64,000 nt of DNA, from NCBI RefSeq assembly GCF_006345805.1, contig NC_043009.1:62496001-62560000 (forward strand), written 5' to 3'. The translations under genes were made by a program, and so were the position numbers. Source of the DNA: Octopus sinensis. Lineage: Eukaryota. Shown here piece after piece: positions 1-64,000 of this stretch (the first letter of the stretch is position 1; the number at the start of each line of letters is the position of its first letter). The notes beneath the pieces are model-generated. The model was not told the DNA's origin. It worked only from the letters and a program-made list of their open reading frames with translations, and did not search any database.

Positions 1-1084
1 GCTCCCCAACTGGACCGGATGCCAGTCCATTGCAGCGTTACTCATTTTTGCCAGCTGAGTGGACTGGAGCAACGTGAAATGAAGTGTTTTGCTCAAGAAC
101 ACAACGCGTCGCCAGGAATCGAAACCACAATCTTACGATCATAATGCTGACACCCTAACCACTAAGCCACGCACCTCCACCAGTTTCATCTTAACTAGGC
201 TTATTTTGACTCTTGATCCTAACTAGACTGTTTTGATCTCGGCTTATTTTGAATTTATCTTGACTGTTTTGATCCTAACTAGGCTGAGATAGATTTTAAT
301 GAAGTGGAGCTTATTATGGCAGACGACTTGTCCGTTGGAGACTCATTTCACTAATGTCAACTCTCGCAGCTACGATATATAGAATACCAGCTTCTTTCAG
401 ACGGTGGTGTCGCAAATAGCCAAAAAACAGGCTTATTAAAAATTAATTATTAGCGATGGAATCAGTAATTAATACCAAAAGATATATATTTTCTATAGTT
501 TCTGCAGCTGAGATACCAATAAGAAATACGCCTGATGTGCGTTATATCCGCTCAGCTTGACCTGTACAATAAATCAGATTGACAGCGATAGCCGAGTGTT
601 ATCTCTCTGTCGTGCTTGTGGTTGGAACACAAGTGTTAGACAGTCGAGTGATATTTACTGTCTGGGTAAGTCCTTATCACGCGTTACACTTCTTGTTTAT
701 AAACATGAGTATTGGCGCTGACGATTTTTTTAGCCTTGGTGTTGGAGACATTTTGATGATGTATTTACTTGATTCTGTAGACATGGTGAGGCTTTCTCGT
801 TTCTACTTATCGCTTGCGTGCGTGTGTATGTGTGTACACAGGCATCTTTTTATCTTTTACTTGTTTCCAGTTATTGGACTGCGGCCATGCTGGAGCAATG
901 GCCTTCAAGGGTTTAGTGGAACAAATCGACCTTTGCACTTTTTTTAAAGCCTGGCTCTTATTCTATCAGTTTCTTTTGCCGAAACGCCAAGTTACGGGCT
1001 TGTAAACAAACCAATAACGGTTATCAAGCGGGATTAAGAACAAATACAACACACACACACACAAATACATTTACGCTGTTTAAA

Positions 1085-1216
1085 CAGTCGTAGGCAACCT
1101 TTCAGAATGGTACGGCTTACCAAAAATTACCTTGAATTTTTTTAGTAGTGCGGCCCCTCTGATGACGATTCATATCTCATGCGGCCCGCTTCTCGAAAAA
1201 GGATGCCCATTCCTTG
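1085..1216. mobile_element. Degenerate hAT-like MITE
   Basis: Left CAGTCGTAGGCAACCTTT and right AAAGGATGCCCATTCCTTG, resembling CAGGGGTNGGCAAC-type TIRs. TSD not established. Confidence 0.35.
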
Positions 1217-2011
1217 TTTGTATAGTCCGGAAATTCCCAACTGAGTTATTGCCCTTGCTTACCGTTTTTCTGGATTTTTGTTTTGTTATGGGGGTTGTGG
1301 TGGGGATCAGATTTTAAACCCATTTAAAATACACTGGCTTTCTTCTAATTAAATTTGAAGAATTTAATAAATTTTTTTAAGCTTTATGGTAATATTTGGA
1401 ACATAAACTGAAATTTTAGTGAAAAGTTTCAATTTAGATGGCTTTAAAAGAGGAACACAGAACAAGAGGCGGTCTCAGGCGGGTTGGTATCGGGAGCATT
1501 AAACAAATTCCGAAACTACCTTCCTAAATCCGACACTCTACTTTGTATTTAATATGAAGTAAACTCCATTGAGGCATTTTCCTTCAGTTATTATCAATAT
1601 CTCTACATCCCATCTATTTTCTATATCCATGGAGCACTCTCTTAGTTGTGCCAGCTGAGAATATGCTTAGCCGAAGAGACCTAGTGAGATCGAAACATGT
1701 CTGTTGCTTTCACCAGCCGATTTTAAAGAACAGATCCACACTAGTCTGCGTTGTCAGTGTTGGTGGAAAATTTTGATCAGTAAATTATATGAAAGTTATT
1801 TCTTGTACTCTTTTCCCTTTTACTTGTTTCAGTCATTTGACTGCGGCCATGCTGGAGCACCGCCTTTAGCCGAGCAAATCGACCCCAGGACTTATTCTTT
1901 GTAAGCCTGGCACTTATTCTATCGGTCTCTTTTGCCGAACCGCTAAGTTACGGGGGGGCGTAAACACACCAGCATCGGTTGTCAAGCGATATTGGGGGTA
2001 AAAGCATATAA

Positions 2012-2047
<36 letters not shown>

Positions 2048-3020
2048 CCCATTCCCGTCATCCATCTGCGACGATACTTCCGTCGTAACTGCTATCCTGT
2101 CCTTTCTCGCCCGCCTTGCAAGGCTTCTGGTTGACAATTTTCCCTCTCTGTCTTCCACGATAATCCAGCGTTTACATACTTTTTCGTCTGGCGTTAACGC
2201 CTTCTTATCTTGTTCTCCTTGTCTTGTCTCTCACTGTTATATATTTATTTCCACTGTTTATATATATATTTTTACTGTTTATATGTTTGTACTGTCGTTA
2301 CCGTCTTGCTTTTTTTTTTTTTTTTTTTTACCCCTCTGCGAAAAGATCTCAGAATTTTAATGATTGCTTTTCGCGGGAAGGAATTTTTCTTCGAAGTATC
2401 GTCTCGCTTTTATCCTTCGAAACGTTTAGTAGATGAAATCTTAGCGACTGAAGAAGGGATTTTCGTTGTGCTTATTCCTCTATCTCCCCTTTTTTTTGCT
2501 TGTCTTGTTCCTTGGTTGTGTCTATGTGTTTCGTCTCTCTATGTGTTCGCGTCTTTTTGGTGTCCTGTACACTATATGGTGTATATGTACATGTAGAGGT
2601 AGGTACGTACATATATGTTTATATATAGCATATCTATTTTATTAACATATATATATATATACATATATACGACGGGCTTCTTTCAGATTCCGTCTACCAA
2701 ATCCACTCACAAGGCTTTGGTCGACCCAATACTATAGTAGAAGACACTTTCTCAAGGTGTCACGCAGTGGGACTGAACCCGGAACCATGTGGCTGGTAAG
2801 CGAACTACTTACCACACAGCCACTGCCATGTTGTTTGTTTCTAAATTTTAAACCTAGAGGGAGTTTGGGGAAGAGGTTTTTTCCTTCTAATTGTTTTTGC
2901 TAATCTAAGTTGATAGTAAATTTTTTCACCTTTTACATTTTATATTCATGAGATGATAATATATTTGCATTTAGCTTACAAGAGGCTTCTCGAAGGTATT
3001 TATTTTTCCATCTTTTGTAA

Positions 3021-3480
3021 TCATGTATTTTGATGATGACAATGATGATGATTATCATTATTATGACGACAACACAACGTCAACGACGACCATGGTGGTG
3101 GAGTGGTCATGGCGGTGGTCGTGATGGTTGTCGTCGTCGTCGCACTGGTAATGGTCGTGGGTGACGGTGATGGCGATGGAGGTTGATTGCGATGATGATG
3201 ATGGTGGTGCTGGTGGTGTTGCTGGTGCTGGTGCTGGTGCTGGTGCTGGTAGTGGTTCTGGTGGTAGTGGTGGCTCTTATTGTTCTGGTGGTGGTTCGGT
3301 GGTGGTGGTGCTGGTGCTGGTGGTGCTTGTGCTGGTGGTTTTAGTGGTGGTGGTGGTGGTTCTGGTGCTGGTGGTGGTACCGCCGACAGCAACGACGATG
3401 ACAATGATAATGACGATGATGATGACGGTGGTAATGACTGTGACGATGATGATGATGATGATGCCGACGACTACGACGAG
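3021..3480. repeat. Compound trinucleotide repeat (GAT/GAC/GGT/GCT) just upstream of an otopetrin exon
   Basis: Direct inspection; source of the poly-G/D/H/V ORFs. Confidence 0.9.
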
Positions 3481-3534
3481 GTTGTTTACCGTTGTATATA
3501 TATTTATGTATATTGTTTTTTCTTCTTTTGCCAG

Positions 3535-3721
3535 GGCTTCTACTTCTATCTATTTGGAATGAGCATAATGTTCTTATTGTATGCCTACGTCTACATTTTA
3601 CACACCCGGACACTCGGGGGAATGACAAAATTTCGGAAATCAGAAGACAACTTACACTATCGCATGAGATACAAAACCATCACCGATACAGGGAGTTTCT
3701 ACTTGCGACTTGGCGCAGTCG
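3535..3721 (+). CDS. Otop: Otopetrin-family proton channel, first exon found in window (TM2-TM3: GFYFYLFGMSIMFLLYAY...GSFYLRLGAV)
   Basis: Polypyrimidine tract + AG at 3533-3534; donor G|GTACGT at 3722. GSFYLRxGAV motif typical of invertebrate otopetrins. Phase-1 donor joins the phase-1 acceptor at 4418. Confidence 0.9.
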
Positions 3722-4035
3722 GTACGTAATCCCTTGCATACGCATATTTGTACTTGTCTGTGTGTATATATACTACATGCTCGAAATGAGTAGATGGACA
3801 GCCGACAACTGATGAAGGGTCGTTCTCTGTGTTTATGTGTCCTGTTTTACATTATTTATCTCGTTGTTTGCGTATTTAACTCGTTTCTTTTCGTATTTCA
3901 TGTTGTTTACACAGTTGTTGACGTCCTGTACCCATAAATGCATATATATATATATATACACATACATACATACATACATATATATATATATAAAACTACT
4001 TGATAATTTCTTATAAAGATTTTATCCTATTTTAA

Positions 4036-4083
<48 letters not shown>

Positions 4084-4106
4084 CTTGTTTCTTTGGCGAC
4101 TGTCAG

Positions 4107-4172
4107 AATGATGTTGGACGCCTCTGATGAGAACCCAATAAAGTTCGAAAATCGATTAAGGTGTTCATCATT
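4107..4172 (+). ncRNA. Minimal type I hammerhead ribozyme, intact core (Penelope/retrozyme type), intronic and sense to otopetrin
   Basis: Stem I GACGCCT(4117-23)/AGGTGTT(4159-65), extended by AATGATG/CATCATT. CTGATGA 4124-30. Stem II GAAC/GTTC. GAAA 4147-50. Palindromic stem III AATCGATT. UUA cleavage triplet ending 4158. Confidence 0.85.
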
Positions 4173-4250
4173 TTTATAGTCTAATATGTACTAAAATGTT
4201 CATCATGATAAAATTATTTTAGTATTTTCTACTTTGTCTTATTTTGCTTA

Positions 4251-4351
<101 letters not shown>

Positions 4352-4417
4352 CATATATAAAAGTGTTCGGAGGTTTACCGTAAAAGCTAACACAGTCGTT
4401 GTCGTATGTCTTTACAG

Positions 4418-4578
4418 GTTTTGGGATAGGAAGTATGATAAAGAGTGGACTACAGTTTGGAGAGTTCTTTGAGCTTGACTTACGGTCCCCTTGTATCAAC
4501 GTCCTACAGCGACTGCTCCCAATTGTGCATTTAACATTCACATTTGCACAGCTCTACTTTGTCTTTCTTAATTCCAAG
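4418..4578 (+). CDS. Otop: Otopetrin exon (TM3-TM4: GFGIGSMIKSGLQFGEFFE...FTFAQLYFVFLNSK)
   Basis: Acceptor TTTACAG|GT (AG 4416-4417), donor AAG|GTAAGT (4579). FGIGSMI and QxYFxFLN otopetrin motifs. Phase 1 in, phase 0 out. Confidence 0.93.
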
Positions 4579-7500
4579 GTAAGTCACACGGCCACCACCA
4601 CCAACCCCAACACGCACTCACTTCCTTCTTCTCTATCACATTCTCTTCCATCTTTCCCCTCTTTTCCATCTTTTTCTTAATCTTAATTCCAAGGTAAGTC
4701 ACAAAGCTGGAGAATTTTTTTTCCTTCTCCAGCTACCGCTTCGTGTACCCTCCACCTCCTCATCCCCACCCCTCATTTCTAACTCCTTCATCTCTCCCTC
4801 CTGGTTGTATCTTACTTTATCTTTTACTTGTTTCAGTCATTAGACTGTGGCCATGCTGGGGCATCAGCTTGAGGAATTTTTTAGTCGAATGAATTCGACC
4901 CCAAGTACTTTTATTTTTCTTAAGCCTGGAACTTATTCTACGGTCTCTTTTGCCGAACCGCTAAACTACAGGGACGTAAACACACCAACACCGGTTGGCA
5001 TTGGTGGTGGGAGAATAAGCACACACACAAACACACTCTTTGAATTTCTATTGACCAATCCACTTTGCTCGACTCGAGGTCACACAAAAGAGATCTGTTC
5101 AGTTTGGCTCACAGATTTTTTAATTAATTTTATTTTGACTAAACAGTTTGAAACTTCGTATACTGGTGGAATGTCTCAGGCAGAACACGGTTTACTTTGA
5201 ACATTTTGGACAAAATTTGGTATTTTAGAAGTTATTTCGTGTTAAAGTTGTCATATTTGGGTAATTTCAACCAATCAACAACGTGTATTCGGCTGAAGAA
5301 AGCTACTGCTAATGGGTAGACTGTACCATTTTCTAGAACCTACTTACATTTAGGTGGCAGTACCTCCATGGGACACCTCCTTACATCCAAGTGGATTGTG
5401 CCATCATTTGGTACCTATATACTTCAAGGTGGACTGTAACTCCATATGATGTGAAATCTGTTCCACCATGTTACTCTGATTTACATGTCCAGTGGTTGTA
5501 AGAATCTGTGACAGAAGTTATATTATACACTGTAGAATATATGAAGAATTAATTCTCTGAGCGTATTTCTAGTTTGGTACAAGGGACAATTTAAGGCTTA
5601 CAACCCCTCAAGGGGGTCTGTATTTCTAACAACTTAGGAGCAGTAAATACAACCATGACCAATGCTGAAGAAGAGCAACCAGACAGAAATAGTAAACCTT
5701 GACTTGTTAAACCAGCGTTTTCTCACTTTCGGGTGTAATATTCGGGTGGATGTGTGGTAAAAAATTTGCTTCCCAACTACATGGTTCCGGGTTCAGTTCC
5801 ACTGTGTGACATCTTGGATAAGTATCTTTTACTATAGCCTCAGGCCGACCAAAGTCTCGTGAAGGGATTTAGTAGACGGAAACTGGAAGAAGCCCGTCGT
5901 ATGTGTGTGCGTGTGTGTATGTGTCTTCGAATCTGTGTTTGTCCTCCACCACCGCTTGACAACCGGTGCTGGTGTGTTTATGTTCCCTTTGGTTCAAAAA
6001 AAAAAAGTCCTGGGTTTTGATTCGTTCGACTAAACTTCTTCAAGGCGGTGCCCCAGCATGGCCACAATCTAAAGACTGAAACAAGTAAAAAAAATAAAAG
6101 ATATGTTCATATCTAGAATTATATATCTCTATTCTGTGGGAGGTTTTTTTGTGTGTGTTATCTCCTAGAAGGGCAAAAATATTTAAATATTTGCGTGTGT
6201 ACACAAACACAATACTCACGTACTTAATACACTCGCACTTAAGCGCGCGCACGTAACCGTGTGTGCGTGCGTGTGGTCGAGGGGAAGCTACTACAAATGA
6301 CTGAGGTAATTGTGATTACAAGGGAAGCTACTCTAACTTTACTTTGATCCATCAAATTTTCAACTTTGAATTAGGTCTTTTTTAACTTTCTTTTCCCTTC
6401 TTTAAACACATTCACAAATACGCATGCGTACATACATGTACAAGCTAATAAAGTTTATTCATACACAGTTATTCATACGAGTTATTTATGCACAGTTATT
6501 CATAGACAGCCAACGTGCAATACCGAAATACAATGGATCAATAAGCAATGGTGACATCAAAATTTCTTTCCACACATCTCAAAGACCCAACATTATGACA
6601 GGTTATGGAGGCTGTATGCATACTGGAAGTAGTTCCTGACAACATATGCGGTGGCCGGCTCGTTCGCACACACACACACACATAAGCTATCAACACATGC
6701 GGGGCCCCCGCGCATGCACAAACACACACGCATAAGCCATGGAAAGAATAAATGGTGTAACATCTCCATAACAACAACTCACCACTACAGCAATACAAGA
6801 ATGAAAGAGAATACTATAAGATTAAAAGTCCACTAAGGTCAACTACACACACATATACAAACACGAAGCAGAAACACACATACCCATAAACTACACTTGT
6901 ACACACACACACAATCTACAAACTACACACCATACACATATACATACTTACACACATAACCTACAAACTATACGCACACATTTTTATGATACCACCAACA
7001 AAAAAAAATAAACAAACAAATGAAAATATAATTATAAATTTTTAAAATGGACAGTGAAAAATAAAATGAAAGAAAGCATCAACATGACAACATATTTGAT
7101 GCTTGACAACCTAAATAGAAAGATGAGACTTGTGACAATAATCAGGCTCCTTTCTCAACAATTTCATAAAATATTGAAAGATTAAAGTCAATGAAAAGGT
7201 CAGACCACTCTTATGGTGAAAGATTTATAACTAAAACTCAAGTGGTCCTTTACCAAAGAGAGTGATTATTGCTTGAGTGTCTCTGTCTCAAAATACGATG
7301 GAGTTGCTTTCAACAAATGGTTTTCATATCAAAGTTCTTGCAAATCAAATTCAAAATGCTGTGTCTGTCTGTGGGTGTGTAAGTGTGTGAGTGAGTACGT
7401 TACGTGTATGCATGTATATATATATGTTTATATATGCATAAATGTGTGTATGCATTACACATGTGCACACACACGCACGTGTATGTATGTATATATATAT

Positions 7501-8257
7501 ATATCATCATCATCGTTTAACGTCCACTTCCATGCTAGTATGGGTTGGACGATTTGACTGAGGACTGGCAAACCAGATGGCTGCGCCAGGCTCCAATCTT
7601 GATCTGGCAGAGATTCTACAAGCTCGATGTCCTTCCTAACGCCAACCACTCTATATATTCTTTTACTTGTTTGACTGCAGCCATGCTGGAGCACCGCCTT
7701 TAGTCGAACAAATCGACCCCAGGACTTGTTCTTTGTAAGCCTAGTACTTATTCTATCGGTCTCTTTTGCTGAACCGCTACGTTACAGGGACATAAACACA
7801 CCAGCATCGGTTGTCAATGTTGGAGGGGACAAACACACACACACAAACATATACATACACATACATACATATATATATATGCATGTATATCGGCTCGAGG
7901 CAATAGTTGAAGTCACTTGGCCAAGGTGCCATGCAGTGGGACTGAACCCGGAACCACGTGATTGGTAAGCAAAGCTACTTACCACACAGCAGCTATATAT
8001 CATCATTTCATCACTCTATGTCCAATCTTTCCATGCCGGCATAGGTTAAATAGCTTATTGTCCAAGTTAGTTCATATTTTGGGTTAGTGCTTGGAATCAT
8101 ATTTGTTTGCATTCAAGGTATGTACATAAGTAAAACTTACTTGGAAAAGGATGCGCGGCGTTCGATCATATAATGATATAAATAATATATAAATATATGC
8201 ATATATACATACATATATGTACATACCTACATATATATATGTATATATACATGCATA

Positions 8258-8636
8258 GTGGTGGCGCAATGACCCAGTGGTTAGGGCAGCGGACTCGCGG
8301 TCGTAGGATCGCGGTTTCGATCCCCAGACCGGGCGTTGTGAGTGTTTATTGAGCGAAAACACCTAAAGCTCCACGAGGCTCCGGCAGGGATGGTGCTGAT
8401 CCCTGCTGTACTCTTTCACCACAACTTTTTCTAACTCTTACTTCCTGTTTCTGTTGTACCTGTATTTCAAAGGGCCGGCCTTGTCACTCTCTGTGTCACG
8501 CTGAATATCCCCGAGAACTACGTTAAGGGTACACGTGTCTGTGGAGTGCTCAGCCACTTACACGTTAATTTCACGAGCAGGCTGTTCCATTGATCGGATT
8601 AACCGGAACCCTCGTCGTCGTAACCGACGGAGTGCT
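8258..8636 (+). mobile_element. tRNA-derived SINE family C with recognisable A and B boxes
   Basis: TGACCCAGTGGTTAGG (A box) and GGTTTCGATCCCC (B box), followed by a non-tRNA body. Other copies at about 1-180(-), 10760-10900(-), 18525-18770(+), 23130-23290(-), 31190-31335(-), 47625-47925(+), 63815-63970(+). Confidence 0.82.
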
Positions 8637-9275
8637 TCTTTGAGTACAGGACATCAAAAAAAACGTTGAACACAATGAGACACGAAAACAGAAACAGAAA
8701 ACGAGCTTTGAACAACGAAAAAAAACAGAGAAACGAGACATTGTCCTGTTCTTGTTACCACTTTTACCCTCCGCAAAAAATCCTAAATTTTATTTAATTT
8801 GCTTTGTGGGAAGGACTGTTTCAACGAAGTTGCATATTGTCCTTGCCTTCGAAAATGTGGAGTAGATGAAACAGGGACAACTGATGAAGGGGAATATTCT
8901 TTATGTTTCTCTGCTTTTTCTCATGTCTCGTTTCTCTGTTTATTTTTTTGGTGTTTGAAAAAAAGTTCGTTTTCTATGTTTTTGTTTCTCATTGTGTTCA
9001 ACGTTGTTTTGATGTCCTGTACCCATATATGCATGTATATATACATATATATGTTAGTGTGTACATATATGTATGTATATATGCATATATTTATATATTA
9101 TTTATATTATGTGTATAAGTATTTGTGGACGTGTGTGTATGTACAAGTGTGTGTATATGTGTGTTCCCATACACACATGCACAAGCACACACACTCACAC
9201 AAGCACATAGATGAGAAAGAATGCTAGATGAGGACCACCACACATCATCTAACAGAGGAATATCTCTCTTTACAG

Positions 9276-9498
9276 ATGTGTATCCAAAGTTATAAGGCAA
9301 TTGCACGTTTCGGTCTGATGCACATGGTTGGAACGAATCTGAGTGTCTGGACGCGCGATCTGGTGAAGGAGACCATTAGGGAGATCCATGAACATACGAG
9401 CATCAAAGAAAATAAAGTCCACGCGGCACCAGAAGCAGAACCATTGACCTACACCGGTAGCGGCAATGGCTCTGAATACTCATTCAATCAAGACAATG
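9276..9498 (+). CDS. Otop: Otopetrin exon (TM5 and start of the 5-6 loop: MCIQSYKAIARFGLMHMVGTNLSVW...)
   Basis: Acceptor CTCTCTTTACAG| (AG 9274-9275), donor G|GTAAGT (9499). RFGLMHxxxTNLxVW motif. Phase 0 in, phase 1 out. Confidence 0.93.
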
Positions 9499-10402
9499 GT
9501 AAGTTTCGACAGCCACGGCTGATTTAATGAAATTCTTCTCATTGATTCATTGATCTAACATTCTCTCACTGTTCTAACTAACATTCCTAGCCTACGCATT
9601 CACACATTCACGTCTTAAATATATCCCCTACCCCATGTGCAGATTAAGCTCACACACTTAATATATACAGAGTTGCCAAGACAAATGAACATAGGCTAAC
9701 TCCGTAGGGTGATGTGACGGGAGTTGAAACCTCAACTCAAAATTAGATAGGTATGCTTTGGTGTTGTGGTTAGCACAGATTTATGAGTTACAGAGAGGCA
9801 CAGTGTTTGAGGTTTGAATCTCAAAGACAATGTTACAACTCTTTCCATTTTTTCTTATATATATATATATGCTAGTCCTGTAGAAGCTCCTTCTATAAAA
9901 TAAATTAATTTACTCTGCTATGTATTGAGTACCTTATTTACTGTGGTTAACCCCGACTCAACCTGGGACCTACATATATATATATATATAAGAATACTAC
10001 GAAGATTTTTGCCTGGTATGTTAATGATTCTGCCAGTTCGGTGCCTTATCTTGCCCCAGAATATTGGTTACAAATTTTGGCTCAAGGCCAGCAATTTCAT
10101 GAGTGGGGGGTAATTCCATTACATTGACCCCACTGCTCAAATGATACTTATTTCGTTGACCCTAAAAGGCAAAGCTGACCTCAGTGGAATTTGAACACAG
10201 GACATAAGGATGGATGGAATGCCACTAAGCATTTTGCCTGGCATGCTACCAATTCTGCCATCCCTCTGCCATTATCTTGCCCCTAAATATTGCTATTTGA
10301 TCCTGTTAATTTCGTAGCACTTCAAGAATTTTTTTTCTTAATCAAATCAATGATTAAAACATGTTTCAAGAGATGAGACGTTTTTAAAATAGCATCAGGA
10401 TA

Positions 10403-10630
10403 TTCTTTAGCATTTAAACTGACCATATCCGGCTCAAAATTTTCTGCCTGTTTTATGTTCAAACTGGCCGAATCAGGCCTCTCATACTTACCCTACAATG
10501 TCATTCAAAACATAAGCAGTCATATCATTAGAATCTTGAAGCTATGAGATAATCCAGGATTAACTGAAAGCAATGTGAATAAATAAGGATTACATTTGAT
10601 TACAAAATAATCTGAATGCTAAAGGGTTAA
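10403..10630. mobile_element. piggyBac-like MITE with degenerate left end
   Basis: CTTTAGCATT (10405-14) / AATGCTAAAG-GG|TTAA (10615-30). Confidence 0.6.
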
Positions 10631-10953
10631 AGTCAGACTTAAAATGAGACCTTAAACTTCTCAATAGTCCTTGAATTGTTGTCACTCTCGAATGAGGCCA
10701 ACCCAGCTGGCTAAGTGGGGAGGCAAACATCCCTTCTGAATGGAATTCCAGGCTGTTGCAGTGTTACCCAGTTACAGCTGAGTAGACTGCAGCAATGTGA
10801 AATGAAGTGTTTTGCTCAAGAACACAATTTACAATACGGTCTGGGAATTGAAACCATGATCTTACCATTGTAAGAACAACACCCTAACCACTTAGCCATG
10901 TACCTTCACACACGCGTACGTGCACGCACACACACAACACATATATTTAGGCA

Positions 10954-11153
10954 TACACAGGGTGAGGCAAAAGTAGGTATACAGTTACAGAAAAAGAAAA
11001 ACACCTACAATACTCGTTTATTTTTATCGAAAAAAATTAAAAGTTACGATAAAAATATTATTATTACTATTTATGATAATTAATTTGATGTGCTAATAAT
11101 TTTAATGAATTAGGTACTACTTACTGTATACCTACTTTTGCACTGCCTGTGTA
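10954..11153. mobile_element. Tc1/mariner-type MITE
   Basis: TIR core GCAAAAGTAGGTATACAGT / ACTGTATACCTACTTTTGC with CAGG/CCTG termini. Confidence 0.7.
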
Positions 11154-11614
11154 TGTATGTATGTATGTGTATTTATACATATACGTGTGTATATGTATAT
11201 ATACTTACATATATGTGTGTGTGTGTATGTGTATGTATGTGTGTGTGTATATATGTATATACATATATACATATATATATAATAAATATATATAATTTAT
11301 ATATATATATATATATATACATGTATATATATAAATTTATATATATGTATGTATATGAATTTATACATATATATATATGTGTGTGTATGTATATATACAT
11401 ACACATACATATGTATATATTTATATATAGATATATGTATATACATATATATGTATATGTATGTATTGCATACACACATACACATGCACATATTTATCCC
11501 TAATACTCTCAGGAAAAACGAAACCCTCAAATTTTCCTTCCTGTTTGGCATGAGTTGCTTGAGCTTATATCTAATGGGACCCTCCCATCATCTTCTCTCC
11601 CACAACCCTGTGCT

Positions 11615-12320
11615 ATTCGCAGAGCTTGTGCTTCTAATGTTGAATCATCTCATCATATCCTGTGCTATCTACTGAGCATGTTCCTTGCCACTGGATCATC
11701 TCATCATATTCTGAGCCATCTGAGCATGTTCCTTGTCCTTGGATCATCTCATTGTATTCTGAACCTTCTACTGAGCATGTTCCTTGCCACTGGATCATCT
11801 CATCGTATTCTGAGCCTTCTACTGAGCTTGTTCCTTGCCACTGGATCATCTCATCGTATTCTGAGCCTTCTACTGAGCTTGTTCCTTGCCACTGGATCAT
11901 CTCATCGTATTCTGAGCCTTCTACTGAGCTTGTTCCTTGCCACTGGATCATCTCATCGTATTCTGAGCCTTCTACTGAGCATGTTCCTTGCCACTGGATC
12001 ATCTCATCATATTCTGAGCCTTCTACTGAGCTTGTTCCTTGCCACTAGATCATCTCATCGTATTCTGAGCCTTCTACTGAGCTTGTTCCTTGCCACTGGA
12101 TCATCTCATCGTATTCTGAGCCATCTACTGAGCATGTTCCTTGCCACTGGATCATCTCATCGTATTCTGAGCCATCTACTGAGCATGTTCCTTGTCCTTG
12201 GATCATCTCATCGTATTCTGAGCCATCTACTGAGCATGTTCCTTGCCTTTGGATCGTCTCATCATATCCTGTGCTACCTGCTGAGCTTGTTCCTTGCTGT
12301 TGGATCATCTCATCATCATC
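11615..12320. repeat. 51-bp-unit minisatellite, ~14 copies
   Basis: Unit CTACTGAGCTTGTTCCTTGCCACTGGATCATCTCATCGTATTCTGAGCCTT, with homogeneous centre and degenerate edges. It explains the 17-aa-repeat ORFs in several frames. Confidence 0.95.
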
Positions 12321-12424
12321 AGAAAAGCCGGTGTGGGGGTTGAATCCTCCAACGGCTGTCATCTGCCAAAGCCGTAGGCCTTACACAATGTAATTGGAAC
12401 AGTGTTTGAAATGTTTCTTTCTAG

Positions 12425-12595
12425 GTGACCTCAGCGTAATTATTTCATCTACAGGCGGTATTAACACAAGCTTTCACGCCGGAGTAGACTCTGGCAGTGG
12501 TAAATGCATCGAGACAAGCCTTATGAGTAAAGTTGTTGAAGATGCAGCTCCATATTTGTACCCATGCAGCATCCAGTACAGTCTCATCTGTGCAG
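12425..12595 (+). CDS. Otop: Otopetrin exon (end of 5-6 loop and TM6: ...AAPYLYPCSIQYSLICA)
   Basis: Acceptor TTTCTTTCTAG| (AG 12423-12424), with an alternative in-frame acceptor at 12453-12454; donor CAG|GTAAT (12596). PYLxPCxI(E/Q)YSLICA motif. Phase 1 in and out. Confidence 0.88.
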
Positions 12596-12668
12596 GTAAT
12601 ATTTCACCTTTTCATTTCTTCACTTAAATCAACCATCATGGCTAGATTATTTTCTTTATATATTTGCA

Positions 12669-12897
12669 TACAGGGTGTTCATAAATTATCTTTACAACCT
12701 CCGTAATTTATTCCATTATATTATCGGGATGTGTTGCATGCAAACCATGGAACCAATGTGGAATTGCTCTGATGTTTCTCATAAAACTTTATTTGTTTCT
12801 CTGTTTTCCAATAAACTCCGCTCAGTTAACTTTATTTTCCATTTTGTAATTTTTTTTAAATTTTCAAATTGTAAAGGTAATTTATGGACACCCTGTA
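12669..12897. mobile_element. Tc1/mariner-type MITE with TA TSD
   Basis: TA|CAGGGTGTTCATAAATTA ... TAATTTATGGACACCCTG|TA; 18-bp TIR with one mismatch. Confidence 0.85.
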
Positions 12898-13653
12898 TAT
12901 TTGCATGTAAGAATGTATATTCCAGGTTGTGAAGGTATGGGAAAACACATAAAATGAAGATGATCACCATGATGGGGGTGACATACAATACACACATACA
13001 TATCATCATCATCATCTTCACCATTATTGTCAGCATCTAATGTCCAATTCTCAATGGTTGCATGAAGCAGTCGTGATTTTGCACAATATAGCTAAGAAAT
13101 TAACAACACTGCATGTATAACAGTGACATTCATTTACAGCTACCACACTTTTTTCAAGATTAGGAGACACACAAAAAAATATACTCATGCTCACACACAT
13201 GTGTGTGTGTGTGTGTGTACAGATATATGTATTACATACAACAGGCTTCTTTCAGTTTCCATCTACCAAATCCACTCACAAGGCTTTGGTCAGTTTGGAA
13301 CTATAGGAGAAGACACTTGGCCAAGGTTCTACTGTGTAGGACTCAACCTAAAATGGTGTGATGGAGGGAGGAAGCAAACTTCTGAACTATATATATATAT
13401 TATTCTATCGGTCTCTTTTGCCAAACTGCTAAGTCATAGGGACATTAACACACCAACATCGGTTGTCAGGCAATGGTGTGGTGGACAAACACAGACACAC
13501 AATATATACATATATATATATATATATAATATATATATATATATATACAATAATGAGGGTGAATAAAATTATAGATATTAATTTAATAATACCCTTATTT
13601 TAACACCAAGCGACCTAGCACAAAAGAACCGGGGATACAAATTCATATTTATC

Positions 13654-13777
13654 CGTAAATATTAGAGAGCCAACTTTGAGTATGTTAACTCTATGTGCTA
13701 GACATAGACCTTGACTGGTGGGTCTATGTCTAGCACATAGAGTTAACATACTCAAAGTTGGCTCTCTAATATTTACG
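13654..13777. repeat. Perfect 57-bp inverted repeat with 10-nt loop
   Basis: 13654-13710 is the exact reverse complement of 13721-13777. Confidence 0.95.
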
Positions 13778-13802
13778 TATATATATATATATATATACAC
13801 TG

Positions 13803-14549
13803 AGTGAAGACGGTACTACTGCCAAAGAAACCTCTGTGGAAAATTCTCCGTGTCTTCAGAAATCTGGGAGCAATTCTTTTATTGAATCCATGTTGGAAAG
13901 AGAAAAGAAAAACTTTGCGTCCTTCAGTTCATCTTTAAATGATCAATTTATGTCAACTGCTCAGCGTTCGCAAACTGACTGTAACTTTTTGGCGAAACCT
14001 CAGAATCTGCGAAAGATTTCTTCTGAAAGCCAGGAATTATCGCAACCTAATTTACAAGGTACTTCAACCCCAGACCCGGATGACTCGGTGTTTTATTCGA
14101 CCATAGATGGAAAAGAAAAAGAAATCAAGTGGAAGTTTGCCGATTCCTCGTGGGAGGATAACCCAGACCAAGAAAATTTTCCTTCTAATTTGAAAAAGGC
14201 TTTAAATGTAAATTACAGGTCCAAAAATACCAACACACCATTTTCTTTATCTCCATTGGAACACGATTCAAACGAAAGCGGGATGTTTGCAAATTTGTTC
14301 GGCAGTGAAGGTAAAGTGGAGAACAACTCGAAAGGTAAAACCGTCAAACTCCAGCCGACAACGAGTAGTAAGCGAAGAGTCAGGAGTGATTTAAAAAGCA
14401 AACGGAATTTGGTAAGCAAGCGAAAAGGCAAACCGACTGGTTTGGAAGACATTTCCAAACCCAAATCCTTGCTAAGCAGTGCCAACGAGTCAAAAGCTCT
14501 TGCGGAGATAACAAACACTATTGGCGAAGAAACAGATAAATGTCAGTAA
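13803..14549 (+). other. Orphan ~250-codon S/K/N-rich open frame nested in an otopetrin intron; gene fragment or retrocopy of unknown origin
   Basis: Non-repetitive frame open from the (TA)n run at ~13800 to TAA 14547-49. No strong acceptor seen and no early in-frame ATG. Confidence 0.4.
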
Positions 14550-14622
14550 TAGAAAACGGTAATATTGCAGCTTACACACATATAAAGTAAAGTGTGTGGT
14601 GGGTGTATGTATGTATGCGTGC

Positions 14623-14667
<45 letters not shown>

Positions 14668-15711
14668 CGCATGCACACACCTTGTTTTTTTTTCTGCAAC
14701 AGAGAAAAAAGAAACAACTGAGTTTTGTATGAAAAAAAAAAAAAATAGGTGTTAAAAAGATGAAAAAAAAAAAAGTCTTAATAGTAAAACCTCTTCTGTG
14801 GATACATCCATATGTATATACATTCTGACATACACGTGTGTGTGTCTGTGTATACATATCTATTATCTATCTATCGATATATATATATATATATATACAT
14901 GTATTTATAAAATCAAAATAAGCAACAATATATATTTGTATATGAAATTACGTTGACTTTAAAAAGACTGAGTTTCGGATTTGAAGAAAAAAAGTCTATT
15001 TTTGTCTAATTTAGTTTTTATTAATTTTTATTTCCCATATTTGTCATATATTTTGTTGTTAATGATGATGCTTACAACTACATAAAGTTGAAAACACCGG
15101 TTCCCTTCCGATCACCGAATTTAAACAACATCGAGGGCCTGGATAGTACTTAGGTGAATGAGCAAGGTGTCGTATGCAAAGCCTTATTTCTCGCCAATTA
15201 GCGGTTCGATAAAAAGAGACCGATAAAATAAGACTTAACAAAACAAAAAAAGTACTGGGGTCGACCTGTTTGACTAAAACCCCTCAAGGCGATGCTCCAG
15301 CATGGCCGCAATCCAATGACTAAAACTAGCAAAGGATAAAAAAAAATGAAAATTTCGGAATGTATCCCACCGACCATTTTTTCCATCTCCACATTCATCA
15401 TTTGCTAAGTCGTCTTTACGTTCTGAGTTCAAATTCCGCCAAGGCCGACTCCGCCCTTCATCCCTTCTGGGTGGGTAAAACAAGTACCAGTTGAGCACTA
15501 GGGGTCGATGCATTCGACCCATCTCCTCCCCCGAAATTGCTGGCCTTGTGCCAAAATTTGAAATCAGTATTATTATCCTAAGTTGCGTCGTCGCCAGCGA
15601 CATCCCAATTATAATATATCTAATAATCATTGGGTGTCGCTAGATTCTCTCCGTGTACTGTGGTCGCAACACAATATACAATAACATCCCATGGCTAACG
15701 TTTCACCACAC

Positions 15712-16205
15712 AGCTAATAAGCGGACAGCTTTTTTCTTATTTTTATAAGAATGCCATATTAGTATGGCGATAACTATTATTTTCCGGGAACGCTGCCGCT
15801 GTTCTCTTTTAGAGAGACTTAGTTATTTTAATATTTCTATTATTGAAAACAAGTGGATGTATTCCACCGAAACTAGGTAAATAAAACCATCGAACAGAGA
15901 TTGTCGGAAGCGACACCTACTGGCTGGCTACGCTGCATTGAAAAGGGGCAATACTCCGAAACGCGTCTGTAGCTGCCGGTCAAGTAGTGTGGAGCGACTG
16001 ACCTCCCTTGTTCGAAGGTTATATGGATACAGTTTGTGTATCAAATAGCTAACTTAAGGCGATGGCCTCATGGAGCTAATAAGCGGACAGCTTTTTTCTT
16101 ATTTTTATAAGAATGCCATATTAGTATGGCGATAACTATTATTTTCCGGGAATGCTGCCGCTGTTCTCTTTTAGAGAGACTTAGTTATTTTAATATTTCT
16201 ATTAT
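15712..16205 (+). mobile_element. Penelope-like pLTR / non-LTR retrozyme-like partial tandem repeat (362-bp period) carrying the hammerhead
   Basis: 132-bp direct repeat (15712-15843 and 16074-16205, one mismatch seen) flanks the hammerhead-bearing spacer. The element ends in a (TA)n run. Confidence 0.7.
15919..15980 (+). ncRNA. Minimal type I hammerhead ribozyme with U3-A8 variant core
   Basis: Stem I GCTGCA(15932-37)/TGTAGC(15968-73), extended by ACTGGC/GCCGGT. Core TTGAAAA 15938-44. Stem II GGGG/CTCC with loop CAATA. GAAA 15958-61. Palindrome ACGCGT. GUC triplet ending 15967. Confidence 0.75.
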
Positions 16206-16698
16206 ATATATATATATATATATATACAACAGGCTTCTTCCAGTTTCCATCTACCAAATCCACTCACAAGGCTTTGGTCAGCCTGAGGCTATAGCAGAAG
16301 ACACTTACCCAAGGTGCCATGCATTGGGACTGAACCAGGAACCATGTGGTTACCACACAGCCACTCCTGTGCCTATAACATCATCATCATCATTTAACGT
16401 CCGTTTTTCATGCTGGCATGGGTTGGACAGTTTGACTGAGGCCTGGAAAGCCAGCAGTTGCACCAGGCTCCAATCTGATCTGGCAATATTTCTACAGCTG
16501 GATGCCCTTCCTAAAGAGAATTTAGTGGGTGCTTTTTACGTACCACTGGCACAGGAGCCAGTCAGGCGGCCCTGACATCAATCATGTTCAGATAGTACTT
16601 TTTACATGTCATTGGCACAGGAGCCAGTCAGCAGGTACAGGCATCGACCATGTTCGGATAATGACTTTTACATAACATATATGTTTGCTTTTATGTTT

Positions 16699-18430
16699 AA
16701 TAATAGTAATAATGAAATTATTGTGTACAGTGTTCAGGTGCACTACAGCTTATCAAACAGGGGTGGACTGAGAGTATTAAGGGCCCTTGTACATAAGGGG
16801 ATGTTCACCAAGCCCCTTAGCATTGCTATCAAAGAGTTAAAATGTAGAGTGCGGGCCCTTCAGAGCTCTGATGGCTCAGTCCACCCCTATTATCAAAGGT
16901 GCATGTATAGTACATAGAATTATGTACAAATGTCAGGAAAATGAACAGTGTATGAGGCATGATATACATGTATGCATGTGTATGGAGCGGAGGTATATCA
17001 GGTGTAGTGTTGGCGAATTTCAGGAAGCATGGAGGTTTTAAAGGATGCAATGTCTCAGCAGCTGACAACTGATGCAGGTAATTTGTTCCATGATTCAGCA
17101 ACTGTGGGAAAAAATGTTTTTGAAAGTCATGGGAACTGTGCTGTTTTTTGAATTTGTAGGCATGCCCATGTGTGTTAGACACATGGAATTCAAAAAGGTA
17201 CTTGAGGTTGTTGTTGGCACAATGTTTAATAATTTTGTGGGTGTTTACCAAGCCAGTTGCCAGATGTCAGAGCTCCAATGTATCTATACCCAGGGAAGGA
17301 AGGTGAGTATGGTAGATGCCTGATGGGGGGTATTCACTTGGTTGCATGTCTCTGAACAGTTTCCTGGAGGTCAATGTTCTGAGCAAGACAGGGGTTCCAG
17401 ACTGGTGGTGCAAATTCCAAGTGTGGCCACACCATAGCCATATAAAACCTTAAATGGATAGCTGGAGAGCAGCTGATAAAGGTCTTGCTGAGTGATGCCA
17501 AAACACCATCAGCCTTCTTGATAATTTTAGAGATGTGCTTTGTCCAGCGCAAATCGCTGCTGACAGTAATGCCCAAGTCACATGCACAAGAAAACTTCTG
17601 GATTTTAGCATTGTGGAGGGAGTATGTGGACATTGGGCTTTTCCTCCCAAAATGCATGGTGGTACACTAGTCCACAGCCAGCTTGAGTTGCCAGTCTGTG
17701 ATCCACTGCAGCATTGTGTCCAGGTCCGATTACAGGAAAGATCTCTAGTGTTCAGGATGCCATTTTTATCCCCCAAGGTACATCTTGATGTCATCTGCAT
17801 ATTTCAGCACTGTGGCATTCTTTAAGTTGGCATCTATGTCATTATTGTATGCAACAAACAAAAGGGGACCAAGAACAGATCCCTGCAGTACACCAGATGA
17901 CATCTCATAATCTCATAGGGTGAAGAATGCTGTCCTAGAACTGTGACTACCTCTTTTTGGCTGAGAATGAAGGACTCCAACCAGTTAAAAAGATCATCTT
18001 TCACACCCATTGCAGAGAGTTTTACCATAAGTCTTTTGTGTGGCACAGAATTAAAAGCTTTAGCAAAGTCAAGGTAAGCAACATCCACCCATGGGCCACC
18101 ATATATACATTAATGAGATAGATGCCAATTTAAAGAATGCCACAATGCTGATGGGGAGTATTAAAGTTCTCAAGGAATATTAAATGTACTTAGAGGTTAT
18201 TAGGTTTCCTGGAAACTATTGTTCGTTTATTTTTTTCTAGGTAGGAATGTTGGCCCTATTCAAATCCATTTCAGCTTACATAGGGCCAACACTCCTCCCT
18301 TGGGCCAAACTAATATGGATCACCTCAACTAGGAAGAAGTGGCCCATATTCATCTGGCTTCTATCTTTTGACCTGTCCAGTATGGGAGCGTCCAGCCAAG
18401 AGCTGGCACTCCTCAGTCATAGCTCTTAGG
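16699..18430 (-). mobile_element. 5'-truncated, frameshifted CR1/L2-clade LINE (RT remnant plus 3' end)
   Basis: Minus-strand RT motifs DVAYLDFAKAFNSVPHKRL, DLGITVSSDLRWTKHI, HLEFAPPVWNP and ETVQRHATK. (ATT)n-type tail. The same 3' end recurs at 59928-60295. Confidence 0.88.
16750..16897. mobile_element. hAT-type MITE (16758-16889) with 8-bp TSD TTATCAAA, inserted in the LINE tail
   Basis: TIRs CAGGGGTGGACTGAG / CTCAGTCCACCCCTA; TSD at 16750-57 and 16890-97. The related LINE tail near 59960 lacks the insert. Confidence 0.85.
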
Positions 18431-19383
18431 GTCACTGAGACACACAAGCCACAACAAGGACTGGACCTTGTGGTAGACTGTGTAGAGATACAGCTCTATG
18501 ACATTGTGGAGTGAATTTCTATGTAGTGGTGGTGTATGGCTTAGTGGTTAAGGTGTTGGGTTCATGATCATAAGATTGTGGTTTCAATTCCAGGATCGGG
18601 CATTATGTTGTGTTATTGAACAAAACACTTCATTTCATGTTAGTCCAGTCCACTCAGCTGGCAAAAGTGAGTGTTCCTGCAGTTGACTGGCATCCTGTCC
18701 AGGAGTAAATATACATCACAGAAACCAGGAAATCAGCCTTATGAGTCCATATGACACATGAAGGAGCTAATGTAGATTTGAATGGCATCGTAAATGTTGT
18801 ATTACATCCTTAGACAAGTTTCTTGCCACTACTTACATCAGCTTCTGGAAAATAATAACTAATTCATCATCATCATCATCATCGATTAATGTCCGTTTTC
18901 CATGCTAGCATGGGTTGGACAGTTCAACTGGGGCCTAGGAAGCCAGGAGGCTGCACCAGGCTCCAGTTTGATCTGGCAGTGTTTCTACAGCTGGATGCCC
19001 TTCCTAACGCCAACCACTCTGAGTGTATTTGGTGCTTTTTATGTATCACCAACACGGATGCCAGTCAGGCGGCACTGGCATCAGCCACGTTCGGATGGTG
19101 CTTTTTACATGCCACCAGCACAGGTATCATAACTACAATTTCCATTTGATTTTTTTTTTATGTTGATGTTGACGTACTTGACTCAATAGGTCTCTTCAAG
19201 CACAGCGGGTCACTCCAATTATTACTCTATAATTTCCGGTGAGTTCTTTCCAATAAACTTAAATAATCAAAATTCATTTCATTTTTGTTGCTTTAATATA
19301 AACCTAATTTTGAAATATTTCCATAATTCCAAGTGCTTTTTCTGCCACTAATGCTATGTTTTCCATTTTATTTCCAAAACCAG

Positions 19384-20198
19384 GAATCCTGTATGTAATG
19401 TGGTCCAACATCGGAAAGCAACTTCTTTACCAATCCAGCGACGAAGAGAGTCAGCGCGAGGCTAAGGTTCGATCTCAGAAGCTAAGTGTCGACTGCTCGT
19501 CATCAAGTCGTGGTTTATTTATGGGTATTTTCATACTGGTGTCCGCTGTTATCTCAATGATAGTCTTCTTCATGCTAATCAATAATCCGTCTTACACAGA
19601 CGCAGCCATCCAGCTAGAACATCTTTCTCAAGTTGTCCTCAATGTAATCGCATCTATAGCACTCATCCTGGCCTTCGTCAGGATGAAAGATTTACGATTT
19701 AGTTTGAAAAGCGAGCTCTCCCTCGAAGAAATGCTACTAATTGTCTCGTTACCAGGCGAATATATATTTGGTTTCCTCAGTATCATAGCCATTGGTGTGG
19801 AAGGGATCGATCGAAGCGGTTTAATAATTCTCCTGTCCAGTATTCTCGCCATATTTGAATCATCTCTGCAAACTATGTTTATATTGAATGGTATTCGGCG
19901 TACAGCTCACACACCACAATTACAGAGGCAGAAGACTGGACGAGAATTCATTACTTTCCTAATGGTTTGTAACATAGCCATGTGGGGTATCTACACGTTT
20001 GAGATTCACCGCTCCGAGTTCAATCCCGCACAAATGCGTTTCTATGGAGTCATGGCCTGGAATATATTCACACATATTTCTATACCACTTATTATCTTCT
20101 TCCGATTCCATTCTACAGTATGTCTCTCGAATATCTGGAAACATGCATGGAAACGAAAGTCAAATAGTCAAGAAAGTTTGACAAACCTCAACCAATAA
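19384..20198 (+). CDS. Otop: Otopetrin terminal coding exon (C domain, TM7-TM12, ending ...IFFRFHSTVCLSNIWK...NLNQ*)
   Basis: Acceptor CCAG|GA (AG 19382-19383) gives the spliced junction YSLICA-G-ILYVMWSNIG. Six hydrophobic segments; FLxxCNIAMW and RFHSTVCL motifs. Five exons sum to 1557 nt (518 aa + stop) with consistent phases. Confidence 0.95.
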
Positions 20199-20357
20199 GG
20201 ACTACTTTGTGCAATTATTTCACTCCTTATTTCACTTTAGTTTAATTCCTCTTACCCCACCCCTTGAGTTTATCCTTTTTTTTTTTTTTTAGTTTACCCT
20301 TCATTAACTTTTTTTATGGTTAATATTTTCCCCCCAACCTCATAAAATCATTTGTTA

Positions 20358-20363
20358 AATAAA
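20358..20363 (+). promoter_or_regulatory. Candidate polyadenylation signal of the otopetrin gene
   Basis: AATAAA 160 nt after the stop codon. The region is AT-rich, so chance occurrence is possible. Confidence 0.35.
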
Positions 20364-21164
20364 AAAAGAAAATAACTAGTTGAAGTAAAAAGGCGACTAA
20401 AATATGAAAGTGACGTATAAAGAGTTCAAGAAACAAGAAAATACAAAAGGGTTGTACTGAAAAATAATTGATTAATGTTTATGAGAAGAATAAGGAACAT
20501 TACTACATCCTATTCGACAACAAACGTAACATTCTTCATCCGAACACTGAATGAGGTATATTTTTTTGTTGGACGTTAGACATAAATTCAGAAGTTACGT
20601 TCAAACAAGACATATATTTTCTACCACGAGGAAAAAAAACACAGCATCGAAGTGGATCATTAATATAAATGAATGAGAAAAGAAAAAAAAAAGAATCTTT
20701 ATTTTAAGAACACGACAAAACCACTTTGATATAATATTTAAAAAAATCACAGGATCCTTTATCGATTAATTCACAGTAGTTTGTGTGACATAAGATGGTA
20801 TTTTTGACAGGAAAAAAAAAAACAAAAATGAAAACTATTTTTATGTTAAAGTTGTCCATCGTCGCCACGTTGCCTTGGCTTGTAAGGGGAGATAACCATG
20901 ACTGGGGCGGTTTAAAGAAGGAAAAAAACTACGCTGGCTTTAAACCATGTATCCTATTTGTACATAGAAAATATTTAGTCAGCATGCAACATGCATTACA
21001 TACATACATACATATATATAACACGTCTGTATACATGTATGTCTGTGTATACATATAAATATATAAAAGTACATACATACATATATATATATATATATGT
21101 ATAACACGTCTCTATACATGTATGTGTGTGTGAATATATAAATATGTAAAAGTATATAAAAGTA

Positions 21165-21188
21165 CATATATATATATATGTGTATATA

Positions 21189-21251
<63 letters not shown>

Positions 21252-21253
21252 TG

Positions 21254-21344
<91 letters not shown>

Positions 21345-21400
21345 ATATGTATGTATGTATGTATATTTGTGTGTGTGTGTGTATATATGCATATATCTGC
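21165..21400. repeat. (TA)n-rich microsatellite
   Basis: Direct inspection. Similar tracts at about 4020-4080, 4254-4350, 11150-11480, 23780-24130, 25380-25620, 25880-26080, 26600-26990, 29770-29990 and 36330-36620. Confidence 0.95.
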
Positions 21401-22189
21401 TTACCAGTTTGAACACATGATGACAGGATCATTTTTTAATCAACTTTATACTCAGTTCCCTTGTACTTTCTACAGACGCAGCTAATAACGGAAAGGAATT
21501 GTCTGTGTTCTTGATGTCCTTAAAGCTAAGTGTTATGGAAGGACTGACCAAGTTTGGGGCATCATCGGAGTGCATTTCACCTTCTTACAAACACTCCCTT
21601 CTTCACTCAACAGACTTGTTCCGACATGGTTGTTTCAACTAAATCTTCGAGTATCTATCTTCCATCGATTTCCGTTCACCTGTAAGTTATTTCTCCAAGA
21701 CAAACACAACCACCCTTGCTCTGATGATGGCTCATCAAAGACACAGAAACCTGTGACTCGCTTTCCCTCCATTACATTTATCATAGGAAACATTATATGT
21801 ATATAAATTCTTCCTTCTCGTTGACATAGCAGTTTTTGGTAGAAAGTGAAAGAATTATCTTTCCATCATGTGTTTAAACTGAAGAGATATACACACTAGC
21901 TACACTGATACATACACACACACACATATATATATTCACTCACATACACACACACACATACTTACACACACAAATATGCATATATATATAATGGTTTCTT
22001 CAGTTTTTCTTGTTTTTTTGTTTACTTTTCTTTTATTTCTTTATTTCTTTTTGTTGTTAATGTTGTTTTGTGTTTTGTTAAATATTTTGTAATTAATTTC
22101 TAGTACAGTACAAAAGAGGCATTAACAGTACACTGCAGTATACATAGAGGTATTGACAGTTTAGTATCATAGAGGTGTGACACCAAATG

Positions 22190-22630
22190 TCTTTGAAAGT
22201 ACAGTAGATAGTTTTGACAGTACAGGAGACTACACTGACAGAACTATACAATAAAGTTATTGACAGTGCAATGCAGCAGTTATTCATGGCCTGTTGAGCT
22301 ATTGGCAGACTTTTACAGCAGAAGTAGTGAAAATATATAGTAGAGGGAGTTGTTGACAACAGAGTTATACAGTTAGAGTCATTGACATTACAATGGATTT
22401 GTTGACAAGTCAGTACAGCAGTCATTAATAGTACAATTGAGTTATTGACAGTAGTGTTATTAAAAATATAGTACAGCAGGATTATTGACAACAGAGTAAA
22501 GTTGACTGTACAGCAGAGTTATTGACGGTATAGTAGGGTTATTGACAGTATAGTAAAGCTATTGACAATAGTGCAGAGTTGGTTTGACAGTGCAGTATAA
22601 TCATGGTCAGTACAGTACAGTACAGTATGG
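22190..22630. repeat. Decayed ~20-bp minisatellite (GAGTTATTGACAGTACAG-like)
   Basis: Recurrent TTGACAG/TACAG motifs at ~20-bp spacing. Confidence 0.6.
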
Positions 22631-23892
22631 AATGTTCTAAAACTTATATTTGTAGATATTCTCAGAATCAAAAAAAAAAAAAAATTGCTTGTTTGTTTTT
22701 TAATTCCAAATAAAATGGAAACATTTACAATAAAAACTATTATCATTATTATCATTATTATTATTATTAATAGTCATCATCATCATTCCATGTAGTGATG
22801 CCTGTAGACAAGTTCTGAAGCGGTAGAACCTACAGAAGTGTGTTTCAAACCCAGTGGAAACCATTTGTAGCATCTAACAGTGACTTACATCATTAATACC
22901 ATTGACAAAGATGGTCATTAATCCTTCAGCTCCAGCTTTCTATCCCTTATAAATCCACAACCTTGCTTTAATATAGGAAATCAATGTTTCATTTGTTGGC
23001 TGTGACCAGCTCCCTCTTAGTGATAATATGTGGTGAAACAGTTGAGGATTCCACAATTTCTTGGTGAGCAATCAACACAGATGATTTGTTTAAAGTGATC
23101 AAACGTTCGTGGTGTACATTAGCTCATTCCCTCCATCAAATCAACGTTACCTGTACAGGTGAGTGGTGTACCACACATTCTATACTGAATGATTGTAAAG
23201 CAACATGAAACAAAGTGTTTTGCTCAAAAACACAATGCACCACCCAGCCTGAGAATTGAAACCACAATCTTCTGCTCATGAGTGCAACAGTGATTATATA
23301 AATAATGTGGAGACAGGCATGAAGACCGCTCAGTATCATCCCAGTTCGGCCAGCATGAACAGTTTATTTCCATCAGAATTAAAATTTCATAAACACAAAT
23401 TTTCACCGCCAAAAACCAATATTAATCAGAATATTTTCCCATTATTAAGGGTTGCAGATGGTAGAATTGGATAAAATATTAGAATTTATAGGTTTTGAGT
23501 TCATGTTCTGCAGGCAGAGTATAATAAATTGCTTATTCTATGTCACCTAAGATCGACGACAAACTCTCTGGGATACATACAAGGTTTGGGTGGGAGATGA
23601 GACACATTACATAAATATCTCTGCCCACAAAAACGGGAAGGATTAAACAAAACTGGGCATTTTTAAAGCAACTGTTACCTGATGAGAATGAGGATTCCAT
23701 ATTTTATTTTTCACTTTTATTTTTTCCTTATTTTGCTAATTCTTTTTTTTCTAAATTTTTGTAACTTTTATTTAATTACATTTATATATGTGTATGCACA
23801 TGTGTGATGTGTATGTATGTATGCATACATATGGGCATGTGTATATATATATATATGCATGTGTGAATACATATATATATAATATATATATA

Positions 23893-23992
<100 letters not shown>

Positions 23993-23998
23993 ATATAT

Positions 23999-24038
<40 letters not shown>

Positions 24039-24811
24039 ACATATATATATATATATATATGTATATGTATATATATATATACATGTGTGTGTGTGTAAGA
24101 ATAGATATGATACAGATATATATACACACATATATAGGATACATACATCTGTGTGTATGTTATTATGCATGTCATGGATGCAGACATAACCAAGTGATAA
24201 AGGGTCACAACAATCATGAGGTCCTTGCAGCTGATTTCAGTGTCTCTTGTCAGAGCCTTGCATCAACCCAAAGGCTTGTATGTGAAACTAGCTTAAACAG
24301 AAACTATGGAAGCCCATAGCCACTGTAATTTAAAGAGCCACACTTTTCACTTTCTTGTCATGCTGATTTCACTCAATAATTACATTAAGGATACATGCTA
24401 TGGTGGATTACTTGTTAAATTAATGAGTTATTAGTCCAGTATCAAGCCTGGTCATTTCAAGGCCTCAGTATTCAGCCTATAAACATTAATCTAACAAGTA
24501 AGAAGTCCAGTTGGTTTAACAACATTTATCACCAAAACCAATGAAATGTCCCTCAAAAGTTTGTATTATTTTTATAAATACATATTCATACACATATACT
24601 TACTATACATACATATATAAACATGTATATATATATAATATATACATAATATATATATTATATATATATATATATTATTTATTTATATACCTATATGTAT
24701 TATCTGTCTATGTGTGTGTTTATGTATGGTATGTATGTATATATATATATACATACATCTATATATAAAATATTTCTCTAAATCATTTCTAAATCACATG
24801 AATATACATAC

Positions 24812-24845
<34 letters not shown>

Positions 24846-25411
24846 CATATACATCCATTTATAGGAATACTTACCAAATCATTGTCACGCTAACATTTCA
24901 ATCCCCTTTCTGGTCTGAAGCAAATATTAATTAATTAATTAATAATAATAATTATTATTACAAGCCAAACTCATGTTTGTATGATATACTCTGGGGGTGG
25001 ATGGAACGGAAACAAAAAAGAACAGACATAATGAAAGGAAAGAAGACAACACAACCCAGATAATACAATATGTCCAAAACATTATGAAACCGGAAGAACA
25101 AGAAGAACAAGGAAAACAACCAACAGCAACAAGAATTATTCCAAACAAAAGGAGGAGAGGAACCAATTGTTATTCATTCATCTTATTTTTATTTATTTAT
25201 TTATTTACCCTTTTTTTTTTCTTTTTGGTTGTCTTTTAATCCATTCTTTCTTTTTTTTTTTTTTCTCTTTGTACGAAATACGAGGTTTGTATGAGGTTTG
25301 TTATTGTTGCCTCGAAAGGGGCAACCAAGAATATTAAAGGTGATGAGTGGTAACCAATTAAACATTTATAAGCATTTATAAACAGTTATATAAATATAAA
25401 TACATACATAC

Positions 25412-25478
<67 letters not shown>

Positions 25479-25895
25479 CATACATACATATATATATATA
25501 TATATGGACACGCGCACACACATATATGCATATGTGTACATACTCATATATACACACATACATATATATATCTATAATATATATGTATGTGTATAGTTTT
25601 ATATATATATACACTTATATACATATACATGTATGTGTGTATCAGTGGTGCTTCTTGGTGCATAAACCTGAGCATGCAATATTAAAGATCAAAAAAACGA
25701 TATAATTTAAATAGGGTGTACACCTAGCCTGCATGTACCCACTTTCCAGGTGTCCCTTTTGGGAATGTAAGGATTTACATAAGAAATTGATTTCATTCTA
25801 TTATGCATTCACTATCACAACTTGTGCATGTCATTGCGTGCCTTGATTTTATCTAGGAAATGCCACTGATGTGTGACTGTGTGTATGTGTATGTA

Positions 25896-25955
<60 letters not shown>

Positions 25956-26914
25956 AACACACACATATATATTCATATATATATATATATGTATATACTT
26001 ATATATATATACATATATGTGTATATACATGAATATACATAGATATACATACACATACACATACGCACACACATATAAATATAGCATTTAGTCGGGAGGG
26101 AAGAGCAGTGCTCAAGACCCATAAGAGGGTTGTAGTTTGTTTTTAGTTGTTTGTTTTTATTTTTTTTCAGTGTCATTAACTCTTATGGATGGAAGTTAGT
26201 AAGTTCTCAAATTGGAGATCCGTAGACTTGTTGTGTTGAGGAAACAACTATGATAAAGTTTTGATTATTTTTCACTAAAGATTTTTCTTTTAAACATTGA
26301 CAGTCCTACGGACTATGTTGTTTTGGGGTTTTTTTTTCACCTCAAACTAAACAGAAAGGACTTATTTAGTAAGCTTAGAGAATCTTGAAGAAACTATTAA
26401 GCTTAAATCATATTTGTGACTTCAATATAACACGCGTGAAAGAAAACCTGTACCCCATATATATGTTATATATATTATAATATATATAGATATATATATA
26501 TGAAATTTATCTTTACTCTCTATTTTGATAGTAACAGTTTAATATTACATTGTATTATTCATTTTTTCCATTACTATTCATAACCAAACCATATCAACAG
26601 AACAGATACATATATACATGTGTATGTGTATACGTATACACATACATTTTGTACATATATATATATTTACATACATATATGTGTGCACATATATGTATGT
26701 AAATATATATATATGTAACACATAGGTATATAAAATCTATGCATACACATATATAAATGTACATATATATAATATGTATACATACATACATTTTTATGTA
26801 CATATATATATGTATATATATATATTCACATATGTATGTATATATATATAATGTGTGTGTGTATGTACACATACACATATGTATATACATATATATATAT
26901 ACACACATAAACGT

Positions 26915-26960
<46 letters not shown>

Positions 26961-27149
26961 ATATGACATTCACACATATATGTATATATGTAATCTGGCA
27001 GGGGGTGGGATAGATTTTATTCTTTTTGTTGTTGTTATTTGTTGTAGAGGATTATGGTGGGACAACATATTTCATTGTTTGCGAGGGAAGTATCAGCACT
27101 GAGATGCAACAGCAGTCACATCTTCTGTAATATGCATTTGATATTACAC

Positions 27150-28140
27150 ATGAGGTGTGTGACATGATATGTAACATACAAGTCATGTTACAGTAGGTTC
27201 TTTTTTTTTTCAAGCCTAATATATGAAATACAGTCTATGTTATGCTGGTAATTTGTAACAATATGTAACATAAAGCTGTAACAGTATGCGACATAAAGCT
27301 GTAACAATATGTGACATAAAACTGTAACAATATGTGACACTAGAGTTGAAGGGTTGTGTAATATAGTGTTGTGGTCACAGTAACAGTTACTAACACAATG
27401 TGTTACTCTGATATGAAGATTACACAAGAATGTAGTGGTAGTGTAACATAGATTTTTGTGTGTTACACTAGCATTAATTAACTAGTGTAACATAATGTTG
27501 GTGTTACACTAGAGTTTAGAAATAGTGTAACATAGTTTCGATGTTACAATATGTAGTAATATTTCTGTTTAAAATAAAGTTGCTGTTATGTTAGATTTTT
27601 GTGAGGAAGTAACATATTGTTGTTGTTACATTGGAGTTTGTACCGATAAAACATGCAATCGGTGTTACACTACCTGTGCCAGTTGGTCACATACTACATA
27701 GCATTATGATATGAAACATTTTATTGCTGTTACACAAGTATTTGATGACGATACATGACAGCTTATATAACAAATTTTGTTGGTGTTACACTACAATTGT
27801 GTAATAGGATGTGTAACAAGTGCTCAATGTTACATTGCAGTTTTGTAACATGTGTAACAAATAATGTTTGTATTACATAAAAGTTTGGTGACACTTTGTA
27901 ACGAGTGGTCTGTGTTACATAACTGTACGGTGATGTTATGTAACCAGTGGTGTGTGTTACATAGCAGTTTTGTGACATTGTGTGTAACAAGTTGAATGTA
28001 TAATATAACAGTTTTGTAACACTATGTAATAAGAGGTTTGTGTTATATGAAGATCTGTCATGCTGTCTACAATAAAGCAATTATTATCATGACATAATAA
28101 CGCAGAACCTCCTGTTACATATGTTACTGCTGTTACCACT
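27150..28140. repeat. Degenerate TGTAACA/TGTTACA motif array
   Basis: Dozens of copies of the motif in both orientations. Confidence 0.65.
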
Positions 28141-29771
28141 TATATATGTATTGTATTGTAATAATGATCTGTGGTTGCTGGCACAACAAACCAGCTTCTC
28201 AACCAGTGGACAGAGTTGAAATGGACAGTCTAGTGAGCCCAAGTGACCGCTACATCACTGAGGATAAACCACCAATGGCCCGAGGAGCTTACTGTTAGTC
28301 TGATGGTGGCATAATCTATATTATTTTGTAACCCTTGATAAAGATTGCCTGGTCCGCATAAACTGACCATTACATAGAATGAGAGGTACATTCATTTTAT
28401 ACACACGTGGTGTTGTGGGAGAAGGTCAGTATATGAAAGATGTGTAAATGAAGATGACCAGCTACTTACCTTTATTGGCTGATATGCACAAATTAATCGC
28501 CTTTCACTGACCACTGGGCTTCTGATCCCCCCTGTGAAAGTGCTCATCTCTTAATAAATGTTGACCACTTTAAATCTAGAACACATTCTGCCTGCTAGGG
28601 CAGTAGAAGCAGTCGTGGTGGTCACTTCAACACACTTATATCCACTGTATATCTGAAGATGGTCTCTAGAGAAACTGAATGACAAATGAAAAAATAAAAA
28701 ATTCTGATCTAACAAAAGCTTTGCAGTATATTACCTTTCTTTCCATTTCTTTCACCATCTTGTTCTCTGGATCAAATCCAGTGCTTGGTAGCGCAGAAGA
28801 TGCTGTTTATGGGGTAGGGCAGCTATTCCACTTTACTCAACTAAAATTCTTCATCACTCATATTTTCAATAAAGCTTTGTGTGTATGTACATGTATGTAT
28901 GTACGTATGTACATATGTCTGTATGCATATATGTATGTAGGTATGTGTGTGTATTAGTGTATGTATGTTAAAATCTCTCTGTAAGTTGTATGCATCTTAA
29001 TAATGCTAGAGTATAATGTGTGTATGTGCAACATGAATGCTTACTATACATGATACACACATGTAGTGTATATATGTGGTTGTATGTCTTTATGTCTATC
29101 AGTCAATACGCCTATATATTAGTGTATGGTGCATGTCTGTGTGATGCACATGTGCATGTGCATATGCACGTCTGCATGTATGCGTGGACATGAATGCCAA
29201 TCCATTCTACCCGGCTCAATCTTCTTCTACCCCATACAACAGCAATTAAGCAAAGTACAATTATCTCCCCCTGTCTCTCACCCTCTCCTTTGTATATATA
29301 TATATATATTTGTGAGAGTGTGTGTGTGTTCATATTCTAAATATGCACACACACACATACGCAAAAATATATATACATATGTAAACATAAAGAGATATGT
29401 ATTTATTCACATAAACATGTATGTTTAAGCCAAAGGCCCTTTAATATTCACTGCTGTCATCCCTGGTTGCAATCCTATCCAATTAAAAAAAAAAACTAAC
29501 TTTTCAGACAAGGTGGGGGAGGGGGGCTGAGGCAGGGGAGAGCGGAAAGATGGTGAAATGAAATGCAAGCAAAGTAAATATAAAAGCAATCCCGTTGTCA
29601 TCATCGTCATCATCATCATCATCATCATCATCATCGTTATCATCCCTAGCATCGCCATCATTAAAATCGTCTCCATCGTCATCGACATCAACACCATGGT
29701 CATCACCAGATAAAGCATTGTTTTGCCTCTCCTTTAATTAACCACAACTTCACTCCTCTCTTTCTTTAACC

Positions 29772-29921
<150 letters not shown>

Positions 29922-30237
29922 ATATATATATATACATACACACATACATGCATATATGTGTGTGTGTAGGTGTATATATATATATACATACATACATTTT
30001 TATTACTCCCAGTTTCTATTTCACAGCCTATCTCTATTAATCTTTTCTCCTCTCTCTCTCTCTCTCTCTTTCTGCATACATACATTTATATATACACACA
30101 CACACACACATGTATGTATGTATATATACATATACATAAAGTGTAATTTCAAATTTTGTGACTGATTCTCAAATTAAATTAATATATATCTTTTTTCCTT
30201 CTTATTTACACTGCAGTTTTGCATTCAAGTATCTACA

Positions 30238-30268
<31 letters not shown>

Positions 30269-30417
30269 CTTTTTTTGTCTCATGAATATACTCTTTTCTT
30301 ACTTTCTATCTCAATATATATATGTATATATATATACGTATATATATATATCCCGTTTTTGTCTCTCATGAATATACTCTTTTCTTACTTTCTATCTCAA
30401 TCTACATATATATATAT

Positions 30418-30449
<32 letters not shown>

Positions 30450-31519
30450 CTTATGTGTTCATATATATGTATGTGTTACTGGGTATGTATCTATCGTGTG
30501 CCTGCACATGCACAAACATGTACACAGATACACATACATACATACACATATATATATATATATATGTATAAGCAACCAGGAGAACCACCATGTCAAATTC
30601 TATGATTATCCAATTTCAACCACATCCACTCATTTTTCTCTGTAACTCCAATAAAACATTTTAATCTTAACAATTTTGGTTTTGTTGTTCTTCCTTATCC
30701 ATCTTTTTTCTGTGAGCTGAGTCTTACTGAATATAACATATGAATGACCATGGGATTATACCTAGAAAGTTACCTATTTCTTTATTACCCACAAGGTGCT
30801 AAACACAGAGTGGACAAACAAGGACAGACATAGGTATTAAGTCGATTACATCGACCCCAGTGCGTAACTGGTACTTAATTTATTGACCCCGAAAGGATGA
30901 AAGGCAAAGTCGACCTCGGCGGAATTTGAACTCACAACGTAACGCAGACGAAATACCGCTAAGCATTTCGCCTGGCGTGCTAACGTTTCTGCCAGCTCGC
31001 CGCCTAGAAAGTTACCCTCTGATGCACAGCTACCATCTGAGGCACAGTTACCCTCTGAGGCACAAGTCAGGCAAGATTGTTTATGGAAGACTAGCAGTCA
31101 CCCGTGCATGACCTGCCTACCTTCTTCACGCCATGAATGTCATCCAAGAGAATGGCAAAGGCTGATGCAGCCTGGCACCAGTGACATTGCAACTCATTTC
31201 TGCAACTGAGTGAACTGGAGCAACATGAAATAAAATGTCTTGCTCAAGAACACAACACAACACAGCCTAGTTTGAGAATTGAACTAACTACCTTGTGATT
31301 GTGAACCTGAAACTCTAACCACTGAGCCATCAACCTTCACATAACATACAACCATACATACATATATAATTATTACTAAATCATTACAATATTAGACAGA
31401 ATGCTTTGTCGTGTTCATTCTGGTGGGTTGTGAGTTCAATTCCTGCCAAGGCCAACTTTGTTGCTTTTCATCTTTTCCAGTTCAATAACTATAGAACTAA
31501 TTATGGATCTGGGTCGATC

Positions 31520-32109
31520 TCTGTCTGTCTCTCTCTCTCTCTTACATACACACACACACACTCTCCTGTCTCTCTCACTCACACACACACCCTCTCTCCT
31601 CTCTCTCACATACACACTCTCTCTCTCTCACACACACAGTCCCTCACACACACTCTTTCTCTCTCTCCTGTCTCTCTATCTCACACACACACACACACCT
31701 GTCTCTCTTCTTTCTTTCTTTCTCTATCAATCTATCTATTTCCATCTCTCTCTCACATACACTATCCCTCACACACACACTCTTTCTCTCTCCTCTCTCT
31801 TCCTCTCTCTCTCTCTCTCTTTATCTATCTATCTATTTCCATCTCTCTCACATACACTGTCCCTCACACACACTGCGAGTGAAAGAACCTGTTTAATCGG
31901 GAATGTAGAAAAGGAGAAAGCAAAGTCTTCAGTGTGAGTATGTGGTTTGTGGGGTCAACCGCATCCTCCACTTCATTTTTTGTTAATCACTCATTCTCAT
32001 TTAATTGTATATATTTTGTTTGTTTATTCAAATGTTTCGTCTCATTCGATACCCTGACCCCCAACGTTTGTTTTGTCCCTTCTTTTTCTCAACCTTATGG
32101 TGAATAAAG

Positions 32110-32172
<63 letters not shown>

Positions 32173-32200
32173 ATCTATCTATCTCTATCTCTCTCACACG
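31520..32200. repeat. (CT)n/(CA)n low-complexity tract
   Basis: Direct inspection; source of the SLSHTHT ORFs. Confidence 0.9.
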
Positions 32201-32488
32201 CACTCAGACACACTGAAAGAAATCAGCATCCCAACAATTCCATCAGCAGTTAATGCCTCACCACCATCGCTATTATTCGTGTGTGTGTGTGTAAAGCTCT
32301 TATCAATGGACAGTATTTAGAAACCTGTTAACTAGACCCTACAGCTAATTCAAATGTGTAGCCTTGTCACACTGATTCCCGTTAAGGATGCGTGTGTCTG
32401 TGGAACCCTCGGCCAGTTTATTCGCTAATTCAATGAACGGCATGCTAAAGCCTCTCTTTTTTTCTCCCTTCGGGCGAATCCATAGTAA

Positions 32489-32530
<42 letters not shown>

Positions 32531-33714
32531 GTGTTGTTGTTATTGTTAGATTTTATTCTTTCATTTCCCAATTTTCAGCAAATGTTTTAAATTTATTTAT
32601 TTATTTATTTATTGGCACTTGCTTAAAAAGAAATACAGGGGACGTAAATCTTTAAAAACTATTATGCTGCTGTCGTTATGAGTTACTTCCCTTTCTTTCC
32701 CGTGCCTTCTGCTATTCGATTAATTCTTAATATCCGTATCAAAAAGCTAATTCTTCTTCCCAAATCTTACGGATCCATGGACCCATGGTTTAACCCCAGT
32801 TTACATCGAGTTAAAAGCTAAATATCACCCAAAATAGGATGCTGAGAGGGTTTTTTTTTTCCAAGTCAGAAAACAATTATAAATTGTCAGTTGTGAACCT
32901 TTACGATGCAGTTCCGGTGACAGGGGACAAATGCTGATTGTTCCACTTGTCCAGTGCTTGTCCCTATCATGTGGGCAGTTACAGCTTACTCCCTGGGGAC
33001 ATGTATACATGTTTTATTGTTTCATAAACCATGTGTTTTAATAGTAAAATATAAATTTTTAACATTGGCAAAGAAGCAAAATATTTCGGTCAATTGATTC
33101 GTCTCCAGTACATTATCAGTTGGGTATCATTTTTTCTTTTTTTTTTTTTTATTATTATAATTAAACGGAGAAGTATTTGGAATTAACGGGGCACTAGCAA
33201 GATTTGAACTCAGGGCGCAAAAAGACCTAACTATGTGCTGAAAGACGTCTTTTAGAGCATTCTATCTGCGTTGTCATTCCACTATCGTATTATATTTTAT
33301 AGTATAAATCTTATAACAAAGTTCACAATAATAGCTTAGTAATAAGGAACTTCAATGGAATTTATTTTACCGAACCCTCGGGGGTATTTTTAATGAGAAA
33401 TCGATCACTGTGTTTTGAACTCGAAATGTAAGGAAATGCAGTTTTAATACCACAAAATGTAGACAGTGGCTCTATTGTAATTTATTTCATTGTCGCATAC
33501 TCTAATACGAATTAAGTCAACAAGTTCATTGAAGCAATGCAATATATATTGTTGCTTGATATAATTAACTTGTTCCTAAGTATTTGTGATTTATAACTAA
33601 TAAAATTACGGGAAGGAAATCGAATCTGTTCGTGAAATCTTTAACGTCAGTCACTGAACAACGAGGAATAACCGTTAGAATGTGTTGCTTCGGAAAATCT
33701 TGTTGTTTGTGAAG

Positions 33715-33730
33715 CCACGTGACACGTGAC
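33715..33730 (+). promoter_or_regulatory. Tandem E-boxes (CACGTGA-CACGTGAC) ~140 bp upstream of paralog A
   Basis: CACGTG at 33716-33721 and 33723-33728; the second is in the CACGTGAC context preferred by USF/MITF-TFE factors. Confidence 0.45.
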
Positions 33731-33869
33731 TTGGCACCATGGTCAACGTGAAGCTGCGTTTGTCGCAGAATTAGTTTTTGTTTTGTTTTGTTTTATTATG
33801 TTCTTTGACGGTTATATTTTGTACAAGTATCATCGATAGTCGACAAGACGGGGTAGAAACAATAAAATA

Positions 33870-35387
33870 ATGTCTCACTTGCACTTCAAATCTGGACCAA
33901 CACGGTCAGATATGAGTGAAATGTACAAAATGCTTCGGAATACAAGCCAACAAATCGATAAAGGTCTCAAAGTCATGATGGCACAACTGAGAGAGGAGCT
34001 TTTCTCCAATGCAATGTTTACAGAAATTGCCGAGTTGGACGGAGATAAGATGCAGAATCTACTGATGGAAATGAAGACAATTATTGATGCAGATCAGCTG
34101 ACTGAAGTAAGAGATATAATGGAGCCGAAAGCGATTCACGCCTCGAATAAAGATTTGAATATGAATAACGAGAACTATTCTGAAGAGCCGAACCAATATA
34201 ATGATTACAACATCGAAGAACTGTCATTACCGGTTTTACCAGAGTTTGAAAAAGAAACGCAAGAAGATACAGAAGACACATTGAACGAAGCTAATCAGAC
34301 AAGAGAAACTACTAAAAACGATGTGGAATATATTAATAATGAAAACGAAAGCCACCAAAGTATGATATTTACTGTTTCGCCGTCGACTGGTTCACAAATA
34401 TCTAGTGATGAAATGGCTGAAGAGACTGACGAAGCAGAAATGACATTTTTATTGCATCCCTCTCCTATATCTTCAGCAAATGAGGATGACATCCATTATC
34501 ATGTGCAGTCTCTGAGTGATATGCTTCAAACTGAACATTTGGCAAACCTGACGAAAAGGAAATATTCATTCTGGCACGCAGTAAAAAATTTTCACTTAGC
34601 TGAACTAAATATGAATTGGAGCAATGTGAATCCACCTCTAGTGTATATGATCTCTACAACTGAAACGTCTCAAGGGAGTAAATCAGCCATTGAAGAATTA
34701 GCAGAATGCTTGACGACACTCTGTTTCAAAATGGAAACAGTGATTCTGCTGCAAAAAGTTCAAAAAAACATTTCCAAGTATAAACAAATTGACGAAATCA
34801 TGCAGAATCTTTTCAAATTTTACAGTAGCGGGGAAGTTTGTAGACGCCTCATTGAGTTATGGCGTGTTGGGACAGACGCTGAGGAAATTACATCGTTTTT
34901 GACGTGGAATTCAAAAGAAGAATGGTATAGTAATAATGTCTGGTCCTGCTTCAAGAATGATCCAAGAGATTCCAGAAAGAATGTCAATTGGCAATTGAAA
35001 ATAAATAGTGATCAATCAAAACGCTCCAGACTTCCTGAGCAAATTACAAATCGAACCAAACGAAGGTCTTTTCGCCAAACTGTTTATCCAAGAGAGACGA
35101 AATATCAAGGAAGGAATTATAAATTTAGGAGTGACTCAGTTATTGTCACCAAAAGAAAATCTAAAGAATCTAATGCAAAATGCAATTATATACACGTGAA
35201 TTCGCTGGAGTCGAAGACTCCAAAAACTGAAAGGAACTACAGGCGAACCACACGCCACATCAGAACCGTACACTGCCAGAGGAAAAAGAATTTCTCGAAT
35301 GATAATTATCCAAACCATTCCTATAGTGCCATGCGAGAGATACACTGTGCTGATATGCGTCGTGGAGCTAGGAGATTCTTAAAGTGA
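33870..35387 (+). CDS. Intronless 505-aa ORF of unknown function (paralog A): helical N-terminus, acidic linker, conserved 139-aa core, basic tail
   Basis: 1.5-kb uninterrupted non-repetitive ORF with ATG start. Its core is 82/139 identical (manual count) to the ORF at 41735, without gaps. Confidence 0.82.
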   Translation: MSHLHFKSGPTRSDMSEMYKMLRNTSQQIDKGLKVMMAQLREELFSNAMFTEIAELDGDKMQNLLMEMKTIIDADQLTEVRDIMEPKAIHASNKDLNMNNENYSEEPNQYNDYNIEELSLPVLPEFEKETQEDTEDTLNEANQTRETTKNDVEYINNENESHQSMIFTVSPSTGSQISSDEMAEETDEAEMTFLLHPSPISSANEDDIHYHVQSLSDMLQTEHLANLTKRKYSFWHAVKNFHLAELNMNWSNVNPPLVYMISTTETSQGSKSAIEELAECLTTLCFKMETVILLQKVQKNISKYKQIDEIMQNLFKFYSSGEVCRRLIELWRVGTDAEEITSFLTWNSKEEWYSNNVWSCFKNDPRDSRKNVNWQLKINSDQSKRSRLPEQITNRTKRRSFRQTVYPRETKYQGRNYKFRSDSVIVTKRKSKESNAKCNYIHVNSLESKTPKTERNYRRTTRHIRTVHCQRKKNFSNDNYPNHSYSAMREIHCADMRRGARRFLK

Positions 35388-35838
35388 TTCCACAACGAAT
35401 TTAACCAAAATCAAAATATTACAAATTCGGTTCCCACAAGACTTGGTGAATTATTCCGAGCAAAGTGGTGAAATCAAATCGTCTGCCCAGACATTCCCGA
35501 TGGACGATACATCTGATACCTGACTGACCCAGCTTTCTTCTCTTCTTACTTCAGGATTAAATCTCGCCTTCTGGTTTCGGTACGAAGAATATGTGTTTTT
35601 AAAAAAGAAAAGTCATTAACAAACAAAAAAAAATTTAAAAAGAGAAAAGTAAAAATCAAAAAAGAATACATAAATATTTATTTTAAAAAAAACAGGTTGA
35701 ATGGAAATAGTGGTTTTATTAGACTTTCCACAGTGGAATGTTTCTGATATTTGTGAACCACACCCTTAATCCCAAGCATGTGCGTGCGGTCAATCTCACC
35801 CTATCTCTCTGTCTCTTCTATCCACCCCTGCAAATACA

Positions 35839-35891
<53 letters not shown>

Positions 35892-36541
35892 AAACATGTA
35901 CACATATATTTTTACACAGGACAAAAACATACATACAAAAATTTGTACCAAAACAGACAGAATATTTTCAGAAACCAACCCCAGTGGTGCCCTTTTTTCC
36001 AGGAATCTCTGTGATTCAACCGCATTTGGAGAGAGGGTACCCATACTCACCCATACTAGGTAGTGCATAAAACTGCAAGAGCTGCTATATACGAATATAC
36101 CTTACATAGAATGTATATACATGTATGACCACACGTTACGTATGCACGTGTATATACACCAATTAGAAAACATGTATACACATTACGTAACAATTAAGCA
36201 CGTATATACTTTATAGTGCGTAACCTAAACATGCATATATTCACATACTTGTAGATGATAGTATGTGATATACACACATACCTGTATATACATTAACATA
36301 CACACGTTACGAAACATAGACACATACGCATATAACAGAAATATACACATATGAACAGATATGTATGTGTGTATATATATATATATGTGTGTAATTTAGA
36401 CATATATATATATGTATATATATAGATGTATATATAATGTATGCAAATATATGTATATATGTATTTATAAATATGTGTATATATGTGTGTGTGTGTGTGT
36501 GTGTGTATATGTATATATATATATATATGTATGTGTGTATA

Positions 36542-36604
<63 letters not shown>

Positions 36605-37229
36605 CATACATCTGTTATATATATGTGATGGGGGTGGAAATGACAAGTAACAATTTAAGAAGGAATCTAATAAAATGATTCTAAAAATTATATATATAAA
36701 AAATATTACCAGTTTTGATGGTGAATCTCGTTTTATCAAATATCAGTAAAAATTTATAAAAACTTGAAGTAAAAAACAATTCATCTTCTGTCTGGGGGTC
36801 ACAAACATGTTTTTACTTCAAATGTTTATAGATTTTTACTGATATTTGATAAGATGAGATTCATCATCGAAACAGGTAATTTTTTTTTTTTTTTATAATT
36901 TTAAAATCCTTTTTTATTAAATTCCTTCTTAAATTGAAATGTCTTAGATTTACTTCTATGCTATTTCCACCTCCATTAATAAAAATTTGATTTGTATAAA
37001 CCTCTAATCTTTAACCAACTATATATATATATATAATATATATACATGCATACATATAAGTACATATACAATGCGTGTGCACGTGTGTATGAGACTATAT
37101 AATCCACTCCATGATATTTACATTTACTGAGGATCTCTATTAAACCCATGGTATACGATACATAGATTTATTGATGTTATTACCGACTTACACACACGTA
37201 CATGCACGGACATAGATACACCCACGCAT

Positions 37230-37570
37230 GCATATATACATACATATATACATTCGTATATACATGCATGCATGCATACATACATACATACATACATACA
37301 TACATACATACACACATGCATACACACATACATGCATACATACATACATACATACATACATACATGCATGCATACATACATACATACATACATACGTACG
37401 TACGTACGTACATACATACACACATGCATACATACATACATACATACACATACATGCATACATGCATACATACATACATACATACATACATACATACATA
37501 CATACATACATACATACAACATACATACATACATACGTACGTACATACGCACACACACACGTACATATAT
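37230..37570. repeat. (CATA)n tetranucleotide microsatellite
   Basis: Direct inspection. Confidence 0.95.
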
Positions 37571-39106
37571 AAACCTACATATAGACACACACACATACAC
37601 GCACACACAGCGTTCCCAAAGAAACGGACAAATCTGTCGGAAGTTTCTCTGAAACAGAGAAAATATTTGCAATTTAAATCCCTTTTATGTTTTTTAAACA
37701 AGAATAAAAGAAAAAAAACTTTCATCTGGCGATGAAGTTAACCTATGACGGTGCCTTAATACAAGTACCAGTGATATTCTGTGGTAGAGCCATACATAGA
37801 CGATAGCCCTTCCTATGTGCCTGGTTAAAAAATAGCAATTAATTATAGTCTAGATGTATATTTACACTTTACTGGAGTCTGCCTGCTATTACAGATGCTT
37901 TCAATAAAGAGGAACTTTCTTCACTCAACACTTTTATATTTTTATTGTTGCCGCTGCCTCTGTTGTTGCTTTTTGTCTTCATTTTTAAAGAAAGTATTTA
38001 AAACATTTTATTACGTGTTGTCTTTATATGCATTTATGATTGTTTGTTAATTTGTATATAAATGTTTGATGTCGTTGTGTAACGTCCCGTTCATCGCCAC
38101 GCGATTTTTTTTATTGAAAATATTTTTTAAAAAACTGTCTAACGATTCGTTTTGCGTTTGCCTAAATAAAACTGAATATAATTAACCTGTAAATATCATG
38201 AAGGAAAAATGATTATAGAATGAAAAATTATTATAAAAGAGGCGATTGATTGTAAAAAAATCAGAAGAGTAGGGTTAAAATACTTTATGGTTACGGTCGG
38301 GAAATTTGTAGCGAGGTATGATTGGGGGCAATGTAAACGCTTTGAACATCTTCCTAAAAATCTGGGTTTGCACCCTCTCAGCAAATTTCATTCCCGCAGT
38401 TATGTGTATGGTATATTATAAAAATCTGGAGTGTGGTTACGTTCTTAGTTCAAATCCCGACAGGGAAAAGTCTTGATATTTCGCTTTGGGTCAATAAAAT
38501 TAGTTCTAGGATAGATTCAGTCAACTTTATACCCTTATAAAATGTTATTCCCTGTGGGTTGACATATTCCTGTTCGTGAATCACGACATATTACTGTCCG
38601 TGCTCTACATCTTATTTCTGGGTGAGACACATCTTCCTGTCTGTGGCTTACAACATTGTGTTCTTTATTGTGAACAATGGTACCTTCCACGTATCAATCA
38701 TAGCACCATGTCCTCCCATAGAATTGTATTTTCGGTCACACTCCTTTTTCACACCAAGACAAAAAAAAATGTTACACATATTACGCTACTTTAAAAAAAA
38801 AATTTTGTCAGGGTCTGAAACTGGAGTTTAACCCTTTTTTTTTTCTCTCAACAACATTCGCAGACCTTTGTTGAAACCATTCTCTGTGCCTCTTTCTAAC
38901 ATTGCAATAGTCAAATCTAAGCCCTATCTCTCTCCCTCGCCATCCTTCCTTCTCTTAATCCTGACGTATTTCTTCCCCCTTCAGTTTTAAATCAGACTCC
39001 AAAATGGTTCTAATTGTTGTTGTTTGGAGCCTAGTCAGACACGACCGAGTAGACATACGATCGAAACATTTCAGCCACTACTTCACCGTGATTTCTCTAT
39101 AGGCGC

Positions 39107-39262
39107 AGGAGTGGCTGTGTGGTAAGTAGCTTGCTAACCACATGGTTGCGGGTTCAGTCCCACTGCGTGACATCTTGGGCGAGTGTCTTCTGCTATAGCC
39201 CCGGGCCGACCAATGCCTTGTGAGTGGATTTGGTAGACGGAAACTGAAAGAAGCCTGTCGTA

Positions 39263-39335
<73 letters not shown>

Positions 39336-39532
39336 GTTTGTGTGTCTGTGTTTGTCCCCCTAGCATTGCTTGACAACCGATGCTGGTGTGTTTACGTCCC
39401 CGTCACTTAGCGGTTCGGCAAAAGAGACCGATAGAATAAGTACTGGGCTTACAAAGAATAAGTCCCGGGGTCGATTTGCTCGACTAAAGGCGGTGCTCCA
39501 GCATGGCCGCAGTCAAATGACTGAAACAAGTA
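39107..39532 (+). mobile_element. tRNA-derived SINE family A, near full length
   Basis: Head GTGGTAAGTAGCTTGCT...GGGTTCAGTCCCAC, internal (TA)n/(TG)n, tail CAGCATGGCCGCAGTC..GACTGAAACAAG. Other copies or fragments at about 852-1070(-), 1810-2010(-), 2660-2830(-), 4818-5040(-), 5750-6100(+), 7660-7990(-), 13235-13500(-), 15200-15340(+), 16225-16375(-), 45825-46225(-), 56210-56580(-), 57590-57930(+), 61750-61915(-), 63160-63500(+). Confidence 0.88.
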
Positions 39533-39859
39533 GAGTTTCTCTAGAACTAGATTATCAAATGTATCATTCCATCCTCTGAGAGGGTAGGATGTGATCTGGC
39601 TGCTATTTCTAGCTCGTTAACCGAGCAACCATATAAATGCACCCTCGATAGCTCGTTCGGTGCGAGTATTTCATTGTTTGGAGTTCAACGAAGACAAATG
39701 TTAAACATACTCAAATATGTTCAACCAAAGAGCCTCTGCGTGGTTGCTTGACATGCTAGAAATAGAAAACTAATCTTCCTTAAATCATCTATCGTCCTAC
39801 AACGAGAAAAACATAGCAGATATCATGTCCTGCATACACTGCCTATATTCTTTTCTACT

Positions 39860-41130
39860 CTAAGCACAAGACCCGAAATTTTGGGGGAGGGGGCCAGTCG
39901 ATTAGATCGATCTCAGTATGCGACTGGTACTTAATTTATCGATCCTGAAAGGATAAACGGCAAAGTCGACTTCGGCGGAATTTGAACTCAGAATGTAAAG
40001 ACAGACGAAATACCCATTTCTTTACTACCCACAAGGGGCTAAACATAGAGTGGACAAACAAGGACAGACAAACGGATTAAGTCGATTAGATCGATCGAGT
40101 ACGCAACTGGTACTTAATTTATCGACCCCGAAAGGATGAAAGGCAAAGTCGACCTCGGCGGAGTTTGAACTCAGAACGTAACGGCAGACGAAATACAGCT
40201 ACGCATTTCGCCCGGCGTGCTAACGTTTCTGCCAGCTCACTGCCTTTATTAAAGATGAAATTGTCATGGCCGGAAGTATAGATTCTGTTCATAAGGAGCT
40301 CACCTTGTGTTCAAGTTCCGTTGAATCCACACATTTTTCTTTGCACTCCTTTGCAGTTTCTGACGTTTGTGAATACTTGTTATACAAGCAATTTCCTCTT
40401 TGCTACCTGGCGGAACAATAACCACAACAATCTTATGTGCCATATAGAAGCGCACAAGCGACAGTTAAGTCCGCATTTGGAAGTATTTGGGTGACAGAAG
40501 AGGAAACAGTTGCAAATTGTGATTCGGAACCGAGTCGAGAATATTTCCTGCAAAGAAACAATCCACAGCCTGAAAACGAGAGAGATCGCCTGGCCTTGGC
40601 ATAAATTATATTGCGTTAGTACAGTGATGAGCGGTGTGTGTGTCTGTGTGTTGATGTAAGGGTAACAGTGGCGTGGTGTGTTGGTATATATTTCTTTACT
40701 ACCCACAAGGGGCTAAACGCAGAGAGGACAAACAAGGACAGACAAACGGATTAAGTCGAATCCATCGACCCCAGTGCGTAACTGGTACTTAATTTATCGA
40801 CCCGTAGCCGTATTTCGTCTGTCGTTACGTTGTGAGTTCAAATTCCGCCGAGGTCGACTTTGCCTTTCATCCTTTCGGGGTCGATAAATTAAGTACCAGT
40901 TCCGCACTGGGGTCGATGTAATCGACTTAATACCTATATCTGTCTTTGTTTGTACCCTCTATGTTTAGCCCCTTGTAGGTAATAAAGAAATAGGTACTTA
41001 ATTTATCGACCCCGAAAGGATGGAAGGCAACGTCGACCTCGGCGGAATTTGAACTCAGAACGTAACGGCAGACGAAATAGGGCTACGCATTTCGCCCGAC
41101 GTGGTAACGTTTCTGCCAGCTCGCCGCCTT
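39860..41130. mobile_element. Cluster of SINE family B copies (tandem and nested, both orientations)
   Basis: Repeated ACTGGTACTTAATTTATCGACCCCGAAAGGATGAAAGGCAAAGTCGACCTCGGCGGAATTTGAACTCA. Other copies at about 10050-10265(-), 15400-15565(+), 30775-31005(-), 44810-45020(+), 49935-50150(-). Confidence 0.88.
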
Positions 41131-41615
41131 ATGCGGTGTGTTGGTATAATAGACACGGTGGTAGTGTCTCACTACAACGATGGTGCTAATGTCTTGGCGT
41201 GTAGGTGATGGTGGTGAGAGCTGCTATATTGGCAGTGGTGGTGGTGGTGGTTGTGGTGGTACAATATTGGTAGATTGTGTATAGACGTAGTGAGTTATCC
41301 AATAAATCTGATGTTATCCAATAAATCATGTAATTGACTCATATTTGAATTAATCCACGCTAGTGAAACGTGTGTAGTGCTGTTTTAATCTATCCATTTG
41401 TTTTTGTTCACACTTACACACATACACATATATGGACGTCAAAGTTAAAGCATGAAGCATCATGTAGAGTTGACTGTCTTCCTGGGAAAGGATAAACGAC
41501 GAAGAATAACAAGAAGGCTGGAAAAGAAAGAATAAATATCCGTTAGAACTTACAGACTGAGACTGTCGTCTGCTGAAAATATCGGTATAGCATGATGAAG
41601 AGAGAGGAGGAGGAG

Positions 41616-41643
41616 TGAGTCATTGATTCGCTTATGACGTCAT
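41616..41643 (+). promoter_or_regulatory. AP-1 site (TGAGTCA) plus full palindromic CRE (ATGACGTCAT) ~90-120 bp upstream of the paralog B ATG
   Basis: TGAGTCA at 41616-41622 and ATGACGTCAT at 41634-41643, both perfect consensus matches. Confidence 0.5.
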
Positions 41644-41734
41644 ACAGAGAGGAAGTGATGTAGGGAAAGGATTGCAACTGCGTGCGATTTCTATCCAACG
41701 TTTATATCCCATACATTGCGACTACTCGACAAAG

Positions 41735-42868
41735 ATGGAGATTCCTGAGATGGAAAACCACGACAGCATGATTTTTACTGTCTCGCCATCAACGAGCTCC
41801 TCAAATTTCACCGACAGTGAAGAGAGCTGCGATATTTTCTCGGCAGCAATGAGCATGAACCACGATCGAAACTTGACGGCTGCAGTGGAGAGGTGTACCC
41901 CGCTGCAGCTTCACCTCTGTCGGGACAGCAACGGTGAAGCAAATATCTTACAACAACAAGAAATGCGTTCACACGCAAGCGACGACAACGATTGTCCCTC
42001 AATGGTCGGCATAGTTCTACCTCACACCAGTTCACCGACATTCAATGACACTAATTCCATCATGAACCAATCGCCAGTAACGTCCTCGAATTCGTCGCAG
42101 TTACCTTGCGAATCTTCAAACACCAATGAATCGTTGGAGGACAAAAATCTCAGGGTGGACGCCCGTAAGGTATACGACATGCTGCAGGAGGAACGTATTG
42201 CTAACCTCACGAAACGAAAACACTCTTTCTGGCGCGCTTTAAAAAACTTTCAACTGGCCAAAATAAATATGAACTGGAGCAACCAAGCAGCTACTGTTTT
42301 GAATATTCTTTCAGCCAGTAATGCTCCTTGTGGCGATATATCAGCACTAGCAGAACTAGGGGAGTATCTTATACCCCTCTGCTTCAAAGCAGAGACTTTG
42401 ATGCTTCTTCATAAGGTGCAAAAAAGTGCAACGAAATACAAGAAAATTGATGAAAGTATGGAAAAGACGTTCCAGAAGCATGGAAATGGAGAGTTGTATC
42501 GGCGGCTCCTAGAATTATGGCGTGTTGAGACAGTTGCTGAAGAAATCACCTCCTTTATGACATGGAATTCGAAAAAAGAATGGTATACCAATGCCTGTGC
42601 TTATTTCAATGCCAATCTAAAAGAAAGAGGCAAACATAAAGATGGCTTTTCGTCCAAGCAGAACCACTCCATAGCAATGACTCACAAGAATCGTAAAGGA
42701 CGCATTCTAACTGAAAACTATGAATTAGAAAGCTCTTCAGAATCAGTACGATCAGGTAGAAATCCTCTCTGCAATTCCAGTGATTGTCAGGCAAAAGAAT
42801 TTACCGATAGAGGATCTAACGATTCTCCTATAAAGTGCTACTCAAATATTTCTCTCTTATCCTTTTGA
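41735..42868 (+). CDS. Intronless 377-aa ORF of unknown function (paralog B); first ATG in AAGATGG context
   Basis: Long non-repetitive ORF (the track starts it at TTG 41672). Shares SMIFTVSPST, ANLTKRKxSFW, NMNWSN, LCFK, ELWRV and AEEITSFxTWNSKxEWY with paralog A. Confidence 0.82.
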   Translation: MEIPEMENHDSMIFTVSPSTSSSNFTDSEESCDIFSAAMSMNHDRNLTAAVERCTPLQLHLCRDSNGEANILQQQEMRSHASDDNDCPSMVGIVLPHTSSPTFNDTNSIMNQSPVTSSNSSQLPCESSNTNESLEDKNLRVDARKVYDMLQEERIANLTKRKHSFWRALKNFQLAKINMNWSNQAATVLNILSASNAPCGDISALAELGEYLIPLCFKAETLMLLHKVQKSATKYKKIDESMEKTFQKHGNGELYRRLLELWRVETVAEEITSFMTWNSKKEWYTNACAYFNANLKERGKHKDGFSSKQNHSIAMTHKNRKGRILTENYELESSSESVRSGRNPLCNSSDCQAKEFTDRGSNDSPIKCYSNISLLSF

Positions 42869-45063
42869 TCTCAAGATAACATTTCAAACTGGTTTTTTTC
42901 TGCAACGCACGTTGTGAATACAGAATTTAACTAATTAAAGTATTCTTAACAGAAAAAAAAATAATAATAATTACACTAATCTAAGATTGTTGGAGTTTTT
43001 GACTCGAGTATTTCTAGAATGAAAATGGTTAAGCAGTGATAGAAAAGCTACTACCTTGGGGTAACGGGTTCAAGTTAAGACTACAAAACTGTACCGATGA
43101 GAAAGAGTAAAAAAACTTCGAGAAGAATGTTGGAGGATTCAGGTTTATTCGCGTTCCTAACCTCTAGCATAATCTTAATACAAGGGTAAAAAAACTTGTG
43201 ATTTTCAGAGTGCAAGATATATTTTGGAACTCTGGTTGCAGATTACTGTGTATTCGTTTGCAAATTCTAAAATTGCTTTTCACACTTATAATTATATTAG
43301 CTTACTGATTAAAGACAATAATCAATAAATAAGGAAAATATCAATACATATAAATGCATATATTATATACGACAAAAATACTATATTACTGAGATTTGTT
43401 TGAAATTATTGAATGTGTAACTATGGATATATCCTTATGGTATAAATATGGAATTGATATTAAGGTTTTTAGCTTTTCATGGTTGAAAATAACACTGTTT
43501 CTATAATCAGAACCAGATTTAACTGTACAAGCTGTATCGACGAACTGAAACATCTTATAATACCACAAATGGCCACTCAAACAACAATCATTATTGATAC
43601 TAAAGTATTGATATTACATCGAGGTTTTCCACAAAACTTCGATATGATAATGAGAGATCTATTGTTGTTATTGTGATATTACCGTGATTGTTGAATAGGT
43701 TTTGTACTTTTAGAAAGTTAATTATGCTCAGCACTGCACGACTTATCAGTTAAAATATTTCTGTCACTAATAACAATGAATTCTATCTCATCTCTCTGTC
43801 TTATACTATCAGTTATATCAATTATATTATTAACAAAAGACACCAGACGACAGAAGGAAGAATGAAGTTGACGGATGTTGCTGAAAGCAAATAAATTCAA
43901 TGAATTTTAATCGATATAGTTATGTTACTCTTTTACTGACTTCGCTCATGTCGGTACTCCTCGGTGGAGTACAGCCTATAGGGAGGGAAGGGTCTTTAGT
44001 CGATCATATTGATTGTAAGAGAATTCTTTAGTTTCAAGTATGAAAAGAGTTAAGCTTGTGTCGGTTGATATCCTGACGTCATTCTCGGCAGTTTACGGAA
44101 AATTTTATCTTTTTTTTTCATATATTTCTGTGTTCGGCAATGTCTTTCATATGCTGGAAATTGCCGAACACGCGCTCGCGCGCACAAATATATTTTCAAA
44201 TAAATGAGTAATTTTCCCGTAAACTACCGAGAATGACGTGTCATGGAGTCGAGGAAGTAAGCTGGTACAAGTTTGATACTTGCCATACTTAACACGAAAA
44301 AATGCCGGTTATCAGTACTTCAGTCTGGTGCTTATCTTACTGAATATCTATCAAATGGCTGAGTTTATACTTTTTGTGTAAAGCGATGGACTTCGATGAG
44401 CCAGAGCCATCGAGAGAGCTTCTTCGTAGTCTCCTCACCCGCAAGAAACATCAGCCGAATCTTCTTTCGATCACACACACACGGCGACTACATACAAAAC
44501 ATATAGTTCGGTCCCCAACTCCTCTTGAACCATAGAATGCCTCCAATCAATTGACAGGTCGCCCCATCCCCCAGTTCCATGCTAACTATTCCTGATAGCA
44601 AAAGAGGTCGATAGAATAAGTACCAGACATTAAAAATAACTATTGAGGTCGATTCATTCGATTAAATGATTGAAACAAGTAAAAGATGGGAGTTAAGTGC
44701 CTTCCACATTGTACAGATAACGAATTTATCGGAATTTCACGTGCCAACAAAAAATGGTGGACGCGCATTCATGCATACTGACATTTATTACGTAATATTC
44801 TTTCTAAATTAGGGCGGCGAGCTGGCAGAAGCGTTAGCACGCCGGGCGAAATGCTTAGTGATATTTCGTCTGTCTTTACGTTCTGAGTTCAAATTCCGCC
44901 GAGGTCGACTTTGCCTTTCATCCTTTCGGGGTCGATAAATTAAGTACCAATTGCGTACTGGGGTCGAGCTAATTAACTGGCCCCTCCCCAAAAAATGTCT
45001 GGATTTGTGCCTAGAGTAGAAAAGAATATTTTTTCTAAGTTCCATTTTGTAGATATATGCCAT

Positions 45064-45728
45064 AGGTAATACTTTGGCGTGTGATCTAGAACTTAAAGGG
45101 CGACTATTTTTTAGTTAACTTTTGAATTTCTAGAATCCCTTAAGATGTTGGCTAAAGATTTTTTACAATAAATTCTTTTGTACATACTTAGCATTGTAAA
45201 TTAATTTTTTCAAAATTCTTACTATTTTGATAATAACAAGAAAACTCAGAGAGCGCAAACCTCCACCAAGGCAACACCAACGTCCCCACGACGATTAACC
45301 AGAGATGATTTTTAAAATGAGAATAACTGAAATAATCTCGTCTGCTTTCACAAACGGGAATACTAAAAATGAACCCGACCGCTCTCAAAAATTAAGTAAA
45401 AAAAAAACAGGAAAAATAATCCAGAATCCTTATTCGGTACCGGATCGATCCCAAAATCTAATCAGTTCGAGCCAGTCACGAGGCCAAACATTTCTGAAAT
45501 TTTCATCCGAATCCATCAAGCGGTTCTTAAGATATCTTGTCCACGGACAAACAAACAAACAAATGCGACTGAAAACAATAACGAAGTCGGAGGTAACAAT
45601 ATAATAATTCAAATAAAGCGCGTAGATCACACAAGTTTGGCATCCGCGTGCTTTGCAACGTAAAGAAACTAAAAGCTAACCTAAATTAATCACCGTTGAA
45701 GTTGTAGATCACACGCCAAAATAGCACC
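45064..45728. mobile_element. TIR-bounded element containing a Helentron/DINE-like insert (~45250-45610)
   Basis: Perfect 16-bp inverted pair TTTGGCGTGTGATCTA (45073-88) / TAGATCACACGCCAAA (45705-20). Internal AAATTTTCATCCGAATCCATCAAGCGGTTCTTAAGAT motif followed by a (CAAA)n run. Confidence 0.45.
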
Positions 45729-45824
45729 TGTATAAATTACTTTTATTTGTGTGGGTTTTTTTTTTTTTTCACGCTAAATTCTGATAAAATCAGAATCTAT
45801 TCCATCCGAAAGGTATTCTTTTCT

Positions 45825-46225
45825 TTATCTTTTCTTTGACTTGTTTCAGTTGTTAGACTGCGGCCATGCTGGGGCAGCGCCTTGAAGAATTTTAGTCATA
45901 CGTATCGACCACAATACTTTATTTTATTTATTTATTTATTTATTGTAAAGCCTGGTACTTAATCTATCGGTAACTTTTGCCGCACCGCTTGGTTAGGGGG
46001 ACATAAACACAGTAACACTGATTGTCAAGCGGTGGTGGGGGAACAGACACATACACACACACATAAATATATAAATATATATATATACAACGGTCTCCTT
46101 TCAGTTTCTGTCAACGAAATCCACTCACAAGGTTTTAGTCGGATCGAGGTATAGTAGAAGACATTTATCCAAGATGCCACACAGTGGGACTGAACCCAAG
46201 ACCATGTGGTTGAGAAGCAAGCTTC
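45825..46225 (-). mobile_element. tRNA-derived SINE family A, near full length
   Basis: Reverse complement of the family A consensus. Confidence 0.82.
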
Positions 46226-47000
46226 TTACCACACAGTCACGCCTGAGCCAATTTGGAGAAGATTTCATTAAAATATATCCACTTTCTGAAAATTATGAGA
46301 AAAGAAAGTTGGTGGTGGGTACAGTTGTGTAGGTACGTTCCATTGGATTCCAGTTCAATACCTTATCGCTTCAGTTATCTCGTTCCCCCGTGATTGTTGA
46401 AATGCAACATTAAGGCCGAGGGTCACTGCATTAAAAATTACTGGAATAACAAAGAAACCAAGCTTGTGGTTACCTTTTCCTGGTGTGTTAATATTTATTG
46501 TAATTTGTTAGTGAGATAACAGCCATGATGTTTTATCAGGAAACTACGTAGGAACAGTTTATATTGTTCGTCCTCACAACCTAAAGTCTTTTGACACCAA
46601 CTCAAGATATCATACAGTAATAAGACAAATTCAGACAACCTTTAAGTACCAAACTTTTCAAAAGAAAAACTAAAAACACTGGGGTTGATCTGTTCGGCTA
46701 AAATAAAATTTTAAAAAGAATCTTCGAGCGGTGCCCCAGCCTGGCCGCAACCCAATAACTGAAACAAGTAAACGATAATAGGTATCAAAGAAAGGTTACG
46801 ATGCATGGGGTTCATGTCTTTGAAACTTAAGAATCATTCCAACATCAACAAGAAGTGACGTTTCTGTAGGATTCGTTATACGTTTTACTTTAATCTATAT
46901 ATATAATGAAATCATTGTATACAGTGCTCAGGTGCACCACAAGACAACACGTTTGCAGTTCAAGAAACTGAAATCTATAAACTTTCAAGACGAGACCAAA

Positions 47001-47584
47001 TTAACCCTTTCAGCCCTGACCACCTGAATCTTATTTTACCATGTATCTGGCACTCCACCGGGGGAGACACTTTTTGGTTCTCTCACCCACATTAAAATAT
47101 CGGGTTATCTCCCCCACGTTTTTATGAGAAATATCGGTACTTTTGGTTATCTCCCTCAACTAAAAAGAATTGTTTAACCCTTAATAAAGCAAAACAAGAA
47201 AGTGAAGCGATGAAACTACGTATTGAATCTGATAATATTTTTATAACAAATCATACAAAACTGGAAAGATTAATAAACACGAAAACTGAAATAATTAAAC
47301 ATCTTACGGAATCTGATAAGATCTTTATAACAAATCATACCATTCCTATTGAAGAGGCCAAACGTCAACAATGTCTTGAAGTATTGAATCAAAAGGATCT
47401 ATCTCCTTTAATTCAAACTCTTGTCGCCACATAAACTCAGGTTTTAGTGGAAATTAATCCAGATTTTTAATGGCAAAGTTTTAATGGGGGTGAAATAACC
47501 AAAAAGTACCCTTCACCGGTGCTACGGTATAGAGAAAAATAAGCCATCCGCCGATAAACTGGTGTTACGGGCTCAAAGGGTTAA
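47001..47584. mobile_element. Non-autonomous piggyBac-like element with TTAA TSD
   Basis: TTAA|CCCTTTCAGCCC ... GGGCTCAAAGGG|TTAA (element 47005-47580). Confidence 0.8.
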
Positions 47585-49175
47585 TATCCATTAATTCATA
47601 TATCTCTGAATGATATTATGTGAAGGCGCGTGGCTTAGTGGCTAAGGTATTGGGCTCTTGATCTTAAGGTCGCGTGTTCGATTCCCAGTGGCATGTCGTG
47701 TCCTTGAGCAAGACACTTTATTTCATGTTGCTCCAGTTCATTCACCTCACAAAGATTAGTTTTACCCGTATTTCAAAGAGGACAGCCTTGTCAAATTCTG
47801 TGCCACACTGAATCTCCCGACCACTCAGTGGAGTGCTCAACCACTTGCACGATAACTTCACGCGCTGGCTGTTCCATTGGTCGGATTGACTGGAACCCTC
47901 GTCGTTGTAACCGACGGAGTGCCACCTTTTTTTTTTACGGACGATGTTGCGTGTAATGAAACAGCCTCTCCCAGGATGTCATTAAGATAATGCCTTCCTA
48001 CGTGATATGACGTTGTTGCTAAAACAATGTACAGGACCATGTATTTGTCCCAGAGCAAGAAAAACTGATCCGGGACAAAAGAATATTGGCGGAATATTCC
48101 CATCAATTTTTTTTTCTTTGGTACCTTATAATTTAACACACTCACCGGTAAAATTTCCACTTCTTCCTCTTTTATTTTTCTAAAATTTTCGTTGTGTGTG
48201 GAAATTTTACCGGTGAGTGTGTTAAATTATAAAGGCACCAAAAGAGAATGGCTCTCCCCCGGCACAACAGAATATGCTTCAACACACGAACTCACATCAA
48301 TATTCCACTAAATGCTTATACTCAGGTTTCAAGTAGTTAAGAGAGAAAAAAGCCTCCCAGCTGTTGTGAAGGTCAGCTGCACAGCCGATGAACATTTGAA
48401 AAAAAATCAGTGAGAACCCCAGGGACATGCTCTGCGTGAAAATTCAGTACTAAAGTCATATATGGTATAGTGAGCCCCAAAAAATCATGATTGCAACTGA
48501 CGGGAGAAACATTAGCGGAATAATGGACCAAGGGAGACAACCCTGGAATTTTAATTAAATGCGGACATTTTAGTGGGAAATAAATCCGATCTTTCCTCTC
48601 AGATTATTCGTTCGTACTTGAGATTATCGGTGGACTTGCGTATATTAATAAATATTCAATAATCTTTTAAAGGTTGGGTTTCCTTGAAAAAGAAAAGACC
48701 ACCAAATATTGATCCTACAAAATAAGAGAAATAGGAAAGCTTTCGCTTAATATTCAACATGTTGATGTCTAAATTCTGATAGCTTTTGCTCTCATCGTGA
48801 GACAACAGCCTTTTCTTTGCAGGAAAAATTCAAAGAATTTATTTAAAAAAGAAAAAGAAAACTATCATATATACGTCTATAATTACATATGGATCAAGTC
48901 ATGCGCATCGTGTCTGGTCTATATTGTGTAGGACAATATTATGAGAAAGAACAGTAGCCCTTGGTGTGGATCAGGTTATAACGAAATCCAATACAGATTG
49001 TTTAAAGTACATATTACAATCGCAGCAGATATACTGTATCTCACAAACAAAAGACTCCTTTTGTCACACAGTCCAGCTCATAGCTTCATGACGTTTTCTC
49101 CTTGTGACATTTTTCTCAAAGCTGTTTCTGGTGTTACCCTTCGCTAAAGACGCGAGGTTTAAGGTTTAGATTAAG

Positions 49176-49574
49176 ACTAGCAGTATATCCCGGCATTGCT
49201 CGGGTTTGTTTTCTTTTCGACCCTTTAGAATTGGAATATTTGAAAAATAAAAATTTTGCATTAAATAGCTTGTTATTCTCTTTAAGTGAACATTTTTCTG
49301 GTTGAAATACACCGAAAAATGGCGACACAGCAGTCAAAAAATCGTAATTAATAGGGATTTTCGTGGAAAAAAAAGCACCTTTTTTATGTAAATAATTTTT
49401 GGTCTTAACATGGTCCGATTTGAATTTTATCTTCTACGGAATGAAGAGCAAGCCTTCTTCTTTCATACTCTCGATTTTGGTCAACTTGCGCCGCAGGGTC
49501 TCGGAGGAGATAGTGTTAGTTGAAGGCTACCAAACCTGCCACACACAGACAACTTCAGCTTTATAGAGAGAGAT
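49176..49574 (+). mobile_element. Non-autonomous Helitron-like (Lep1/HINE-type) element
   Basis: 5' ACTAGCAGTAT..CCCGGCATTGCTCGGG hairpin and 3' CTTTATAGAGAGAGAT. A sister copy lies at 59587-59872. Confidence 0.6.
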
Positions 49575-50749
49575 TAGGGTTGAAGTTAAGTGTAAAAGTT
49601 ACATTGAACATTAGGGTCATAGATAAGGGTTGATACGAATAGATGACTGGATAAAGATGGCAGGGTGGATGGAGAGAATGAACGTTACTGATGTCACCGT
49701 ACAGCCGAAAGCCGTATTGATTGGATCACTGTATCTATCTCTTTGTCTGACTGTGTCGCGGTTTTGAGCGACAAAAATTTCGACACCATATTACAAAGTG
49801 AAGTTAGCAGTCATTCTGTGTTTCTGAATGGTTAACTGGTGTCTTCCACGCTGCAATTGTTTTGAATTATCATTTGCTCAAAGATCAGTTATGGTCAAGA
49901 AAGGCAAGCAAAACAATCTCTGACTTTTAATTAATTAATGGGTTTCAAATTTTGGCACAAGGCCAGCAATATCTGGGACGGGATAAGTTGATTATATTGA
50001 CCTCAAAGCACCTACTAGTACTCTTTTTTATCGACCCCGAACGGATGGAAGACAGAGTCGACATCGGCAAAATTTGAACTCAGAACGTAAAGACAGACGA
50101 AATGCCGCTAAGCATTTTGCCCGATTTGCTATCGATTCTGCCAGCTCGCCCCCTTAATCAATTAATCAATTAATTAAAAATATAATATGGTCAATGCAGA
50201 GGGAAGCGAATCTGATATTGGCTATACGGTGACAACTCTGATTATGGTTTAACCTAATTAGATCTTCTCTGCTAAGAATAATTTCTCCATCATTTGTGCA
50301 GGCTAACAGAGATAACTTGAGAGATATATAGAGTTGTGGGAAGGAGAATAAACACATGTAATAACTTTAAAAAGAATTAATGGAAACTACACAAAAACGG
50401 ACTCTGCATTTAAAACAATATATTAAGGTCACTGTTGATCCTGGATTCTCAATCGGGAATTGTGGCCTCAGTTTGAATGCTTCTTTTCATTGTTCTCTAG
50501 ATTTGCACGATCTATGAAAATCAGCTGTCAACTTCCTCACCTCCTTGAGTCAAGTTCAGATCAACTTAGATAACCCAAGAAATATCCGTTGCTAGTGCTG
50601 CTATAGCTTAGTTTTCGAGACAATGATAGTTTTGTGACGAACAAAAACCACAACATATCAAATTTCTATATTTGACAGCGATAGTTCACGTCAGGTGATC
50701 TCTGCCTGCATTTAGTCAATTGCTATCCTGGTGCATTTTTGTGGTGGGG

Positions 50750-51300
50750 TTAAGAGTAATGGGAAATCCTACAATAGAATTTCGAGCCAACTAAACAGCC
50801 AAGAGAATTCCATAATTTGGCTGCCCAAATGATTACGGAGCTACCTTCACGGTTCATGGTAGGGGCCAGACAGAGTAGAAGGCTTCTTTGAACTGCCTCT
50901 AGGCATAAACTCATTCTGAAGTGTGAGGAAAAGGGTGAGTTCTGCTTATCAGTGTTGATGAGGGACAGGAGAGATTTAATAACTACAGCACTCTTATAGC
51001 ATTCGGCTTTATGGGACTCAAGACGAATGGCTTTAATAGAAAAATGGTTGGTCGGCAAGATGGTCGTTTAACTCTGGAGTCACTTTTGCTGCCGTAGTTC
51101 AAAAGGTTTTTAGACACAAAACGTTTCACCATTCCACGGTCCCTCCAAGCTTTGCCTTTCGTCCAGAATTATGCTTGCCAGAGCTGATTTTATTTTGGTT
51201 TTTGGAATTTGAGTACCAATTCGAACATCGTTTTAGAGATTACCTCCCAAAATCTTAAACAATTTCACGGTTTTTGTGACTGAAGTTGTAGGCCATCTTC
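50750..51300 (-). pseudogene. Decayed Tc1-family transposase
   Basis: Minus-strand remnants GKHNSGRKAKL, AIRLESHKAECYKSAVVIKSLLSLIN and VIIWAAKLWNSLGCLV resemble the Tc1 SGRPRK, TIRRELHEAG...KPLL and VMVWG motifs. Confidence 0.6.
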
Positions 51301-51439
51301 ACTCCAACAATTTGTCCTCTTCATAAATCAGATAGGTCGCACGCATTTTAACTCACTTAAAAATCTGGCGGGTGGAAAGGAGGGGGGAACGGGTGACTAT
51401 GTCAAAACAAACATAATGCATATGAACATATATATAGAT

Positions 51440-51490
<51 letters not shown>

Positions 51491-51700
51491 CATACATACA
51501 GACTGAAACAGGTTTTGAATATTATGTCATACAGCCAATAGAAAGCAAATAGTTAAATACAAAGTAGTGTTTTCTTTTGTTTTGTCCAACATACATACAT
51601 ACATACATACATGCATACATGCATGCATACATACATACATGCATGCATGCATACATACATACATACATACATACATACATGCAAGCATGCATGCATACAC

Positions 51701-51788
<88 letters not shown>

Positions 51789-51790
51789 GC
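51440..51790. repeat. Compound (GA)n, (CATA)n and (GATA)n microsatellites
   Basis: Direct inspection. Confidence 0.95.
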
Positions 51791-53889
51791 GTATGCGCGT
51801 TATGTCACCAATGATTAAATTTGCTGAGCAACGTTAAAAGTAGTCTACGAGACTGCCGAACACAATATTATATAAATATATCACCTCGACTTGCAAGGTT
51901 ATTAACATCAAATTACAACTTCCCATTTGTTGTTACATAAACAAAGTTACATTAACGTAATATAGTTCTGCCATGGTTATTATTATGATAGAATAGTTCT
52001 GGAGACAAGCACCTGGCACATACAATCTAATACACATCATTAAGTATTTATATATTTCTAACCCTCTTTTGATATAAACTACACCGATTTTTGTACAGGG
52101 TATCGTTCTCAGGGATTCGTCTGACGAGAATAGAAGAAATATAAGACGAAGGTGACATATATATTCATATGACCGGTGGACGATAAGACTAATGAAGACA
52201 TATTTATTTATGACACCGGAAGAATAATATTGCGTTTTGCATGTGAAAGTTCTCTAATTTTTTACCAACATGTAAACAACACACAAACACACTTCTGTGT
52301 GTTTTAATTTGATATTATTTAGAGTAAATCGCCTCATTATGACATTCTCTGTCTCTGTTTCCACCTCTACGTGAGATATATTCCGTACGGTTTCTATGAT
52401 TTTCATTTATAACGGACACAACTAGTAATTATATGAAATCTTTTGTCAAGAGGCCAATTGGTGGCAATTTCAATGTCTTGCTTTAACTTCTCCTCTCTAT
52501 AATCAAACTGGAAAACTAGATCGGACCACCAGAGTCACATGGTGAGTACTTGCTTTTGCTAACACTGTTTTCGGTGCATTCATATAGGGAAACAGAAATA
52601 GTGCTTCGATTTAATTAGTGTGCACTTTTATTCCTTGGTTCGTCGGAGTGTCATTGAATCGACCTCTTTTATCTGATTATTATTTTTCTTGTGCCAAACA
52701 AAACAACTCCTCATTTTTCGCACGCACACGCACACATATACACAATGCGTACACTCACGCATACACACATGCATACACGCACGCATACACACACACCACT
52801 ACTTTCTACACATAAAAACCCGGCCTCGCGGACTTGATGCACAAATTTTATTATGTATTTCATTTTTAAATTAAATCTTATATTCTCTCTCTCTCCCTCT
52901 CTCTACATTTAAACATCGTTTACATCTTAACTGGGGCACTTTCTGTCAGGTTTTGCAGTAAAATAATATTTCTGTTTGTGTTCTATCAGTTATTACTGTG
53001 GAATTGATTGTAAACAAGTCAAAATATTCAACTTCTGGAGACGGGAACTCCAACGTTTCTGCAAAGAAAAAATATTTCTTTTTTTTATTGCTAAATTTGT
53101 TATTAACCTGCCATCTCTCTAAACAACAGAAATAAGTTTTAATATTCAAGGAATGAATATATAAGCTAATTTCCAATGTGTGAGTTTGTCTGTATCCTAC
53201 TTAACTTGACTCATATTTTTAAATCGAAACTCGTGATTGGAGTAATGTGCTACTATATATCAAGGTTGTTTTATTTCTGTTTTATTCTGTCACACTAATA
53301 ATATAATTTCTTAAACATGAAATTACACAATTATGAACAAGAGTTTGGTACTTTAAAAAAATCAAGTCCAGCTAAGGACCAAAACTTAGATGCAATTTCC
53401 TATTCCCTGTTGTGTTGACTAACATCGTTAATAATGATCATTTAGTGAAGGCACTGACCATTCTTTCACAATCTATTCCTGGTTCTTAGTCAATTGGTTC
53501 GACACATTTCATGACTGGAATAAGCTCTGGGTGGCTGAAAGACAAATTCAGTTTGGTCTGGGCTAAAATTCACAACATCCATTATCGAAGTATATTGTTT
53601 ATAGCAACATCAGAACTCTTTAAAATGAGTGAAAGACCCGGGAAGAGTCGAAACCACGACCTCATGCATTAATTGTACTACCTTTTCTTGTAATGCTCAC
53701 AGTAAGAAGAGAAAAAACAATTGTAATGATAGTTTGACCAGGGACATTAAAGGTGTCACTACTACTACTACTATGATCTCTCTCTCTCTCATTCTGTTGT
53801 TCATCCTTTTGTAACTAAAATGGACCTTCTATTGAGCATGGAATGTCCCCTTTCAGGGTGGGGATAGGTGCATCATGTTGCCTGATTTA

Positions 53890-55620
53890 GCACCATCTTC
53901 TGGTCCTTGAGTGGCATTAGCAAAGTTTGTTTCCATTGCAAGCATTCATACAAGACTTCTAGTACAAGGATCTACTTGACTATTCCCTACTACACTTCCT
54001 TCAATGCCAAAGACAATAGATCCAGATCCCTCAACCAATCCTACTTCCTCCCTCTTCTCAAACATCCAAGGTCTTCTCTCCCATACATCATATTTCTCTT
54101 GCACAAATTTCTTGACCCTGATCTTCAAACCATTTCTGCTGTCCATGATACACTACCCAGATTTCACTTCAAAAGGTGGGGTCGTCTTATATATGGACTC
54201 CACTCTTTCTGCTTTTCACTTCACTCACCTGGATTTGTGCAATGATACTGGTGCCACGTAAAACACACTAGTGATGGCGTCATATAAAAAGCACTGATGA
54301 TGGTGCTACATAAAAAGCACTGGTGATGGTGCCATGTTAAAAGCACCCAGTACACTCTGTAAAGTGGTTGGCATTAGGAAGGGCATCTAACTATAGAAAT
54401 CAAGCCAAACAGACCAAGGAACCTGGTGCAACTCCTAGTCTTGCCAGCTCCTGTCAAACCATTCAACCCATACCATGGAAAATGAAGATTAAATGATGAT
54501 GATACCTTCCCATTAACTTGGCTCAAACTCTCCCGTCCTCATTCCCCCAAATACATCTGCTCCCCTTGTTGCTCTCCAAACTTTTCAGACCACAGCTACT
54601 CCTTTGACCTCATCTCTTACATTGAGAACGTCTGTCTCACCTCTCTCCTCTCCTCACCTCTCTGTAGTCATTGTCCTCAACAACTTCACTATTCACAACT
54701 CATGGCTCTTGCAATCATCTCACACTGATGCAGTGCGAGATGATACCCTTCTATCTAATTGTGATTGTGTGATTGGGATGTGAGGGGGAATCACATCCCT
54801 CCGACAAGTCATCCTAACGAGATATCTGCATTGGTTGGGTCATGCCCTCCGTCGTCAACCAGGAGAATTCATCTACGAAGCAATTTCCCCAGCTCCCCTT
54901 CAGGGTTGGTGAAAGCGATGTGGTGGACAACGAAAAACCTGGCTGATGACAGTCAAGGCTGATCTGGAACCCAACCTAGGCCCCCATATCTACAGCGTTC
55001 GCCACTGGAATAAGGAGTGGTTGGAGATCACACGGTCATTAACCTCAAATTGCCAGGCCTGGTCAGCGTTTGTGAGAGATGCAGCATTGAGGATGAATGA
55101 AGCCAGCTCAACCCACCCTGGGTGAATGCTGTCCCAAGTCCAAAAAAAAATGTCTATCTAATTGTACCATCTGATCATCTGTTGACAAAACTCTTTCTCC
55201 TCCCCATTCTCAATGAGCCCTAATATTCCTCAATGTTTAGTTTTGTCTGCCACTCACTTCCTTCTATCAAAGACCTACTTGCTGCCACATCCAACAATAG
55301 CCATTCTCATGCAGGTGACATAAGCCTTTATTCCTCCATAACTTTCCCCAATCGTGCATCGTCTATGTGCAGCCCAGACACCACACACCAAACCTGCATT
55401 GACTCCATAAACAAAGATCTTAAGAGCGTCCATCAGTGGGGCCCATGCCAATCTTGTCTACTTTAACAGCAAAAACACTCAAGCATTACTCATATTGAGA
55501 AAACATCACTGCACCAAACCTATGACTCAACATGAGCTCACTCAGCTGCAGCCATCACAGTCACTCCAAATGCTTGGCTTTACTACCACTGACGATCTCT
55601 CTAGGCAGGACCATATCCTA
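53890..55620 (+). mobile_element. Heavily decayed L2/CR1-like LINE (endonuclease and RT remnants), interrupted by other repeats
   Basis: Remnant peptides GDISLYSS, INKDLKSVHQWG and NLVYFNSKNTQ, matching the ADD..LY / DL..I..W..N.V.FN..KT pattern of such RTs. Confidence 0.55.
54790..55145 (+). mobile_element. RTE-clade LINE 3' end fragment
   Basis: Frameshifted translation KTWLMTVKADLEPNLGPHIYSVRHWNKEWL...AWSAFVRDA, followed by a CAAGT-like tail. Confidence 0.6.
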
Positions 55621-56829
55621 GAGTCACTTGTATGATGATGTCACTTACTTACAATTATTGTGAAATGTTAAAACAAAGGAGACATACACACACACAGGTA
55701 TGTGCACATGCACACACACACACATACTTACATTCACATACATCCACACATATACATACATGCAAAATGACAAACGACTGAATCATCCTGAGCAGAATGT
55801 AAACCCTGTACACTCAGCTACAGAAATATATATCCTATCAAACAACAATTCCATGAATATTCAGAGAAGCCGAACTTTTAGGGAAGTTTGTGACCTTTAC
55901 TTGGGTGTGAGTAATACAAAGGAAACAGTTGTATCTAGAAATAGAAACTAGTTTGCTGATTTTTACTTTGCCAAGAATTTACTTTCTCTTCTACAAAATG
56001 CAGTGAAGCATTATTAATCACCATCCTCATCGTTTTATGTCCATTTTGCTGTGTTTGCATGTATCAGATAGAGTTTTCTTTTAGCAGATTTTCTGACTGG
56101 ATGCTCTCTCTGTTGCCAACCCTCCCCCTGTACCCAAGCTGGGTAATATTTCATGTCCAAATATGTTTTCGTGCAAGAGTAGAAACGAAGGGTAGTGACA
56201 CTTATTCTTTTACTTTTTTACTTGTTTCAGTCACTTGACTGCGGCCATGCTAGAGCACCGCTTTTAGTCGAGCAAGTCAACTTCAGGACCCATTCTTTGT
56301 AAGCCTAGTACTTATTCTATCGGTCAGTTTTGCCGAACCACTAAGTTATGGGGACAGCATTGGTTGTCAAGCGATGGTAGGGTGGACAAAGACAGACACA
56401 CAAACATATACACACACATATATATATATGACAGGCTTCTTTCAGTTTTCATCTACCAAATCCACTAACAAGGCTTTGGTTAGCCTGAAGCTATAATAGA
56501 AGACACTTGCCCAAGGTGCCACGCTGTGGGACTGAACCAGGAACCATGTAGTTGGTAAGCAAGCTACTTACCACACAGCCACTCTTTGTTTATAACTATC
56601 ACATAAGATTATGGCAAAAATACAGTAATAACACACGCATACATACGACAGGCTTCTTTCAGTTTCCATCTACCAAATCTACTCACAAGGCTTTAGTCAA
56701 TTTGAAAGCTATAGTAGAAGACATTTACCCAAGAAGTACACTGTTAACCCTATTCAGTCTGTATTTATTGGTTAATAGTACAATCGGATCAGAATCGAAA
56801 TCGATCAATGGAAATTGCAGATGTTACCA

Positions 56830-57210
56830 GTGCCAGTGGCATGTAAGAGAACCATCCGTTCGTGACCGTTGCCAGCGCTGCCCCGACTGGCCTCGTGCCG
56901 GTGGCACATAAAAAGCACTATCCGTTCCTGTCCATTGCCAGCCTCGCCTGGCCCCGTGCCGGTGGCACATAAAAAGCACCATCCGTTCGTGGCCGTTTGC
57001 CAGCTCTGTCTGGCACCTGTGCGGGTGGCACGTAAAAAGCACCCACTACACTCACGGAGTGGTTGGCGTTAGGAAGGGCATCCAGCCGTAGAAACACTGC
57101 CAGATCAGACTGGGCCTGATGAAGCCTTCTGGCTTCACAGACCCCAGTTGAACCATCCAACCCATGCTAGCATGGAAAGCGGACGCTAAACGAAGATGAT
57201 GATGATGATA
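56830..57210 (+). mobile_element. (GAT)n-tailed retroposon family D with internal GGTGGCACATAAAAAGCAC tandem units
   Basis: Ends GGACGCTAAACGAAGATGATGATG. Opposite-orientation copies at about 7500-7660, 16378-16620, 18865-19140 and 61055-61345. Confidence 0.75.
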
Positions 57211-59586
57211 ATGAGTACAACCACCCTGCTGCCATACCAATTCAATTGTTTGTGTTGTACTATTAACCAATAAGTACATCATTTATTTGCATCAAACATT
57301 TGAGAATATATCAGTCGAACTTAAACAAAACCTGTAAACAGAGAAAATGTGTCATATTTCAGCCAACAGACATGTGGATGCAAAAGCCACATACACACAG
57401 ATATGATACATCTATTATGTGCCTTCAGAAGCAAGAAAAGTGGTAGTTATTTCATAGCAGAAGCACATAATACCCTTCCCCCATCCACCCATTTCCTGAA
57501 TGATGATGACCACCCCTGAAAAACAAGATATATATATAGATTTCAAAATATGCACACATGCTTGTGTATATATAGGTGTGATAACGGCAGTGTGTTAAGA
57601 AAGTTGCTTTGCAACCACAAGGTTCTAAGTTCAGTCCCACTGCGGGGTATCTTGGTCAAGTGTCTTCTACTATTGCCCCAGGCTGACCAATGCCTTGTGA
57701 ATGATTTTGGTAGATGAAAACTGTGTGGAAGCATGTAATGTGTATGTGAGTGTTTATGTGCTCCGCTACCATCTTTTGACAACTGGTGTTAGTTTGTCCC
57801 CGTGACTCACCAGCTTTTAAAAAGAAGTCCAACGAAATAAAATATGTACCAGGGTCAATTTGTGCCAGTAAACCTTTCAAGGCAATGCCCCAGCATGGCC
57901 ACTGTCCAGTGACTGAAACAAGATAAAAAGATACATACATGCAGACGTATGCACCCCTCACATACATAAATACATTTTTCCTGTGTGGGTAGAATGGTTA
58001 TACAAATATCTACATTTTCACATTGTTAACCTGAATAGTCTTTGTGCTTCGTACCAGTAATTATTCCCCTGTGAAGGAGAGGAAAACCCATCATCACTTA
58101 GAGTTGTGTCAGTTGTGCAGGTTCATGTTATTGCTTAGGCAAGGATTCTCTTCACCATCCTGGGGCTCAGTGGTTCAACTCCTGAACTGTAAACCTCTTC
58201 ATTCTGTGTCGTCATCGTACATGTAAATCTTAAAATTTTCAGGTTTTGTCTACTTCTCCATGGGACATCATTAGCCTACATCCACCACCACCAACAACAA
58301 CAACTACCATGTCTTCCCAAGCGTGAATGAGGAAACCTCCATGTAGTTGCTTGACCTGCTAGAAATAGCTGCCAAATCCCACTCAAATCACATTGTATCA
58401 TTTTAAAAAGTGAAAGGACACATTATATACCTTTGAAAACTACATAACCATGACTAGAATGCCTTTCACATCCTGTCAATGTAATTCTTGAATGTAAGGT
58501 CTGCGGAAGAAAGAGAGGAGAGAACTGGTAAAGCTGAGAGAGAGAGGGAGACGACCTAATTAGAATGCTAAATATATCTAGACTTACCCCAAAGGTGAAC
58601 TACAATGACATTGGAAGAGATAGAAATACTCAGCAACAGAATGGGTTTTGGTGCTAGAGGAAGCAGGTTCTGTCTCAGCTAGCAGTGGGCCTTAGTTTGG
58701 AACTCTCTGCCTGAGAATTGGGCAACATTGTTTGGCAATCAAATAAGCTCTGCATTTGATCATAAACATTTCAACTGTGACTGTTCCCTTTTAATTTCAG
58801 ACCATGTATCAAAGAATCTATGTTATGTAATGTGTCCTTCTTTTTTAAGACAAAGTATGGATTTGGAGGAGATTTAGCTACTATTTCAAGGAGACAGTGG
58901 CTACCTTGACTTAATTTGGGTCGGGTTTACCTGCTAGGCCGACTGCAGTGGCTTAATCCTCTAAATATAGATTAGGTGAAATACAAAAAAAGAGAAACCG
59001 AGTTTAATTAATTAATCAGAAACAATTAATTTATCAGAAGTTTGGCATATTTTGAAGGAACGTGAATAGTGGGGAATTTGTAACATTCATGCCTTTTCCA
59101 AAGACATCAGCAAAGCAAAGGTGAAGTGAAAATATTGCATCTGAGAACTGGCAAACGAGTAGTTTTGTAGTAATTGATAATCTGAAGGTTTTAGCATGAA
59201 TAGTGATAGATTTGGTTTACTAATCTTGCTTAGTATACTAATCACACAAACAACATCCACCTAGATTCTTACTGTTGCCACTGCTACCACCACCACCACC
59301 ACCATCACCACTACTACTATCAACACCACCAGTACTACTACTCAGTGGCTCAGCTAATGGGAGCAAGGGGAGTGGCTCATCACCACCCACAAACACATTT
59401 TTCAAAATTGGTGTTTTTTCAACGATTGAGATATGAGTTTAACAATTATTTAATATATGTCACCCGTGCCTTTTTTGTTATGTGCTTCTTCTCACTATAG
59501 AACTTGTCTATGCTTCTGCTGCTACTGCCTCTCTCACATGTAGGTGTTCAATCACAACTAGTAGTCACTGGTGTCTTTTATTACTA

Positions 59587-59872
59587 ACTAGCAGTATCGC
59601 CCGGCGTTGCTGAGGTTTGTAAGGGAAATAACTATAAAGAATTTTTAGAGAGTTATAGCAAAAAAATGGAAAAAAAATGATGGTAAATTTTTTTTTGAGA
59701 ACTGGGGGAACTTTTCAAAATTTTCGCTGCGTTAGTTTTGAATTATGACATTGGGCTATGTGTGTGTCAAGTTTCATTAGAATCAGTTGAAAGCCGTGGT
59801 CAGGGTGAGGGTACAAGCAAACAGACACACAGAAACATGCACAGACAAACTGCCGTTTATATAGAGAGAGAT
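59587..59872 (+). mobile_element. Non-autonomous Helitron-like element (related family)
   Basis: Starts ACTAGCAGTATCGCCCGGCGTTGCT and ends TTTATATAGAGAGAGAT. Confidence 0.6.
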
Positions 59873-59927
59873 AACTGGTCACTACTTTCGCCTTTGACTG
59901 TCCATCATTAGTATTTATATAATATAT

Positions 59928-60295
59928 AATAATAATGAAATTATTGTATACAGTGCTCAGGTGCACCACAACTTGTCAGAAAGTGCATATAAAGTACATG
60001 CAGTAATGTACAAATGTCTGGGAAGCGAATAGTGTACGAGTCAGATACATGCTTGCGTGTGTATGGAGGGGAGAAAATCAGGTGTAGTGTTGGCGAATCT
60101 CAGGAAGCATGGAAGTTTTGAAGGATGCAGTGCTCCGACAACTAACAACTGATGCTGGCAGTTTGTTCCATGCTTCAGCAACTCTTAGCGTGAAAAAATG
60201 TTTCCGAAAAGTCATGGGAAATGTGCTGTTTTCTGACTTTGTAAACATGTCCACGGGTGTTAGACAGGTGGAGTTTGAAAAGGTGGAAATTTAAT
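59928..60295 (-). mobile_element. 3' end of the same CR1/L2-type LINE family
   Basis: Close similarity to 16699-17200 (GGAAGCATGGA...GGATGCA...CTGATGC...TTCCATG). Confidence 0.8.
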
Positions 60296-63159
60296 GACCT
60301 GTAGCTGGTCACCAATGTCCATTCACCAGTAACTGTTCACACTTTATTTCCCAACGAACAATGGAAATATATACATTATTTTTCAGTGACAACGATGATA
60401 AAGTTAATGACTTCAATTAAATTCCGGTCATGCTTATATGAAATATGTCACCTTAACAGATAGGAAGGACAAAGCAGAATCAACAGTCTATCTGATAAAA
60501 CAGTAGCTGCTCTCTTATCATGTCTGTATTTTCCAGCTTGAACAGCAAAAGTCACTGTTGACACCTTAGGGTAAATGTCTTCTTCTGTAACCTTGGGCTG
60601 ACTAAAGCCTTGTAAGTGGATGTAGTAGAAGGAAACTGAAAGAAGCCCATTGCACACATATGTGTGTTTGTTTGTCTCTCTTTGTTTTGACATCATATGA
60701 TAATTGTAAGCAACTGTCACTATGCTACAACAGGTGTCTTTTGTTTCCAATCTTCTGTGTAAACATGTCCACCTATGGGGAAATAGTGACCTTGCTTGAG
60801 AACAAGTGAAGGTTAGCAACAGGTAGGGCAGCCAGCCATAAAAACAACAGCATTCAGCTTGTTGGAATTTACAAAAAAAAACCATAAGATGAAGACAGGT
60901 GTATAAACAACCAACAGGTGTATTAGTTTAAAGCTTGGGAAGGTGAGGAAGTCTTTTATGTTTCGAGCCTACGCTCTTTGACAGAAAGGAACATGAGAAA
61001 ATAGAGAGAATAAAAAAGCTTTAGTGGCTAGAGGTACATATACACACACACACACACACATCATCATCATCATTTAGCATCCATTGTCCATGGGTTGGAT
61101 GGTTTGACAGGAGCTGGTAAGTTGTGGGGCTGCACCAGACTACAGTCTGATTTGGCATGGTTTTCTACAGCTGGATACCCTTCCTAATGCTAACCACTCC
61201 AAGAGTGTAATGGGTGTTTTTTAGATGCCACTGGCCCAGGTTCCAGTTGATTTCATGGGTCTTCATCTCAAGCACAGCATATTGCCAAAGGTCTCGGTCA
61301 TTGCCTGTGTGAGGCCCAACACTTGAAAGGTGCTTTTTACTTGACACCAGCATCGGCCACATTGCCTTGGGGATAAATATTACCTCAGAGCAGTATTTGT
61401 CAAGGTTGGGGGTGGGTTACTTCAGGATAGGCCATGGTAGGATATTTAGGCCAGTTTAAATGTTAAACGCTTTAAACAAGATTAACAAAGTAGATCTACT
61501 AATTTTTACATTAATCTTAAGTATTATTAATTACCAAACTTGCCGCCATCCAGTTCTCAGAACTTTTTTGCTTCATGTATATTTGCTGATGTCTTTGAAA
61601 CAGGCATGAATGCTACAAATTCTCATTATTTCCTTTCAAAATTTTCTAAAATTCTTAGTTCTTTCTGAATAATTAATTAAACATTAATTACACTCTGTTT
61701 GTTTTCTTTATATTTCACCCATCGGTTGTATATATATATATATATATATATGACGAGCTTCTTCCAGTTTCCGTCTACCAAATTCACTCACAAGGCATTG
61801 GTCGGCCCGAGGCTATAATAGAAGACACTTGCCCAAGGTGCCACACAGTGGGACTGAACCCGGAACCATGTGGTTGGTAAGCAAGCTACTTACCACACAG
61901 CCACTCCTGCGCCTGCCCACACAATTTAAATAGTTATTTAATCTGCTAGAGATAACAGCCAAATCTCTCCCAAATCATACATTATATCTTTTAAAAAAAA
62001 GGAACACATTATATAACATAGTACTATTTACACCCAAAATAAAGAAGGAATGGTCACATTTGGAATGCCTATGATCTCTGGTCTATTCATTTAGAACTCA
62101 CCTGTTTCTAAATAAAAATAACACTGACCTAATTGCAGTGGGAAAGGTGAGCCAAGCTAAGGTCCACTGTTAGGTGAGGTTGAACTTGTTTCCTCTAGCT
62201 CCAAAACTATTACTTGCTGTTCTATTTCTTCCAATGTCATTGTAGTTCACCTCTAAGATAAGTCTAGATATATTTAGTGTTCAAATTAGGTCATAGGCAT
62301 GTCATCTCTCTCTCTCTCTCCCTCTCTTTCTCTCACACCTTTCACTCTGCTTTATCATTCCTTCACTTTCTTCCCCACACCGTAAATTCAAGAATTGTAT
62401 TCACAAAATAAGTTTTAAAAAAGTTGATTTTTCAAACTATTCCCATTTACAGTATTATTTTTATTTCTTTCACAAAATTTTAGTCCAATAATAAATACTT
62501 GTAGTCCGAGTAAACAGTTGTCTATAATATCGGTTGATATTTTAGGAACTTTTAACAGCGGTAGCCACCCCTACTCTGATGGATGGTTGATGGGAAGGAG
62601 GGTGGCATCTGGAGTAAAAGTAGATGGTATTGGCTCATAACTAGAGTTCAATGGTAGTGCATGGTACCTACAGCAGAGATACATATCATTAGATGGTAAC
62701 TAAAGAATAGTGTAAAATAGCTACCATAGCAGTGGATAGTAGCTACAGTGGAGATTGTTGGTAGTGAATGGTTGGATGGTAACTGGAGTAGAATTAACAA
62801 AGTAGATCTACTAATTTTTACATTAATCTTAAGAATTATTAATTACCAAACTTGTCACCATCCAGTTCTCAGAACTTTTTTGCTTCATGTATATTTGCTG
62901 ATGTTTTTGAAACAGGCATGAATGCTACAAATTCTTCTAAGTCAGCCGTGATTAACAACTTTTGAGGAAGGACATTCTTGTTGCAACCACCCTCAACTTG
63001 TGTATTTTTTAGAGAAACCTGTAAGTTGTGGTGGTCGTCACTTTCTTTTTTTAAGACAGTGAGATGTAATTTTTAGAAAATATGACTGTTATTTCTAGCA
63101 GGTTGACTGATAAGGGATGCTCCATTGTTGACTTAATAGAATAAAGATAGATAATCTGG

Positions 63160-63500
63160 TAGATAGCTTGCTTACCAACCACATGGTTCCGGGTTCAGTC
63201 CCACTGCGTGGAATCTTGGGCAAGTGTCTTCTACTATAGCCTTGGGCCAACCAAAGCCTTGTGAGTGGATTTGGTAGATGGAAACTGAAAGAAGCCTTTT
63301 GTATATGTGTGTGTTTGTGTCTGCGTTTGTCCCCCCTACCATCACTTGACAACCGATGCTGGTGTGTTTATGTCCCCATAACTTAGCGATAAGTACTAGG
63401 CTTCCAAAGAATAAGTCCTGGGGTCGATTTGTTCGACTAAAGGCGGTGCTCCAGCATGGCCACAGTCAAGTGACTGAAACAAATATAAGAATAAAAGAAT
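63160..63500 (+). mobile_element. tRNA-derived SINE family A, near full length
   Basis: Same head, body and tail as 39107-39532. Confidence 0.85.
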
Positions 63501-64000
63501 CAAATGGCTATTATGGGCCATTCCAATAAAATAGGAATCACAGGGGTCAATAGGTGAAAGAAAAGGGTTGAGATTGCAGCTGCAATGATTGTTTTTTACT
63601 CTCAGGTCATCCCTAATCGATCAATCCTAATGGTTGAGTAATTGTGAAGCAGGATTTCAAGAATGGAGAGTAGAGGTGGACATGATATTATTTGCGTATG
63701 GGGCTGCTTGTATGTTTTGTAAAGGCATGGACGAAGAATTTATTATTCAACCAGCACTCCAGCATCAACCATCCCATTCTTTTCTGATAGAATTGTATCC
63801 TGTATACTTTACAGTGGTGGAGGTGCATGGCTTAGTGGTTAGGGTGTTGGACTCATAATCGTAAGATTTTGGTTTCAATTCCTGGACCGGGCGATGCATT
63901 GTGTTCTTGAGCAAACCACTTCATTTCCCATTGTGCCAGTTGACTCAGCTGGTACTCATGAATAATCCTGTCACACACAAGGGTTCCATAAAGGGAGGAA

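What the first reader, a model, noticed from the sequence alone, without database searches (positions are those of the whole stretch)
33870..42868. Tandem pair of intronless genes defining an unrecognised 139-aa domain
Seen in sequence: 34518-34934 and 42176-42592 encode gap-free cores with 82/139 identities (~59%, manual count). Invariant W/F/Y/C-rich blocks include ANLTKRKxSFW, KNFxLAxxNMNWSN, LCFKxET, KVQK, KYKxIDE, RRLxELWRV and AEEITSFxTWNSKxEWY. A separate SMIFTVSPST motif is conserved upstream, while the linkers and tails have diverged. I recognise no known family or transposon signature. Inference: purifying selection on a helical domain in an old tandem duplicate, plausibly a lineage-specific family of retrogene or domesticated origin. 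IDE-x12-GE-xx-RRL-x-ELWR faintly recalls death-fold helices, which is only a hypothesis. The Ser/Thr-Pro motif may be a phospho-dependent docking site.
Basis: partly seen in the sequence, partly recalled or inferred. Interest (0 to 1): 0.72.

Follow-up and report, generated by a model that had tools for sequence, protein, structure and literature searches.

The report
Octopus genes from Penelope retrotransposon ORF1
Two neighbouring octopus genes share a conserved helical domain that is not new: it comes from the first reading frame (ORF1) of Penelope-like jumping genes, and cephalopods appear to have kept it as ordinary host genes under purifying selection.

Summary
ORF 33870-35387 (505 aa) and ORF 41735-42868 (377 aa) share a gap-free 139-aa core with exactly 82 identities (BLASTP E=8e-55), and every listed motif is present. 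The window is Octopus vulgaris chromosome OX597826.1, between an otopetrin gene and Kidins220.

The domain has no Pfam or PDB relative, but it is not an orphan. A profile of the cephalopod sequences alone finds about 100 relatives. Those relatives are the ORF1, or N-terminal part, of canonical Penelope-like retroelements (PLEs). In 5 of 5 loci examined, the relative is followed at once by, or fused to, a reverse transcriptase plus GIY-YIG endonuclease. Profile-profile comparison gives 98.9% probability (E=1.4e-17).

The octopus genes behave as host genes:
- No RT or EN lies nearby.
- The coding sequences are single-exon and intact in several species.
- dN/dS is 0.04-0.08 against a close relative.
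- Variation is about 20-fold lower than in the flanks.
- At least four cephalopod paralogue groups exist; three of them form one clade (100/100 bootstraps).

AlphaFold (pLDDT 90.6) gives three long helices, not a death fold.

Best reading: a cephalopod family of domesticated PLE ORF1 genes, probably oligomeric nucleic-acid-binding proteins. Expression and function are untested.

The parts
33870..35387 (+). Gene A: single-exon coding sequence of 505 aa (paralogue group A). It has an acidic N-terminal helical region, an acidic linker, the PLE-ORF1-like domain and a basic tail.
   Evidence: ORF. Annotated as a 505-aa gene in O. vulgaris (L011:1991-3508). Has a 99% relative P0001 and a 41% orthologue P0002. 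dN/dS is 0.04-0.075. One difference in 1518 nt against the reference, versus 1.4% in the flanks.
33870..34139 (+). Gene A N-terminal region (aa 1-90). It is conserved with P0002 and with group C (P0005, P0107, P0115). Gene B lacks it.
   Evidence: Alignment A4, with invariant D30, F45, L64 and K69. Acidic, pI 5.3. No detectable homology to the N-termini of transposon ORF1s.
34359..34388 (+). Short linear motif SMIFTVSPST in the acidic, Ser/Thr-rich linker of gene A.
   Evidence: Related motifs occur only in cephalopod groups A, B and C, and in none of the ~130 transposon-type proteins held.
34467..34964 (+). PLE-ORF1-like domain of gene A (aa 200-365), predicted as three long helices.
   Evidence: Profile search. 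Alignment A3. AlphaFold2 pLDDT 90.6 and pTM 0.82. hhalign 98.9%, E=1.4e-17 against transposon ORF1s. tblastn of single transposon domains gives E down to 4e-12 here.
34956..35384 (+). Basic C-terminal tail of gene A (143 aa, 38 K+R, net +26, pI 11.0).
   Evidence: The same kind of tail is found in P0002 (pI 10.6) and in transposon ORF1s (pI 10.2-12.0).
35388..41734 (.). Spacer of 6.3 kb between the two genes. It holds (CA)n, (TA)n and (ATAC)n microsatellites (about 35.8-37.7 kb and 39.2 kb) and several SINE copies (39845-40259, 40684-41131). It contains no third copy of the domain and no RT or EN.
41735..42868 (+). Gene B: reading frame of 377 aa (paralogue group B). It starts directly with the acidic segment and the SMIFTVSPST motif, lacks the N-terminal helical region, and has a short, weakly basic tail.
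   Evidence: O. vulgaris protein P0004 is 99% identical over 86% of the query. The orthologue P0003 starts with the same MEIPE.E.HDSMIFTVSPSTSSS. One synonymous difference in 1134 nt versus about 16 expected.
41765..41794 (+). Short linear motif SMIFTVSPST of gene B (aa 11-20).
42134..42622 (+).
   Evidence: tblastn with transposon domains gives E down to 6e-13.

Best explanation
The two genes belong to a cephalopod gene family that descends from ORF1 of a canonical (Neptune-type) Penelope-like retroelement (PLE). ORF1 is the coiled-coil N-terminal protein encoded upstream of the reverse transcriptase.

Shown:
- The ~155-aa domain is homologous end to end to PLE ORF1.
- The octopus copies have lost the RT/EN partner.
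- They are single-exon loci with orthologues in other cephalopods.
- Cephalopod groups A, B and C form one clade.
- They evolve under strong purifying selection.

Inferred:
- One ancestral ORF1 was domesticated in an early cephalopod and then duplicated into at least four paralogue groups. Genes A and B here are a tandem pair.
- On the way the family gained a host-specific short motif, S-x-(M)-I-F-T/P-V-S/D.
- It lost the element-specific ILPRKF and GEPE motifs in the loop between helices 1 and 2.

Most likely mechanism (inferred, about 0.35-0.4): the protein works like a retrotransposon ORF1 or Gag-like protein. The elongated three-helix domain, plus the N-terminal helices in gene A, would drive self-association. 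The strongly basic tail (pI 11) would bind RNA, and the acidic linker motif would recruit a host partner. The result would be a ribonucleoprotein-forming adaptor. Gene B lacks the N-terminal region and most of the basic tail, so it would be a modulating or dominant-negative partner of gene A.
For: Homology:
- A profile built from the four cephalopod sequences alone found 102 proteins at E<=1e-3 among 1.84 billion. Most matches cover the whole domain.
- The domain alignment of 32 sequences is nearly gap-free, with invariant R31 and W132 and near-invariant W36, W51, D109, M112, L128, E140 and S143.
- Cephalopod-only versus transposon-only profiles give hhalign 98.9%, E=1.4e-17, over 152 columns.
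- Single transposon domains hit both window genes by tblastn at E of 1e-7 to 6e-13.

The relatives are PLE ORF1:
- L012: ORF1 is followed by an ORF with the GxKF and DKG motifs, RVT_1, a C-x4-C-x2-C linker and GIY-YIG, next to an inverted second copy.
- L015, L016 and L017 have the same layout.
- In the Mytilus protein P0052 (locus L013) the domain is fused in frame to the RT N-terminus.
- The L012 RT-EN query finds 43-46% identical RT-EN directly downstream in all of these loci.
- Craig et al. 2021 (PMC8557442, Fig. 1 legend) describe a PLE ORF1 with a coiled coil, sometimes separated by a frameshift.

Host-gene status:
- No RT or EN was found in the window, L011, L014 or L023.
- Gene A versus a close relative shows 19 nucleotide differences, only 3 of them non-synonymous. 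dN/dS is 0.04-0.075 and binomial P=2.9e-8.
- Each coding sequence has 1 synonymous difference against the O. vulgaris reference, where about 22 and 16 are expected from the flanks (P=8e-9 and 1.4e-6).
- Orthologues P0002 and P0003 both occur in one other species. Group C occurs in O. vulgaris and Argonauta hians.
- The eight sequences of cephalopod groups A-C are monophyletic in 100/100 NJ bootstraps.

Architecture: the layout of acidic N-terminus, domain and basic tail is shared with transposon ORF1s. The AlphaFold2 model is confident: three long helices, pLDDT 90.6.
Against: - No expression data could be obtained. The Logan contigs end in microsatellites or a SINE, so they are genomic.
- Synteny across species could not be tested, because the other species' contigs are only 2-3 kb.
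- The tree is unrooted, so the direction of transfer (element to host) rests on parsimony.
- Nobody has characterised PLE ORF1 biochemically. Self-association and RNA binding are analogies with LINE ORF1p and Gag, not results.
- The N-terminal region of gene A shows no detectable homology to the N-termini of transposon ORF1s.
- The gene B and P0003 pairing is weakly supported by the domain tree (18/100). It rests mainly on their shared N-terminus.
- Low variation within the coding sequences could partly reflect inflated flank rates at microsatellites.
Confidence: 0.78

Rival explanations
1. The two ORFs are simply old, inactive ORF1 remnants of Penelope-like elements (transposon fossils) with no host function.
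For: The domain is homologous to PLE ORF1. The coding sequences are intronless. The neighbourhood is rich in SINEs and microsatellites, and PLEs are reported to prefer microsatellites as targets (PMC8557442). No expression data are available.
Against: - The 505- and 377-codon frames are intact although synonymous sites between the paralogues are saturated.
- dN/dS is 0.04-0.075.
- Variation in both coding sequences is about 20-fold lower than in the flanks.
- Paralogue-specific orthologues occur in other species.
- No RT, EN or hammerhead remnant lies nearby.
- The window holds only two copies.
Confidence: 0.06
2. The transfer ran the other way. A mollusc or cephalopod host gene with this domain was captured by a Penelope-like element and became its ORF1, so the octopus genes are the original host lineage.
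For: The tree is unrooted. PLEs and other retroelements are known to capture extra ORFs (PMC5408684 title and abstract). The named transposon-type members seen here are molluscan (Mytilus).
Against: - The element-linked members are far more diverse than the cephalopod genes: about 90 clusters at 50% identity, with pairwise domain identity of about 20-45%.
- Cephalopod groups A, B and C form one tight clade (100/100).
- The host genes are intronless, as expected for a retroelement-derived sequence.
- The host genes share the element's overall charge architecture.
- No intron-containing host homologue was found outside cephalopods.
Confidence: 0.07
3. Same origin, different function. The family is a restriction factor that poisons assembly of related PLE ribonucleoprotein particles, like the Gag-derived restrictors Fv1 and enJS56A1.
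For: It derives from the element's own structural protein. Gene B is truncated at both ends, as dominant-negative forms often are. Repeated duplication (four groups) is common in defence families.
Against: - Selection in the recent lineage is strongly purifying, with no sign of an arms race.
- Group C is about 93% identical between Octopus and Argonauta.
- The loop motifs conserved in all element copies (ILPRKF, GEPE) are lost. This argues against co-assembly with element ORF1.
- Craig et al. report that Naiad-clade PLEs are long inactive in cephalopods. That statement concerns a different PLE clade.
Confidence: 0.15
4. One reading: a lineage-specific, previously unseen domain unrelated to transposons, perhaps death-fold-like.
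For: No Pfam or PDB sequence match. No significant Foldseek match.
Against: Homology to PLE ORF1 is significant and reciprocal. The model has three ~45-residue helices, not a six-helix death fold.
Confidence: 0.02

Closest known systems
ORF1 / N-terminal coiled-coil protein of canonical endonuclease-containing Penelope-like elements (Neptune type), as drawn in Craig et al. 2021, Fig. 1 (PMC8557442)
   Same: The ~155-aa three-helix domain is homologous (hhalign 98.9%, E=1.4e-17). The order is the same: acidic N-terminal part, domain, basic tail. Both are intronless.
   Different: - The octopus genes have no RT/GIY-YIG partner, no frameshift junction and no hammerhead or pseudo-LTR.
- They are low-copy host loci with orthologues and purifying selection.
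- The ILPRKF and GEPE loop motifs and the first conserved Trp are lost.
- A new linker motif (SMIFTVSPST) has been gained.
- Gene B lacks the N-terminal region and most of the basic tail.
L1TD1 (mammalian host gene derived from LINE-1 ORF1p)
   Same: The kind of event is the same (my own knowledge): the non-enzymatic first ORF of a non-LTR-type retroelement is retained as an RNA-binding host gene without the RT.
   Different: The protein fold is unrelated (L1 ORF1p is Transposase_22: coiled coil, RRM and CTD). No sequence or structural similarity was found here. The element class and the host lineage are also different.
Gag-derived domesticated genes (Arc, PNMA, PEG10/RTL families; the restrictor Fv1)
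   Same: Analogy only (my own knowledge): a structural retroelement protein co-opted by the host, often single-exon and duplicated.
   Different: Those are capsid-fold proteins from LTR elements. There is no homology here, and no capsid-like fold is predicted.
Smac/DIABLO and MIC60-type elongated helical bundles (best Foldseek hits)
   Same: Long antiparallel helices of similar length.
   Different: The matches are not significant (E 0.55-3, TM 0.24-0.40, identity about 10%). The resemblance is generic, with no evidence of relatedness.
Death-fold domains
   Same: All-helical.
   Different: A death fold is a compact six-helix bundle of about 90 residues. The model here has three ~45-residue helices over about 160 residues, and no death-fold hit was returned.

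Membership tests
PLE ORF1 domain family (homology) | Significant sequence similarity over the whole domain to proteins encoded at the 5' end of Penelope-like elements | tested here: met
   (E down to 1e-10 with a cephalopod-only profile against 1.84 billion proteins). (98.9%, E=1.4e-17). (pairwise tblastn E down to 6e-13). (near gap-free alignment).
PLE ORF1 domain family (homology) | Shared architecture: acidic N-terminal part, helical domain, basic C-terminal tail | tested here: met
   Gene A tail has pI 11.0 and net charge +26, against transposon tails of pI 10.2-12.0. Gene B meets this only partly (tail pI 8.9).
Active or fossil Penelope-like element copy | RT with GxKF and DKG motifs and a GIY-YIG endonuclease directly downstream of ORF1, or fused to it | tested here: not met
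   No RT or EN similarity in the window (best E=1.2), in L011, or around the paralogues in L014 and L023. The same queries find RT-EN at E=0 in L013 and L015-L017.
Active or fossil Penelope-like element copy | Hammerhead ribozyme or pseudo-LTR, and tandem or inverted partial copies | tested here: not met
   No hammerhead in the window at the Rfam gathering score. No repeat family around the genes other than SINEs and microsatellites.
Active or fossil Penelope-like element copy | Many near-identical copies per genome | tested here: inconclusive
   The window holds only two diverged copies. Each paralogue appears on one contig per assembly. A whole-genome copy count was not possible with these tools.
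Canonical EN+ PLE, Neptune type (applies to the transposon relatives, not the octopus genes) | GxKF/Y and DKG motifs, RT, CX2-5CxxC linker, and GIY-YIG with two Cys between GIY and YIG (PMC8557442) | tested here: met
   The L012 ORF2 frame reads GKGLKFTP, EADKGG, RVT_1, CNRPNCGLC and LIYVMRCTGCDEEYIGETG, and matches GIY-YIG in Pfam. The hammerhead is only sub-threshold (L016:332-370, E=0.021).
Domesticated transposon-derived host gene | Purifying selection on the coding sequence | tested here: met
   dN/dS of 0.04-0.075, with 3 non-synonymous of 19 differences, P=2.9e-8. Variation in both genes is depleted relative to the flanks.
Domesticated transposon-derived host gene | Orthologues in several species at the same genomic position | tested here: inconclusive
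   Orthologues exist: P0001, P0002 and P0003, and group C in Argonauta. Their contigs are 2-3 kb, so synteny cannot be read.
Domesticated transposon-derived host gene | Transcription and translation in host tissues | not testable with these tools
   The Logan contigs found are genomic: their ends lie in microsatellites or a SINE. No RNA data are accessible.
Death-fold superfamily | Compact six-helix bundle of about 80-100 residues | tested here: not met
   The AlphaFold2 model has three long helices, 3-52, 74-119 and 122-163. There are no death-domain hits in Foldseek against PDB.
Processed retrogene of a host gene | An intron-containing parent gene elsewhere, and poly(A) or target-site-duplication remnants | tested here: not met
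   All detectable relatives are either the single-exon cephalopod paralogues or PLE ORF1s. No intron-containing parent was found. Poly(A) remnants were not searched for specifically.

The most novel reading that the evidence does not exclude
Cephalopods carry an old family, now at least four paralogue groups, of host genes domesticated from the ORF1 protein of Penelope-like retroelements. As far as I could find, this would be the first documented co-option of a PLE non-enzymatic protein. The family has gained its own docking motif and now acts as a ribonucleoprotein-forming adaptor in the host. The tandem pair here (a full-length gene and a truncated one) would form a regulator-effector couple.
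Probability: 0.55. Interest if true: 0.65.

Novelty: new variant of a known kind. Interest (0 to 1): 0.55.

Why it matters
Penelope-like elements are the retroelements closest to telomerase. Their ORF1 has no curated family, no solved structure and no known biochemical function. This work gives three things:
- a defined, alignable ORF1 domain of about 155 residues, with a confident three-helix model;
- evidence that a host lineage has kept this domain under selection for a long time, which would add PLEs to the short list of retroelements whose ORF1 or Gag-like protein has been domesticated (LINE-1 gave L1TD1; LTR elements gave Arc, PNMA and RTL);
- an annotation for several 'hypothetical proteins' of Octopus and Argonauta.

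The domain is not an orphan or a death-fold-like invention, and its origin is a transposon.

Tried and rejected
- Pfam on both proteins and on all 102 family members found no family for the domain. The only hits were TPR and similar domains on two false positives, P0038 and P0057.
- PDB sequence searches, with a single sequence and with a profile, found nothing.
- AlphaFold2 with only four sequences gave pLDDT 46.6, which is unusable. With 32 sequences it gave 90.6.
- Foldseek against PDB and BFVD found nothing below E=0.38.
- The third homologous-protein search, with the 32-sequence profile, returned only two short proteins and gave no named taxa.
- I tried to read expression from the Logan contigs and rejected it. 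The 29 non-collinear bases at the 5' end of L006-L010 are the end of an octopus SINE, not a spliced exon. The species-B contigs end in microsatellites.
- dN/dS between paralogues and between distant orthologues is uninformative, because dS is saturated.
- Homology between the N-terminal region of gene A and the N-termini of transposon ORF1s was not detected.
- The species behind ERR12374250 could not be identified.
- No hammerhead ribozyme reached the Rfam gathering score in the transposon loci. There was one sub-threshold hit.
- Literature searches for a domesticated PLE ORF1 found nothing.

Full report
**Observation**

The + strand carries two long reading frames:
- 33870-35387, 505 aa, starting at ATG.
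- 41672-42868 as listed, from a TTG. The biological start is the ATG at 41735 (MEIPEMENH..., 377 aa).

They are the two longest non-repeat ORFs in the window. They share exactly 82/139 identities without a gap, and full-length BLASTP gives E=8e-55. SMIFTVSPST is identical in both, at 34359-34388 and 41765-41794.

**Where we are**

The window matches Octopus vulgaris chromosome OX597826.1 (GCA_951406725.2) near 73.65 Mb. Each coding sequence differs from that reference by a single nucleotide.
- Upstream lies an otopetrin exon at 19356-20198 (Pfam E=1.3e-77).
- Downstream lies a Kidins220-type gene with ankyrin repeats, KAP NTPase and SAM_KIDINS220.
- The 6.3-kb spacer is microsatellites and SINE copies.

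**Is the domain known?**

Curated libraries say no.
- Pfam finds nothing for either protein.
- PDB sequences give no match, whether queried with a single sequence or a profile.

A word-indexed search found only a near-identical protein (P0001), two diverged orthologues from one other species (P0002 and P0003, both in run ERR12374250), and the O. vulgaris annotation of gene B (P0004).

I then built a profile from these four cephalopod cores (A1) and ran it exhaustively against 1.84 billion representatives. It returned 102 proteins at E<=1e-3, and most matches cover the whole domain.

Two of these hits, plus the weaker P0007 and P0069, are further cephalopod paralogues:
- P0005 = O. vulgaris CAI9721000.1 on another chromosome. 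Its counterpart in Argonauta hians is about 93% identical.
- P0006 comes from another species.
- P0069 is from O. bimaculoides. P0007 is its counterpart in another assembly.

The remaining hits are proteins of 250-450 aa. They have an acidic N-terminus, the domain, and an N/Q/R-rich basic tail that ends near an FLG motif.

**What the remaining hits are**

They are the 5' protein of Penelope-like retroelements (PLEs).

- **L012.** The ORF1-like gene (7965-9218) is followed, in another frame that is open across the junction, by a sequence reading GKGLKFTPTP ... EADKGG ... YGLPKVHK. It matches RVT_1, has a CNRPNCGLC linker and matches GIY-YIG. An inverted second RT/EN copy lies beside it.
- **L015, L016, L017.** These have the same ORF1-then-RT/EN layout. 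In L016 the two ORFs overlap by 4 nt.
- **Mytilus galloprovincialis VDH91710.1 (P0052, locus L013).** Here the domain is fused in frame to the RT N-terminus.
- **Positive control.** The L012 RT-EN protein finds 43-46% identical RT-EN directly downstream in L013 and L015-L017.

GxKF/Y, DKG, the CX2-5CxxC linker and the CCHH-type GIY-YIG are the published hallmarks of canonical PLEs. The linker marks the Neptune and Nematis clades. The same paper draws an optional ORF1 with a coiled coil, sometimes separated by a frameshift (PMC8557442).

**Strength of the link**

- Cephalopod-only versus transposon-only profiles give hhalign probability 98.9%, E=1.4e-17, over 152 columns.
- Individual transposon domains hit both window genes by tblastn at E of 1e-7 to 6e-13.
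- The 32-sequence alignment (A3) is nearly gap-free, with invariant R31 and W132 and near-invariant W36, W51, D109, M112, L128, E140 and S143.
- Only the domain aligns. The N-terminal region of gene A does not.

**Are the octopus copies transposons or host genes?**

The evidence favours host genes.

1. No RT or EN similarity exists in the 64-kb window (best E=1.2). None exists in the O. vulgaris locus L011, nor within 10 kb of the paralogues in L014 and L023. No hammerhead ribozyme is present.
2. The window holds only these two copies.
3. Gene A differs from its counterpart in a close relative (genomic Logan contigs L006-L010) at 19 nucleotides, of which only 3 change the protein. dN/dS is 0.04-0.075 and binomial P=2.9e-8.
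4. Against the O. vulgaris reference, each coding sequence has one synonymous difference. The surrounding non-coding DNA differs at 1.2-4.4%, which predicts about 22 and 16 differences (Poisson P=8e-9 and 1.4e-6).
5. Both paralogue types are intact single-exon ORFs in another species, although synonymous sites are saturated.
6. In a neighbour-joining tree of 90 domains, the eight sequences of cephalopod groups A-C form one clade in 100/100 bootstraps. Group C has 99/100 support and groups A+B have 67/100.

This pattern fits a single domestication followed by duplication. Because the tree is unrooted, the direction of transfer rests on parsimony and on the far greater diversity of the element-linked members.

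**Structure**

With four sequences AlphaFold2 failed (pLDDT 46.6). With the 32-sequence alignment it gave pLDDT 90.6 and pTM 0.82:
- helices at 3-52 (kinked near residue 20), 74-119 and 122-163;
- a less confident loop at 53-73.

That loop is where all element copies carry ILPRKF...GEPE, and where the cephalopod genes have diverged. Foldseek finds nothing significant in PDB or BFVD. The best matches are Smac/DIABLO and MIC60 bundles at TM of about 0.4. The model is not a death fold.

**Architecture and likely mechanism**

Gene A, P0002 and the group C proteins keep the charge layout of element ORF1s:
- an acidic N-terminal part;
- the domain;
- a strongly basic tail. Gene A's tail has pI 11.0 and net charge +26; element tails have pI 10.2-12.0.

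Gene B and P0003 start directly at the linker motif and have a short, weakly basic tail (pI 8.9).

The motif S-x-(M)-I-F/L-T/P-V-S/D sits in an acidic, Ser/Thr-rich linker. Among the proteins held, it occurs only in cephalopod groups A, B and C. The pattern was written after seeing these sequences, so that exclusivity is indicative only.

By analogy with LINE ORF1p and Gag-derived genes (established knowledge, not tested here), I infer a self-associating, RNA-binding, particle-forming adaptor. The linker motif would recruit a host partner, possibly in a SUMO- or phosphorylation-dependent way; that is speculation. Gene B would modulate gene A. I put this mechanism at about 0.35-0.4. I put the origin and host-gene status at about 0.8.

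**What could not be done**

- **Expression.** The Logan contigs proved to be genomic. Their ends lie in microsatellites, and the odd 29 bases at the 5' end of L006-L010 are the end of an octopus SINE that also occurs at 44798-45029 and elsewhere in the window.
- **Synteny in other species.** Not possible, because the contigs are only 2-3 kb.
- **Genome-wide copy number.** Not possible with these tools.
- **Taxonomic range of the element family.** Unknown beyond Mytilus. Most members come from unnamed assemblies and metagenomes.

**Novelty**

Literature searches found no report of a domesticated PLE ORF1. The kind of event is known: a retroelement structural gene co-opted by the host, as with L1TD1, Arc, PNMA and RTL. 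The source, PLE ORF1, and this protein family appear to be new. I file it as a new variant of a known kind, of moderate interest.

Noticed in passing
window 15070-15178 (+): Full-length match to 5S rRNA (Rfam RF00001, 46.9 bits, above the gathering score of 38, E=2.3e-6). It lies in an intergenic or intronic stretch. It could be a dispersed 5S gene, a pseudogene or a 5S-derived SINE.
   Followed up: no
window 19356-20198 (+): A 280-aa open frame matching the C-terminal half of Otopetrin (PF03189, E=1.3e-77, profile positions 188-434). It is the last large exon of the upstream neighbouring gene.
   Followed up: partly
window 11644-12314: A 51-bp minisatellite, 13.2 copies at 92% identity. It is open in one frame as a 17-aa repeat, GSSHRILSLLLSLFLAT (ORF 11555-12343). 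This is probably non-coding.
   Followed up: partly
window 30771-30944, 39845-40259, 40684-41131, 44798-45029: Several direct and inverted copies of a ~170-nt SINE-like repeat (GGCGGAATTTGAACTCAGAAC...GCTAACGCTTCTGCCAGCTCG), clustered just upstream of gene B. In a close relative, a copy ends right next to the position equivalent to window 33516, about 350 bp upstream of gene A. The window has no copy there, so this is an insertion difference.
   Followed up: partly
window 42868 onward; L011:10001-41051: The O. vulgaris annotation (P0004, 380 aa) replaces the last ~37 codons of gene B with an exon about 30 kb downstream, close to the Kidins220 gene. The unspliced tail (...SSSESVRSGRNPL...) faintly resembles the tail of the orthologue P0003 (...SSESIGLESDSGRPI...). 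The splice may therefore be an annotation artefact.
   Followed up: partly
window 13836-14549 (+): A 237-aa Ser/Lys-rich open frame with no Pfam match. It may be an exon of an unannotated gene or a chance ORF.
   Followed up: no
L016:332-370 (+): Sub-threshold match to Hammerhead_HH9 (25.6 bits, E=0.021) about 140 nt upstream of the ORF1 of a Penelope-like element. This fits the small hammerheads reported in PLE pseudo-LTRs, but it is below Rfam's cut-off.
   Followed up: no
L012:9170-9541 and L016:1700-1703: In the elements, ORF1 and the RT frame either overlap or are open across the junction in a different frame. In Mytilus P0052 they are fused in frame. This fits the frameshift-separated ORF1 drawn by Craig et al. 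2021, but no pseudoknot was looked for.
   Followed up: no
L017:1-255: A GIY-YIG endonuclease fragment lies upstream of the element's ORF1 on the same strand. This is the partial head-to-tail tandem arrangement typical of Penelope-like elements.
   Followed up: no
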